Part shown: positions 1 to 15,090 of the stretch, in pieces | Position numbering within the stretch: the stretch's first letter is position 1 | Layout: the number at the start of each line of letters is the position of its first letter | Virus record (IMG/VR): IMGVR_UViG_2778261639_000008 | Span: 1 to 15,090 of that record | DNA length: 15,090 nt | DNA from: a virus | Taxonomy: Duplodnaviria > Heunggongvirae > Uroviricota > Caudoviricetes | Strand: one strand, 5' to 3' | Translations under genes and position numbers: made by a program | Notes under the pieces: generated by a model | What the model saw: the letters and a program-made list of their open reading frames with translations, nothing else | Database searches by the model: none | What the model was told of the DNA's origin: nothing

Positions 1-97
1 CGGCCGTTTGGTAGTACTTAGGATAGCCAACCATCAGATGCTGCATTTGCATAGTGCAATCTCCCCTTACTTATCCGGAGGCAATTGCAATATCTCT

Positions 98-268
98 GTG
101 AACTTACACACTTTGTTTTACAAAGGAGTTTTTTTGTTCATCGCGATTTATATCGCGGCGCTACTGGCATATACCGCTCTAAACCGGACGCTTTGCGAAG
201 CGTCAATAGGACAGGGAGATGTGCAAGTGGCGGCAAAGTTTGCCTACGAAGCTAAGGAGAGTCGCTAA
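98..268 (+). CDS. hok: Hok/Gef-family type I toxin (small membrane host-killing peptide)
   Basis: The C-terminal 50 residues of the frame (FYKGVFLFIAIYIAALLAYTALNRTLCEASIGQGDVQVAAKFAYEAKESR) match the Hok/Gef pattern: one hydrophobic helix, then R-x-LCE, G, VAA and AYE, as in Hok [28 protein letters not shown]. The frame is open to the window edge, so the start is uncertain: GTG 98, TTG 113 (gives a 52-aa Hok-sized product) or TTG 134 (5 nt after the AAAGGAG at 122-128). Stop TAA 266-268 is followed directly by a GC hairpin. Confidence 0.6.
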   Translation: MNLHTLFYKGVFLFIAIYIAALLAYTALNRTLCEASIGQGDVQVAAKFAYEAKESR

Positions 269-272
269 ATCA

Positions 273-297
273 GGGCGGGGGTAACACCCCGCCTTTC
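273..297 (+). terminator. GC-rich hairpin immediately after the hok-like stop (mRNA 3' stem-loop or weak intrinsic terminator)
   Basis: GGCGGGG (274-280) pairs with CCCCGCC (287-293) around a 6-nt loop, followed by TTTCT. The U-tract is short, so this may be a stabilising 3' structure rather than an efficient terminator. Confidence 0.45.
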
Positions 298-330
298 TGA
301 CTGCGATCCACAGCCTGAGCACCTTTAAAC

Positions 331-360
331 GCCGCTCCTTCGGGGGCGGCTTTTCTTTAT
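331..360 (+). terminator. Rho-independent terminator
   Basis: GCCGCTCC (331-338), TTCG tetraloop, GGGGCGGC (343-350): an 8-bp stem with one G-U wobble, followed by TTTTCTTTAT. Confidence 0.65.
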
Positions 361-489
361 CTGCTGTTACCTCTCGCACAATCTTTTGTCTTATCTCATC
401 AAAAAACCATAATGGCATCTGCCACGGACAGGTAGCGAACTGCCTGTTTAACTGACTTTTAGCCATTGCATTACTCTTTGTGATGTTGA

Positions 490-523
490 GCCATTCCGCC
501 CCCGGAGTGGCTTTTTTTATTTG
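490..523 (+). terminator. Rho-independent terminator
   Basis: GCCATTCCG (490-498), loop CCCC, CGGAGTGGC (503-511): a 9-bp stem with one G-U wobble, followed by TTTTTTTATTTG. Confidence 0.65.
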
Positions 524-600
524 TACTACACGCCAGCGGTAACGCTGTTTTTGATCCTCCTTTTTCCTCGCTACGCTGCAAGCCTCACAAAGGGGGCGTT

Positions 601-1146
601 GTGACCATAAAAATAAGTAAACGAGATGATGTGTTTGCAAAGCTGGTAGCCAGTGAGCGGGAAGCGCCTGGATTCAGCTATGCAAAATCTCGCAACAGAG
701 AATACAAAGGTTTCAATGATGATTATCAGGCTGAAAAGTTGCTTAAAGACAACGAGATACAACAGGCCGTTAGCGTTTATCGAAAACACATCATTGCTAA
801 AGATATTGTTGGCAGACAGGAGGCATTGATTGACCTTTCAGCCCGTTTCCGTGCGCCAGACTCAACAGCGGTAATGCTGGAGTTACAGGCACTGGAGAAG
901 TTGCGCCTTGAACCGGAAGTGTTCCGTAGCCGTCTGGCGGCAATCGACACCAGAGCCATAAAAAATATCAAACGCACAAAGCATGGCTGGCAGGTTGAAG
1001 GGCTTGATAAATCACACCTTGCGGCGCGGATACTTTCGCTGGCGGGTGTTGATGTAAGTAAACCAATAACTGACGAGGGCAAACGAATCGCGCGAGACAC
1101 GCTGACTGAAATCTACAGGGATATTGGCGGCGATGACAGCGATTGA
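601..1146 (+). CDS. terS: Putative terminase small subunit
   Basis: 181-aa ORF with GTG start 6 nt after the AGGGGG Shine-Dalgarno at 591-596. Its stop overlaps the start of the large terminase gene (ATG 1133), the usual terS-terL arrangement. Assignment rests on position and size; I did not recognise a specific family from the sequence. Confidence 0.55.
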   Translation: MTIKISKRDDVFAKLVASEREAPGFSYAKSRNREYKGFNDDYQAEKLLKDNEIQQAVSVYRKHIIAKDIVGRQEALIDLSARFRAPDSTAVMLELQALEKLRLEPEVFRSRLAAIDTRAIKNIKRTKHGWQVEGLDKSHLAARILSLAGVDVSKPITDEGKRIARDTLTEIYRDIGGDDSD

Positions 1147-2542
1147 AATAACGCCAGAGAACGACCTAGAGCGCCGTAATTACTGGCTTTCTGACAAAAA
1201 GAAAATGTCAGAGTGGCGGCGAACAATGCGAGAGCTGACCACTAAGCCGCACCGCGTAAAGTGTCTGCGTGGTGGTCGTGGTTCCAGTAAATCATGGCGC
1301 ATTGCTGAGGCGTTAATTGAGTTGACTGTGCGTTATGACCTTCGAATTCTCTGTTTGCGTAGGGTACAGAAATCTATAGACGCGTCATCGCATAAGCTAC
1401 TTAGCGACACGATACGCCGTCTTGGTTATGAGTCTGAATTCACGATAACGCAGAACAGCATAAAGGCTAAATCTGGCGCGGAATTCAGGTTTTTGGGCTT
1501 TCAGTCAAATCTCGACAGCATTAAATCCATTGAAGGTGTGGATATTTGCTGGGTGGAGGAAGCACACGCGATATCTGCTGAGGCATGGGAAACGCTTGCA
1601 CCAACACTACGCCGTGAAGGGGCTGAGTTGTGGATTACCTTTAACCCGGCTTTCGCATGGGATGAAACATACGTTCGTTTCGTGCTCAACGCGGAGGATG
1701 ACTGGTTTGTAGAGGAGGTGAACTGGTATCACAACCCGTACTTTAATTCGACTCTGGATAAAGAGCGACGCTACACCCTGAAATATTACCCGGATAAATA
1801 CGACAACATCTGGAATGGTGTTCCTGTCAGTGATTTACCGGGTGCTGTCGTCAATCGTGGTCATCTTGAAAGGCTGGTGGTGTCGCCTGATTCAAAACTG
1901 GCGAAAGCCTGTCGAACTGGCGTTAAAACAGTGGTGCTCGATGTTGCCGATGAAGGTGATGATGATTCGGTGTTGTCTTTCTTTGACGGGCGTTTTTTGT
2001 ACCGTATGGAGCGATTACAGGCACGTGACACTGTTCAGCTAGCGCAGCAGGCGTTAAAGCTGGCAGCAGAGGAAGGTTGTTCCGTACTGATTTATGACTC
2101 TGTAGGCGTTGGTTCAGGTGTTAAAGGCGAACTTAACAAATACGAAGATTCAGACATTGAATTTCGTAAGTTTGTGGCTCAGGGCGAAGTGTTGCGCAAA
2201 AAATCCCGCTATCGCGGGGGGAGAGCCAACGAAGATACTTTTCACAACCTACGTGCTCAAGCGTGGTGGGCGTATCGTGACGCGGTTAATGACTCTGTGC
2301 GGTGGATGGAAACGGGAATTATGCCGCCAGATGGCTTATTTGCTATTTCAGACCAGATACCACGCCGATATCTCGATCGCATCCTTTCTGATTCTACTGG
2401 CGTCATGTGGGAAACCACGCCAGAAGACAAGATAAAAATTGAAGCAAAACCAAAGGTTAAAAAACGGCTGGGTGTGTCCACGGACTATGCCGACGCCATA
2501 TTCCCCCATCTGGTACGCATGAAATCAGGAATTATAGAATGA
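1133..2542 (+). CDS. terL: Terminase large subunit (PBSX / phage_term_2-type ATPase-nuclease)
   Basis: Deviant Walker A box LRGGRGSSKSW near the N-terminus and a Walker B-like acidic motif (VDICWVEEAH), with a C-terminal acidic nuclease region (VLDVADEGDDDS); 469 aa. The first ATG is at 1133, overlapping the terS stop; the track start at 1124 is a TTG. Ends in an ATGA overlap with the portal gene. Confidence 0.9.
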   Translation: MTAIEITPENDLERRNYWLSDKKKMSEWRRTMRELTTKPHRVKCLRGGRGSSKSWRIAEALIELTVRYDLRILCLRRVQKSIDASSHKLLSDTIRRLGYESEFTITQNSIKAKSGAEFRFLGFQSNLDSIKSIEGVDICWVEEAHAISAEAWETLAPTLRREGAELWITFNPAFAWDETYVRFVLNAEDDWFVEEVNWYHNPYFNSTLDKERRYTLKYYPDKYDNIWNGVPVSDLPGAVVNRGHLERLVVSPDSKLAKACRTGVKTVVLDVADEGDDDSVLSFFDGRFLYRMERLQARDTVQLAQQALKLAAEEGCSVLIYDSVGVGSGVKGELNKYEDSDIEFRKFVAQGEVLRKKSRYRGGRANEDTFHNLRAQAWWAYRDAVNDSVRWMETGIMPPDGLFAISDQIPRRYLDRILSDSTGVMWETTPEDKIKIEAKPKVKKRLGVSTDYADAIFPHLVRMKSGIIE

Positions 2543-3891
2543 CGAACAAAACCAGCTTAATTCCCACTGAGGGAATTCTAACAAAAGAGGGCTTACAGCC
2601 TGCCAGCTATAACATTGACAGCTACGTAACCATGATGGAAAGCGTGTCACATGGTGTTAAAGGTGCTGCCGGGATGGGTTCGCCAACGGCAAATCGGATG
2701 AAGGCCAGAGCCGCAGAGGGAAAAATTCCACTGGTGGCGGCTCTGGCTGGCGAAACATCCGGGATAGGCTGGCGCATCATCAGCGAACCGGTTGCTGCAG
2801 CGATGCTAAACGGGTTCGATATCATCACCGATAAACCGGAGGATGATAAAAAAATAAAGCAACTGTTTGATGATATGCGCATCTGGCAGAGCGTCGAACG
2901 CGCCACTGTGCTTAAACGTCATCAGGGCTGGTCGGTGCTGGTCATGGGTGATGATTGGGTTAGAAGCCATGGCGCAAACTGGATTACACCGTCAAATGAT
3001 TGGTTTTCTGATTATAACGACCCGCTTTTCGGTCTGCCGGAAGGCTGGCGTATTCAGCTTAAAAGCCCGATTGGTGGCGAGGTTTTTATTGAGCAAGACG
3101 ATTCACTACTTTTTGGCGATCCAGAGTACCAGCCGATTTACGGTAGTGCAGGTGTCGAATTTGGCGAGCCGGTTCTCTGTAAACCTTATGCATCATTGCA
3201 GCGTCTTGGCCTGTCTCATGAGTTAATCATCAGCATTCTGTCCCTGTCCGTACAGGATATTTATAAAAAAGATGAACTTGCAGAGGATTTAAAGTCAGCG
3301 AAAGGTGAAGCTATGGTGGCGCGTCGTCTGGCTGGTATCGCTGCTACCAGGCATTTGAATGACATGGTGGCAATTGATAAAGATGAAGAAATTACCCGTT
3401 TACAGTCCAGTATGACGGGAACCGCAGACCTTGTTGATATGGCTATCAAGCTGGTGTGCGCCGAAACAGGTTTCCCGGTATCAATGCTGGCTGAACGGCG
3501 GTCAGGACTGTCTAACAGTGATACCAGCGCAGATGCACAATGGCAAAACCTTGTTTCTCACATCACCACCAATGACATTATCCCGGCACTTAAAAAGCTG
3601 ACGTTGCGCTATTTGGGCGTAAAAGCTGACTTTATTCCTAACAAATCTCAGGGGCAGATTGACCGAGAGGTAGACAGGGACAAGAAAGTAGCGGAAACCG
3701 CGCAGATTTATTACCAGATGAGAGCCATCACCAGCGAAGAAGCCAGGGCAACAGCGAAGGAAACAGCCGCCGTAACACTCCTGACTGAGGCAGCGCCAGC
3801 AACAGGCACTATTGATGACCAGAATGACAAGGATTTGAACCAGAACGATACCGAAACCAGCAATAGTGAGGCCAATAATGCCGAAAAGTGA
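2539..3891 (+). CDS. Portal protein
   Basis: 450-aa ORF directly after terL and directly before a Mu F-like gene (SPP1-like order terL, portal, gp7-like). The acidic, low-complexity C-terminal tail (DDQNDKDLNQNDTETSNSEANNAEK) is typical of portals. I think it is the DUF1073-type portal family but cannot verify this without a search. Confidence 0.75.
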   Translation: MTNKTSLIPTEGILTKEGLQPASYNIDSYVTMMESVSHGVKGAAGMGSPTANRMKARAAEGKIPLVAALAGETSGIGWRIISEPVAAAMLNGFDIITDKPEDDKKIKQLFDDMRIWQSVERATVLKRHQGWSVLVMGDDWVRSHGANWITPSNDWFSDYNDPLFGLPEGWRIQLKSPIGGEVFIEQDDSLLFGDPEYQPIYGSAGVEFGEPVLCKPYASLQRLGLSHELIISILSLSVQDIYKKDELAEDLKSAKGEAMVARRLAGIAATRHLNDMVAIDKDEEITRLQSSMTGTADLVDMAIKLVCAETGFPVSMLAERRSGLSNSDTSADAQWQNLVSHITTNDIIPALKKLTLRYLGVKADFIPNKSQGQIDREVDRDKKVAETAQIYYQMRAITSEEARATAKETAAVTLLTEAAPATGTIDDQNDKDLNQNDTETSNSEANNAEK

Positions 3892-5233
3892 ACCACGTTA
3901 TGACGCTGGTTATCCACTGGCTATAGAACTGGTTTACGCGCAAAAGCTGGCTGATAACACCCGGCTTTTTTGTAAATGGGTTCGCGAAGCCTGTTTAAAG
4001 ACTTACCGGGCAATCGGTAAATCCGGCGCACTTCTTAATACTGATGCGGCTGATGGTAAAGATGTATCCGTTGATGATGTGCTGGGGGATTTTATTGCCG
4101 CTGCAACGGTTAAAAAAGTGCGCGTTTTTATCAAGCAACGGGCGGGTAAAAACTACTCCCGCATGACGCGTGAGCAACAAGAAAGGCTTATACGGTCTGT
4201 AACTCAGGAGTTATTGCCTGATGCGTCCATTTTCCTCAAAGCAATACCGGCATTATTAAAAGACGGGGAGTTTGGCGCGGTTCCGGCGTATATCGTCAGT
4301 GAAGTCAGAAGGCAGGCAGGTATAAATCTGGCTAAAGATTTTGCCAGAGTAACAAACACTGAGCCTGATACTTATATTCGCATCATTAACCGCACAGCCG
4401 ATGACATACAGAGCGCTATCGCAAACGGGAGTTTTGGTTTCACCGATGAATACTGGCAAAGCTATTACCAGCGCTTCCGCGTTGATGGCGTAAGCCTGAT
4501 TGACCTGAAAAAAGGGTTGCCAGCCACGCCAGACACGGCGGGGGCAGTCTCCGAACAGGTAGCAAAGTTATCTGAATCACTACGCACAACCAGTGTTATC
4601 CCGTCACTGCCAGCGATAAATACCACCACAACGCAACTTACCGATTCTGCTCTGGATGATTTCAGACTCATCATTAAAGCCGCCGCAAATGTTGACCTTG
4701 CGCCGGGTATAACTATTCCGCATGAGAACATGGCAGACCTGATAGCGGTCGATATTTATGACGGTGATAAAAAGCTATTGCAGCAAACCGCCGACTGGTT
4801 AACCGAGAGCATGGGACGTATGGAGAATGTTTCTGATGAAGCACTTCAACGCGGGATTAACACAGTACAACAGGGGTTACGCGAGGGGCGCGGCGTCGAT
4901 TACATCGCTAATAAGCTGGCTGATGAAATGGAGATACCTTTCCGGCGAGCCCGTAACGTTGCCCGTAATGAGATTGGTAATCAGGCATGGAACCTTGAGG
5001 AAGCCAATGCACGTATTGCCGGGATGAGCATATACCGCTGGCGGGGCATGTTAGACGAACGCGAGCGAAAAGAGCATGTTGGGCGCGAAGGTAAGGCATA
5101 CACGCCGACCAGACCGCCACGAGACGGGAATCCGGGTCAACCTAACGGTTGCCGCTGTTTTCCTGAATGGTTGTTCTCTGCGTCGGATGTGGAAGAAGCG
5201 GAGAAAGAAATTGCAGCAAGAAACACAGGTTAA
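3878..5233 (+). CDS. Head morphogenesis protein, phage Mu F-like / SPP1 gp7 family
   Basis: The C-terminal region carries the Mu F signature (RNVARNEIGNQAWNLEEANARIAGMSIYRWRGMLDERERKEHVGREGKAY). Probable start is ATG 3878, preceded by GAGG at 3868-3871; the track start at 3866 is a GTG. Overlaps the portal 3' end by 14 nt. Confidence 0.85.
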   Translation: MPKSEPRYDAGYPLAIELVYAQKLADNTRLFCKWVREACLKTYRAIGKSGALLNTDAADGKDVSVDDVLGDFIAAATVKKVRVFIKQRAGKNYSRMTREQQERLIRSVTQELLPDASIFLKAIPALLKDGEFGAVPAYIVSEVRRQAGINLAKDFARVTNTEPDTYIRIINRTADDIQSAIANGSFGFTDEYWQSYYQRFRVDGVSLIDLKKGLPATPDTAGAVSEQVAKLSESLRTTSVIPSLPAINTTTTQLTDSALDDFRLIIKAAANVDLAPGITIPHENMADLIAVDIYDGDKKLLQQTADWLTESMGRMENVSDEALQRGINTVQQGLREGRGVDYIANKLADEMEIPFRRARNVARNEIGNQAWNLEEANARIAGMSIYRWRGMLDERERKEHVGREGKAYTPTRPPRDGNPGQPNGCRCFPEWLFSASDVEEAEKEIAARNTG

Positions 5234-6224
5234 CGTTGATGCAATAAAACAATGGGAGATAACCCCGGAAGGTTATCTCCAGATTGATATCCCTATAGCC
5301 CGTCCGGGCGTACTGGTTTATGACCGCAATCGCGGTGATGCATTCACGGCAAAAGAGTACCGCTCAGCCGATGAATTGTTTAACCAGGACTCAATGAATA
5401 CCTTAATCGGCAAGCCTGTTACGGTGTCACATCCTCGTAATGGTCTGGTGACGTCAAAAAATTACCGGGCTGTCAGTGCTGGTGTGGTTACTGCCGTAAT
5501 GCGTCAGGGCGATGAATTGGTAGCCCGCGCTCTGGTTCAGGATGAGAGATCCATTCGCCTGATTCAGCAGGACAAAAGATTACGCGGGGCGTCGGCTGGC
5601 TACCAGTGTGACGAAAAGCCCAAACAAACGGGACGAGCCCCAGACGGGCAAGAGTTTGACACGGTGCAGAAGGGTATTAACTACAACCACCTGAGCATAG
5701 TGCGCAACCCACGGGTAAAGACAGCAACATTCAATCTGGACGGTGAACCGATGGAATTAGAAGAAGCGTTAGCCAAAATCGAACAACTGGAAGCGGATAA
5801 AAAAACGCTCACCAGCGACCTTAGCACGGCGCGTGGCGACTTGCTCAAAGCAAACAACCGCTTGGTAAATATGGATTCAGCCAGCAACGAAGCCTACGAG
5901 CGCGGCGTTACTGACGGTCGTCAGGAACATCAGCTTAAAGAAACAGCTAAACGACTGAACATCAATACCGACAGCCTGGGCGATATCAGTCTCGTTAAGC
6001 AGGCCATCATCCGTAAGGCAAATCCAGAAGTGAACATGGATAGCTGGAGCGATGAACAGGTTGATGTTGCGTTATCAATGGCGCTGGTGGCTTGCGGTAA
6101 AAAGTTTGAGCAAAAGCCGCGTAATCCACGCATCAACAACGATGAATCAGGTGCAGGCAAAAGTAATGATGCGCACAGTGATTATCAGTCCCGCATGTTT
6201 GGCAAAAAAGAGGCCGCAAAATAA
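5187..6224 (+). CDS. Putative scaffold / prohead core protein (DUF2213-like)
   Basis: Sits between the Mu F-like gene and the capsid gene. The C-terminal third is coiled-coil-like and charged (ELEEALAKIEQLEADKKTLTSDLSTARGDLLKANNRL), as in scaffolding proteins. The track ORF begins at 5076 inside the Mu F gene; the likely start is ATG 5187 or TTG 5211, the latter preceded by GGAG. Confidence 0.6.
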   Translation: MWKKRRKKLQQETQVNVDAIKQWEITPEGYLQIDIPIARPGVLVYDRNRGDAFTAKEYRSADELFNQDSMNTLIGKPVTVSHPRNGLVTSKNYRAVSAGVVTAVMRQGDELVARALVQDERSIRLIQQDKRLRGASAGYQCDEKPKQTGRAPDGQEFDTVQKGINYNHLSIVRNPRVKTATFNLDGEPMELEEALAKIEQLEADKKTLTSDLSTARGDLLKANNRLVNMDSASNEAYERGVTDGRQEHQLKETAKRLNINTDSLGDISLVKQAIIRKANPEVNMDSWSDEQVDVALSMALVACGKKFEQKPRNPRINNDESGAGKSNDAHSDYQSRMFGKKEAAK

Positions 6225-7015
6225 TGCAGACCACAATTAAAGGTGATTTTGACGCGGGATTGCCCGGTGATTTAGCTGTCCTGCCGTCTTTTCGTTCCTC
6301 TGCTCGCGTATCTTCCCGCCGCGCTGGTGGTGAAGTTGCGCCCGGTGATGCAGTAAAACTCACGTCAGGTAACGATTCGACCTGTGTTGCATTACCTGAT
6401 GGTGGTGATGTTACTGATGCCATCGGCATTGCGGTTACTGCACATTCCAACATGTCAGCCATGCCGGGATTTGGCAGTAACACCCGTATCGGCGTTGTCA
6501 CTATCAATTGCCCGATTGGTATCGTTGAAAATGGTCCGATCCGCGTAGCGGTAAAATCGGGTGAATCCCCGAAAGTGGGTGATTTGGCAATCCCGAAAGG
6601 CCGAAACGTCACTACCGGCTATATGGAATGGGGTGTTGCCAATTCTGGCGATAAAAGTCGTTTTCGCTTCGAATCAAACACTCAGCGCGGCGGTACAGCA
6701 ATTGTGATGGTTGTCGATGGTGAATTGCTGAGTGTGGGTTTTCCACATGAAACGCCTGTAATGGGTGTATCAGTTTCACCTAAAACCGCATCAAAGGCGG
6801 CTGGTGGTACTCAACAGCTAACACCAACCGTTACGCCATCGGGCGCAACAAATAAAGCAGTCACTTATCAGACCAGTAATGCAAATGTCGCAACTGTAGA
6901 CGCAAATGGCCTTGTCACTGTTAAAGCAGGGGCTACAACCGGGCAAACCGCGACAATTACGGTACGAACTGAAGACGGTGGTTTCACTGATACCGCTGTA
7001 ATTACTGTTAGCTAA
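6224..7015 (+). CDS. Capsid decoration-like protein with C-terminal bacterial Ig-like (Big_2) domain
   Basis: The C-terminal ~85 aa (VSVSPKTASKAAGGTQQLTPTVTPSGATNKAVTYQTSNANVATVDANGLVTVKAGATTGQTATITVRTEDGGFTDTAVITV) match the Big_2 Ig-like consensus closely. TAATG overlap with the upstream gene. Located between the scaffold and major capsid genes. Confidence 0.7.
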   Translation: MQTTIKGDFDAGLPGDLAVLPSFRSSARVSSRRAGGEVAPGDAVKLTSGNDSTCVALPDGGDVTDAIGIAVTAHSNMSAMPGFGSNTRIGVVTINCPIGIVENGPIRVAVKSGESPKVGDLAIPKGRNVTTGYMEWGVANSGDKSRFRFESNTQRGGTAIVMVVDGELLSVGFPHETPVMGVSVSPKTASKAAGGTQQLTPTVTPSGATNKAVTYQTSNANVATVDANGLVTVKAGATTGQTATITVRTEDGGFTDTAVITVS

Positions 7016-7032
7016 CAGGGAACCTCCGAAAT

Positions 7033-7971
7033 ATGAATGAGAAATATTTAGCCGCGTTGATGGCGCAGCTTTTTACCGAAGCTCAGGTAACTGGCGCAAT
7101 GCCGGGAGTTAACACCGACGAACAAGGGTTAATTTTTGCCCGCGACCTGATATCCATGTCTAAAGATGTTTACATGGAAGAAATGCCCGCCCCCGTAGCG
7201 TTAACTATGTTCCAGCAGGAGCCGGGGATTAACGAAGGGGCAAAGTGGGCGGGGTATCGCATGTACTCGGCACAAGGAATGGCAAAAATCATGGCGGCAT
7301 TCGGTACTGATATGCCGATGATGAGCGCTAAAGGCCGGGAATACTTCGCGCTGATGTACGATATTGGTCTCGGCTATGGCTATACCTATAGCGACGTTAT
7401 GGCAGCGGCAATGTCAGGTACGCCGCTTGATAACATGCTGGCGCTGAATACCCGCGAAGCGCATGAGCGCACAGTTTCAAATCTGTTGTGGCGTGGCAAT
7501 AAGGAATACCAGATTATCGGCTTTATCGAACATCCGAATATTCCTCTGGTAGCAGTAGCCGGTGCATGGGCGACGGCTGACGGTGATAAAATTTGCGATG
7601 ATGTTTCAGCGATTATCGCCGCAGTGAACACCACCAAAATCTACGAAGTAAATGAGTTCCATATGCCGTCTAAGGCATGGGCGCGAATTCAGGGGCTACG
7701 CCTTAGCGGTACGATCGGCACAGTCCTGTCATTCCTGCGAACCTCTTACCCGGAAGTGACTTTCCGCAAAAACTCCGATCTGGATGATGACGGTATTTGT
7801 ATTGCGCTGGCGAATAACCGCCGCCACTTTGCACAGGCTACCCCGGTATTGTTCCGTCAGTTGCCAGTGCAGCGTAGTGGGCTTGACCTGTCTATTCCTT
7901 GCCTGTCGCGCTCCGCTGGCGTAATCGTCCGTGCGCCGCTGGCTGCTGCTAAATCTTCTAAGGTAATTTAA
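7033..7971 (+). CDS. Putative major capsid protein
   Basis: 312-aa ORF at the position of the major capsid gene in scaffold, decoration, capsid order. I believe it is DUF2184-type, which typically accompanies DUF2213, but that needs an HMM search. Confidence 0.6.
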   Translation: MNEKYLAALMAQLFTEAQVTGAMPGVNTDEQGLIFARDLISMSKDVYMEEMPAPVALTMFQQEPGINEGAKWAGYRMYSAQGMAKIMAAFGTDMPMMSAKGREYFALMYDIGLGYGYTYSDVMAAAMSGTPLDNMLALNTREAHERTVSNLLWRGNKEYQIIGFIEHPNIPLVAVAGAWATADGDKICDDVSAIIAAVNTTKIYEVNEFHMPSKAWARIQGLRLSGTIGTVLSFLRTSYPEVTFRKNSDLDDDGICIALANNRRHFAQATPVLFRQLPVQRSGLDLSIPCLSRSAGVIVRAPLAAAKSSKVI

Positions 7972-7974
7972 GTC

Positions 7975-8229
7975 ATGGCTGATAAAGAAAAAGCGTTTCT
8001 GACCAACACCACACAAGCGCCGATTCATATCGGTGCAAAAAACAGTGAAGGGACTGTTATCACCATTTCGATTGCTCCGCTTGCCGCTGTAGAAGTTGAT
8101 ATAGCAACGCTGCAAATCGGCGGTGTTAAGCAGTTTATTGATGAAGGCTGGTTAAAAGTAGTTTCAGCCGCAGAAGCCAAAAAGCTCAACAAAGAGCACG
8201 ATGGCGTAGTTGAATCCGACGACGAGTAG
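7975..8229 (+). CDS. Small phage structural/head-associated protein, function unknown
   Basis: 84-aa ORF starting 4 nt after the capsid stop, with an acidic C-terminus; co-directional and tightly packed with its neighbours. Confidence 0.5.
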   Translation: MADKEKAFLTNTTQAPIHIGAKNSEGTVITISIAPLAAVEVDIATLQIGGVKQFIDEGWLKVVSAAEAKKLNKEHDGVVESDDE

Positions 8230-8238
8230 GGGCACAGC

Positions 8239-8598
8239 ATGACGGTAAACGATTGGCTTGCCATTCTGCTACCGGGGTTATCACTTGATGAGGGCGCTAT
8301 TAGCGCCCTTTCTTCTCAATGTGAGCGGCTATACGACCTTCGAGCCGCAGCGGATTACGGTTATGACGTAGAGCGCCTCAAAGCGCTGTATGTTGCCGCT
8401 AATCTCGCCCCGATAGCTGTTGAGGGAATAAGCGCCAGTGTTCGCGGGGTGGCAAGCCGCCGTGAAGGGAAAGTTGCAATGACCTTTACTGAGTCAGCAC
8501 AAAAGGCAGGCTGGCAGGGTACTACGTGGGGTGAGGAATTCTCAGACGCTATAGGCACATTGTCTGGTGGTTGTATTCTCATCGGTCATGCCGATTAG
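8239..8598 (+). CDS. Putative head-tail connector/adaptor protein
   Basis: 119-aa ORF at the head-completion position, with GGGG 8 nt upstream of the ATG. Family membership not verified. Confidence 0.5.
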   Translation: MTVNDWLAILLPGLSLDEGAISALSSQCERLYDLRAAADYGYDVERLKALYVAANLAPIAVEGISASVRGVASRREGKVAMTFTESAQKAGWQGTTWGEEFSDAIGTLSGGCILIGHAD

Positions 8599-8719
8599 CA
8601 GAATATTATCCTGATAAATGCGATTGGCCAGCCTTGGCGCCCACGGTAAAAAAATGGTTAAAGCGCACTTTCGCAGATGAATATTCCAGATTTTTAAAAA
8701 TGAATTCGGAGTTTGATCT

Positions 8720-9193
8720 ATGCGTGGTGGTGCAACGTTAGATACAAAAGGTTTTGACCGGGTTTTACGCCAGCGAATCAAGGGATTGGCAGGCGTAAAA
8801 CTGACTGTTGGTATTCACCGGGGAAAAACCAATAACGGCGTTGATGTGGCGCTTTATGGGGCATGGAATAACTTTGGTACTAAAAACGCGATGGGCTGGG
8901 AATTAATACCCGAACGTCCGTTTATGAGATTTGCATCAGACCGCATAGCCGACTGGATGAGGTCAAGCGAGTACAGAGATATTTTACGTGACGTAGCGCT
9001 TGGAAGAATAACACCTCAGCAAGCTATAGCCAGAATCGGCGCTAAAGCCGTGTCGATTACCCGCAAGACTATAGCTGACTCCGCACTATACAAACCTAAC
9101 TCAGATATCACCATCGCCCGGAAAGGGAGCACTAAACCGCTGATACATAGCGGGGTACTCATTCAGACCGTAAATTACAGGGCTTTTTCATGA
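8720..9193 (+). CDS. Putative head closure / neck protein
   Basis: 157-aa ORF with GGAG at 8708-8711; first in-frame start after the stop at 8714. Its stop overlaps the next gene start (ATGA). Confidence 0.5.
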   Translation: MRGGATLDTKGFDRVLRQRIKGLAGVKLTVGIHRGKTNNGVDVALYGAWNNFGTKNAMGWELIPERPFMRFASDRIADWMRSSEYRDILRDVALGRITPQQAIARIGAKAVSITRKTIADSALYKPNSDITIARKGSTKPLIHSGVLIQTVNYRAFS

Positions 9194-9543
9194 GACGATT
9201 AATCAAATTCTGGCAACCACTCCCTATTGAAATTGTGGGCGGCATGGTTCGCCAGGCATATTCAGAACAGAAAACAGCATTTCTCAGCATGCAGCCTGTC
9301 GATGGTGGCGGCTCCTTCCGTGCGTATCTTGCAGCACGTAAGCCTCAAGACTACATGGAGGCTATCGGGGAAGCTGATTTAGCAGTAACCGAGGAAGGCG
9401 AACATAACGGCGCTATCGTGCATTGTGCTGGCAAATATTATGAGGTGGTACAACGTCAGGAATGGCAGAACGGCGTCATTAGCCACTACGAGTATTTGTT
9501 ATTTGGCATGAAAGAAAAAGACGCATTAGAGTTGGTGGAATAA
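9190..9543 (+). CDS. Putative tail completion / neck protein
   Basis: 117-aa ORF translationally coupled on both sides (ATGA upstream, TAATG downstream). Confidence 0.5.
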   Translation: MRRLIKFWQPLPIEIVGGMVRQAYSEQKTAFLSMQPVDGGGSFRAYLAARKPQDYMEAIGEADLAVTEEGEHNGAIVHCAGKYYEVVQRQEWQNGVISHYEYLLFGMKEKDALELVE

Positions 9544-10325
9544 TGAGTATCTATACGGTTAAATTAATGACCGTTTTTGGGGAGGTCGATTATTCAGATT
9601 ACCATGCTGAGAAAGCGACTTTCACCGACAACGGAAACAGCAAGGATATCTTATTCACGCCATATAACGGGCGAGATCCATCTTTCATTACTTCGCTCAT
9701 TCTGGATGATGGTAACGGCAACAGCATTACCATTCCGGCAAATTTCCGCCTTGATGTGGGAAATGTCGTTAAGTTTCCCAAAGGGACGTTAAAAGAGACT
9801 GACGCTCAGGCTACACCATTGATATTAAGTGGCGCACCTTATCTTGCTATGGTTAGGCTTCGTCAGGCATTTCTTGAGCTAACAGGCGATAAACCACTAT
9901 ACGCCCAGCAAAAGCTACCAGAGCCTAAAGACCCGTTTACCGCCATTCATTTGCTTTCGTCAGCGCGTGAGCCGCAACCATTCGCCAAAACGTGGGACGG
10001 CGACTACAGGGTGTATCACTATAACTGTGCCGCTCAAATTATTGCGATTCGCTCATCTGATGACGCTCAGGCATATCTAGAAAACTTTCTTTATGAGATC
10101 GATTCAACTGAGGGGGAATTCTGGCAGTTTGATAACAACTGTTCTATTGACCGCTCAGGCGATTTCGAGAATAGCTCACCTCTAATTGATAACCTCGTTT
10201 ATCAGCAAATGGCACAGGTGACATTAACCCTGCAATTTGTTTTCCAGCACTACAAAAAAGAGCGCTGGATTGATAGCGCAACAGTGAAAGCGAACGAGGT
10301 TACGTTCCATATCAAGGGTGCATAA
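9543..10325 (+). CDS. Phage structural protein upstream of the sheath gene (tail terminator/sheath initiator candidate), function unknown
   Basis: 260-aa ORF immediately preceding the sheath gene (stop TAA at 10323-10325, next ATG at 10326). Confidence 0.5.
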   Translation: MSIYTVKLMTVFGEVDYSDYHAEKATFTDNGNSKDILFTPYNGRDPSFITSLILDDGNGNSITIPANFRLDVGNVVKFPKGTLKETDAQATPLILSGAPYLAMVRLRQAFLELTGDKPLYAQQKLPEPKDPFTAIHLLSSAREPQPFAKTWDGDYRVYHYNCAAQIIAIRSSDDAQAYLENFLYEIDSTEGEFWQFDNNCSIDRSGDFENSSPLIDNLVYQQMAQVTLTLQFVFQHYKKERWIDSATVKANEVTFHIKGA

Positions 10326-11684
10326 ATGGCGAATTTAAGCAGGCTTTTTAGTGTGAAAATTGGACGGCAAACAACAGCCGCCCAATATGGCGTTTTCGGT
10401 GTGGGGATTATCCTTGCACCGGGCGCAGCGTTTTTTGGTTTGAAGTATTCGACCTATGAAAGCGCAAAAGTAGAAAATTTCAAAGACCTGTACCGGGTTT
10501 ACACCAGTGCTGATGATGCGATTTCTGACGGCGTGAGTGGTGATAACCTGCTGGCGGTTCAGGCTTATTTCTCGCAGAGTCCATCACCAGACACACTCGT
10601 TGTAGGCGATTTTTCCGCAGCCTACAGCAAGGCCATGATTAAATTGACTGATGTTCCGGTTGTTGGTGCTCCAGCGGGCATAAAAGCGACCATTGGCTAT
10701 GTAAAGGGCGATGAATATCGTTATGCGAAATTTAACGGCACTGCATGGTCAGGAAGCACAGGGGTAGCGACTGATATCGTTGCTGATTCTGGCGCAGCAG
10801 GTCAGTTTCTTGTCGATGGGCGCATTGTTTATCTGGAAGGTGCGGAAGTCGTTCACAAATCATCTGTCGTACTGTCGGCGGCAGCTAGCCAGGCAATTGC
10901 AGCCATAAAGAACCAGTATAACAAGTTCTTCATGCTCATGACCCCATCACGCGACCTTTCAATTCAGAAAGTGATTGCTGACTGGACTGAATCGCAGATT
11001 GATAAAATGGCAGTATTTATTGATGACTATTCATCGCCAACATGGGCGACGGACAACATCACTAAATATATCTTTGAAAAAAATATTGCAGGTTCGTTTG
11101 CAGTATCAACCAAACGAGAAAAGAACTTCCTTGATGCTGCTCTGGCTGGTCGCTGTCTGGTTATGCAACCGGGCTCAGAAACATGGGCGCTTAAGACGCT
11201 TAATGCTGTACAAGCCGATGACTTTACCGAAACTGATTACCAGAAAATCAAGGCACTCAACGGTAACACGTTTGAGGATTACGGTTCCGGCATCACGGTA
11301 ACTTATCCGGGTACGTGTGGTGACGGTGAGTCGATTGAGGTTGTGCGCTTTGCTTACTGGCAGGCTGACCGCATGCAAAAAGACCTCGCAACGCTCTTTG
11401 TGAACCGTAACAAAGTTGGTCACGACATGCCGGGGTATGAAGTCGTTTGTAACAAAATGGAAAGCTCGCTTAAAGCAGGTCAGACTGCTGGCGGTATTCT
11501 GGAAAACTTTACCGACGAAAACGGAGATTATGTCCGTGGATATGAGGTTATCCGTCCAACAATGGCAGAAGTCAGCGCGACCCAGCGCATCAAAGGCGAC
11601 CTGACCGTTAAATTCAGATTCTATCTTCGCTACGCCATCAAGCATGTAGATGCTGTTGGTTCCGCACTGACCTACGGGATTTAA
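10326..11684 (+). CDS. Putative tail sheath protein
   Basis: 452-aa ORF immediately upstream of a ~140-aa tube-sized gene, a chaperone and the tape measure gene: the canonical contractile-tail order. Possibly DUF3383-type, not verified. Confidence 0.65.
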   Translation: MANLSRLFSVKIGRQTTAAQYGVFGVGIILAPGAAFFGLKYSTYESAKVENFKDLYRVYTSADDAISDGVSGDNLLAVQAYFSQSPSPDTLVVGDFSAAYSKAMIKLTDVPVVGAPAGIKATIGYVKGDEYRYAKFNGTAWSGSTGVATDIVADSGAAGQFLVDGRIVYLEGAEVVHKSSVVLSAAASQAIAAIKNQYNKFFMLMTPSRDLSIQKVIADWTESQIDKMAVFIDDYSSPTWATDNITKYIFEKNIAGSFAVSTKREKNFLDAALAGRCLVMQPGSETWALKTLNAVQADDFTETDYQKIKALNGNTFEDYGSGITVTYPGTCGDGESIEVVRFAYWQADRMQKDLATLFVNRNKVGHDMPGYEVVCNKMESSLKAGQTAGGILENFTDENGDYVRGYEVIRPTMAEVSATQRIKGDLTVKFRFYLRYAIKHVDAVGSALTYGI

Positions 11685-11686
11685 TT

Positions 11687-12115
11687 ATGTATTTAGGCAA
11701 TATGTCCTCAAAAGACTGGCTGATTACCGTAGGCGTTGTCCCGGTAATTGGCCTGGCGAAAGACAGCAACATCATCGTTGAAGTACCAGACGACCAGATT
11801 ACTGTTTCATCTGGCATCGGCGGTGACTGGTCATTTATTGAGAATCCTAGCGAGGAAGGCTCAGTAACATTCACCACGCAGCGTAATTCCCCGGTAAATA
11901 CCGCGCTGGCGCTGATGCAAAAAACAAAGGCCGTCATCCCTGTAACCGTAACCAATACGCGCAATCTTTCCGTGCACCGGCTGGGCTATGCGATGTTTGC
12001 CCGTCAGCCGTCTGATGGTGCAAATAACGGCGTCGGAGCGCAAACGCTGGAATGGAAACTCCTGACGGGTGAGCTTGATTCAACGATTCTTGGGGTGAAT
12101 TTAACCAATGGATGA
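11687..12115 (+). CDS. Putative tail tube protein
   Basis: 142-aa ORF between the sheath and chaperone genes; size and position fit a tube protein. Confidence 0.6.
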   Translation: MYLGNMSSKDWLITVGVVPVIGLAKDSNIIVEVPDDQITVSSGIGGDWSFIENPSEEGSVTFTTQRNSPVNTALALMQKTKAVIPVTVTNTRNLSVHRLGYAMFARQPSDGANNGVGAQTLEWKLLTGELDSTILGVNLTNG

Positions 12116-12593
12116 TTCAATCAAACACGTAGAAATTAACGGGCAAAAATACTGCATCATCCGTATGAGCGCCTTTGATGCAGTTCACTTCAACTTGCGT
12201 GTAGCTGAAATTCTGGCGAAACATGGTATCAGCCAGGTAGAAAGCATCCTTTCTATGTCGTCGAAAATCTTCGGTATGCTCAACCGCGAAGACCACGACG
12301 AATTGCTGTTTACGCTGCTTTCAAAGTCACGCGCCCAACTGGTGGATAACGGCGAATTTCTGGATTCTTGGGATGTAGTTAACACCAATTTCACCGCAGC
12401 AAACATTGCTGATGTGTATCTGGTGGCGCTTGAGTGCCTTAAATTGTCCATTCTTCCGGTAACAGCAGGGTTAAAAAAAAATATTGGGCTGGACACAGCG
12501 GCAACAATGCAGGGAGCCATGCGGCAACTGTTCAACGCCTTGCTGAAAACCTTGACCGAACCATCCGCACAGAGCTCGTCATCTGGCGAGTGA
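12108..12593 (+). CDS. Tail assembly chaperone, short (G-like) form
   Basis: 161-aa ORF immediately upstream of the tape measure gene, overlapping the tube gene stop. Contains the A9 slippery run at 12473-12481. Confidence 0.65.
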   Translation: MDDSIKHVEINGQKYCIIRMSAFDAVHFNLRVAEILAKHGISQVESILSMSSKIFGMLNREDHDELLFTLLSKSRAQLVDNGEFLDSWDVVNTNFTAANIADVYLVALECLKLSILPVTAGLKKNIGLDTAATMQGAMRQLFNALLKTLTEPSAQSSSSGE

Positions 12594-12724
12594 TTGAAAG
12601 CGGCCTGATTAGCTACGATGCCGTAGCGTCAGGCCGCGCCTCCTTCGATTCCATTATGAGAGCCTCCGCCGTTATCCAGTTCGATAACGCGGTTCAACAC
12701 GCGCTTAGTAAGGTGAAAAAATGA
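12108..12724 (+). CDS. Tail assembly chaperone, predicted -1 frameshift (GT-like) extended form
   Basis: The -1 frame is open from 12443 to the TGA at 12722-12724 with no start codon near its 5' end, and it is entered exactly at the A AAA AAA heptamer within the A9 run (12473-12481). The extension reads ...YWAGHSGNNAGSHAATVQRLAENLDRTIRTELVIWRVIESGLISYDAVASGRASFDSIMRASAVIQFDNAVQHALSKVKK and ends overlapping the tape measure ATG at 12721. Confidence 0.55.
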
Positions 12725-14676
12725 CAGACCAGTCAGCCGATCTCGTAACGAAAATTGACGTAATCCCCGAACTGGAGGGATTAAACAGTTTTGACGCAGC
12801 CATAGAGCGCGCAATTGCCAAAGTAAACCAGCTTGACGCAGCCATTAAGCGCGTTAACAACCTGAAACCCGCCAGCCCATATGCGCCAGCCAGTACCGCC
12901 AGTGCGCCATCTGTAGCAACAACGGCAGCAGTAGCGACAATAGCCGCCACAGGCGCAAATCTGGTTAGCCGGACGCCATTAGCCGATACAGTTAGAAAAG
13001 AGGCTCAGAAGCTCGCACGTGCAGCCGTAGAGGGTGCGGGGAATGGCGTTGCCGGATTATTACCGCCACCAGTACGTCAATTTGCTGGTGGAGGAGGTGG
13101 TTTAATGTTGCCACCTCCGGGCGGAGCTAATTGGTCTGCTGGTCGTGCTGGTGGTTTAGTCGATCCAAATGCCGGTAATCCATTTACCCGATACGATACA
13201 TCTATCAAAAGTTTCTCCGGGGAAGCGCTGGAGGCAAAAAAGAAACCTGTTGCAGAGGGTGCAGAGAAAGCGACACGCAATCCATTTGGTGTTGATAGCA
13301 TGCTGGCTGGCGCGGGGCTGACGGCGGGTATTGTCGCCGCTGGTAATGCTCTGGCAGACAGCCTTGACTCTATCCAACGCCAACAGGCACAAATTGCGCG
13401 TCTGGCACAGACTACAGGGGATGCAAAAGAGGCATTTTTTGCCCTTAACGCGGCGGCAAGCGACGTTAGAAGCGACAGCGGGGCGTTTATCTCCACCTAT
13501 ACGAATATGGCGACAGCAACACAAAAATTAGGGTTGTCGCAGGAAAGAACAATAACCGCAACACAGGGGCTTGTTGGGGCGCTGCAATTAGGCGGGGGCA
13601 GTGCTGATGCAGTAAATGCAGCGCTTTATCAAATGGGGCAGGCATTTTCATCAGACCGTTTCGGCGGCGATGAATTCCGCTCATTCATGGAAGCGATAGG
13701 GACGATGGCACCGAAAGTAGCTGAGGCGTTTGGTACAGACGTTAAAGGACTCCGCGAAATGTCAGAAAAAGGGAAGCTGACCTCAGAAACCATGATTAAA
13801 GCCTTTGAAAAGCTGGCGGCGAGCAACATAGATTTGTTGAAAAAACAGGGCTGGACGTGGGGGCAGACAATGACAGTCATGAAAAATGACTGGCAAGCCT
13901 TCTTAGCTCAGGCAACCATCGGCGGCGAGTGGCAAAAATTTACCGATTGGGCGGCAAATACCTTAATTCCACTGGCGAGGAAAGCCGAGAAAGAAGTTGC
14001 AGAGTTTTGGTCTACCCTGGCTGATGAAAGTAAAACAGCTATTCTCATTGGGATTCTTGGCGCTGTTGGCGCGGCATTTACCGCGCTGGCAGTTCCGGTT
14101 ATGGCGGCGCTTTGGCCTTTCCTCGCCATTGGCGCGGCTGTCTGGCTGGTCTATGAGGCTTTTGTTGAGTGGAAAGCTTGGTTGAATGGTGAAGGTGGAA
14201 CCATCTTTGATAGCTTATTCGGTAGTTTTGATGAATTTGAAAAGCGTTATCCAAATTTAATATCTGCTCTCAGAACTATTGTTAAATTAGCAAGCAAAGC
14301 AGCGATAAGCGTTAATTCTGCGACAAAAGACGATGAAAGTGATGGTGTTTTCATTGATGCGATTGAAAGTCCGTTGTCAGCAGTGGTTAATGGCTTATAT
14401 AACTTAACACCATTAGCCCCCACAGTTAGAGCGCTAAGTGGGTTAAATGATATGTTTGACCTGAATCCTCTACCGGGCATAGAAAACACACTAGGTTTAA
14501 TGCCTTCTTCCTCAACTACAGGGAGTCAGACCATTAGCAATAGTGGTAATAAGACTACGCACATTCATGTTAACAGTGGTAAGGAAGCCGCTGAAACTTT
14601 GAATAATATCAATGATACAGGAAACACCTACGGGAATATTGATGGTAATATTGCAGAATCGACAGGCGCGAGATAA
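12721..14676 (+). CDS. Tail tape measure protein
   Basis: 651-aa ORF downstream of the chaperone pair, with a tape-measure-type core (ATQGLVGALQLGGGSADAVNAALYQMGQAFSSDRFGGDEFRSFMEAIG), Ala/Gly/Pro-rich low-complexity N-terminal linkers, and an internal hydrophobic segment (ILIGILGAVGAAFTALAVPVMAALWPFLAIGAAVWLVY). Confidence 0.85.
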   Translation: MTDQSADLVTKIDVIPELEGLNSFDAAIERAIAKVNQLDAAIKRVNNLKPASPYAPASTASAPSVATTAAVATIAATGANLVSRTPLADTVRKEAQKLARAAVEGAGNGVAGLLPPPVRQFAGGGGGLMLPPPGGANWSAGRAGGLVDPNAGNPFTRYDTSIKSFSGEALEAKKKPVAEGAEKATRNPFGVDSMLAGAGLTAGIVAAGNALADSLDSIQRQQAQIARLAQTTGDAKEAFFALNAAASDVRSDSGAFISTYTNMATATQKLGLSQERTITATQGLVGALQLGGGSADAVNAALYQMGQAFSSDRFGGDEFRSFMEAIGTMAPKVAEAFGTDVKGLREMSEKGKLTSETMIKAFEKLAASNIDLLKKQGWTWGQTMTVMKNDWQAFLAQATIGGEWQKFTDWAANTLIPLARKAEKEVAEFWSTLADESKTAILIGILGAVGAAFTALAVPVMAALWPFLAIGAAVWLVYEAFVEWKAWLNGEGGTIFDSLFGSFDEFEKRYPNLISALRTIVKLASKAAISVNSATKDDESDGVFIDAIESPLSAVVNGLYNLTPLAPTVRALSGLNDMFDLNPLPGIENTLGLMPSSSTTGSQTISNSGNKTTHIHVNSGKEAAETLNNINDTGNTYGNIDGNIAESTGAR

Positions 14677-14686
14677 GGAATAAGCG

Positions 14687-14953
14687 ATGCCAAAAAATGA
14701 ATTTAAAAGCTTTGCAACATTCGAAACATTGATTACGCCAAAAATCATTACGATTGTATATTGGCTTGCCACGATACTACTTATCGTAGGTACTATTCTA
14801 AGCTGGTTGCAGCAGAGAGAAGGGGTAAGTATTAGCTTTGCTGTGTCACTTGTCGCAACAAGAGTTATTTTTGAGTTGATTATGGTTTCATTCAAGAATA
14901 ATGAATACCTTCGTAGAATCTGTGAGGCAGCAGAGGAAAAGAAAACAGAGTAG
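14687..14953 (+). CDS. Small two-transmembrane-helix membrane protein (moron; DUF4282-like)
   Basis: 88-aa ORF with AAGGAA 6 nt upstream of ATG 14687. Two hydrophobic helices (IITIVYWLATILLIVGTILSWL and VSISFAVSLVATRVIFELIMVSF) and a charged C-terminus. The FETLITPKIITIVYWL ... RVIFELIMVSF pattern resembles what I recall of DUF4282, unverified. Lies in an AT-rich block and is followed by a terminator. Confidence 0.6.
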   Translation: MPKNEFKSFATFETLITPKIITIVYWLATILLIVGTILSWLQQREGVSISFAVSLVATRVIFELIMVSFKNNEYLRRICEAAEEKKTE

Positions 14954-15018
14954 CCGCCAGCGGTCATGGCATGTTACCCACGCCGATAAGGTGTGAAAAT
15001 CCCCTCCACGTAGGTAAT

Positions 15019-15051
15019 GCCAGTCAGTTAAGCAACTGACTGGCTCTTTTT
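15019..15051 (+). terminator. Rho-independent terminator (perfect palindrome, potentially bidirectional)
   Basis: GCCAGTCAGTT (15019-15029), loop AAGC, AACTGACTGGC (15034-15044): a perfect 11-bp stem followed by TCTTTTT. Confidence 0.7.
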
Positions 15052-15090
15052 CGGGGCTGTGGGGTATTTCCAGGGCCTCTCCTTTACCAC

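Follow-up and report, generated by a model that had tools for sequence, protein, structure and literature searches.

Our preferred reading, to which we assign a probability of about 0.8, is that the window (by which we mean the whole stretch of 15,090 nucleotides of viral DNA analyzed here) begins within a prophage hok/sok cassette that was split by an insertion sequence (IS) of the IS481 family and whose toxin is silenced. The main value of this reading lies in a correction. The initial annotation had described a Hok-type toxin whose regulatory half was cut off by the edge of the window; what was supposed to be this unseen half is an IS junction. Because the junction takes its place, the hok gene in the window is probably a defunct remnant rather than a working moron.

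The composite nature of the start of the window is evident from a megablast search against complete E. coli genomes, in which the query falls into two parts, 1 to ~115 and 110-1200. The first part matches more than 1,500 E. coli records at 97-100% identity, with features named 'IS481 family transposase', and the second matches three prophages at 79-83% identity over Hok/Gef, a hypothetical protein, and a PBSX family phage terminase large subunit. On its minus strand, the window contains the initial 52 nt of the transposase coding sequence, with the ATG being the complement of 50-52, and positions 53-109 consist of the transposase 5' UTR and the terminal inverted repeat (...TTGCAATATCTCTGTGAACTTACAC). 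The ends of the element were set from a comparison of the IS-free metagenome scaffold L006, the IS-carrying source contig L007, and four further copies of the IS; window position 1 corresponds to L007 9401, and the window and L007 differ at a single position over 11,146 nt. The complete IS is 1,095 bp long (L007 8415-9509), has the ends TGTATGGGTCCAC... and ...GTGAACTTACAC, and encodes a transposase with rve, rve_3, and HTH domains.

The hexamer ACTTTG is present once in L006 and stands on either side of the IS in L007, and the other copies of the same IS are flanked by ACTTTT, ACTCAG, or (T/A)CTTTG. Many of the E. coli matches reach positions 112-115, and we considered ACTTTG at 110-115 as IS sequence. 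This assignment was rejected: since the bases vary between copies and are duplicated on both sides (five insertion sites), the hexamer is a target duplication with an ACT bias, and the native hok sequence begins at 110. An rve transposase, inverted repeats, a duplication, and the empty site in L006 place the element in the IS481 family, where it resembles the ISKpn28-like group in its single DDE (rve) transposase, length of ~1.1 kb, short terminal inverted repeats, 6-bp duplication, and RefSeq naming. The target duplication of IS481 itself is NCTAGN, whereas the duplications of the window IS begin with ACT in most copies (ACTTTG, ACTTTT, ACTCAG), which suggests a target preference unlike that of IS481.

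Three smaller observations on the element may be recorded here. The transposase ORF has no internal stop and reads out through the left end of the IS into flanking DNA (L007, L003, L013, L014, L015); because no stop lies inside the element, the length of the transposase varies by site (348, 356, 358, or 366 aa). In L007, this read-out crosses the Sok promoter region at 8376-8414, in the direction of Sok. Lastly, the subterminal part of the IS contains GGAGGCAA at 77-84, and an identical 8-mer is found in the native sequence at L006 9502-9509, immediately left of the insertion site, where it forms the hok Shine-Dalgarno (SD) sequence and the Sok -35 element. The shared 8-mer is probably due to chance, and it could have a bearing on target choice.

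Contigs with the same prophage were found by exact look-up of the small terminase (terS) protein. Four of these are IS-free copies (L006, L008, L009, and L010), and over the hok locus (L006 9300-9780) all four are 100% identical to both IS-flanking halves of L007. Their alignment places the IS between the SD sequence AAGGAGG and the first TTG codon (TTG1) of hok. Left of the IS stay the hok promoter, the 5' element tac, the mok start, the Sok target, and the Sok promoter and gene, all of them intact; in L007, an Rfam RF01794 match spans 8271-8420 with 86.6 bits and the Sok promoter is retained at 8409-8380. On the other side, the window retains TTG1 without its SD, an internal AAGGAG with TTG134, the ORF, the orphaned 3' pairing partners at 301-323, and the terminator at 331-358. 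The Rfam leader expected directly 5' of the toxin ORF is absent from the window and lies 1,095 bp away across the IS in the same genome. An Rfam scan of the window gave no match to the sok leader, even at E<=10, and the weak Rfam matches at 262-521 (rnk leader, isrK, toxic sRNA, and others; E 0.5-10) were rejected as look-alikes caused by terminator hairpins. Since the leader is displaced here and contiguous in the IS-free alleles, the locus family is a member of the hok/sok systems and the window holds a fragment of it. The same IS junction is also present in an E. coli draft assembly (L012, P0001), and because it recurs in independent assemblies, it is unlikely to be an assembly artefact.

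The anatomy of the uninterrupted locus was taken from the IS-free alleles. RF01794 ('sok'; gathering score 59) matches the alleles of E. coli CX12, ECONIH4, Raoultella scottii, Klebsiella spallanzanii, and scaffold L006 with 84-91 bits, directly upstream of hok, and its 157-nt consensus covers, in the hok-sense orientation, the stretch between the mRNA 5' end GGUGCUUGAGGC and the hok start. We collected 40 intact loci, which reduce to 30 distinct sequences. Both hexamers of the Sok promoter are invariant in these 30 loci, and the predicted 71-nt antisense Sok RNA folds with a z-score of -4.7. This convergent promoter is predicted both in the intact allele and in the left half of L007, and in neither case does it fall within the window. 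Of the 30 distinct loci, 29 have a mok-like start (TTG, ATG, or GTG) at a distance of 8-10 nt from a conserved GAGG. In 23 of the 30, a mok-like ORF begins there, is 38 or 47 codons long, and runs out of frame into the 5' part of hok. In six, including the window lineage, the start is shifted by 1 nt into the hok frame and gives an ORF of 67-69 codons. In the window lineage (L006 9465-9668), the mok-like start would yield an N-terminally extended Hok and not a separate Mok peptide. As with the Sok promoter, the mok start lies outside the window, and its translational coupling to hok is putative. The order downstream in L006 is the hok ORF, a G+C-rich stem-loop, GCCTGAGCACC, and the terminator. 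The features of the locus, inside and outside the window, are listed in Table 1.

Table 1. Features of the split hok/sok locus, its IS-free counterpart, and the prophage slot that it occupies. Coordinates refer to the window unless a contig is named.
Feature	Position	Strand	Remarks
IS481-family IS, transposase-proximal end	1..109	-	97-100% identity to E. coli IS481-family transposase loci; annotated in L003
Target-site duplication ACTTTG, right-hand copy	110..115	.	Includes the native hok start TTG (113-115)
hok toxin ORF	113..268	+	51 aa (MFYKGVFLFIAIYIAALLAYTALNRTLCEASIGQGDVQVAAKFAYEAKESR); start TTG113, end TAA268; Pfam HOK_GEF
Internal AAGGAG (123-128) and TTG (134-136)	123..136	+	Alternative start, giving an N-terminally shortened Hok of 44 aa
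Coding-region element GGCAAAGTTTGCC	234..246	+	Predicted pairing with the SD1/TTG1 region (AGGCAACTTTGT), sequestering the hok start
G+C-rich stem-loop (GGGCGGGG-gtaaca-CCCCGCC)	273..293	+	Just 3' of the hok stop; MFE and consensus folds
3' halves of long-range hok mRNA helices	301..323	+	5' partners now beyond the IS
Intrinsic terminator of hok transcript (GCCGCTCC-TTCG-GGGGCGGC then TTTTCTTT)	331..358	+	
Small terminase terS	601-1146	+	
Large terminase terL (PBSX/Terminase_3)	1133-2542	+	Longest ORF from 1124
-10 element TATAAT	L006 9360-9365	+	Just 5' of the mRNA start
Sok-type promoter TTGCCT-18-TATAAT	L006 9510-9481	-	10/12 consensus matches; -35 overlaps the hok SD
hok SD AAGGAGG and TTG1	TTG at L006 9513 (= window 113)	+	Spacer 5 nt
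Gp49 (PF05973) and HTH_3 pair	L038 1602-2193		Pfam scan; slot = window ~1-460
ORFs near-identical to the Gp49/HTH_3 pair of L038	L037 1599-2196		Same slot
HicA and HicB pair	L060 1598-2190		Same slot

The folding of the intact mRNA is consistent with this assignment. In the minimum free energy (MFE) fold of L006 9372-9757 (386 nt), nt 2-14 are closed onto GCCUGAGCACC with a z-score of -7.4. The mRNA 5' end GGTGCTTGAGGC (tac) has its complement in the fbi-like element GCCTGAGCACC (313-323), and the CTGCGA region (302-306) has its partner in the leader. In the RNAalifold consensus of the 30 sequences, the tac/fbi helix keeps 12 pairs and shows only compatible one-sided changes (G-C to G-U and U-G to U-A), and the adjoining helix carries compensatory changes (CG<->GC, 17:13; GC<->AU, 16:13). 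This long-range pairing is thus a feature of the intact mRNA, of which the window has the 3' halves only. Consensus columns 142-153 pair with 279-291 in 30/30 sequences, in agreement with the MFE fold; because these pairs are invariant, the pairing of the coding-region element with the SD1/TTG1 region stays a prediction. Judged from its sequence, the IS-free locus has the anatomy of a hok/mok/sok system. The antisense Sok RNA and 5' mok frame that the initial annotation had expected of a Hok toxin have their counterparts in these alleles in the predicted Sok promoter and the mok-like start, and the 5'-3' pairing that it had proposed to look for in the full mRNA is present in both the MFE fold and the consensus. 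The convergent promoter that it had proposed to look for upstream is also predicted in the IS-free allele, and in the IS allele it lies across the IS.

The intact alleles share with hok/sok (parB) of plasmid R1 and the chromosomal E. coli hok loci (PF01848; RF01794) a ~50-aa peptide with a single helix, a C-terminal motif of the type ...R..LCE...G..EVAA..AYE, an mRNA 5' end that fits the Rfam consensus, a mok-type start after GAGG, an antisense promoter in the leader, a predicted 5'-3' closing helix, and a stem-loop and terminator after the stop. Unlike those systems, the subfamily in the window is divergent, just below the Pfam gathering score and far below the NCBIfam cut-offs; its start codon is TTG; the mok-like start of its lineage is in frame, giving a 67-aa fusion ORF and not an out-of-frame overlap; and it is located in a prophage next to terS, where in the window it is split by the IS.

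Our current model for the loss of function is as follows. The uninterrupted cassette, which lies between the ERF/Ref recombination genes and terS, forms a transcription unit of its own, with a promoter and an mRNA of ~385 nt whose 5' end (tac) is predicted to pair with the 3' element (fbi). A mok-like start follows GAGG by 8-10 nt, the -35 element of the convergent Sok promoter overlaps the hok SD, and the unit ends in the 51-aa Hok ORF and a terminator. The 1,095-bp IS entered at ACTTTG, between the SD and the TTG start. It left the promoter and tac on its left side together with the mok start, Sok target, and Sok gene, and on its right side the Hok ORF with 3' UTR and terminator. Split in this way, the toxin ORF would be silent both transcriptionally and translationally, and Sok may still be produced.

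The silence of the toxin ORF is inferred by likeness to the IS-inactivated chromosomal hok loci of E. coli. Pedersen and Gerdes (1999) are said to have described hokA, hokC, and hokE of K-12 as loci of this kind. In these loci, as in the window, the IS stands beside the hok frame and not inside it, and uncouples the frame from its regulatory region; the window differs from them in that its element belongs to the IS481 family, lies precisely between SD and start, and made a 6-bp duplication that includes the start codon. Inactivation of chromosomal E. coli hok/sok loci by IS elements is cited in one report (PMC5416894), and recurrent IS150 insertions beside hokC, hokE, and mokB were seen in evolving E. 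coli (PMC5419217). IS disruption is a known fate of hok loci, Rfam already recognizes the leader, and RefSeq already annotates the homologues.

The alternative that fares best, which we nevertheless regard as improbable, is that the decapitated hok is still expressed and functional, with a 44-aa Hok being made from the internal AAGGAG/TTG134 and uncoupled from mok/Sok control. Transcription would either read through from the native promoter or start at the IS end, from a promoter that is weak and faces outward or is hybrid, and the low level of toxin might have a role in persistence or phage exclusion. No plus-strand intrinsic terminator was predicted inside the IS, so the hok promoter could read through the 1.1 kb of the IS into hok, and the internal AAGGAG, a good SD with a 5-nt spacer before TTG134, could then allow translation of the 44-aa peptide that PGAP calls in homologues. 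In addition, the hok ORF of the IS allele carries no disabling mutation and is 100% identical to that of the IS-free allele. However, the insertion looks recent, the IS being 100% identical to E. coli copies, and for this reason the undamaged ORF says little. A consensus scan found no plus-strand promoter-like site in window 1-385 or anywhere in the IS, that is, from the IS interior to hok, as judged by a simple scan to which outward promoters at the IS end would be invisible if they were weak or hybrid, such as TTGCAA at 85-90. An untranslated 1.1-kb antisense read-through RNA should be a good substrate for Rho termination, and uncontrolled Hok would be counter-selected, yet the allele is present in several assemblies. 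Finally, the 44-aa form lacks MFYKGVF and its SD is not conserved in the family.

The last point bears on which start codon hok uses. Within the window, no start other than AAGGAG/TTG134 is still preceded by an SD sequence. Among the 30 distinct intact loci, GGAGGCAACTTTG, which comprises SD1 and TTG1, is invariant in all 30, a conservation that is confounded with that of the overlapping Sok -35 hexamer. The internal AAGGAG is lost in the two most divergent homologues (AGAGCAG in L054 and AAAGCAT in L057), and the seven codons between the two TTGs show conservative changes only (K to R, G to A, V to L, and F to V). Since SD1/TTG1 is invariant, the internal SD is destroyed in L054 and L057, and the frame is kept between the TTGs, the 51-aa peptide would be the conserved product. 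PGAP annotates the 44-aa form, which is without the conserved N-terminal heptapeptide, in CX12, ECONIH4, and others; this call probably results from a wrongly placed start site. We also considered the long in-frame ORFs given by some pipelines (72-89 aa, 'MRQIEKSPEG...') as an extended Hok and rejected them, the frame being closed in L006, CX12, and most loci.

It is extremely unlikely that hok/mok/sok is intact and its regulatory half lies, merely unseen, immediately upstream of the window; the toxin ORF, 3' UTR, and terminator are intact and the layout is normal for the family, but positions 1-109 are IS DNA, and the leader and Sok region are 1,095 bp off across an insertion between SD and start codon. 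Because the window opens with IS, native sequence starts at 110, and the leader is found across the IS in L007, the control region was displaced 1,095 bp upstream and was not cut off by the edge. The extension by ~400 bp that the initial annotation had recommended would meet only transposase sequence.

The frame that closes with TAA at 266-268 on the plus strand codes for a Hok-like peptide ending in ...FYKGVFLFIAIYIAALLAYTALNRTLCEASIGQGDVQVAAKFAYEAKESR, and the full reading of the same frame up to the stop gives ...LFYKGVFLFIAIYIAALLAYTALNRTLCEASIGQGDVQVAAKFAYEAKESR. Two in-frame TTG starts are available, TTG113 (51 aa) and TTG134 (44 aa). The 51-aa form matches HOK_GEF (PF01848) with 21.4 bits and an E value of 2e-4, 0.6 bits short of the gathering score of 22 bits, and matches no other Pfam family; the scores are 20.4 bits for the 44-aa form and 19.6 bits for the 86-codon frame. 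HOK_GEF is also the sole match for nine out of ten natural variants in the subfamily (best E 7.2e-5). The NCBIfam Hok models, whose cut-offs are 73-89, score 14-18 bits. In RefSeq, the homologues are called 'Hok/Gef family protein', a name that the 51-aa homologues of C. freundii and K. variicola also bear. Length and C-terminal motif fit Hok/Gef with a score marginally under the curated cut-off, and the peptide is kept across the 30 distinct loci with conservative substitutions and a frame that is never disrupted. Some alleles (L040 ~2100-2130; protein P0011) have a 9-nt tandem duplication in hok that doubles GQGG and gives a 54-aa Hok.

Searches for further relatives returned little. A tblastn search of the 51-aa Hok against phage and plasmid collections gave no match, which is weak negative evidence since a short hydrophobic query and the low-complexity filter are possibly to blame. 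PADLOC reported nothing for Hok and nothing for the neighbouring 176-aa protein. With blastn and megablast, window 1-1200 found in the phage collection only a weak transposase match, in Klebsiella phage KpF5, and a scan of genome contigs with a conserved hok 33-mer gave matches only in Raoultella scottii and Klebsiella spallanzanii. A minus-strand ORF of 145 aa (203-640), which overlaps hok, three terminators, and terS, is unsupported and was set aside as spurious.

Taken on its sequence, the window opens with a real Hok-type toxin gene of a prophage hok/sok cassette, and the peptide represents a divergent subfamily of Hok/Gef, a well-known family already annotated in RefSeq. The identification of a Hok/Gef-type peptide in the frame ending at 268, just upstream of the terminase genes, therefore holds, with terS starting 333 nt downstream. 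The profile search that had been proposed for it did find HOK_GEF, and the score stayed under the gathering score. The reading of the peptide as 52-57 aa was not confirmed, nor was the 86-codon open frame, as both extend into IS DNA; because window 1-109 is IS, the upstream part of that frame is IS read on the wrong strand. A fortuitous resemblance to Hok, of an unrelated small hydrophobic peptide or of a frame that is no gene, has next to no likelihood in our view: the shortfall of 0.6 bits in Pfam, the NCBIfam scores, and the empty tblastn searches would fit it, but HOK_GEF is the sole Pfam family matched in nine of ten variants, the neighbouring RNA of every intact allele fits the Rfam hok/sok model with 84-91 bits, and 30 distinct loci conserve the peptide with no frame disruption.

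The insertion in the window is one of several in this leader. In L016 (1-114), a different IS481-family element abuts the ACTTTG site as well, although the junction lacks one T; a comparison of 111 nt gives 86% identity to ISKpn28, and the adjoining hok allele is ~88% identical to that of the window. In L018 (2475-3917), an insert of ~1,443 bp with TGTACTG...CAGTACA ends and a CAA duplication lies ~60 nt upstream, in the region of the Sok target and mok start. From its IS150-like ends, we take this insert to be IS150. As far as the sequences tell, these two events are independent of the window IS, and the leader has been struck at least three separate times, in agreement with the known pattern of chromosomal hok loci in E. 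coli. It is possible, though doubtful, that repeated insertion at the hok start region reflects selection or targeting and not accident. Under selection, the prophage toxin could be disarmed and an expressed orphan Sok kept, and if this is true, the orphan Sok would be an 'anti-addiction' antitoxin against related hok-carrying elements. Under targeting, this group of IS could pick the hok translation-initiation region by its sequence or structure.

The cassette occupies a variable position of the prophage. Among 36 IMG/VR contigs that encode a relative of terS, the hok locus is found just upstream in 23 and is absent in 13, two of which (L032 and L042) extend too short a distance upstream for a verdict. 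A gap of only ~180 bp separates the conserved flanks in some hok-less contigs, and in three the slot holds Gp49/HTH or HicAB modules. Since hok/sok, Gp49/HTH, HicAB, or nothing stands there, the position before terS is a slot for toxin-antitoxin cargo, in which this prophage family keeps type I (hok/sok) or type II (Gp49/HTH, HicAB) modules, and from these comparisons the hok cassette appears as optional accessory cargo. For the intact cassette, this supports the earlier proposal of a moron or addiction-type element and not a part of morphogenesis. The precise and repeated IS insertions at the hok start, the in-frame mok variant, and the toxin-antitoxin slot before terS are mildly unusual; slot and insertions leave the current understanding of hok/sok unchanged.

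Two observations concern the DNA that follows. Between the hok terminator and terS (364-600, plus strand), there is a promoter-like sequence TTGTCT-16-CATAAT at 386-413, followed by a strong terminator with an 11-bp stem at 488-519 and a weaker one at 534-553. The 3' part of this region, from ~462-476 on, is conserved even in hok-less relatives. The region could hold a late promoter whose terminators are under antitermination control, as in lambda PR'/tR', or the gene of a ~100-nt small RNA. Further downstream, the homologues of the portal protein (2539-3891; Phage_portal_3, PF06381) in CX12 and ECONIH4 are named 'anti-CBASS protein Acb1 family protein' in RefSeq, which looks like an error of annotation transfer.

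Follow-up and report, generated by a model that had tools for sequence, protein, structure and literature searches.

The three hairpins in the 330-bp spacer between a putative hok-family toxin gene and the gene called terS appear to be the ends of two separate small transcription units lying head-to-tail, and we give this reading, including the identity of each hairpin, a probability of about 0.8. Hairpins 1 and 2 would belong to the 3' UTR of a hok/sok-type type I toxin mRNA (unit 1), while unit 2 would be a transcript of about 100 nt (approximately 420-518) that starts from the promoter at 386-413 and stops at hairpin 3. Taken together with the existence of this short transcript, which is predicted, the two-unit anatomy is somewhat less secure but still likely. 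Hairpins that follow one another in a phage spacer can be the neighbouring ends of several unrelated RNAs; no new biology is required for two of the three seen here, and the third would define an undescribed short RNA.

The window, i.e. the whole stretch of 15,090 nucleotides that was analysed (positions 1 to 15,090 of IMG/VR virus record IMGVR_UViG_2778261639_000008, Caudoviricetes), starts within an insertion sequence. Over bases 1-115 the identity was 97-100% to IS elements that occur in 1369 complete E. coli genomes and carry the annotation IS481 family transposase, and the transposase ATG was located at about position 52 on the minus strand. The junction between IS and prophage DNA lay within 110-115, with homology to intact prophages beginning at base 110. 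From there on, the window shared 79-83% DNA identity with the prophages of three complete E. coli chromosomes (CX08, CX12 and ECONIH4; the CX08 and CX12 matches were identical), and about 40 more homologous loci were found in Raoultella, Leclercia, Klebsiella, Buttiauxella and viral contigs. The E. coli prophages had, in order, a gene of the Hok/Gef family, about 330 bp of spacer, a 181-aa ORF, the large terminase, the portal and Mu-F-like head genes. This prophage group is not lambdoid, having a Mu-F-like head gene, a sheath-type tail and ERF/Ref genes. On the 5' side of hok the relatives carried toxin-antitoxin inserts that vary from one to another and an ERF/Ref operon in divergent orientation, and late genes were absent there. 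Phage records, searched for both near and distant DNA matches, gave a sole hit, which was IS-related. The closest terminase among isolated phages was less than 45% identical, so there is no characterised relative from which regulation could be borrowed.

The features discussed below are listed in Table 1. The 181-aa ORF matched no family in Pfam, PHROGs or NCBIfam. No tRNA or tmRNA gene was detected by ARAGORN in 1-1500, and the whole window was without a match in Rfam 15 at gathering thresholds (best sub-threshold E 0.56 or worse). The spacer had been described as non-coding, and this was borne out: the 145-aa minus-strand ORF (203-640) had no family match and is just 86-87 aa long in close relatives, and a 19-aa plus-strand ORF running through hairpin 3 is broken by differences in the length of the T-run, so neither was accepted as a gene.

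Table 1. Positions of the elements recognised at the 5' end of the window (hairpins, promoter, RNA and regulatory elements are predicted).
Feature	Position	Strand	Basis or description
IS481-family insertion sequence, end portion	1-112	-	Match to E. coli IS copies
Putative hok-family toxin CDS	134-268	+	44 aa from TTG 134; Hok sole family match
Hairpin 1	270-300	+	Stem-loop directly 3' of the hok stop; resembles the 3'-terminal protective stem-loop of processed hok mRNA
fbi-like element AGCCTGAGCACC	312-323	+	3' partner of the hok mRNA 5' end
Hairpin 2, putative hok mRNA intrinsic terminator	331-358	+	8-bp GC stem, UUCG loop, TTTTCTTT
Upstream promoter box CTGTTACCTCTCGC	364-377	+	Member of the GCGTTACCGCTSGC box family
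Sigma-70-type promoter	386-413	+	TTGTCT, 16-nt spacer, CATAAT; predicted start ~420
Predicted short RNA/leader, ~100 nt	420-518	+	-36.9 kcal/mol, z -5.5
Motif CTCTTTGTGA (CUCUUUGUGA)	474-483	+	Complementary to 585-594, terS translation-initiation region
Hairpin 3, putative short-RNA intrinsic terminator	488-518	+	9-11 bp stem, conserved CCCC loop, T7
Conserved non-coding terS leader	519-600	+	Pairwise identity
Inverted box copy GCCAGCGGTAACGC	532-547		Forms 14-nt palindrome CAGCGGTAACGCTG
TCACAAAGGGGG, target of 474-483	585-596	+	Overlaps terS Shine-Dalgarno GGGGG, 592-596
181-aa ORF, GTG start, called terS	601-1146	+	Position alone: overlaps terminase large subunit start
Terminase large subunit	1124-2542		Terminase_3, E 2e-28

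Folding agreed with the original prediction in that all three stem-loops were recovered at or within a few bases of where they had been placed, and all folded better than shuffled sequences. The values were -19.3 kcal/mol (z -3.85) for hairpin 1, whose core is G274-G280 / C287-C293, -17.1 kcal/mol (z -4.36) for hairpin 2, with its stem at 331-350, and -17.4 kcal/mol (z -5.48) for hairpin 3, with its stem at 488-513. When the region 260-600 was folded on both strands, as had been proposed, the plus strand was well below its shuffles (z -4.9) and the minus strand was less marked (z -3.0). All three hairpins were kept across about 30 distinct related prophages. An intrinsic terminator was defined as a GC-rich stem-loop directly followed by a U-tract, and the long U-tracts foreseen for the last two hairpins are present (TTTTCTTT after hairpin 2 and T7 after hairpin 3). 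The terminator scan flagged hairpin 2, hairpin 3 and a weak fourth site at 534-552, and missed hairpin 1 because only three U come after its stem. Hence the proposal of three terminators stands for hairpins 2 and 3, which look truly intrinsic, and falls for hairpin 1, which was rejected as a terminator. Two further hairpins (426-449 and 468-486) were found within the short RNA.

The coding region ahead of hairpin 1 matched only the Hok family in the three libraries, and every match was weak (Pfam PF01848, E 4e-4, 20.4 bits vs a cut-off of 22; NCBIfam Hok, E 2e-3, 17.9 bits vs a cut-off of 73; a MokW-like PHROG, E 4e-3). Its orthologues are named Hok/Gef in RefSeq, and it may be 51 aa long, starting from the in-frame TTG at 113. 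In the intact relatives, a -10 element/promoter and a leader beginning GGTGCTTGAGGC lie 5' of the same CDS. The leader of one of them, L001, matched 3742 plasmid records at loci annotated Hok/Gef, while blastn of the window's own hok CDS and 3' UTR against plasmids gave no match, the homology being visible only through the intact relative's 5' leader. A TATAAT sequence is also visible on the minus strand of the relatives' leader; no mok frame was identified.

The predicted full-length RNA of L001 (2866-3249, 384 nt) had an MFE of -164.4 kcal/mol (z -7.0), and in this fold the 5' GGUGCUU.GAGGC pairs with AGCCUGAGCACC, which equals window 312-323 and is followed straight away by the terminator hairpin. 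In the variants L002, L007 and L041 this fbi pairing is mostly kept by wobble or shifted pairs and is partly lost in L041. Hairpin 1 is conserved, with C-G to U-A changes in L007. Hairpin 2 is present in every hok-bearing relative, including L041, which is without the short-RNA unit. In plasmid R1, the full-length hok mRNA is kept inert by a tac/fbi stem between its 5' and 3' ends, slow 3' trimming strips the fbi element, and the truncated, active mRNA is guarded by a 3'-terminal stem-loop (PMC9841398). In unit 1, hairpin 1 would correspondingly serve as the protective 3' end after exonuclease trimming of hok mRNA, the segment 312-323 would be the fold-back element (fbi) that pairs with the mRNA 5' end and makes the full-length mRNA translationally inert, and hairpin 2 would be the hok terminator.

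The locus shares with hok/sok of plasmid R1 and its plasmid and chromosomal homologues a stem-loop that comes directly 3' of the stop codon, an fbi element able to pair with the 5' end, a terminal intrinsic terminator and, in the intact relatives, the characteristic 5' leader matching plasmid hok loci; its small putative membrane peptide may also be Hok-like. It differs in sitting in a prophage beside packaging genes, in a divergent peptide that scores under the curated cut-offs, and in the state of the window itself. Comparison with the intact relatives indicates that the hok promoter, the 5' fold-back partner and the sok region have been replaced in the window by the IS481-family element (1 to about 112). 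Since the 5' half (promoter, tac and sok) is IS-replaced, the regulatory fold-back is impossible; the fbi-like element is partnerless because the hok mRNA 5' end is gone, and the hok 3' elements of the window would be remnants. The Sok and mok regions are both missing. The hok part of the spacer is known biology, and the IS-truncated gene offers a clean natural case of a type I toxin that has lost all of its 5' control region.

The second unit consists of the promoter, the predicted short RNA and hairpin 3. The RNA is ordered as a variable 5' stem-loop (426-449), an A/U-rich linker, a conserved YTTGTGAYG and hairpin 3. The promoter has the form TTGnnn, 16-17 nt, CATAAT in the relatives, and its hexamers and spacing persist among at least eight spacer sequences that are unrelated to each other. 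The transcribed body in relatives is 75-124 nt long and falls into at least six types that cannot be aligned with each other, with the same 3' end throughout. The T-tract of hairpin 3 varies from T6 to T9 in relatives and occurs on the plus strand only. In hairpin 3, 94% of cells are paired and 5/10 pairs have changed on both sides, all of these from one lineage; the observed values were reached in 0/500 shuffles, and slid controls were far off.

The distribution of the units among relatives separates them. The block of promoter, RNA and hairpin 3 was found in nine hok-less relatives, where the place of hok is taken by ORFs resembling RelE/HigB- or HicA/HicB-type pairs (judged from translations) or by nothing, while L041 has hok and its terminator and is without the block. 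The short-RNA unit was never seen away from terS. It appears from this distribution that the unit travels with terS, independently of hok. The short RNA matched no Rfam family, and a search for trans targets, using exact complementary words of 9-14 nt over the window and 13 relatives, gave no recurrent site. A 10-nt match of the short RNA to the terminator at 15022 was dropped as a target, as it was not visible by eye in the type-B RNA. The suggestion that a small RNA could lie in the spacer seems to be correct, with approximately 420-518 as its predicted extent, and the short RNA is probably an undescribed RNA of a known kind.

The promoter at 386-413 is preceded by a box that also marks other late units. 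The box reads GTTACCTCTCG in the conserved short-RNA block and is conserved in relatives. In the 48-kb CX12 prophage region, CCAGCGGTAACGC, which is contained in the conserved leader, had 12 copies at ≤2 mismatches vs 1.1 expected (0/100 shuffles), and the 11-mer GTTACCGCTGG had 5 copies at ≤1 mismatch vs 0.6 expected. The intergenic copies precede the tail-fibre gene, the baseplate operon and the short-RNA promoter; in inverted orientation, copies occur within the terS leader and immediately ahead of an internal late terminator. The box and the -10 hexamer were 42 (41-43) nt apart in 19 distinct short-RNA promoter sequences and 43-44 nt apart in 21 sequences of the tail-fibre unit. A tail-fibre promoter profile matched the baseplate promoter along its entire length (E 0.005). 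Within the window, its best match was the inverted box (532-547) and its second the box at 364-377; against the short-RNA promoter it gave E 0.12 in L047 and 0.7 and 2.5 in the window, being significant for the box alone. Because the short-RNA promoter shares its upstream box, and the spacing of that box, with the tail-fibre and baseplate promoters, 386-413 is probably the late head-operon promoter. The likely late-promoter signature, a GCGTTACCGCTSGC box about 42-44 nt 5' of the -10 hexamer, would cover a widespread, uncharacterised group of enterobacterial prophages without a close cultured relative.

The layout, with the promoter at 386-413, the terminator at 488-518 and terS from 601, is that of a promoter-proximal terminator. 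The tail-fibre and baseplate units are without a leader terminator. We infer that 386-413 drives the head/packaging operon late and that hairpin 3 is its promoter-proximal terminator: in the lysogen, basal transcripts would end at hairpin 3 and yield the short RNA, and during lytic growth transcription would read through hairpin 3 by a phage-controlled mechanism. That hairpin 3 is a late-operon leader terminator, and not the end of a free-standing sRNA gene, is a tentative assignment to which we give slightly less than an even chance. In Stx phages, the late promoter PR' is always active and is terminated just downstream in lysogens, giving the sRNA StxS (PMC7547250). Like lambda PR'-tR' (6S RNA, StxS), the present system has a promoter just 5' of the late genes and a strong intrinsic terminator about 100 nt further on, and a short RNA would be expected in lysogens (PMC7547250). 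Unlike lambda, it has no Q gene beside the promoter, and it shares its box with other late promoters, a hint that the promoter works by activation and not by Q loading. Among 10 ORFs of the CX12 prophage (nine in the putative regulatory region and one beside hok), none was recognisable as Q-like or as another antiterminator, and nothing Q-like adjoins the short-RNA promoter, whose 5' neighbours are hok, toxin-antitoxin-like inserts or a divergent ERF operon. A conserved -10-like repeat in the initial transcribed region was not found by eye.

Activator-dependent late promoters with a shared upstream box are also known from P2 (Ogr), 186 (B) and Mu (C). As in those phages, several late units here have their own weak promoters with the same partly palindromic box at a fixed distance. 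The present case differs in having inverted copies inside transcribed regions beside terminators, and to our knowledge the GCGTTACCGCTSGC box is unrelated to the P2 or Mu sites.

A somewhat unlikely alternative, though the best of those considered, is that hairpin 3 ends a free-standing gene for a trans-acting phage sRNA, a moron with its own constitutive promoter, and that terS is transcribed from a non-canonical late promoter in 519-600, which perhaps uses the inverted box at 532-545. The short-RNA promoter matches sigma-70 fairly well and might simply drive an sRNA constitutively; the RNA is laid out as sRNAs usually are, with a 5' stem-loop, an A/U-rich linker and a terminator with a long U-tract, and its discrete, unalignable 5' body types resemble specificity regions. 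The region 519-600, with the box inside it, is also more conserved than coding sequence (pairwise identity 0.83-0.95 over 516-595 vs roughly 0.6-0.9 in successive 20-nt windows of the downstream coding sequence), and in more distant relatives, which are without the short-RNA unit, terS is expressed from about 100 nt of DNA on its 5' side. A motif conserved 5' of terS in these distant relatives had no second copy within 4 kb.

Against the free-standing gene stand the unit's constant company with terS and the failure to find a convincing trans target within 4-15 kb of phage. A terS promoter in 524-600 had been proposed originally, and the scan found no sigma-70-like promoter in this stretch, nor was a convincing sigma-54-like one seen on inspection. 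TACGCT at 572-577 is conserved, and its spacing to the nearest TTGATC is 15 nt; the inverted box is not at the late-unit distance from any -10-like hexamer. Because 524-600 is extremely conserved, it may still hold a non-canonical promoter. The weak 'hairpin 4' at 534-547 was rejected as an RNA structure: its changes in relatives are non-compensatory, so 532-547 looks like a DNA site (palindrome/box) and not an RNA hairpin. A second copy of the palindrome/inverted box occurs at 866-879.

An unlikely reading, though one that could act on top of a leader terminator, is that the short RNA, or the same segment in a read-through transcript, is antisense to terS: 474-483 plus 486-489 would pair with 581-594 and cover part of the terS ribosome-binding site. 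The complementary target segment at 585-594 is UCACAAAGGG, and the pairing with 474-483 is 10-13 bp long. The local duplex had -16.3 kcal/mol in the window (p<0.001 vs shuffles) and beat shuffles in 7/10 RNA types, while L002-type, L014 and L044 pair poorly. RNAalifold predicted the helix unprompted; 88.9% of cells are paired vs 37-61% in slid controls, and L007 alters the motif extension and the leader in step. Four pairs have changed on both sides, a value reached by 1/500 shuffles but equalled by the +1 slid control, and the structure was derived from the same sequences on which covariation was scored. Since both pairing segments are kept by common descent, the pairing is for the most part uninformative as independent evidence, and duplex energies of the whole RNA with terS were no better than those of shuffles. 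The complementarity of 474-483 to the terS ribosome-binding region is suggestive.

On this antisense reading, the ~100-nt RNA would be a two-layer lock on the packaging genes, which we also consider unlikely: hairpin 3 would halt basal late transcription, the motif at 474-483 would block terminase translation by pairing with 585-594 in trans or in read-through transcripts, and the variable 5' domain would represent phage-specific alleles. If true, a phage leader RNA would keep its terminase silent. No published sRNA acting on a terminase is known to us. The word 'terminase' is absent from a 2025 review of phage-derived sRNAs. The short RNA can be compared with the c4 antisense RNA of the P1/P7 immI operon (Citron and Schuster 1990, listed among the references of PMC12197685). 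The c4 RNA of P1 is encoded upstream in its own operon, is freed by RNase P cutting and blocks a downstream ribosome-binding site, its target being the antirepressor; similar leader-encoded RNAs occur in P4 and N15. Like c4, the short RNA is encoded 5' of its proposed target, with which it shares the strand and would share the transcription unit, and it may pair with the ribosome-binding region of the next gene. The short RNA would differ in ending at its own terminator and in having the terminase operon as its target.

It is improbable that the boxes at 366-376, 533-543 and 866-879 are recognition repeats of the small terminase (a pac site), with hairpin 3 and the leader conserved as part of it. 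The three copies do bracket the 5' region of terS, the DNA sequence of the leader is itself conserved, the changes in the 534-547 palindrome being non-compensatory, and the orthologous large terminase is named 'PBSX family' in RefSeq, which we take to be a headful packaging type. However, the box also lies at a fixed distance from the tail-fibre and baseplate -10 hexamers, far from terS, which a transcription factor fits better, and the stem of hairpin 3 covaries, which argues for selection at the RNA level.

The single barrier envisaged originally, three tandem terminators crossed by antitermination in a late operon reading from the toxin gene into the head genes, has very little left in its favour beyond the arrangement of all three hairpins in series on the plus strand 5' of terS, since hairpin 1 is without a U-tract, hairpins 1 and 2 go with hok (as its 3' UTR) and are missing where hok is missing, hok has its own promoter in the intact relatives, the DNA 5' of hok holds either a divergent early operon or inserts that vary, and a late-type promoter lies between hairpins 2 and 3. 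Given the position of this promoter, at most hairpin 3 has to be passed by transcription into terS; the claim that such transcription must cross terminators is therefore probably right for this one and wrong for all three.

In the window, the box GTTACCGCTGG, a repeated upstream promoter element shared by the short-RNA, tail-fibre and baseplate units, was present in 13 copies against 3.5 expected (≤2 mismatches; 0/200 shuffles). The late units of the CX12 prophage of E. coli (locus L047) also carry the box in front of them, and a putative late-gene regulator probably binds it. A strong terminator lies within the late operon, downstream of the tape-measure gene and an 88-aa ORF, with an inverted box upstream of it. 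In CX12 the position of this terminator is kept, while its hairpin sequence differs from that of the window. The coordinates of these features are listed in the table.

Coordinates of the sequence features in the window and in the CX12 prophage region (L047)
Feature	Window	L047	Remark
IS481-family element end	1-115		insertion site immediately 5' of the hok ribosome-binding site
Alternative hok start, in-frame TTG	113		would make Hok 51 aa (113-268)
14-nt palindrome CAGCGGTAACGCTG	534-547; 866-879		second copy within terS
Box GTTACCGCTGG copies	366-376; 533-543; 865-875; 14957-14967	15418; 29798; 33396; 41768	
Strong terminator (GCCAGTCAGTTAAGCAACTGACTGGC plus a T-run in the window)	14957-15044	15350-15430	within the late operon

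With an identity of 0.83-0.95, the non-coding leader in front of terS (519-600) was more strongly conserved than the coding part of the gene. The leader contains C-rich runs at 556-563 and 566-569, which are able to pair with the GGGGG Shine-Dalgarno sequence. In the tail-fibre and baseplate units, too, the 5' UTRs contain hairpins sequestering the Shine-Dalgarno sequence, with apparent covariation (L047 33445-33475 and 41705-41740). The two copies of the palindrome CAGCGGTAACGCTG are 332 nt apart and 93% identical, and they bracket the 5' region of terS in an arrangement that is likewise seen at some pac sites.

Upstream of terS, a complementarity of 92% links the 3' arm of hairpin 2, the hok mRNA terminator (CTTCGGGGGCGG, 338-349), to hairpin 3, the predicted short-RNA terminator, over its 5' arm and loop (CCGCCCCCGGAG, 496-507); this complementarity is probably a by-product of the GC-rich stems. 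A 14-nt inverted repeat, GCATTGCCTGTTAC, was noticed in the related prophage locus L001 (about 113 and 3320), linking the type-B short-RNA body with the Ref gene, which lies 3.4 kb from it; the repeat's length is far above the chance expectation.

Through the IS481-family insertion, hok has lost its promoter, tac element and sok region, while the toxin ORF and its 3' UTR remain whole. The Hok of the window carries Asp (GQGD) where all relatives have Gly (GQGG). The usual length in the Hok family is 51 aa, as a start at the TTG would give; in the relatives AAGGAGG precedes the position of this codon, and the hok orthologues in RefSeq are annotated in the 44-aa form. The slot between terS and the divergent ERF operon, examined 0.3-1 kb upstream of terS in five related loci (L021, L022, L044, L041 and L005), forms a hot spot of small insertions. 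As read from translations, its contents would vary by relative among hok, a RelE/HigB-like pair, a HicA/HicB-like pair and a small membrane protein.

The ORF at 2539-3891 was identified as a portal protein by Pfam (Phage_portal_3, E 8e-21). Its orthologue is named 'anti-CBASS protein Acb1 family protein' in RefSeq, which looks like a mis-annotation.

Follow-up and report, generated by a model that had tools for sequence, protein, structure and literature searches.

The question raised by this locus is why an operon of closely packed phage genes is interrupted by a non-coding gap of 121 nt, and whether the gap carries a function. The stretch of DNA that was analysed, called the window here, comprises 15,090 nt of a tailed-phage (Caudoviricetes) record. 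It holds the virion module of a myovirus-type prophage, with every gene on the + strand, and the gap is found at positions 8599..8719, between the genes of a DUF4054 protein and a Neck1-type protein.

Position of the gap in the virion operon

The module starts with the small terminase, large terminase, portal, a MuF-like protein, a DUF2213 protease/scaffold, an Ig-domain protein and the major capsid protein. The capsid gene is followed by an 84-aa open reading frame, the DUF4054 protein, the Neck1-type protein and a phrog_939 head protein, and the module ends with the tail terminator, DUF3383 sheath, tube, tail chaperone and tape measure gene. The DUF4054 gene (8239..8598, + strand) encodes a 119 aa virion structural protein of the head-completion or adaptor type (phrog_302) and closes with a TAG stop codon at 8596-8598. 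The Neck1 gene (8720..9193, + strand) encodes a 157 aa protein of the tail-completion type (phrog_222, 'tail completion or Neck1') and starts with the ATG at 8720; an earlier start of this open reading frame is blocked by an in-frame TGA at 8714-8716.

The 121-nt gap reported by the first-pass annotation is real, as it is bounded by this TAG and this ATG. It is poor in open reading frames and displays a GC content of 0.38 compared with 0.46–0.57 in the flanks. Both of the A-tracts that had been named are present, at approximately 8645-8657 and 8692-8703, as are the two tiny ATG-initiated open reading frames, one of 20 codons (8618..8680) and one of 13 codons (ATG 8700, in the frame of the 8571..8741 open reading frame).

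All other junctions of the operon had been described as overlapping or only a few nt apart. This is correct for most of them, but not for a 17-nt spacer at 7016-7032, which precedes the capsid gene, or for the stretch before the tape measure gene, where 127 nt separate the end of the chaperone gene (12593) from the tape measure start (12721). The latter interval is closed only if a 44-codon open reading frame at 12590..12724 is accepted, which spans it exactly and shares a 4-nt overlap with both the chaperone and the tape measure gene. Probably this open reading frame encodes the second (frameshift or extension) partner of the tail chaperone, or else it is a separate small gene.

The region upstream of the small terminase gene (269-600) shows three terminator-like hairpins, at 331-350, 488-513 and 534-547, and one promoter-like site at 386-413, also just before the first virion gene. 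The stacked hairpins together with the promoter-like site suggest late transcription by antitermination. In the prophage of E. coli CX12 the counterpart of this region has a Hok/Gef toxin gene. The CX12 homologue of window positions 2539-3891 carries the RefSeq name 'anti-CBASS protein Acb1 family protein', but the gene sits between the large terminase gene and the gene of the minor head (MuF-like) protein, where the portal gene is expected. The name therefore looks like an annotation transfer error.

The junction in related loci

Scanning genome, viral and metagenome collections with protein anchors left 57 loci that could be used; they come from Klebsiella, Raoultella, Leclercia, Buttiauxella and E. 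coli and from contigs of gut or environmental origin. A homologous element of 120–122 nt is kept in 43 of the 57. In 34 loci it lies between the DUF4054 and Neck1 genes as in the window, and in six an extra small gene is situated between the element and Neck1. Three loci show a 65-aa gene, a second unrelated hairpin and a 21-nt duplicate of the DUF4054 3′ end ahead of the element. An extra gene and the second hairpin are found without the element in nine loci, and in the remaining five (L016 and L036 among them) the DUF4054 and Neck1 genes share a 4-nt overlap.

The E. coli CX12 prophage, with 79% DNA identity to the window and an identical gene order, has a gap of exactly 121 nt. The closest Neck1 sequence from a cultured phage is 38% identical and belongs to Erwinia phage phiEt88, in which the DUF4054 and Neck1 genes overlap directly and there is no gap. 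A megablast search of the 1.7-kb region against phages gave no match, nor did a BLAST search of cultured phage genomes and plasmids with the element, and a pattern scan of viral contigs for the element returned the same prophage lineage and chance matches only. The element is thus a lineage-specific addition at a junction that is compact across the wider family. The DUF4054 protein ends at the identical residue in the relatives (IGHAD/IGHAS*), gapless ones included.

According to the first-pass annotation, a variable or absent gap in related genomes would speak against a function. Where the element is present this is not what is seen, since its length, sequence and pairing are kept. The gap is nevertheless absent from five of the 57 relatives and from phiEt88, and other relatives carry inserted genes at the junction. 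The element is therefore dispensable, and is not needed for virion production.

Alignment of 32 distinct element versions (25 in an earlier set) was performed with MAFFT on sequence only, and the versions align almost without gaps. In diverged relatives the element is 72–80% identical to that of the window, compared with 75–83% for the whole flanking genes and 45–62% for their third codon positions; its divergence is about half that of synonymous positions in the adjacent genes. The spacing between its conserved blocks is fixed, and the length is kept at 120–122 nt even where the Neck1 proteins are only 57–65% identical. Because the identity of the element exceeds that of the flanking third codon positions, it is taken to be under purifying selection and is not a random spacer.

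There is one copy in the 15-kb window, one per related locus and one in 50 kb of the CX12 prophage region. In E. coli the element is present in three of 5,426 genomes, at one place per genome. With a single copy in each of these settings, the element was rejected as a dispersed intergenic repeat of the REP/ERIC/MITE type.

Predicted RNA secondary structure

Both the MFE and the centroid fold of 8599-8690 yield a long irregular RNA hairpin, or rod, of roughly 86 nt (proposed at 8601..8686, + strand), which starts 3 nt past the DUF4054 stop codon. The predicted helices are P1, with a 5′ arm at 8601-8607 and a 3′ arm at 8680-8686; P2, with arms at 8611-8613 and 8674-8676; P3, in which 8616-8622 pairs with 8664-8667 and 8669-8671; and P4, with arms at 8624-8630 and 8655-8661. 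The apex (8631-8654) is variable and contains an A7 tract. Most of the 25–32 variants share the P1–P4 architecture when folded alone, despite differing central sequences, e.g. UGGCCAGC/GCUGGCCA in L028, a version with G-U in L030, CAAG..GGGG/CCCC..CUUG in L075 and UGCA/UGCA in L041.

Standard pairs occupy 86.6–87.5% of the cells of the alignment, compared with 30–51% in slid controls. The covariation score is 0.19–0.20 and there are 28 further pair types; slid controls, in which the 3′ partners were moved by 1–3 columns, reach a score of 0.084 at most and 16–20 further pair types. The observed pairing values were reached by none of 500 shuffles, a significance that is overstated as the 32 variants are related by descent, and the tested structure was itself derived from one of the aligned sequences. 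Pairs with double changes number 7–8 compared with 5–10 in the slid controls, i.e. they show no excess, and the covariation signal therefore rests on the cell counts, the pair types and the score. In P1 the variation is confined to one side. P2 and P3 display independent switches from G-C to A-U or C-G in separate lineages (L025, L041 and L005; L004, L032 and L075). The conserved 5′ arm UUGGCCAG has its 3′ partners placed differently in L025, L028 and L030, and G-U pairs are abundant in the hairpin.

In 31 of the 32 variants the sense strand folds more stably than the complementary strand, and with control for composition z averages −1.93 for the + strand and −0.50 for the − strand. This asymmetry speaks for a structure of the RNA and not for a DNA palindrome. 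Compensatory substitutions on the transcribed strand, the pairing pattern of a structured cis-regulatory mRNA element, are thus found here. Taken by itself, the window sequence is not significantly structured (z = −1.78, with 12 of 200 shuffles folding equally well). The rod is the MFE of the window gap when the coding flanks are masked as if covered by ribosomes. In unconstrained folds with 60–100 nt of coding flanks it is lost in the window and in many relatives, and the mean pair probability drops from 0.40 to about 0.2.

A segment of the DUF4054 coding region, AGGCTGGC (8508-8515), is perfectly complementary to GCCAGCCT (8627-8634), the most conserved block of the element, and captures this block in unconstrained long-range folds. 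The coding motif is also kept in L036, which has no element, and so the match is probably a coincidence with the G-W-Q codons. Repeats that link the gap to the rest of the window were found as chance-level pairs only.

The 3′ part of the element, downstream of the hairpin, is an A/U-rich single-stranded spacer of about 21 nt (8687..8707, + strand; alignment columns 97-116), which is the least conserved part. It is followed by the Shine-Dalgarno sequence GGAG (8708..8711, + strand), which has invariant columns and is located 8 nt before the start codon within GGAGTTTGATCyATG. The element is always found directly 5′ of a gene start, and GGAGTTTGATCyATG precedes Neck1, an Acb2-family gene or another small open reading frame alike.

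Another strong hairpin is present inside the Neck1 gene, at codons ~15–28 (8762-8801). Its arms, 8762-8779 and 8784-8801, form 16 of 18 pairs, with −24 kcal/mol. The position is kept in most of 34 distinct relatives with differing extent and sequence, and the hairpin is weak in a few lineages. The core, CCGCCAGCG...CGCUGGCGG, lies over the invariant residues RQR...LAG and gives −20 to −31 kcal/mol. This hairpin is a candidate for a second cis RNA element; alternatively, conserved residues and codon choice may have produced it as a by-product.

Possible functions of the element

The feature is real and conserved, and it is probably functional as RNA. As its function, the best explanation is that the gap would be a lineage-specific, constrained cis-acting element of the late (virion) mRNA, an intercistronic hairpin for processing, stability or insulation of translation, and we give this explanation an even chance. 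The hairpin would interrupt the tight translational coupling found elsewhere in the operon and so end the coupled block of head genes. It may be a processing target for an RNase directed to double strands or to A/U sites, or alternatively may protect the 3′ end of the upstream head-gene message. The next cistron, Neck1 or in relatives an inserted accessory gene, would then begin translation from its own leader. Folding in vivo, cleavage or stabilisation, and an effect on protein ratios are all steps that we infer. With regard to an RNase III or RNase E site, the geometry is compatible and no more: the hairpin offers about 24 stacked pairs or more, and the single strand on its 3′ side is A/U-rich. 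The first-pass annotation had proposed an RNA-processing site or a regulatory RNA element among its options; a conserved structure of the sense strand fits both, with cleavage and regulation as putative roles. Should this explanation hold, translation would not be uniformly coupled along the whole virion operon of this uncharacterised enterobacterial prophage group, and RNA structure at the head-to-neck boundary could set head versus neck/tail expression or message stability.

The lack of a competing annotation, be it an Rfam family, a promoter, a terminator or a conserved open reading frame, was counted in favour of the mRNA element. A covariance search of the whole window against Rfam at the gathering threshold gave no match, and at a permissive E of up to 10 the region 8500-8800 gave a single chance snoRNA match, outside the gap; the search for a known RNA family that the first-pass annotation had called for was therefore negative at both thresholds. 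No intrinsic terminator was found by a scan of the gap, where the base of the hairpin is A/U-rich and a T5 run begins 5 nt past the stem.

An internal promoter had also been put forward. The gap may be an internal promoter or a DNA activator site, with the conserved TTGGCCAG block and the A-rich or AAYATT blocks recognised by RNA polymerase or a late activator, so that a neck/tail (or accessory-gene) transcript starts here. In phages of the Mu and P2 types, activator-dependent late promoters are situated between head and tail genes. TTGGCC-N17-19-TAAAAA/AAAAAT is the best sigma-70-like match in 17 of the 32 variants, and one variant shows TTGGCC-N17-TAAAAT at 12 bits. In the AAYATT block, a possible −10 element, A88, A89 and T92 are invariant and T93 is nearly so, and the fixed spacing between conserved blocks was likewise counted for a promoter or activator site. 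However, a sigma-70 consensus scan found no site in 8599-8719, and the best score in the window by a hand-built PWM, 5.9 bits, is at the 72nd percentile of 130-nt background windows, mostly of coding DNA. The −10 candidates are missing the critical final T or the first T (the TAAAAA candidate is missing the final T), the GG and GC elements, judged by eye, are 1–2 nt too close for sigma-54, and no motif is common to the element and the region upstream of the terminase genes. A DNA site also leaves the compensatory pair changes, the abundance of G-U and the strong strand asymmetry unexplained. A promoter or activator site is thus considered unlikely.

Similarly doubtful, and given a low probability, is a translational gate at the Shine-Dalgarno sequence. 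Here AUUCC (8683-8687), the 3′ arm of the lowest helix, would pair either with the 5′ arm or with GGAGU (8708-8712), and the frequency of translation of the next gene would be set by ribosomes that terminate 3 nt ahead of the hairpin or by a trans factor. The AUUCC/GGAGU pairing is possible in 98% of cells and forms part of the MFE structure predicted for the whole window element; in other variants the partner of the Shine-Dalgarno sequence is CUUUCA instead. In addition, the Neck1 initiation region is the most structured of the 17 gene starts in the window, with P(unpaired) of 0.31 over −20..+15 and 0.24 over the Shine-Dalgarno sequence. But AUUCC and GGAGU are both almost invariant, hence there is little or no covariation, and weak U/C-rich partners are available to any GGAG in an A/U-rich leader. 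When the 5′ arm was blocked in silico, the accessibility of the Shine-Dalgarno sequence did not shift consistently across 25 variants (means of 0.20, 0.17 and 0.22). A ribosome-coupled switch of accessibility was rejected for this inconsistency across variants.

The gap could also be the non-functional scar of an accessory-cassette insertion or deletion at a recombination-prone junction, its apparent conservation reflecting shared ancestry. The junction is plainly subject to repeated gene gain and loss, and the element is dispensable, as the five relatives with overlapping genes and phiEt88 demonstrate. In the loci that carry it, the 21-nt duplication of the DUF4054 3′ end adjoins the element, and variants of the CX12 type, and these only, show a marginal 15-nt direct repeat, TTAACGGrrTTTkAT, at the element ends. 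This repeat is however absent from the window version, and elsewhere 5–7% of shuffles reach it. A scar is also at odds with a divergence about half as fast as at adjacent synonymous positions and with a length that stays within 2 nt across lineages whose Neck1 proteins are 57–65% identical; the compensatory substitutions and the strand-specific stability argue against it as well. We regard it as quite improbable.

The 20-codon open reading frame (8618..8680, + strand; MRLASLGAHGKKMVKAHFRR), which lies inside the hairpin, was judged non-coding, in agreement with the first reading of both small open reading frames of the gap as non-coding; its start is absent from 6 of 25 variants, the frame-3 sequence is uninterrupted in just 3 of 25, 3-periodicity is absent, and neither has a protein family match. 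That it is a leader peptide whose translation remodels the hairpin is very unlikely. Although 19 of 25 variants have a start codon there (17 ATG, 2 GTG) and most open an 18–25-codon frame with a mostly shared stop column, the ATG and stop are kept because they lie inside helices P3 and P2/P1. No Shine-Dalgarno sequence is found at a usable distance, six variants have ATA, ATT, GTC, TTC or AGT in place of the start codon, and in two the frame closes after 10 codons. Changes in the C-terminal half are non-conservative, and the variability of the columns is flat over the codon phases (0.231, 0.267, 0.231).

Three other coding explanations were rejected. Extension of the DUF4054 protein by frameshift would need a slippery site, which is absent, and the last residue of the protein is the same in all relatives. 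The 56-aa frame-3 open reading frame (8571..8741) stays open in just 3 of 25 variants. Nor does Neck1 lack an N-terminus: the phrog_222 profile exceeds the protein in length, but the relatives in which the genes overlap show the 157-aa form to be complete.

Comparison with known intercistronic elements

The polycistronic mRNAs of phage T7 contain RNase III processing hairpins between cistrons (R1.1 and others). The element resembles these in being an irregular hairpin of several tens of nt with internal loops, situated in a non-coding spacer with the ribosome-binding site of the next gene directly after it. Its ~24–28 stacked pairs would meet the length for double-strand recognition, and cleavage here is putative. 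Unlike the T7 sites, it shows no sequence similarity to them, is a single site per genome instead of one of a set, has an A/U-rich lower stem and is dispensable in close relatives.

In enterobacterial operons, intercistronic stem-loops and imperfect palindromes stabilise the upstream mRNA, e.g. REP in malE-malF, and ERIC/IRU sequences of about 127 bp. The element is likewise transcribed and intergenic, an imperfect palindrome of about 120 nt in Enterobacteriaceae DNA, and the message of the gene ahead of it may have to differ in stability from the next one. REP and ERIC sequences are dispersed and multi-copy, however, whereas the element is single-copy, has no ERIC core sequence and no Rfam match, and is limited to one prophage lineage.

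Hairpins that sequester the ribosome-binding site are found at late genes of phage T4 (e, soc, I-TevI), where switching requires a late promoter within the hairpin. The element shares the location just upstream of a gene start and a 3′ arm able to pair with the Shine-Dalgarno sequence. It differs in that no internal late promoter is supported and the occlusion of the Shine-Dalgarno sequence is weak and without covariation.

The PeSL (promoter-early stem-loop) cassettes of T4-type phages, in which a strong sigma-70 promoter is joined to an effective terminator and of which a genome has many copies, are also small conserved non-coding stem-loop cassettes at places where non-essential accessory genes swap between related phages (Arbiol et al. 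2010, PMC2839356). The junction duplications at the element add to this likeness, as they suggest recombination at conserved flanks. The element differs from PeSL in having no convincing promoter and no U-tract terminator and in being present as one copy only. Since it is single-copy, has neither promoter nor terminator and shares no sequence with these systems, it belongs to none of T7, REP/ERIC or PeSL, and is best filed as a new, lineage-specific structured intercistronic mRNA element.

Accessory genes at the junction

The genes inserted between DUF4054 and Neck1 in relatives include those of two distinct Acb2/Tad1-family proteins of 112 aa and 94 aa (Pfam PF24729, E-value about 1e-17 to 1e-18). 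These sponge-type genes occupy the slot in L025 (2659-2997), L030 (2659-2997), L031 (2658-2942), L033 and L076. Acb2 is described as a phage sponge for cyclic-nucleotide immune signals (PMC10312549). The other slot proteins, at least four in number and of 62 aa (phrog_1761), 65 aa (phrog_9518), 75 aa (phrog_6978) and 119 aa, are uncharacterised and are candidates for a counter-defence function. The junction is thus a slot for accessory, anti-defence genes in relatives, which is empty in the window. In relatives with an inserted Acb2-family gene, Neck1 starts 3 nt past the stop codon of that gene and has no Shine-Dalgarno sequence of its own.

It is conceivable, if rather improbable, that the hairpin and ribosome-binding site form a fixed 'expression platform' of a dedicated anti-defence slot in the virion operon. 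The platform would gate or time the translation of whichever gene is plugged in, an Acb2/Tad1-family sponge or one of the 62-, 65-, 75- and 119-aa proteins, and together with the second hairpin would serve as a recombination boundary for cassette exchange. If so, the element would be a practical flag for new anti-defence genes, as well as an unusual case of an RNA-structured cassette site within a late operon. The main value of the element is that it marks where to look for new counter-defence genes.

The second long hairpin (CCATTACAAAGCCCATCTGCGGGTGGGCTTGATAATGG) is unrelated to the element and is found in related loci, e.g. L022 (2940-3000), L028 (2816-2860) and L004 (2943-3000). It trails three different open reading frames, those of the 65-aa phrog_9518, the 94-aa Acb2-family and the 75-aa phrog_6978 proteins, and is positioned ~20 nt upstream of the Neck1 ribosome-binding site, without a U-tract. 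The duplicated segment consists of the final ~21 nt of the DUF4054 gene (GTTATCGGTCATGCC..TAA) and is situated between the inserted 65-aa gene cassette and the element in L028 (2860-2880), L032 and L083 (E. coli ECONIH4). It appears to be the footprint of the recombination that inserted the 65-aa cassette.

Follow-up and report, generated by a model that had tools for sequence, protein, structure and literature searches.

We propose that a run of nine A inside the tail assembly chaperone gene is a real recoding site of the G/GT type, belonging to a contractile-tail prophage, and that a 205-aa GT fusion would be made through it in addition to the 161-aa chaperone G; we put the probability of this reading at roughly 85%. 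The window, that is the whole stretch of DNA that was analysed (15,090 nt), has at the level of sequence every feature by which the G/GT class is recognised. The case is built on the anatomy of the site, on the selection for coding that is visible in the -1 frame and on the conservation of both the run and the arrangement among relatives.

Gene content and matches to Pfam and PHROG families identify the window as the structural module of a contractile-tail prophage. Its upstream part encodes the large terminase, the portal, a head morphogenesis protein, a protease, an Ig-domain protein, the major capsid protein, and the neck and terminator proteins; these are followed by the genes for tail sheath, tail tube, chaperone and tape measure (Table 1), an order that gives the chaperone the placement expected of a G/GT pair. 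The ATG of the chaperone gene overlaps the end of the tube gene (ATGGATGA) and its stop is the TGA at 12591-12593. The protein matches the Pfam family PF21822, Phage_TAC_15 (E 1.1e-6, 29.7 bits, with a cutoff of 22), and also the PHROG tail assembly chaperone families 1613, 1688 and 1932; the Pfam match above cutoff and the position before the TMP_3 tape measure gene agree with the first-pass annotation, which had called the gene a tail assembly chaperone. On the + strand, no promoter- or terminator-like site was found between G and the tape measure gene.

Prophages of this type abound in enterobacterial genomes, and in Salmonella more than 1000 contigs carry chaperone sequences. No close relative turned up among 50,697 deposited phage genomes, where a megablast of the region and a tblastn with the fused protein gave no match; by its sheath protein phiEt88 comes nearest, at 28% identity. 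Two side observations concern the neighbourhood. A 263-aa protein encoded at 6224-7015, between the protease and the major capsid genes, has a C-terminal Ig-like domain (phrog_215) and may be a decoration or scaffold-related protein. A second A-rich run lies directly 5' of the tape measure ATG, at 12715-12721 (GTGAAAAAATGA); it has six A's here, eight in L086 (3113-3120) and seven in L087 (3108-3114), and it codes for the Lys-rich C-terminus of T and serves as the spacer after the tape measure Shine-Dalgarno.

Table 1. Positions of the features discussed, in coordinates of the window
Feature	Position	Strand	Basis
Tail sheath gene	10326-11684	+	DUF3383/E217_gp31_N, phrog_205; Pfam labels on relatives too
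Tail tube gene	11687-12115	+	phrog_280; Pfam labels on relatives too
Tail assembly chaperone gene (G, zero frame), 161 aa	12108-12593	+	ORF list, translation, Pfam PF21822
TAA closing the -1 frame upstream	12440-12442	+	sequence
A9 run, predicted shift site, A_AAA_AAA_AA	12473-12481	+	sequence (TTAAAAAAAAAT)
T segment in the -1 frame, 81 codons (KYWAGHSG...ALSKVKK) and TGA	12479-12724	+	translation
Dual-coding overlap: final 37 G codons in the zero frame, beginning of T in the -1 frame	12482-12593	+	diversity pattern
Shine-Dalgarno AAGGTG (12710-12715) and ATGA junction	12710-12724	+	sequence
Tape measure gene, 651 aa	12721-14676	+	Pfam PF20155 TMP_3, E 1.4e-35; many PHROG tape measure families

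The zero-frame codons at the run are GCA GGG TTA(12471-73) AAA AAA AAT ATT GGG, so that the heptamer A_AAA_AAA occupies 12473-12479. Between the TAA at 12440-12442 and the TGA at 12722-12724 the -1 frame is open for 93 codons (12443-12721), and its stop overlaps the tape measure ATG at 12721-12723 in the form ATGA. The upstream TAA cuts off a GTG at 12437, which in some relatives is taken by gene callers as the start of a 96-aa ORF, and the earliest ATG, GTG or TTG left in the frame is the GTG at 12590. The first-pass annotation had placed the nine A, the two stops and an extension of about 81 residues at exactly these positions, and had stated that the -1 frame has no start codon near its 5' end; all of these points were correct. 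In computed translation, residues 1-124 of G joined to the 81 residues of T give the 205-aa GT fusion (about 22.6 kDa), predicted to read ...TAGLKKK-YWAGHSG...SKVKK, with YWAGHSGNNAGSHAATVQR among its T-frame tryptic peptides. Within the stretch that would allow a productive -1 shift, canonical X_XXY_YYZ heptamers occur only inside the A-run.

Taken alone, a run of this kind is unremarkable, as at least one A9 was present in 78 of 200 shuffles of the 15 kb, and for this reason the weight of the case lies in its conservation in relatives. For the open frame of 93 codons, the probability from base composition is about 0.007.

Relatives were fetched by protein similarity. They comprise E. coli prophages, loci from Klebsiella, Raoultella, Buttiauxella and Leclercia, 36 IMG/VR contigs at 74-99% identity and eight more at 50-57%, and the most distant relative of the A9 clade is one Logan contig at 43% identity. 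The exhaustive phmmer search for remote homologues yielded 6 representatives only, and a scan of viral contigs with one remote homologue (P0121) gave no match. Every complete relative, whether at 99% identity or as distant as 24%, keeps the -1 frame open between the run and the tape measure start; stops in this frame downstream of the run, which the first-pass annotation had named as the observation that would speak against its proposal, were looked for in these complete relatives and none was found. The ATGA junction is present in all complete loci of the A9 clade except L025, in which a TAA lies just before the ATG. In four loci (L002, L031, L032 and L034) the -1 frame opens just 6 nt before the run, and L042 has its G stop 15 nt further upstream. 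The upstream limit given by L002 and L031, together with the earlier stop of L042, narrows the stretch in which a shift could take place to approximately 12467-12576. In the RefSeq records of CX12 and ECONIH4 only the 161-aa chaperone is annotated, and a gap of 127 nt is left before the tape measure gene. As a separate observation, five distinct stretches of the 1379-aa protein P0123 align with the chaperone at 27% identity, and this large protein may contain chaperone-like modules in repeat.

Concerning the run itself, it is an uninterrupted A9 in the same phase in 48 of the 51 clade loci, down to 43% identity. The other three have A7 (L041) or A8 (L089 and L090), and a base substitution within the run occurs in none. 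All 42 distinct G ORFs bearing A9 read TTA AAA AAA, but this set was chosen for an intact A9 and its uniformity is by construction, therefore the independent point is that the loci without A9 are pure length variants. At other conserved Lys columns AAA and AAG are mixed in ratios of 32:8, 24:16 and 19:23, other conserved Leu columns rarely use TTA, and in the alignment upstream third positions show ordinary wobble as far as the Gly codon that precedes TTA. It should be noted that the length of nine is constrained also in another way, the eighth and ninth A being fixed by a conserved Asn codon in the G frame and a conserved Lys codon in the T frame.

Length variants of the run were found in relatives (L041, L044, L045, L046, L089 and L090) and among proteins (P0001-P0009 and P0125-P0152). 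A7 gives fused ORFs of 204 aa, among others in Leclercia GCA_023744635.1, in Salmonella Bareilly ESH52590.1 (18 contigs) and in Klebsiella michiganensis; A10 gives fused ORFs of 205 aa in some public assemblies; and A8 gives proteins of 145 aa whose tail is out of frame, such as WP_000342770.1 of Salmonella arizonae, present on 28 contigs. For P0125 the A8 state was deduced from the protein tail, which matches the predicted A8 reading bar one residue. In the naturally fused ORFs, A7 or A10 allows uninterrupted reading from G into T, in line with the prediction. Such variants may be sequencing errors, decaying prophages or a real switch. One more fused protein, P0005 (197 aa), has a different appearance: a direct repeat, GCGGCAAC, occurs at 12498-12505 and 12521-12528, 23 nt apart, and the sequence of P0005 is what a deletion of the 23 nt separating the copies would give, fusing G to T (LKKNIGLDTAATVQRL...), a reconstruction made from the protein only.

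As we picture the process, most expression of the chaperone gene would end at the TGA at 12591-12593 and give the 161-aa G, and a fraction would move to the -1 frame at the A9 and give the 205-aa GT. A_AAA_AAA is a working ribosomal slippery heptamer, and by a first route two Lys-tRNAs would slip back by one base on it. By a second route RNA polymerase would insert a single additional A into the mRNA. The protein would be identical in either case, and we expect that ribosome and polymerase both contribute. By analogy with gpG/gpGT of lambda, G and GT would both cover the tape measure protein, the tube subunit would be brought in by the T domain, and both proteins would be absent from the virion.

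An indication of how much GT might be made comes from a reporter system in E. coli, in which cassettes from homologous magnesium chelatase genes yielded shifted product at 10% for seven A's, 40% for A_AAA_AAA_AA and 63% for 11 A's; the figure for HK97-like chaperone sites in that study was 6-7% (PMC3711429). Because the motif that gave 40% is identical to the one found here, the GT fraction may, if that value carries over, exceed the ratio of about 1 in 30 of lambda (PMC5009743).

We also searched the flanks of the run for elements that could stimulate a ribosomal shift. The RNA downstream folds no better than shuffled sequences (z-scores of -0.58 and -0.10), and a consensus fold of ten relatives reached -15 kcal/mol with an unfavourable covariation term of +0.52, so no conserved structure is apparent there; the downstream stimulatory structure for which the first-pass annotation had suggested a search is thus unsupported. 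On the upstream side, the alignment has wobble only, with no conserved hairpin, purine motif or Shine-Dalgarno-like element about 10-14 nt from the run. The same annotation had described the event as a programmed -1 frameshift at a slippery heptamer: the -1 extension is supported by the comparative data, whereas ribosomal slippage as the only mechanism is not, an A9 being equally a site of transcriptional slippage.

It is in fact plausible, at somewhat less than even odds, that the frame change is mainly due to RNA polymerase slipping on the T9 template. The transcripts would then carry A10 (for GT), A9 (for G) or A8 (for a truncated protein of 145 aa), each being translated normally by ribosomes, and the fusion product would be the same. 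Runs of nine A/T allow efficient transcriptional slippage in bacteria, and this is the length at which selection against runs appears (PMC5009743, PMC1088944); the run is of exactly nine in the loci counted above, down to the most distant of the clade, although this length could be a by-product of dual coding, given the Asn and Lys codons that fix its last two positions. The output of the reporter climbs with the length of the run, from A7 through A9 to A11, but A_AAA_AAA itself serves ribosomal slippage. The lack of a ribosomal stimulator near the run agrees with a role of the polymerase, and Shigella spa13 represents an enterobacterial precedent in which slippage lengthens the product until it reaches the start of spa32, the needle-length ruler gene; against this, polymerase slippage would also make the useless A8 product, and the C_CCT_TTT of the sister clade described below, with runs of four to seven T, fits only ribosomal slippage. 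That the GT fusion comes chiefly from RNA polymerase slippage on the conserved A9 in the enterobacterial prophage clade is a tentative reading, rather less likely than not.

Diversity and pN/pS were computed on 35 distinct sequences of relatives. In the G-only region upstream of the run, read in the zero frame, diversity at codon positions 1, 2 and 3 was 0.11, 0.05 and 0.38, with a pN/pS of 0.135. Beyond the G stop, in 12594-12721, the -1 frame gave 0.036, 0.056 and 0.128 with a pN/pS of 0.24, against pN/pS values of 2.5 in the zero frame and 0.83 in the +1 frame, both of which hold stops in 35 of 35 sequences. In the overlap, taken as 12482-12590, pN/pS was about 0.5 in the zero and in the -1 frame alike, and synonymous diversity was 0.12-0.13 vs 0.55 upstream, a drop that is the hallmark of dual coding. 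At all distances the identity of T keeps pace with that of the chaperone core or runs ahead of it, down to 45% core identity, with 60% vs 50% in L088 and 49% vs 45% in L047. At the protein level, conservation of the -1 frame (KKKYW[AS]G onward) starts at the run itself, well upstream of the GTG at 12590, and the zero-frame tail after the run is conserved too, up to a final SGE-stop. Judged by these comparative signals, the -1 frame in the apparently intergenic stretch is coding. Gene order, ATGA overlap and coding-type selection in the -1 ORF together bear out the arrangement that had been proposed from the single sequence, namely a G/GT-type pair upstream of the tape measure gene.

A coding -1 frame could also be translated on its own from an internal start, either the GTG at 12590, which would give 44 aa, or the equivalent in relatives of the GTG at 12437, which would give 96 aa. 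Gene callers do report such ORFs in relatives (44 aa in P0140; 96 aa in P0139 and P0149, both starting with MPE...), and 12590-12724 is present in the ORF list of the window. However, in the window the GTG at 12437 meets the TAA just two codons on, in L002, L031, L032 and L034 the frame opens just 6 nt upstream of the run, the conservation of the -1 frame begins upstream of GTG 12590, and by eye no clear Shine-Dalgarno precedes 12590, so that we consider this explanation very improbable.

Still less credible is the idea that the window is a frameshift mutant of a single fused chaperone gene, with A7 or A10 as the true state and A9 as an error or a sign of decay. Homopolymers do mutate easily and attract sequencing errors, and the fused ORFs of 204 or 205 aa occur in several assemblies, but 48 of 51 loci, drawn from many genera and independent assemblies, have A9, the tail of the zero frame is conserved to its SGE-stop, and in the protein database the 161-aa form is on thousands of contigs vs a few tens for the variants. 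Finally, a coincidence of an open frame and an A-run in a non-coding spacer would agree with the ordinary chance of one A9 per 15 kb, but the codon-position and pN/pS signals, a frame that stays open in relatives with essentially unrelated DNA and the conserved motif EL.IWR.I...SG of the T domain speak against it; the selection signals rule out a chance ORF.

The T extension, used as a query of 83 residues, matched no Pfam family at E values up to 10 and no PHROG family, and a sequence search of the PDB returned only noise (E >= 0.15), with no solved relative. An AlphaFold model of the natural fused homologue P0001, built on an alignment of 7 rows, had a mean pLDDT of 49.9 and was too poor for use. 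In the window the motif reads ELVIWRVIESG...SGRASFDSIM, and the extensions of a sister clade, formed by phiEt88 and the metagenomic relatives L048 and L091, carry E[LS]W[IV]WRPI...SG...[LV]MKLNAL. BLASTP of the window T against the phiEt88 extension is only marginal (E 0.02); what relates the extensions is the common motif and their position.

In the Erwinia phage phiEt88 (L043, NC_015295.1) a -1 ORF of 103 codons, at 2309-2620 of the locus, ends 5 nt before the tape measure gene and has C_CCT_TTT / T_TTT_TTC. RefSeq leaves a gap of 162 nt between gp17 (chaperone) and gp18 (tape measure) and does not annotate this ORF; this appears to be a GT frameshift missed in the annotation of a deposited phage. 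L048 and L091, at 24-27% identity, have -1 ORFs of 102 and 88 codons. All three have in common the heptamer C_CCT_TTT (Pro-Phe), which sits about five codons earlier than the A-run in the chaperone alignment; their T runs are 4, 6 and 7 long. The window and this clade thus share the Pfam chaperone family, the gene order and a -1 ORF (88-103 codons in the sister clade) reaching to the tape measure start, and they differ in the site, A9 in one and C_CCT_TTT in the other, with chaperone identities of just 20-27%. As the layout is shared and the T motif related but the heptamer is different, the sequence comparison indicates that the architecture is old and that the slip site has been replaced between clades.

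These results bear on annotation, because the records of a family widespread in Salmonella, Citrobacter, Klebsiella, E. coli and relatives leave a 127-nt "gap" at a place that encodes a well conserved domain of 81 residues, and the variant genomes carry misleading "chaperones" of 145, 204 or 205 aa. They also provide a natural pair for the study of how recoding sites evolve, with an A9 clade that could involve ribosome, polymerase or both and a C_CCT_TTT sister clade with a homologous T domain. Our literature search found no paper linking transcriptional slippage to a phage tail chaperone, or describing a frameshift in the prophage family of the window.

The frameshift of lambda gpG/gpGT and of other tailed-phage chaperones (Levin 1993; Xu, Hendrix, Duda 2004, 2013, 2014) is summarised in PMC5009743, as are the lambda GT ratio and the role of the two proteins in tape measure coating and tube recruitment. 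As in lambda, the gene lies between the tube and tape measure genes, the -1 extension has no start of its own and shares the N-terminal core with G, the slippery heptamer is in the overlap, and no stimulatory structure is needed. Unlike in lambda, the site is A_AAA_AAA_AA and not G_GGA_AAG, it lies further upstream, 37 codons before the G stop and not at the very end, the prophage has a contractile tail with a DUF3383-type sheath, and T is without a match to any Pfam family, that of lambda's T included. The site differs also from stimulated -1 frameshifting of the dnaX or IS3 type, whose downstream stem-loop or pseudoknot and upstream Shine-Dalgarno-like element were not found around the run.

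Programmed transcriptional slippage on nine to ten A/T is established for Thermus thermophilus dnaX and for Shigella mxiE and spa13 (PMC5009743, PMC1088944), and the chaperone gene shares with them a nine-base homopolymer in the sense strand of a coding region. It differs from these systems in that the run also forms an in-phase ribosomal heptamer, so that polymerase slippage is possible and not required. If the polymerase route is true, the A9 would be a mutation-prone switch, giving the G-only, GT-only and broken variants (A7, A8, A10) of public genomes, and the prophage would have a tail chaperone that uses transcriptional realignment. It would then be a direct counterpart of Shigella spa13/spa32, in which the extended spa13 product overlaps the start of a length-ruler gene just as the T segment of the chaperone adjoins the tape measure gene.

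Follow-up and report, generated by a model that had tools for sequence, protein, structure and literature searches.

In tailed phages, growth of the tail tube stops once the N-terminus of the tape measure protein (TMP) is reached. Mosaic exchange of modules between tailed-phage genomes is an established concept, and TMPs are moreover targeted by superinfection-exclusion proteins such as TP-J34 Ltp and HK97 gp15. A model of TMP evolution by "units, duplications and losses" was reportedly put forward by Belcaid et al. in 2011. In lambda and TP901-1, TMP length was found to set tail length, deletions leading to proportionally shorter tails (PMC5099701). The TMP of TP901-1 carries 11/18-residue aromatic repeats that were proposed to facilitate duplication and deletion (Mahony et al. 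2016, PMC5099701). Finally, the C-terminus of the TMP was located at the needle or tip, and a probable TMP density was observed below the neck (PMC11948020).

The gene described here lies in a 15,090-nt stretch of phage DNA, hereafter the window, in which two low-complexity tracts had been noticed. The preferred reading, to which a probability of about 60% is given, is that this TMP carries, ahead of the TMP_3 core, a lineage-specific N-terminal extension that holds a fixed Ala/Thr element and a probably disordered and indel-tolerant Gly/Pro hinge.

Identity and surroundings of the tape measure gene

The genes that define the locus are the following.

10326-11684: sheath gene, recognized by Pfam/PHROG, upstream of the TMP gene
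11687-12115: tube gene, recognized by Pfam/PHROG, upstream of the TMP gene
12108-12593, plus strand: tail assembly chaperone (Pfam Phage_TAC_15), probably extended to 12721 by a -1 frameshift
12721-14676, plus strand: TMP gene, 651 aa, with Pfam TMP_3 and PHROG matches
13354-13911, plus strand: TMP_3 core domain (Pfam PF20155), aa 212-397 of the TMP

The TMP_3 domain was detected with 123.2 bits for a cutoff of 41 (E 1.4e-35), and 18 PHROG tape measure families also match the protein, with E values down to 8.5e-33. In the same way, an E. coli protein that is 100% identical to this TMP bears the name tape measure protein in its source. The order of sheath, tube, frameshifting chaperone and TMP is the one expected for a tape measure gene. 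The chaperone contains an A9 slippery run (12473-12482) that is kept in all four homologous loci compared (L001-L004). From 12443 onwards, its -1 frame contains no stop before a TGA at 12722-12724, and this codon shares bases with the ATG of the TMP at 12721. A Shine-Dalgarno-like motif, AAGGTG, is found 5' of this ATG.

The TMP belongs to an enterobacterial contractile-tail prophage. A megablast search against 50,697 GenBank phage records found no close relative, and in a tblastn search against GenBank phages only the TMP core was matched, with less than 37% identity. Many contigs of ~21 kb suggested a minimal element devoid of baseplate and fibre genes, a possibility that was rejected: the prophage is larger than ~21 kb, since in chromosomal loci the terminase is preceded by genes for a Collar tail fibre, fibre assembly, ERF and a nuclease.

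The N-terminal extension and its Ala/Thr tract

The standard TMP_3 core is preceded by an extension of ~190 residues that, judging from database coverage, is lineage-specific. Residues 1-210 were matched by only 8 cluster-50 representatives among 1.84 billion proteins, and the PHROG TMP profiles start to match at query aa 173-200, that is at profile position ~50-70. The extension would be built of a helix, the Ala/Thr tract, a charged helix and the Gly/Pro hinge, in this order.

12721-12867, plus strand: aa 1-49, a conserved segment predicted to be helical, with which the extension starts
12868-12966, plus strand: Ala/Thr(/Ser/Pro) tract of fixed length, aa 50-82
12967-13035, plus strand: aa 83-105, a charged and conserved segment predicted to be helical, ending at the left recombination breakpoint
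13036-13284, plus strand: hypervariable hinge, aa 106-188, made of the Gly/Pro tract (aa 113-145) and a variable flank

In aa 1-49, column entropy is 0.01-0.27 and dN/dS 0-0.03, and this segment is still recognizable in a relative with 43% identity (P0127). In the charged segment, R84, T85, L87, A88, T90, V91, R92, E94, Q96 and K97 are invariant. An AlphaFold2 model obtained from an 18-sequence alignment has a mean pLDDT of 31.3 and a pTM of 0.17 and cannot separate order from disorder. In this low-confidence model (pLDDT ~31 throughout), DSSP assigned a helix to aa 24-46, essentially coil to aa 108-178 with a three-residue H at 162-164, and mostly helix to aa 194-534; a helix was also predicted at aa 65-82. 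Further downstream, Kyte-Doolittle peaks of 2.37 and 2.08 at aa 440-475 would correspond to a pair of strongly hydrophobic helices.

Both tracts had been placed at the TMP N-terminus, between 12880 and 13160, and their peptides are indeed encoded with exact matches in the 651-aa protein, the given range being correct to within ~10 nt. The Ala/Thr peptide, ASPYAPASTASAPSVATTAAVATIAATGANL, occupies aa 51-81 (nt 12871-12963), and the Gly/Pro peptide, LLPPPVRQFAGGGGGLMLPPPGGANWSAGRAGG, aa 113-145 (nt 13057-13155). Their compositional bias is likewise real. When the Shannon entropy of 4027 30-aa segments from 15 long plus-strand ORFs of the whole window was scanned (mean 3.57 bits, sd 0.21), the Ala/Thr tract with 2.49 bits and the Gly/Pro tract with 2.79 bits were the two lowest-complexity stretches. 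Values as low as those of the tracts were reached in 0.2% of 2000 shuffles of the TMP sequence, and neither the A+T+S+P content of the Ala/Thr tract (25/31 residues) nor the G+P content of the Gly/Pro tract (17/33 residues) was reached in any of 2000 such shuffles.

The original prediction regarded both tracts as linker-like regions, either flexible spacers that would set tail length or sites prone to slippage and length variation between related phages. For the Ala/Thr tract, the idea of a variable spacer was contradicted. The distance from K49 to R84 is 36 residues in 22/22 alleles, representing about 110 homologues, and no indel was found in aa 1-110 among 120 homologues. Comparisons between loci place the tract under purifying selection: its nucleotide sequence is 100% identical to that of two Citrobacter forms of 685 and 700 aa (L001 and L004), and its dN/dS is ~0.2 against the more distant L002 and L003. 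The motifs at its ends, KPASPYAP and GANL (G78/N80/L81), do not vary within the close family, and parts of them can still be recognized at 43% identity. The tract is devoid of charged residues and has a Kyte-Doolittle 19-aa mean of 1.37. Its first part (aa 50-64) is uncharged and PAS-like, and its second part (aa 65-82) is rich in small residues and moderately hydrophobic. The tract is a constrained structural element rather than a free spacer, in which a short connector of the PAS-like type probably leads into a helix of small residues packing against other chains.

Length variation in the Gly/Pro hinge

When homologues were aligned, as the original prediction had advised with the remark that an invariant and structured region would speak against it, the Gly/Pro region was found to vary, in contrast to the Ala/Thr tract. 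The expected length variation between related phages thus applies to the Gly/Pro tract only, which is an ordinary hinge varying in length. Among 120 homologues, the segment aa 111-187, which includes this tract and ~45 residues after it, is the only indel site in the N-terminal 520 residues. The hinge occurs as 53 alleles of 60-136 aa with a G+P content of 23-42%, and the total length of the TMP among relatives is 627-702 aa. In none of the alleles is the reading frame lost before the conserved C-terminus, from which it follows that the hinge region is translated.

Across these alignments, the composition of the hinge is conserved without its sequence. For instance, a relative with 66% identity (P0123) has a hinge of 136 aa and 42% G+P whose sequence is different. 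The hinge, the TMP segment in which dN is highest, is still under some sequence constraint, since its dN/dS is 0.2-0.45 and not ~1. The motifs WSAGRAGG and NPF are present in most hinge alleles. A second variable segment, located at the TMP C-terminus, behaves like the hinge.

Three processes were shown, by the comparison of alleles, to vary the hinge, namely gain and loss of units, slippage by ±1 codon and replacement of cassettes by recombination. The unit is degenerate and comprises two hydrophobic residues, PPP, 3-6 residues and a Gly run. Units are irregular, Gly/Pro-rich and ~14-22 aa long, and their number ranges from 1 to 4: the Klebsiella form has one, the window two, P0121 three, and L001 and L002 have 3-4. 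In L002, a duplication of 14-15 codons was observed that has diverged at synonymous sites.

Slippage had also been suggested for the tracts. It accounts for ±1-codon changes, which were seen in relatives only, and fails as the sole cause of the large differences. Near-identical Klebsiella-type genes carry (CCG)2, (CCG)3 or (CCG)4, and the Gly-codon run differs by one codon. In the window, the codons are interrupted (CCG CCA CCA and GGT GGA GGA GGT GGT) and form no perfect trinucleotide repeat; TRF detected no tandem array in its Gly/Pro tract and reported only a trivial array of 9 nt x 2.5. A simple-sequence contingency (phase-variable) locus was rejected in view of these interrupted runs, of the mere (CCG)2-4 of the relatives and of changes that stay in frame.

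The large differences are of another kind. Nucleotide identity of the hinge to L001 and L004 is 52-58%, compared with 97-100% on either side, and dS reaches 0.8-1.0 versus 0.03-0.17 outside, both the drop in identity and the jump in dS being confined to aa 101-180. The BLASTN alignments to L001, L004 and L002 all end at window position 13035, with gaps at 13036-13131 for L001 and 13036-13235 for L004. Hinge sub-cassettes were also found in different combinations among alleles. The raised synonymous divergence of the replaced cassettes indicates recombination as the origin of the large differences. Whole sub-cassettes have been swapped by homologous recombination between related prophages through their conserved flanks.

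The Gly/Pro codons have further consequences at the nucleic acid level and on the opposite strand.

13063-13155, plus strand: nested inverted repeats (I2, I4) with RNA/DNA hairpin potential, formed by Pro (CCN) and Gly (GGN) codons
13077-13496, minus strand: antisense ORF of 139 aa, judged spurious
13156-13524, minus strand: antisense ORF of 122 aa, judged spurious

The hairpin has a minimum free energy of -57.8 kcal/mol, with a z of -4.5 against dinucleotide shuffles, and is the most stable 132-nt fold of the TMP gene. Nevertheless, this significance vanishes against synonymous recoding, and a selected RNA structure in the tract was rejected. Recoding with synonymous codons gives folds that are as stable or more so (z +0.97 and -1.44), and the native L002 sequence folds worse than its own recodings (z +3.1). 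The hairpin thus arises from coding, as a by-product of CCN/GGN complementarity, which may in turn favour slippage and template switching. Concerning the antisense ORFs, the original view that they are spurious was upheld and their status as real genes rejected. After synonymous-codon shuffling of the TMP gene, the longest antisense ORF averages 161 aa and reaches 139 aa in 62% of the shuffles, and no conservation of antisense ORF position or length was found among the four homologous loci. The Gly/Pro tract is overlapped only by their 3' ends, most of their length lying over TMP aa 145-268.

Possible roles of the hinge and comparison with known systems

In the preferred reading, the Gly/Pro hinge is most likely an intrinsically disordered segment in which selection would act on composition and flexibility and not on exact sequence or length, which is proposed as the reason why it tolerates and accumulates in-frame indels. 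The ruler core may be joined by the hinge to an N-terminal module that would lie near the head and is likely to interact with the tail terminator or the chaperone, and hinge length may affect tail length little or not at all.

An alternative is that the hinge is part of the ruler, the forms of 627-702 aa setting different tail lengths and the indels being adaptive tuning. The lambda and TP901-1 precedents are in line with such a role, as are the end of tube growth at the TMP N-terminus and the existence of 651-, 685- and 700-aa forms within tail modules that are otherwise 95-97% identical. However, a Gly/Pro-rich sequence is not expected to adopt an extended alpha-helix (~1.5 Å per residue), in agreement with the lack of predicted helix in the low-confidence model at aa 108-178, and single-codon indels and cassette swaps without conserved periodicity do not resemble tuning by the rise of a tube ring. 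This role is considered unlikely.

More doubtful is the proposal that the hinge is the target of an arms race, for example with superinfection exclusion or defence systems recognizing the ejected TMP, and that its diversity is kept by diversifying selection. TMPs are known targets of this kind, dN peaks in the hinge, and prophages of Enterobacteriaceae that live together carry many alleles in shuffled combinations. Yet hinge dN/dS stays below 1, and dS is raised alongside dN, which speaks for imported sequence of older origin and not for positive selection at the site itself. Moreover, no defence gene was linked to hinge alleles, and the similar behaviour of the C-terminal variable segment suggests general mosaicism. 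A bolder reading, in which the ~190-aa extension would be an undescribed functional module, perhaps a head-proximal plug or ejected effector arm, with hinge cassettes that tune tail length or help the phage to escape superinfection exclusion where Klebsiella, Citrobacter and E. coli prophages reside together, is considered a distinct long shot.

The tract could also act at the level of nucleic acid or translation, either its hairpin or an EF-P-dependent pause at PPP/PPG letting the chaperone bind an aggregation-prone nascent TMP. The stability of the fold and the presence of PPP in most hinge alleles led to this proposal, which is very improbable given the behaviour of the synonymous recodings, that of L002 included. 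In addition, PPP is lost in natural variants (LLLPPR, LLLPTP) and absent from P0127, and an essential EF-P/polyproline pause was rejected on account of the variants without PPP.

Finally, the suggestion that the tracts are untranslated, the start being mis-called and the true TMP beginning near a core that starts only at ~aa 190-212, with non-coding or antisense-coding DNA and its long antisense ORFs ahead of it, can hardly be credited in the face of an open frame, 53/53 indel alleles in frame, a dN/dS of ~0-0.03 in aa 1-49, the AAGGTG before the ATG, a chaperone -1 frame that closes just within the start codon of the TMP, and antisense ORFs that are expected by chance and lack conservation. 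An internal start at M194 was also discarded, as this residue is not conserved and is replaced by Val (GTT) in L002.

The locus has little importance beyond annotation, where it is a normal TMP gene whose antisense ORFs should not be called genes. Within this prophage family, the 627-702 aa differences in TMP length come almost entirely from one short hinge and, the hinge being probably non-helical, TMP length is not directly convertible to a predicted tail length. The locus further offers a small and clear case in which unit duplication, trinucleotide slippage and intragenic cassette recombination have all affected one short coding segment, and it illustrates how Pro/Gly codon complementarity yields strong hairpins without selection for them.

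Compared with other TMP_3-type TMPs, the protein shares the core, the position after sheath, tube and frameshifting chaperone, and probably the predicted hydrophobic helix pair at aa 440-475. Its nearest solved relative is the tail tape measure protein gp18 (PDB 9occ_M, profile E 4.8e-13), with which only the core aligns (query profile positions 151-364 to gp18 residues 26-244). In 9occ_M and most PHROG TMPs, the core begins within ~25-70 residues of the N-terminus, whereas here it comes after the ~190-aa extension.

As in TP901-1-type rulers, a repeated TMP unit is gained or lost between relatives and changes protein length. However, the hinge units are Gly/Pro-rich, irregular in length, predicted to be non-helical and without Trp/Phe periodicity, no TP901-1-type tandem repeat of 11/18 residues marked by Trp/Phe having been found in the hinge. 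They also sit in an N-terminal hinge, while those of the TP901-1 type belong to the helical ruler body. The (CCG)2/3/4 and one-codon Gly-run differences between otherwise near-identical genes are those of trinucleotide SSR slippage, but repeat numbers are very low (2-4), the codons of the window itself are interrupted, and the changes, being in frame, cause no ON/OFF phase variation. In the same way, the sharp breakpoints beside near-identical sequence, the raised dS in the cassette and the recombined sub-cassettes are those of phage mosaicism, although the usual mosaic module is a gene or domain and the unit exchanged here is intragenic and only ~100-200 nt long.

Gene order and identity of the tape measure protein

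The window covers the late structural genes of a prophage with a contractile tail, all of them on the plus strand:

near the left end, plus strand: Terminase_3-family gene and portal gene (labels from the gene calls in homologous loci)
10326-11684, plus strand: sheath (PHROG tail sheath, DUF3383 / E217_gp31_N)
11687-12115, plus strand: tube
12108-12593, plus strand: tail assembly chaperone (Phage_TAC_15)
12721-14676, plus strand: tape measure ORF, 651 aa (Pfam TMP_3 and PHROG)
12871-12963, plus strand: Ala/Thr string, aa 51-81 in the tape measure translation
13057-13155, plus strand: Gly/Pro string, aa 113-145 in the same translation
14687-14953, plus strand: DUF4282 protein, 88 aa (phrog_12129, a membrane-protein-like family match)

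The tape measure protein (TMP) matches Pfam TMP_3 at aa 212-397 (E 1.4e-35) and 18 PHROG tape measure families. Between the chaperone stop at 12593 and the TMP start at 12721, 127 nt look unoccupied but are covered by the chaperone -1 frame, which stays open from position 12443 as far as the TGA (12722-12724) that overlaps the TMP ATG. A slippery A9 run at 12473-12482 (canonical A AAA AAA / A AAA AAT heptamers) is kept in the homologous prophage loci L001-L004, and the chaperone extension is probably a classic G/GT-type programmed -1 frameshift.

No close GenBank phage was found by Megablast, and tblastn against GenBank phages matched the TMP core alone at <37% identity. A related locus was present in just 3 of 5426 complete E. 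coli genomes (~78-83% identity). In a large protein collection, one E. coli protein was 100% identical to the TMP; homologues encoded by prophages of Citrobacter, Klebsiella, Raoultella and E. coli were numerous, with lengths of 627, 628, 629, 649-652, 657, 673, 674, 684, 685 and 700 aa. When aa 1-210 alone were searched with HMMER against 1.84 billion cluster representatives, just 8 matches were obtained. In the same way, the nearest solved TMP (PDB 9occ_M) aligns over the core alone (query 151-364 to its residues 26-244), and PHROG matching begins at about query aa 173-200, profile position ~50-70. The protein is thus a standard TMP_3 tape measure protein whose first ~190 residues form a lineage-specific N-terminal extension.

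The DUF4282 protein lies directly 3' of the TMP gene and is present in all homologous loci; in L001, L003 and L004 it is followed by Dit-like, Pam3_gp18-like, holin, lysozyme, DUF2514 and host genes. Upstream of the terminase, L005-L007 carry a tail fibre (Collar), a fibre assembly protein, an ERF recombinase and a RecA-dependent nuclease. Typical baseplate wedge genes did not turn up in these downstream and upstream stretches. Many contigs bearing homologues are ~21 kb in size. L006 (GCA_028757565.1, 15433-15966) is an otherwise identical prophage copy in which the genes between major capsid and chaperone (head-tail connectors, terminator, sheath and most of tube) are missing, and is probably a deleted, defective derivative. 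In L001 (Citrobacter freundii AP028317.1), secretin and Zot-like genes on the minus strand (11911-14058), which are inovirus-like assembly genes, adjoin the prophage end.

A fixed Ala/Thr tract and a variable Gly/Pro segment

Both low-complexity strings of the original prediction were found in the TMP translation, and their compositional bias was borne out. Among the 30-residue windows of the 15 long ORFs (mean entropy 3.57 ± 0.21 bits), they have the two lowest values, 2.49 bits for Ala/Thr and 2.79 bits for Gly/Pro. The minimum was reached in 0.2% of shuffles of the TMP sequence, which never attained the observed G+P and A+T+S+P counts. The proposal that both tracts are prone to slippage and length variation holds for the Gly/Pro tract and fails for the Ala/Thr tract.

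Aligning 120 homologues shows aa 1-110 to be free of indels, and the K49-R84 interval measures exactly 36 residues in 22 of 22 alleles. KPASPYAP, A66, A70, A72, A75, A76, G78, N80 and L81 are invariant in 18 representatives, and LKPA..Y.P and GANLV.R persist in a homologue of 43% identity (P0127). The tract nucleotides are 100% identical to those of the 685- and 700-aa Citrobacter forms, with a dN/dS of ~0.2 against more distant forms. The tract is devoid of charged residues; aa 64-82 make up the third most hydrophobic 19-residue window of the TMP (Kyte-Doolittle mean 1.37), and a low-confidence model predicts a helix in its second half. We read it as a constrained element, a PAS-like connector followed by a small-residue helix, and not as a variable spacer.

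N-terminal indels are all confined to aa 111-187, that is the Gly/Pro tract and its downstream flank (the putative hinge). The G105-F189 interval exists in 53 alleles of 60-136 residues and is the source of almost the entire spread in TMP length. All alleles keep the reading frame as far as the conserved C-terminus, so the region is translated. Hinge variation comes from gain and loss of repeat units, codon slippage and cassette recombination. The degenerate unit, in which two hydrophobic residues and PPP are followed by 3-6 residues and then 3-6 consecutive Gly, occurs once in the Klebsiella form, twice in the window, three times in the homologue P0121 and 3-4 times in L001 and L002. L002 contains an evident duplication of 14-15 codons, QRLLSGGGLMIPPS / PRLLSGGGGGGMLPPQ, whose copies have diverged at synonymous sites and which is therefore not recent.

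Slippage, also anticipated by the original prediction, is supported in otherwise near-identical Klebsiella-type genes by (CCG)2, (CCG)3 or (CCG)4 and by a one-codon difference in the GGN run, changes that produce the 627-, 628- and 629-aa forms. The codon runs of the window are interrupted (CCG CCA CCA; GGT GGA GGA GGT GGT; CCA CCT CCG) and no tandem array was reported there by TRF, so that its allele is expected to be comparatively stable. Consistent with this, proteins of 96-100% identity display only point substitutions in the hinge region, with 0 indels.

Window and L001 share 96.8% identity over 6.3 kb up to 13035 and 94.5% from 13132 on, while 13036-13131 is unalignable (96 nt versus 198 nt in L001); with L004, alignment is lost over 13036-13235. 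Within the break the sequences are 52-58% identical at the nucleotide level, and dS there is 0.8-1.0, versus 0.03-0.17 in the flanks. The raised dS implies a common ancestor older than that of the flanks, and hence a segment that was imported rather than merely fast-evolving in place. Alleles are differing combinations of at least four sub-segments:

sub-segment 1: DKISIP...EFGG, present or absent
sub-segment 2: PPP/Gly units
sub-segment 3: DPNAGNPF..KSF, DPQSLRRRPF..SRF or a 39-aa alternative
sub-segment 4: SGEALEAKKKP.. or SGTQLTPTAEAV..GGGGFK

Near the TMP C-terminus (~14281-14520, aa ~521-600) lies another variable, mosaic stretch, marked by indels and high column entropy, where some homologues (P0029, P0030, P0069 and P0108) have quite different sequence.

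RNA folding and antisense reading frames

Complementarity between the CCN codons of Pro and the GGN codons of Gly gives the Gly/Pro tract nested inverted repeats. No other 132-nt window of the TMP gene folds as stably as its RNA (MFE -57.8 kcal/mol; z -4.5 relative to dinucleotide shuffles). Synonymous recodings of the same peptide fold equally well or better (z +0.97 when codons are sampled by usage, -1.44 when they are permuted), and native L002 folds less stably than its own recodings (z +3.1). The hairpin is thus a by-product of the peptide sequence and not a selected structure. It may nonetheless favour slippage or template switching.

Two antisense frames were ascribed to the tracts:

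13077-13496, minus strand: antisense ORF (ORF listing)
13156-13524, minus strand: antisense ORF (ORF listing)

Shuffling synonymous codons within the TMP gene yields a longest antisense ORF averaging 161 ± 53 aa, and 62% of shuffles reach 139 aa; in L001-L004 such frames differ in position and length, L003 having none at the site. The two window frames were rightly called spurious and rejected as genes, although they lie mostly over aa 145-268 instead of the tracts.

Proposed function and comparison with known systems

The TMP C-terminus resides in the tip or needle, and tube growth stops at its N-terminal end, near the terminator. The C-terminal placement is consistent with PMC11948020. The conserved aa 1-105, Ala/Thr element included, would make up a head-proximal module that has a specific partner, joined to the TMP_3 core by the Gly/Pro segment as a flexible hinge. 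The latter would be constrained weakly and for composition only, hence its tolerance of indels. We give this reading a probability of roughly 0.6. The AlphaFold2 model has a pLDDT of ~31 throughout the TMP, too low to be informative.

That the hinge is part of the ruler, its alleles differing in tail length, seems unlikely. Still less probable is diversifying selection on the hinge driven by exclusion or defence systems, which finds no support in its dN/dS of 0.2-0.45. A role of the tract in translational pausing or through RNA structure is very improbable, being contradicted by the comparison of hinge alleles and by the recoded folds. Finally, a mis-called TMP start can practically be dismissed given the dN/dS values, the hinge allele set and the chaperone -1 frame.

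Both trinucleotide slippage and mosaicism among phages are long-established processes, and the tract finding is real but ordinary. In phage TP901-1, gain and loss of TMP repeats and their proposed role in easing length change have already been described (PMC5099701); the units found here differ from those repeats in being Gly/Pro-rich, non-periodic and N-terminally located.

Follow-up and report, generated by a model that had tools for sequence, protein, structure and literature searches.

A predicted inner-membrane DUF4282 protein encoded behind the tape-measure gene of an enterobacterial prophage family: probable accessory cargo with a possible role in superinfection exclusion

Imm of phage T4, an inner-membrane protein of ~83 aa that spans the membrane with two helices, stops superinfecting T-even phages from transferring their DNA, whilst gp15 of HK97 is a single-pass YebO-like protein whose gene Cumby et al. 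2012 are said to have placed in the tail morphogenesis cluster. P22 SieA, HK97 gp15 and Ltp of TP-J34 block DNA entry, and escape from them maps to ejection or tape-measure proteins, i.e. gp15 is bypassed by changes in the tail tube and the tape measure, and Ltp is overcome by changes in the tape measure (PMC10883804). The sieA gene, which exists as very divergent types with one conserved C-terminal motif, is flanked by the ejection-protein genes on one side and by the immI region on the other (PMC10883804). Membrane-anchored defences such as SNIPE contact tape-measure proteins (PMC13190303), and contact of this type provides a reason for tape measures to diversify. Which phages can infect clinical Enterobacteriaceae depends in part on small membrane proteins of prophages that block the entry of DNA, and few families of them are known.

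The DNA considered here, termed the window throughout, is a stretch of 15,090 nucleotides from a tailed-phage record (IMGVR_UViG_2778261639_000008). Close to its right-hand end is a short open reading frame (ORF) that a preliminary description, made from the letters alone, took for a small DUF4282-like membrane protein carried as phage cargo; otherwise the window consists of a head-and-tail module of a phage, with terminase, portal, MuF-like, major capsid, sheath, tube, chaperone and tape-measure (TMP) genes. Assignment of the gene to DUF4282 is not new, as public records already annotate it in this way and its RefSeq homologues are named 'DUF4282 domain-containing protein'. New in the present work is the comparative picture, i.e. 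a hot spot behind the tape measure, a cassette of ~730 bp, an asymmetric conservation and the existence of tandem-repeat relatives.

The DUF4282 gene and its predicted product

The features of the region are collected in Table 1. The ORF is present on the plus strand, and its translation agrees exactly with the sequence quoted in the preliminary description, from the N-terminus (MPKNEFKSFATFETLITPK) through the motifs FETLITPKIITIVYW and RVIFELIMVSF to the charged C-terminus (NNEYLRRICEAAEEKKTE). A Shine-Dalgarno sequence is placed ~9 nt 5' of its start codon.

Table 1. Coordinates of features at the right-hand end of the window (values marked ~ are approximate).
Feature	Position	Strand	Evidence
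Tape-measure (TMP) gene, 651 aa, Pfam TMP_3	12721..14676	+	ORF; TMP_3 label of identical protein
Replacement cassette, ~730 bp: C-terminal ~150 aa of the TMP and essentially the whole DUF4282 gene	~14215..14945	+	Identity drop; GC profile
Antisense ORF, 151 aa, non-gene	14512..14967	-	No Pfam or PHROG match; frame not kept open in relatives
10-nt spacer from TMP stop to DUF4282 start, holding AAGGA ribosome-binding site	14676..14686	+	Sequence
DUF4282 gene, ATG start, 88 aa	14687..14953	+	ORF and translation; Pfam and PHROG matches
Conserved spacer, running to the Dit-like baseplate gene in uninterrupted relatives	14954..15014	+	Alignment to relative L003
IS4 end, last 76 bases	15015..15090	.	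Matches IS4 ends of E. coli and phage records at 100% identity

The resemblance to DUF4282 noted in the preliminary description proved real in the HMM search: the protein scores 33.4 bits against Pfam PF14110 (E 6.8e-8), above the curated gathering score of 27, its close relatives score 29-42 bits over profile positions 1-85 of 86, and residues 11-86 align with positions 3-78 of the 79 in phrog_12129 (E 6.8e-25). With PF14110 and PHROG 12129 it shares the two-helix hairpin, the N-terminal F..ITP and the R...E that is followed by F-x-x-N-E-x-L after the second transmembrane helix (TM2); it differs from PF14110 in belonging to a tight subfamily of enterobacterial phages and plasmids with an invariant FKNNEYLRRI box. 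DUF4282 was the only family above threshold in Pfam and NCBIfam, the latter containing nothing relevant, PADLOC returned no match, and sequence and Foldseek searches of the PDB gave no meaningful relative (best E 7). A literature search for DUF4282 found no mention of it, in keeping with the earlier statement that no function is established for the family, and as the family has no known function, membership is silent on mechanism. Precomputed annotations also give the protein a newer Pfam family, PF28548 ('4TM_phosphoesterase'); a literature search for '4TM phosphoesterase' found nothing.

A search of 5.8 billion proteins yielded 79 relatives of 73-117 aa, of which all those with a named source are from Enterobacterales and many are already called 'DUF4282 domain-containing protein', and a profile search of 1.84 billion representatives yielded 868 proteins at E ≤ 1e-3. 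These 868 representatives show DUF4282 to be widespread outside mobile elements, so the basic activity of the family may be something general. The representative search also identified proteins (P0081, P0083, P0088, P0091 and P0114) in which five or six tandem DUF4282 units are followed by zinc ribbons, the DUF4282 motifs recurring in each unit of P0081, P0083 and P0114.

Because of its small size, its AT-richness and the longer ORF that overlaps it in antisense, the ORF could be taken for a chance frame, or the antisense ORF for the real gene. Against this reading stand the curated HMM matches, invariant motifs common to hundreds of homologues and the pattern of substitution: ten distinct alleles of the type found in the window give, at dS ~0.75-0.93, a dN/dS of 0.04 for the parts predicted to be cytoplasmic and 0.13 for the periplasmic half. 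These values, well below 1, indicate a protein-coding gene under purifying selection, and with 0.13 in the periplasmic half no positive selection was seen within one allele type. The antisense frame, by comparison, has no family match in Pfam or PHROG and is interrupted in relatives, with just 45 codons still open in a relative of 86% identity (L032), and was rejected as a true gene; the preliminary description was right to treat it as an artefact. In place of an orphan, unconserved frame opposite a minus-strand gene, we thus find family matches, conserved homologues and a broken antisense frame, by which the non-gene reading is effectively refuted and left with next to no likelihood. The ORF is almost certainly a genuine DUF4282 gene.

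AlphaFold2 models the product as a helical hairpin (helices 18-41 and 45-86, mean pLDDT 79), in agreement with the two transmembrane helices predicted earlier. An inner-membrane location is predicted from the two hydrophobic helices and the positive-inside rule, which would also place both termini in the cytoplasm (N-in/C-in) on account of K19 at one end and K70, R76 and R77 at the other. When 61 homologues are aligned, the residues that do not vary are F12, T17, P18, Y25, R59, F62, E63, F69-K-N-N-E-Y-L75 and I78, and the near-invariant motifs, F12..L15-I-T-P18 and R59..F62-E63..F69-K-N-N-E-Y-L75..I78, are those predicted to be cytoplasmic; the invariant R59 and E63 lie inside TM2. Positional entropy is lowest in the FKNNEYLRRI box (0.17 bits), the cytoplasmic half of TM2 (0.68 bits) and F..LITP (0.69 bits), and highest (2.2-2.8 bits) in the loop and the outer halves of both helices. 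Given the relatives with five or six units in tandem, single units may assemble into a ring or bundle, and the protein probably works as a homo-oligomer.

Position in the late tail operon and exchange with the tape-measure C-terminus

Many contigs of E. coli encode the identical DUF4282 protein, in a prophage adjoining hipA; relatives of this prophage occupy other sites in the chromosomes of Salmonella, Citrobacter and Klebsiella, and one is present in E. coli CX12. Their common gene order is sheath (E217_gp31_N), tube, chaperone, TMP_3, DUF4282, Dit-like, Pam3_gp18-like plug, holin, lysozyme, DUF2514 and the prophage end. The remaining baseplate (wedge) genes lie at the opposite end of the prophage in strain CX12. 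Truncation to a prophage remnant was considered as the cause of the missing baseplate genes and rejected, since the element ends directly after DUF2514 at differing chromosomal sites (evidence that covers sites in E. coli, Salmonella, Citrobacter and Klebsiella, with the wedge genes located elsewhere in CX12).

This gene order bears on a possible role in lysis, in which the DUF4282 protein would be a class-II-like holin, a pinholin or an antiholin that times lysis together with the holin-lysozyme-DUF2514 cassette, two genes and ~1 kb downstream in the window's family. Class II holins such as S21 of phage 21 are likewise small, with two transmembrane helices and a charged C-terminus. However, the cassette has a holin of its own, Phage_holin_2_3, ahead of the lysozyme, the DUF4282 protein matches no holin family in Pfam or PHROGs, and in most other contexts its gene adjoins no endolysin and copies exist on plasmids. 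The combination by which a holin would be recognised, i.e. a holin-family match in the sole holin next to an endolysin, was not found, and we consider a lysis function highly improbable.

In the window's genome, an IS4 insertion 21 bp 5' of the start of the Dit-like gene (breakpoint taken from the alignment to L003) parts the DUF4282 gene from the remaining tail operon. The sole terminator-like hairpin near the gene, at 15019-15044, is situated within the IS4 end and is therefore part of IS4, and it was ruled out as a terminator of the DUF4282 gene. Scans of the window and of L003 found neither a sigma-70-like promoter nor a terminator belonging to the gene in this family, and none was detected in the conserved spacer behind it (scanned in L003). 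The 10-nt spacer from the TMP leaves no room for a promoter, and an extended -10 sequence (TGgTAATAT) at 14643-14651 was rejected because it comes from conserved G-N-I codons of the TMP and differs between alleles. In all cassette types of the family the spacer after the TMP stop is 8-20 nt long and carries a Shine-Dalgarno sequence. The gene in the window's family is embedded in the late tail operon and is not a free-standing moron; as no promoter or terminator of its own was detected and it is closely coupled in translation to that operon, its expression in the lysogen is something that we can at most infer.

The TMP itself has a hydrophobic segment at ~aa 445-485 and, from an identity profile per 50 aa, a hypervariable C-terminal region of ~150 aa. 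In three comparisons with otherwise ~98%-identical prophages, identity falls abruptly to 30-60% at ~14215 and is back above 90% at ~14945, both boundaries being approximate. The GC content is 0.38-0.42 across 14125-15000 versus ~0.50 upstream, so that the low-GC block, which takes in the TMP C-terminus, has the base composition unlike its neighbours that is one mark of a moron. Within the family, the proteins to either side (sheath, tube, chaperone, TMP residues 1-500, Dit and plug) are 72-99% identical, the last ~150 residues of the TMP 16-64% and the DUF4282 proteins 44-86%. Identity of the DUF4282 protein follows that of the TMP C-terminus (Pearson 0.87, Spearman 0.62, over 35 distinct combinations), the correlation with the TMP middle or with Dit being only 0.47, and the 148 pairs whose flanks are conserved fall into two groups, with both identities at least 88% in one and at most 63% in the other. 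Clustering gives 20 types of TMP C-terminus and 12 of DUF4282 that map onto each other mostly, not strictly, one-to-one. The DUF4282 gene is exchanged with the TMP C-terminus as one cassette of ~730 bp in this family; because the two are adjacent their co-inheritance is partly trivial, and we take the link as suggestive only.

These observations provide the case for a further reading, that the DUF4282 protein is a partner of the TMP C-terminal domain in the phage's own cycle, either as a membrane chaperone that keeps the hydrophobic TMP out of the membrane of the producing cell or as a co-ejected factor of the DNA channel. A gene tightly coupled to the late operon, with just 10 nt between it and the TMP stop, and the coupled identities would both be expected of such a partner, as would the filling of the slot in the window's family, nearly always, by a small membrane or exported protein. 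The evidence against it comes from the distribution of the gene, described below.

Slots of the homologues and optional carriage after the tape measure

The survey of genomic context that the preliminary description had recommended was carried out on 78 viral contigs and eight genomes with homologues, neighbourhoods being classed by tblastn against reference neighbours and by inspection of ORFs, and it found the gene in at least seven different phage-genome slots, plus plasmids. Besides the slot between TMP and Dit in the window's family, these are: a related myophage baseplate module, between a 111-aa ORF and the spike (gaps of 139 bp and 59 bp); directly after the TMP in Edwardsiella phage GF-2 and its relatives, with an Arc/Arc/Ant block next in GF-2 itself; directly after the TMP_3 tape measure in Klebsiella phage Kp4864-1 and related siphophage-like prophages; a standalone site near gtrABC in Pantoea ananatis, where the gene is retained even when the tail genes around it have been lost; the interval from a gpI-like to a gpJ-like tail-tip gene, next to a gene for a lipoprotein; and between lysis and terminase genes. 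A homologue is also present on a small IncFII plasmid, beside a toxin-antitoxin pair, and more distant DUF4282 genes occur in accessory regions of conjugative plasmids. Three tail types that are unrelated to one another have the gene directly 3' of the TMP, and the GF-2 family maintains this adjacency even at 35-38% TMP identity, which again would suit a partner of the TMP.

Outside the window's family, scans for signals belonging to the gene returned consensus matches, which favour the cargo reading although they are not proof of function. A perfect TATAAT stands 38 nt 5' of the gene in L019 (TTGTTG-N16-TATAAT), together with a strong terminator; the copies in Pantoea and in L153 each have a promoter-like site and a terminator, that in L093 has terminators on both sides and promoter-like sites, and that of GF-2 has a terminator at the stop codon.

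Presence and absence of the gene could be followed most closely in the Klebsiella siphophage type, for which 80 loci were fetched whose downstream gene, d1, is at least 99% identical to that of Kp4864-1. DUF4282 is carried by 4 of the 80; the slot after the TMP is empty (27-29 bp) in 30 of the 74 that were scorable, and the scorable loci that are neither empty nor DUF4282 carriers hold other small genes, of 62, 81, 158, 177 or 219 aa. Where present, the DUF4282 insert is a clean ~301 bp directly after the TMP stop and before a shared terminator hairpin, between TMP and d1. A single type of TMP C-terminus can be followed by an empty slot (22 loci), by the 62-aa gene (7) or by DUF4282 (3), and this family shows no coupling of DUF4282 to the TMP C-terminus. 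The gene here lies between genes that are adjacent in close relatives, as is asked of a moron.

For the window's family, loci were baited with the Dit-like gene, and DUF4282 was found in 23 of the 28. Among the other occupants are a deletion remnant (one locus), an unrelated single-TM protein of 78/93 aa (two) and a ~245-aa signal-peptide protein with a tRNA_anti-like OB domain (three); L141 and L142, considered as empty slots, both carry the last of these. No truly empty slot was seen among the 28 Dit-baited loci, only alternative occupants, and a tblastn search of a phage database with the Dit-like neighbour for relatives without DUF4282 gave no match. Pfam searches with the alternative occupants returned just the tRNA_anti-like domain and a weak match to MtlR. 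Exported proteins cannot be parts of the virion, and accordingly the slot in the window's family would appear to hold cargo that acts on the envelope.

On this comparative evidence the junction after the TMP is a hot spot for swapping genes of small envelope proteins, with DUF4282 the usual occupant in the window's family. The gene is very probably accessory rather than structural, and the data support its description as accessory cargo of temperate phages and plasmids, not a part of the tail. The preliminary description's phrase 'phage cargo' is upheld, since the gene is present in some close relatives and absent from others and changes slot between phage families and plasmids, i.e. it is optional and mobile, with the qualification that in the window's family it is no free-standing moron, being part of the late operon and swapped with the TMP C-terminus. 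Against a partner of the TMP stand the 30 near-identical phages of the Klebsiella type that have nothing in the slot and yet share the type of TMP C-terminus of the DUF4282 carriers; other homologues have no TMP nearby, some being on plasmids and one in a degenerate Pantoea prophage without tail genes, and alternative occupants of the slot have signal peptides. We therefore judge a role in the phage's own cycle distinctly unlikely.

Candidate functions and comparison with known exclusion systems

Among known kinds of accessory function, superinfection exclusion is the best supported, given that the gene is optional and mobile, encodes a small putative membrane protein with a variable periplasmic and an invariant cytoplasmic face, is found near tape-measure or tail-tip genes and is swapped together with the end of the TMP. 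By analogy with described systems we consider it quite possible, though somewhat short of probable, that the DUF4282 protein is an inner-membrane superinfection-exclusion protein that blocks TMP-dependent DNA entry. Under such a mechanism an infected cell or a lysogen would have the protein in its inner membrane, where the variable, periplasm-facing half would disturb membrane insertion or channel formation by the TMP of an incoming related phage, such that the incoming DNA would fail to cross the inner membrane; the invariant motifs on the cytoplasmic side would serve to stabilise the oligomer or to bind a conserved partner. We hold this proposal no more firmly because searches of PADLOC, Pfam, NCBIfam and the PDB found no homology to any characterised exclusion or defence protein, because no promoter of the gene was detected in the window's family, and because the linkage to the TMP has a trivial component. 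The mapping of types that is not strictly one-to-one, the uncoupled Klebsiella family, the lack of positive selection within an allele type and the wide occurrence of DUF4282 outside mobile elements weigh against it as well.

Several of the same observations would be accounted for if the protein were host-acting cargo of another kind, namely a small oligomeric channel or membrane sensor rather than a specific block to TMP-mediated entry, serving abortive infection by membrane depolarisation, plasmid entry exclusion or a change in envelope physiology. Moron-like mobility, with copies on plasmids and in regions of conjugative elements, the broad distribution of DUF4282 and the lack of coupling to tape-measure type in the Klebsiella family are all consistent with this, and the membrane-embedded, invariant R59 and E63 together with the relatives of five to six tandem repeats suggest a ring or bundle. 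Such cargo would, however, explain neither why the gene recurs behind the TMP of three unrelated tail types nor why it shares a cassette with the TMP C-terminus, and PADLOC returned no match; we regard it as rather unlikely.

The exclusion proposal can be extended to a wider one, which we consider unlikely: that DUF4282 hairpins constitute an unrecognised, widespread class of oligomeric inner-membrane gatekeepers, borne by phages, plasmids and conjugative elements, that stop incoming DNA, and that in the window's prophage family they form with the TMP C-terminus a key-and-lock cassette whose parts are exchanged together. Were this so, a swap of the ~730-bp cassette would re-programme both whom the phage can enter and whom the lysogen excludes. 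Exclusion in the narrower sense would already give a function to a family with hundreds of representatives, would explain the variable TMP C-terminus as the target in an arms race, and would make of the cassette a natural system, open to swapping, in which the passage of tape-measure proteins through the inner membrane could be studied. If the protein does not act in exclusion, the gene is an ordinary annotated DUF gene in a prophage.

Compared with the systems described at the outset, the DUF4282 protein resembles HK97 gp15 in being a small, predicted inner-membrane protein, gp15 also being moron-encoded in a tail cluster adjoining the tape-measure gene. The two have no sequence similarity, and gp15 is known to be expressed from the prophage, whereas both expression and exclusion are matters that we infer for the DUF4282 protein. 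The likeness to P22 SieA is one of position, the DUF4282 gene of GF-2 having an analogous place between the tape measure and the immI-like Arc/Arc/Ant block; SieA differs in its length (162-164 aa), its three predicted helices and its unrelated sequence, and its targets are the ejection proteins of podoviruses rather than a tape measure. Unlike a prophage moron, T4 Imm is the product of an early gene of a virulent phage, but in size and predicted topology the DUF4282 protein comes closest to it among the known proteins. The DUF4282 protein is thus a candidate exclusion protein, not an established one, and by analogy it may work in the manner of HK97 gp15, P22 SieA or T4 Imm.

Occupants of the slot after the tape-measure gene

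In Klebsiella-type siphophage loci (L146-L224, IMG/VR) the junction between the tape-measure gene and d1, the gene downstream of the slot, is a hot spot for cargo. It is found either empty or filled, and at least five small genes, unrelated to one another, occur there singly or together (Table). Within family A, the window's own prophage family, the DUF4282 gene of the slot is likewise replaced by alternative occupants, as seen at loci L124, L144, L131, L141 and L142. Across 77 loci the C-terminal ~150 aa of the tape measure itself fall into 20 types at 75% identity, while the rest of the prophage family is conserved; the extreme last ~45 residues (…KEAAETVNN…GNIAESTGAR) are still recognisable at the protein level.

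Table. Window features around the DUF4282 gene, and proteins occupying the slot in other loci
Feature	Location	Description
IS4 end	window 15015-15090	inserted 21 bp upstream of the start of the Dit-like baseplate gene
Tape measure, aa ~500-651	window 14215-14676	hypervariable C-terminal ~150 aa
Slot occupant	L146-L224	62-aa protein, MNIMKVAIEVNGEV…
Slot occupant	L146-L224	81/82-aa protein
Slot occupant	L146-L224	158-aa protein
Slot occupant	L146-L224	177-aa protein, weak MtlR-like match
Slot occupant	L146-L224	219-aa protein
Alternative occupant	family A	78/93-aa protein, single-pass membrane
Alternative occupant	family A	protein of ~245 aa carrying a signal peptide and a tRNA_anti-like OB domain (Pfam E 6.7e-12)

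Tandem DUF4282 proteins and a second Pfam match

The homologues P0081, P0083, P0088, P0091 and P0114 (341-632 aa; representative library) are built of DUF4282 hairpin units repeated five or six times in tandem, with zinc ribbons at the end of P0081 and P0083, and this arrangement suggests that the DUF4282 unit works as a multimer. Type-1 proteins, the type to which that of the window belongs, also match a newer Pfam family, PF28548 '4TM_phosphoesterase', according to the precomputed Pfam annotation of P0001-P0029, a match that may reflect homology to the membrane anchor of a phosphoesterase; no mention of this family was found in the literature searched.

The tail module in the window and its relatives

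Immediately after the DUF4282 gene of the window the late tail operon is cut by the end of an IS4 element, and the prophage in this genome is therefore probably defective for tail assembly. A fragment of the same type of tail module, comprising tape measure, DUF4282, Dit-like, plug, holin and lysozyme genes, is also carried by a Salmonella plasmid R1 variant (NZ_KY749247, record 10756-15263), a conjugative plasmid of the IncF group. It lies there in the resistance region, flanked by IS1 copies, and a piece of a DUF2514 gene adjoins the upstream IS1 copy.

The prophage layout in relatives (L001/L018, which are E. coli CX12, NZ_CP073719; L003-L011, L015-L017 and L022-L024) is unusual, in that the element ends right after the holin, lysozyme and DUF2514 genes, themselves 3' of the Dit-like and plug genes, and the baseplate J/wedge genes are found at the opposite end, as is a beta-helix tailspike-like gene. 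The same right end occurs at differing chromosomal sites in four genera.

Individual genes in related phages

The CX12 relative carries a Hok/Gef family toxin gene (L001 2421-2555) a short distance 5' of its small terminase gene. The gene in the portal position there (L001 4815-6188, equivalent to window 2539-3891) bears the RefSeq name 'anti-CBASS protein Acb1 family protein', in conflict with its precomputed Pfam label, Phage_portal_3; this mismatch probably reflects a problem of annotation transfer. In one Pantoea-type phage an 83-aa ORF (L103 8488-8739) is situated 3' of the DUF4282 gene, and its …EHPEGSDLIYY… motif may resemble colicin DNase immunity proteins.
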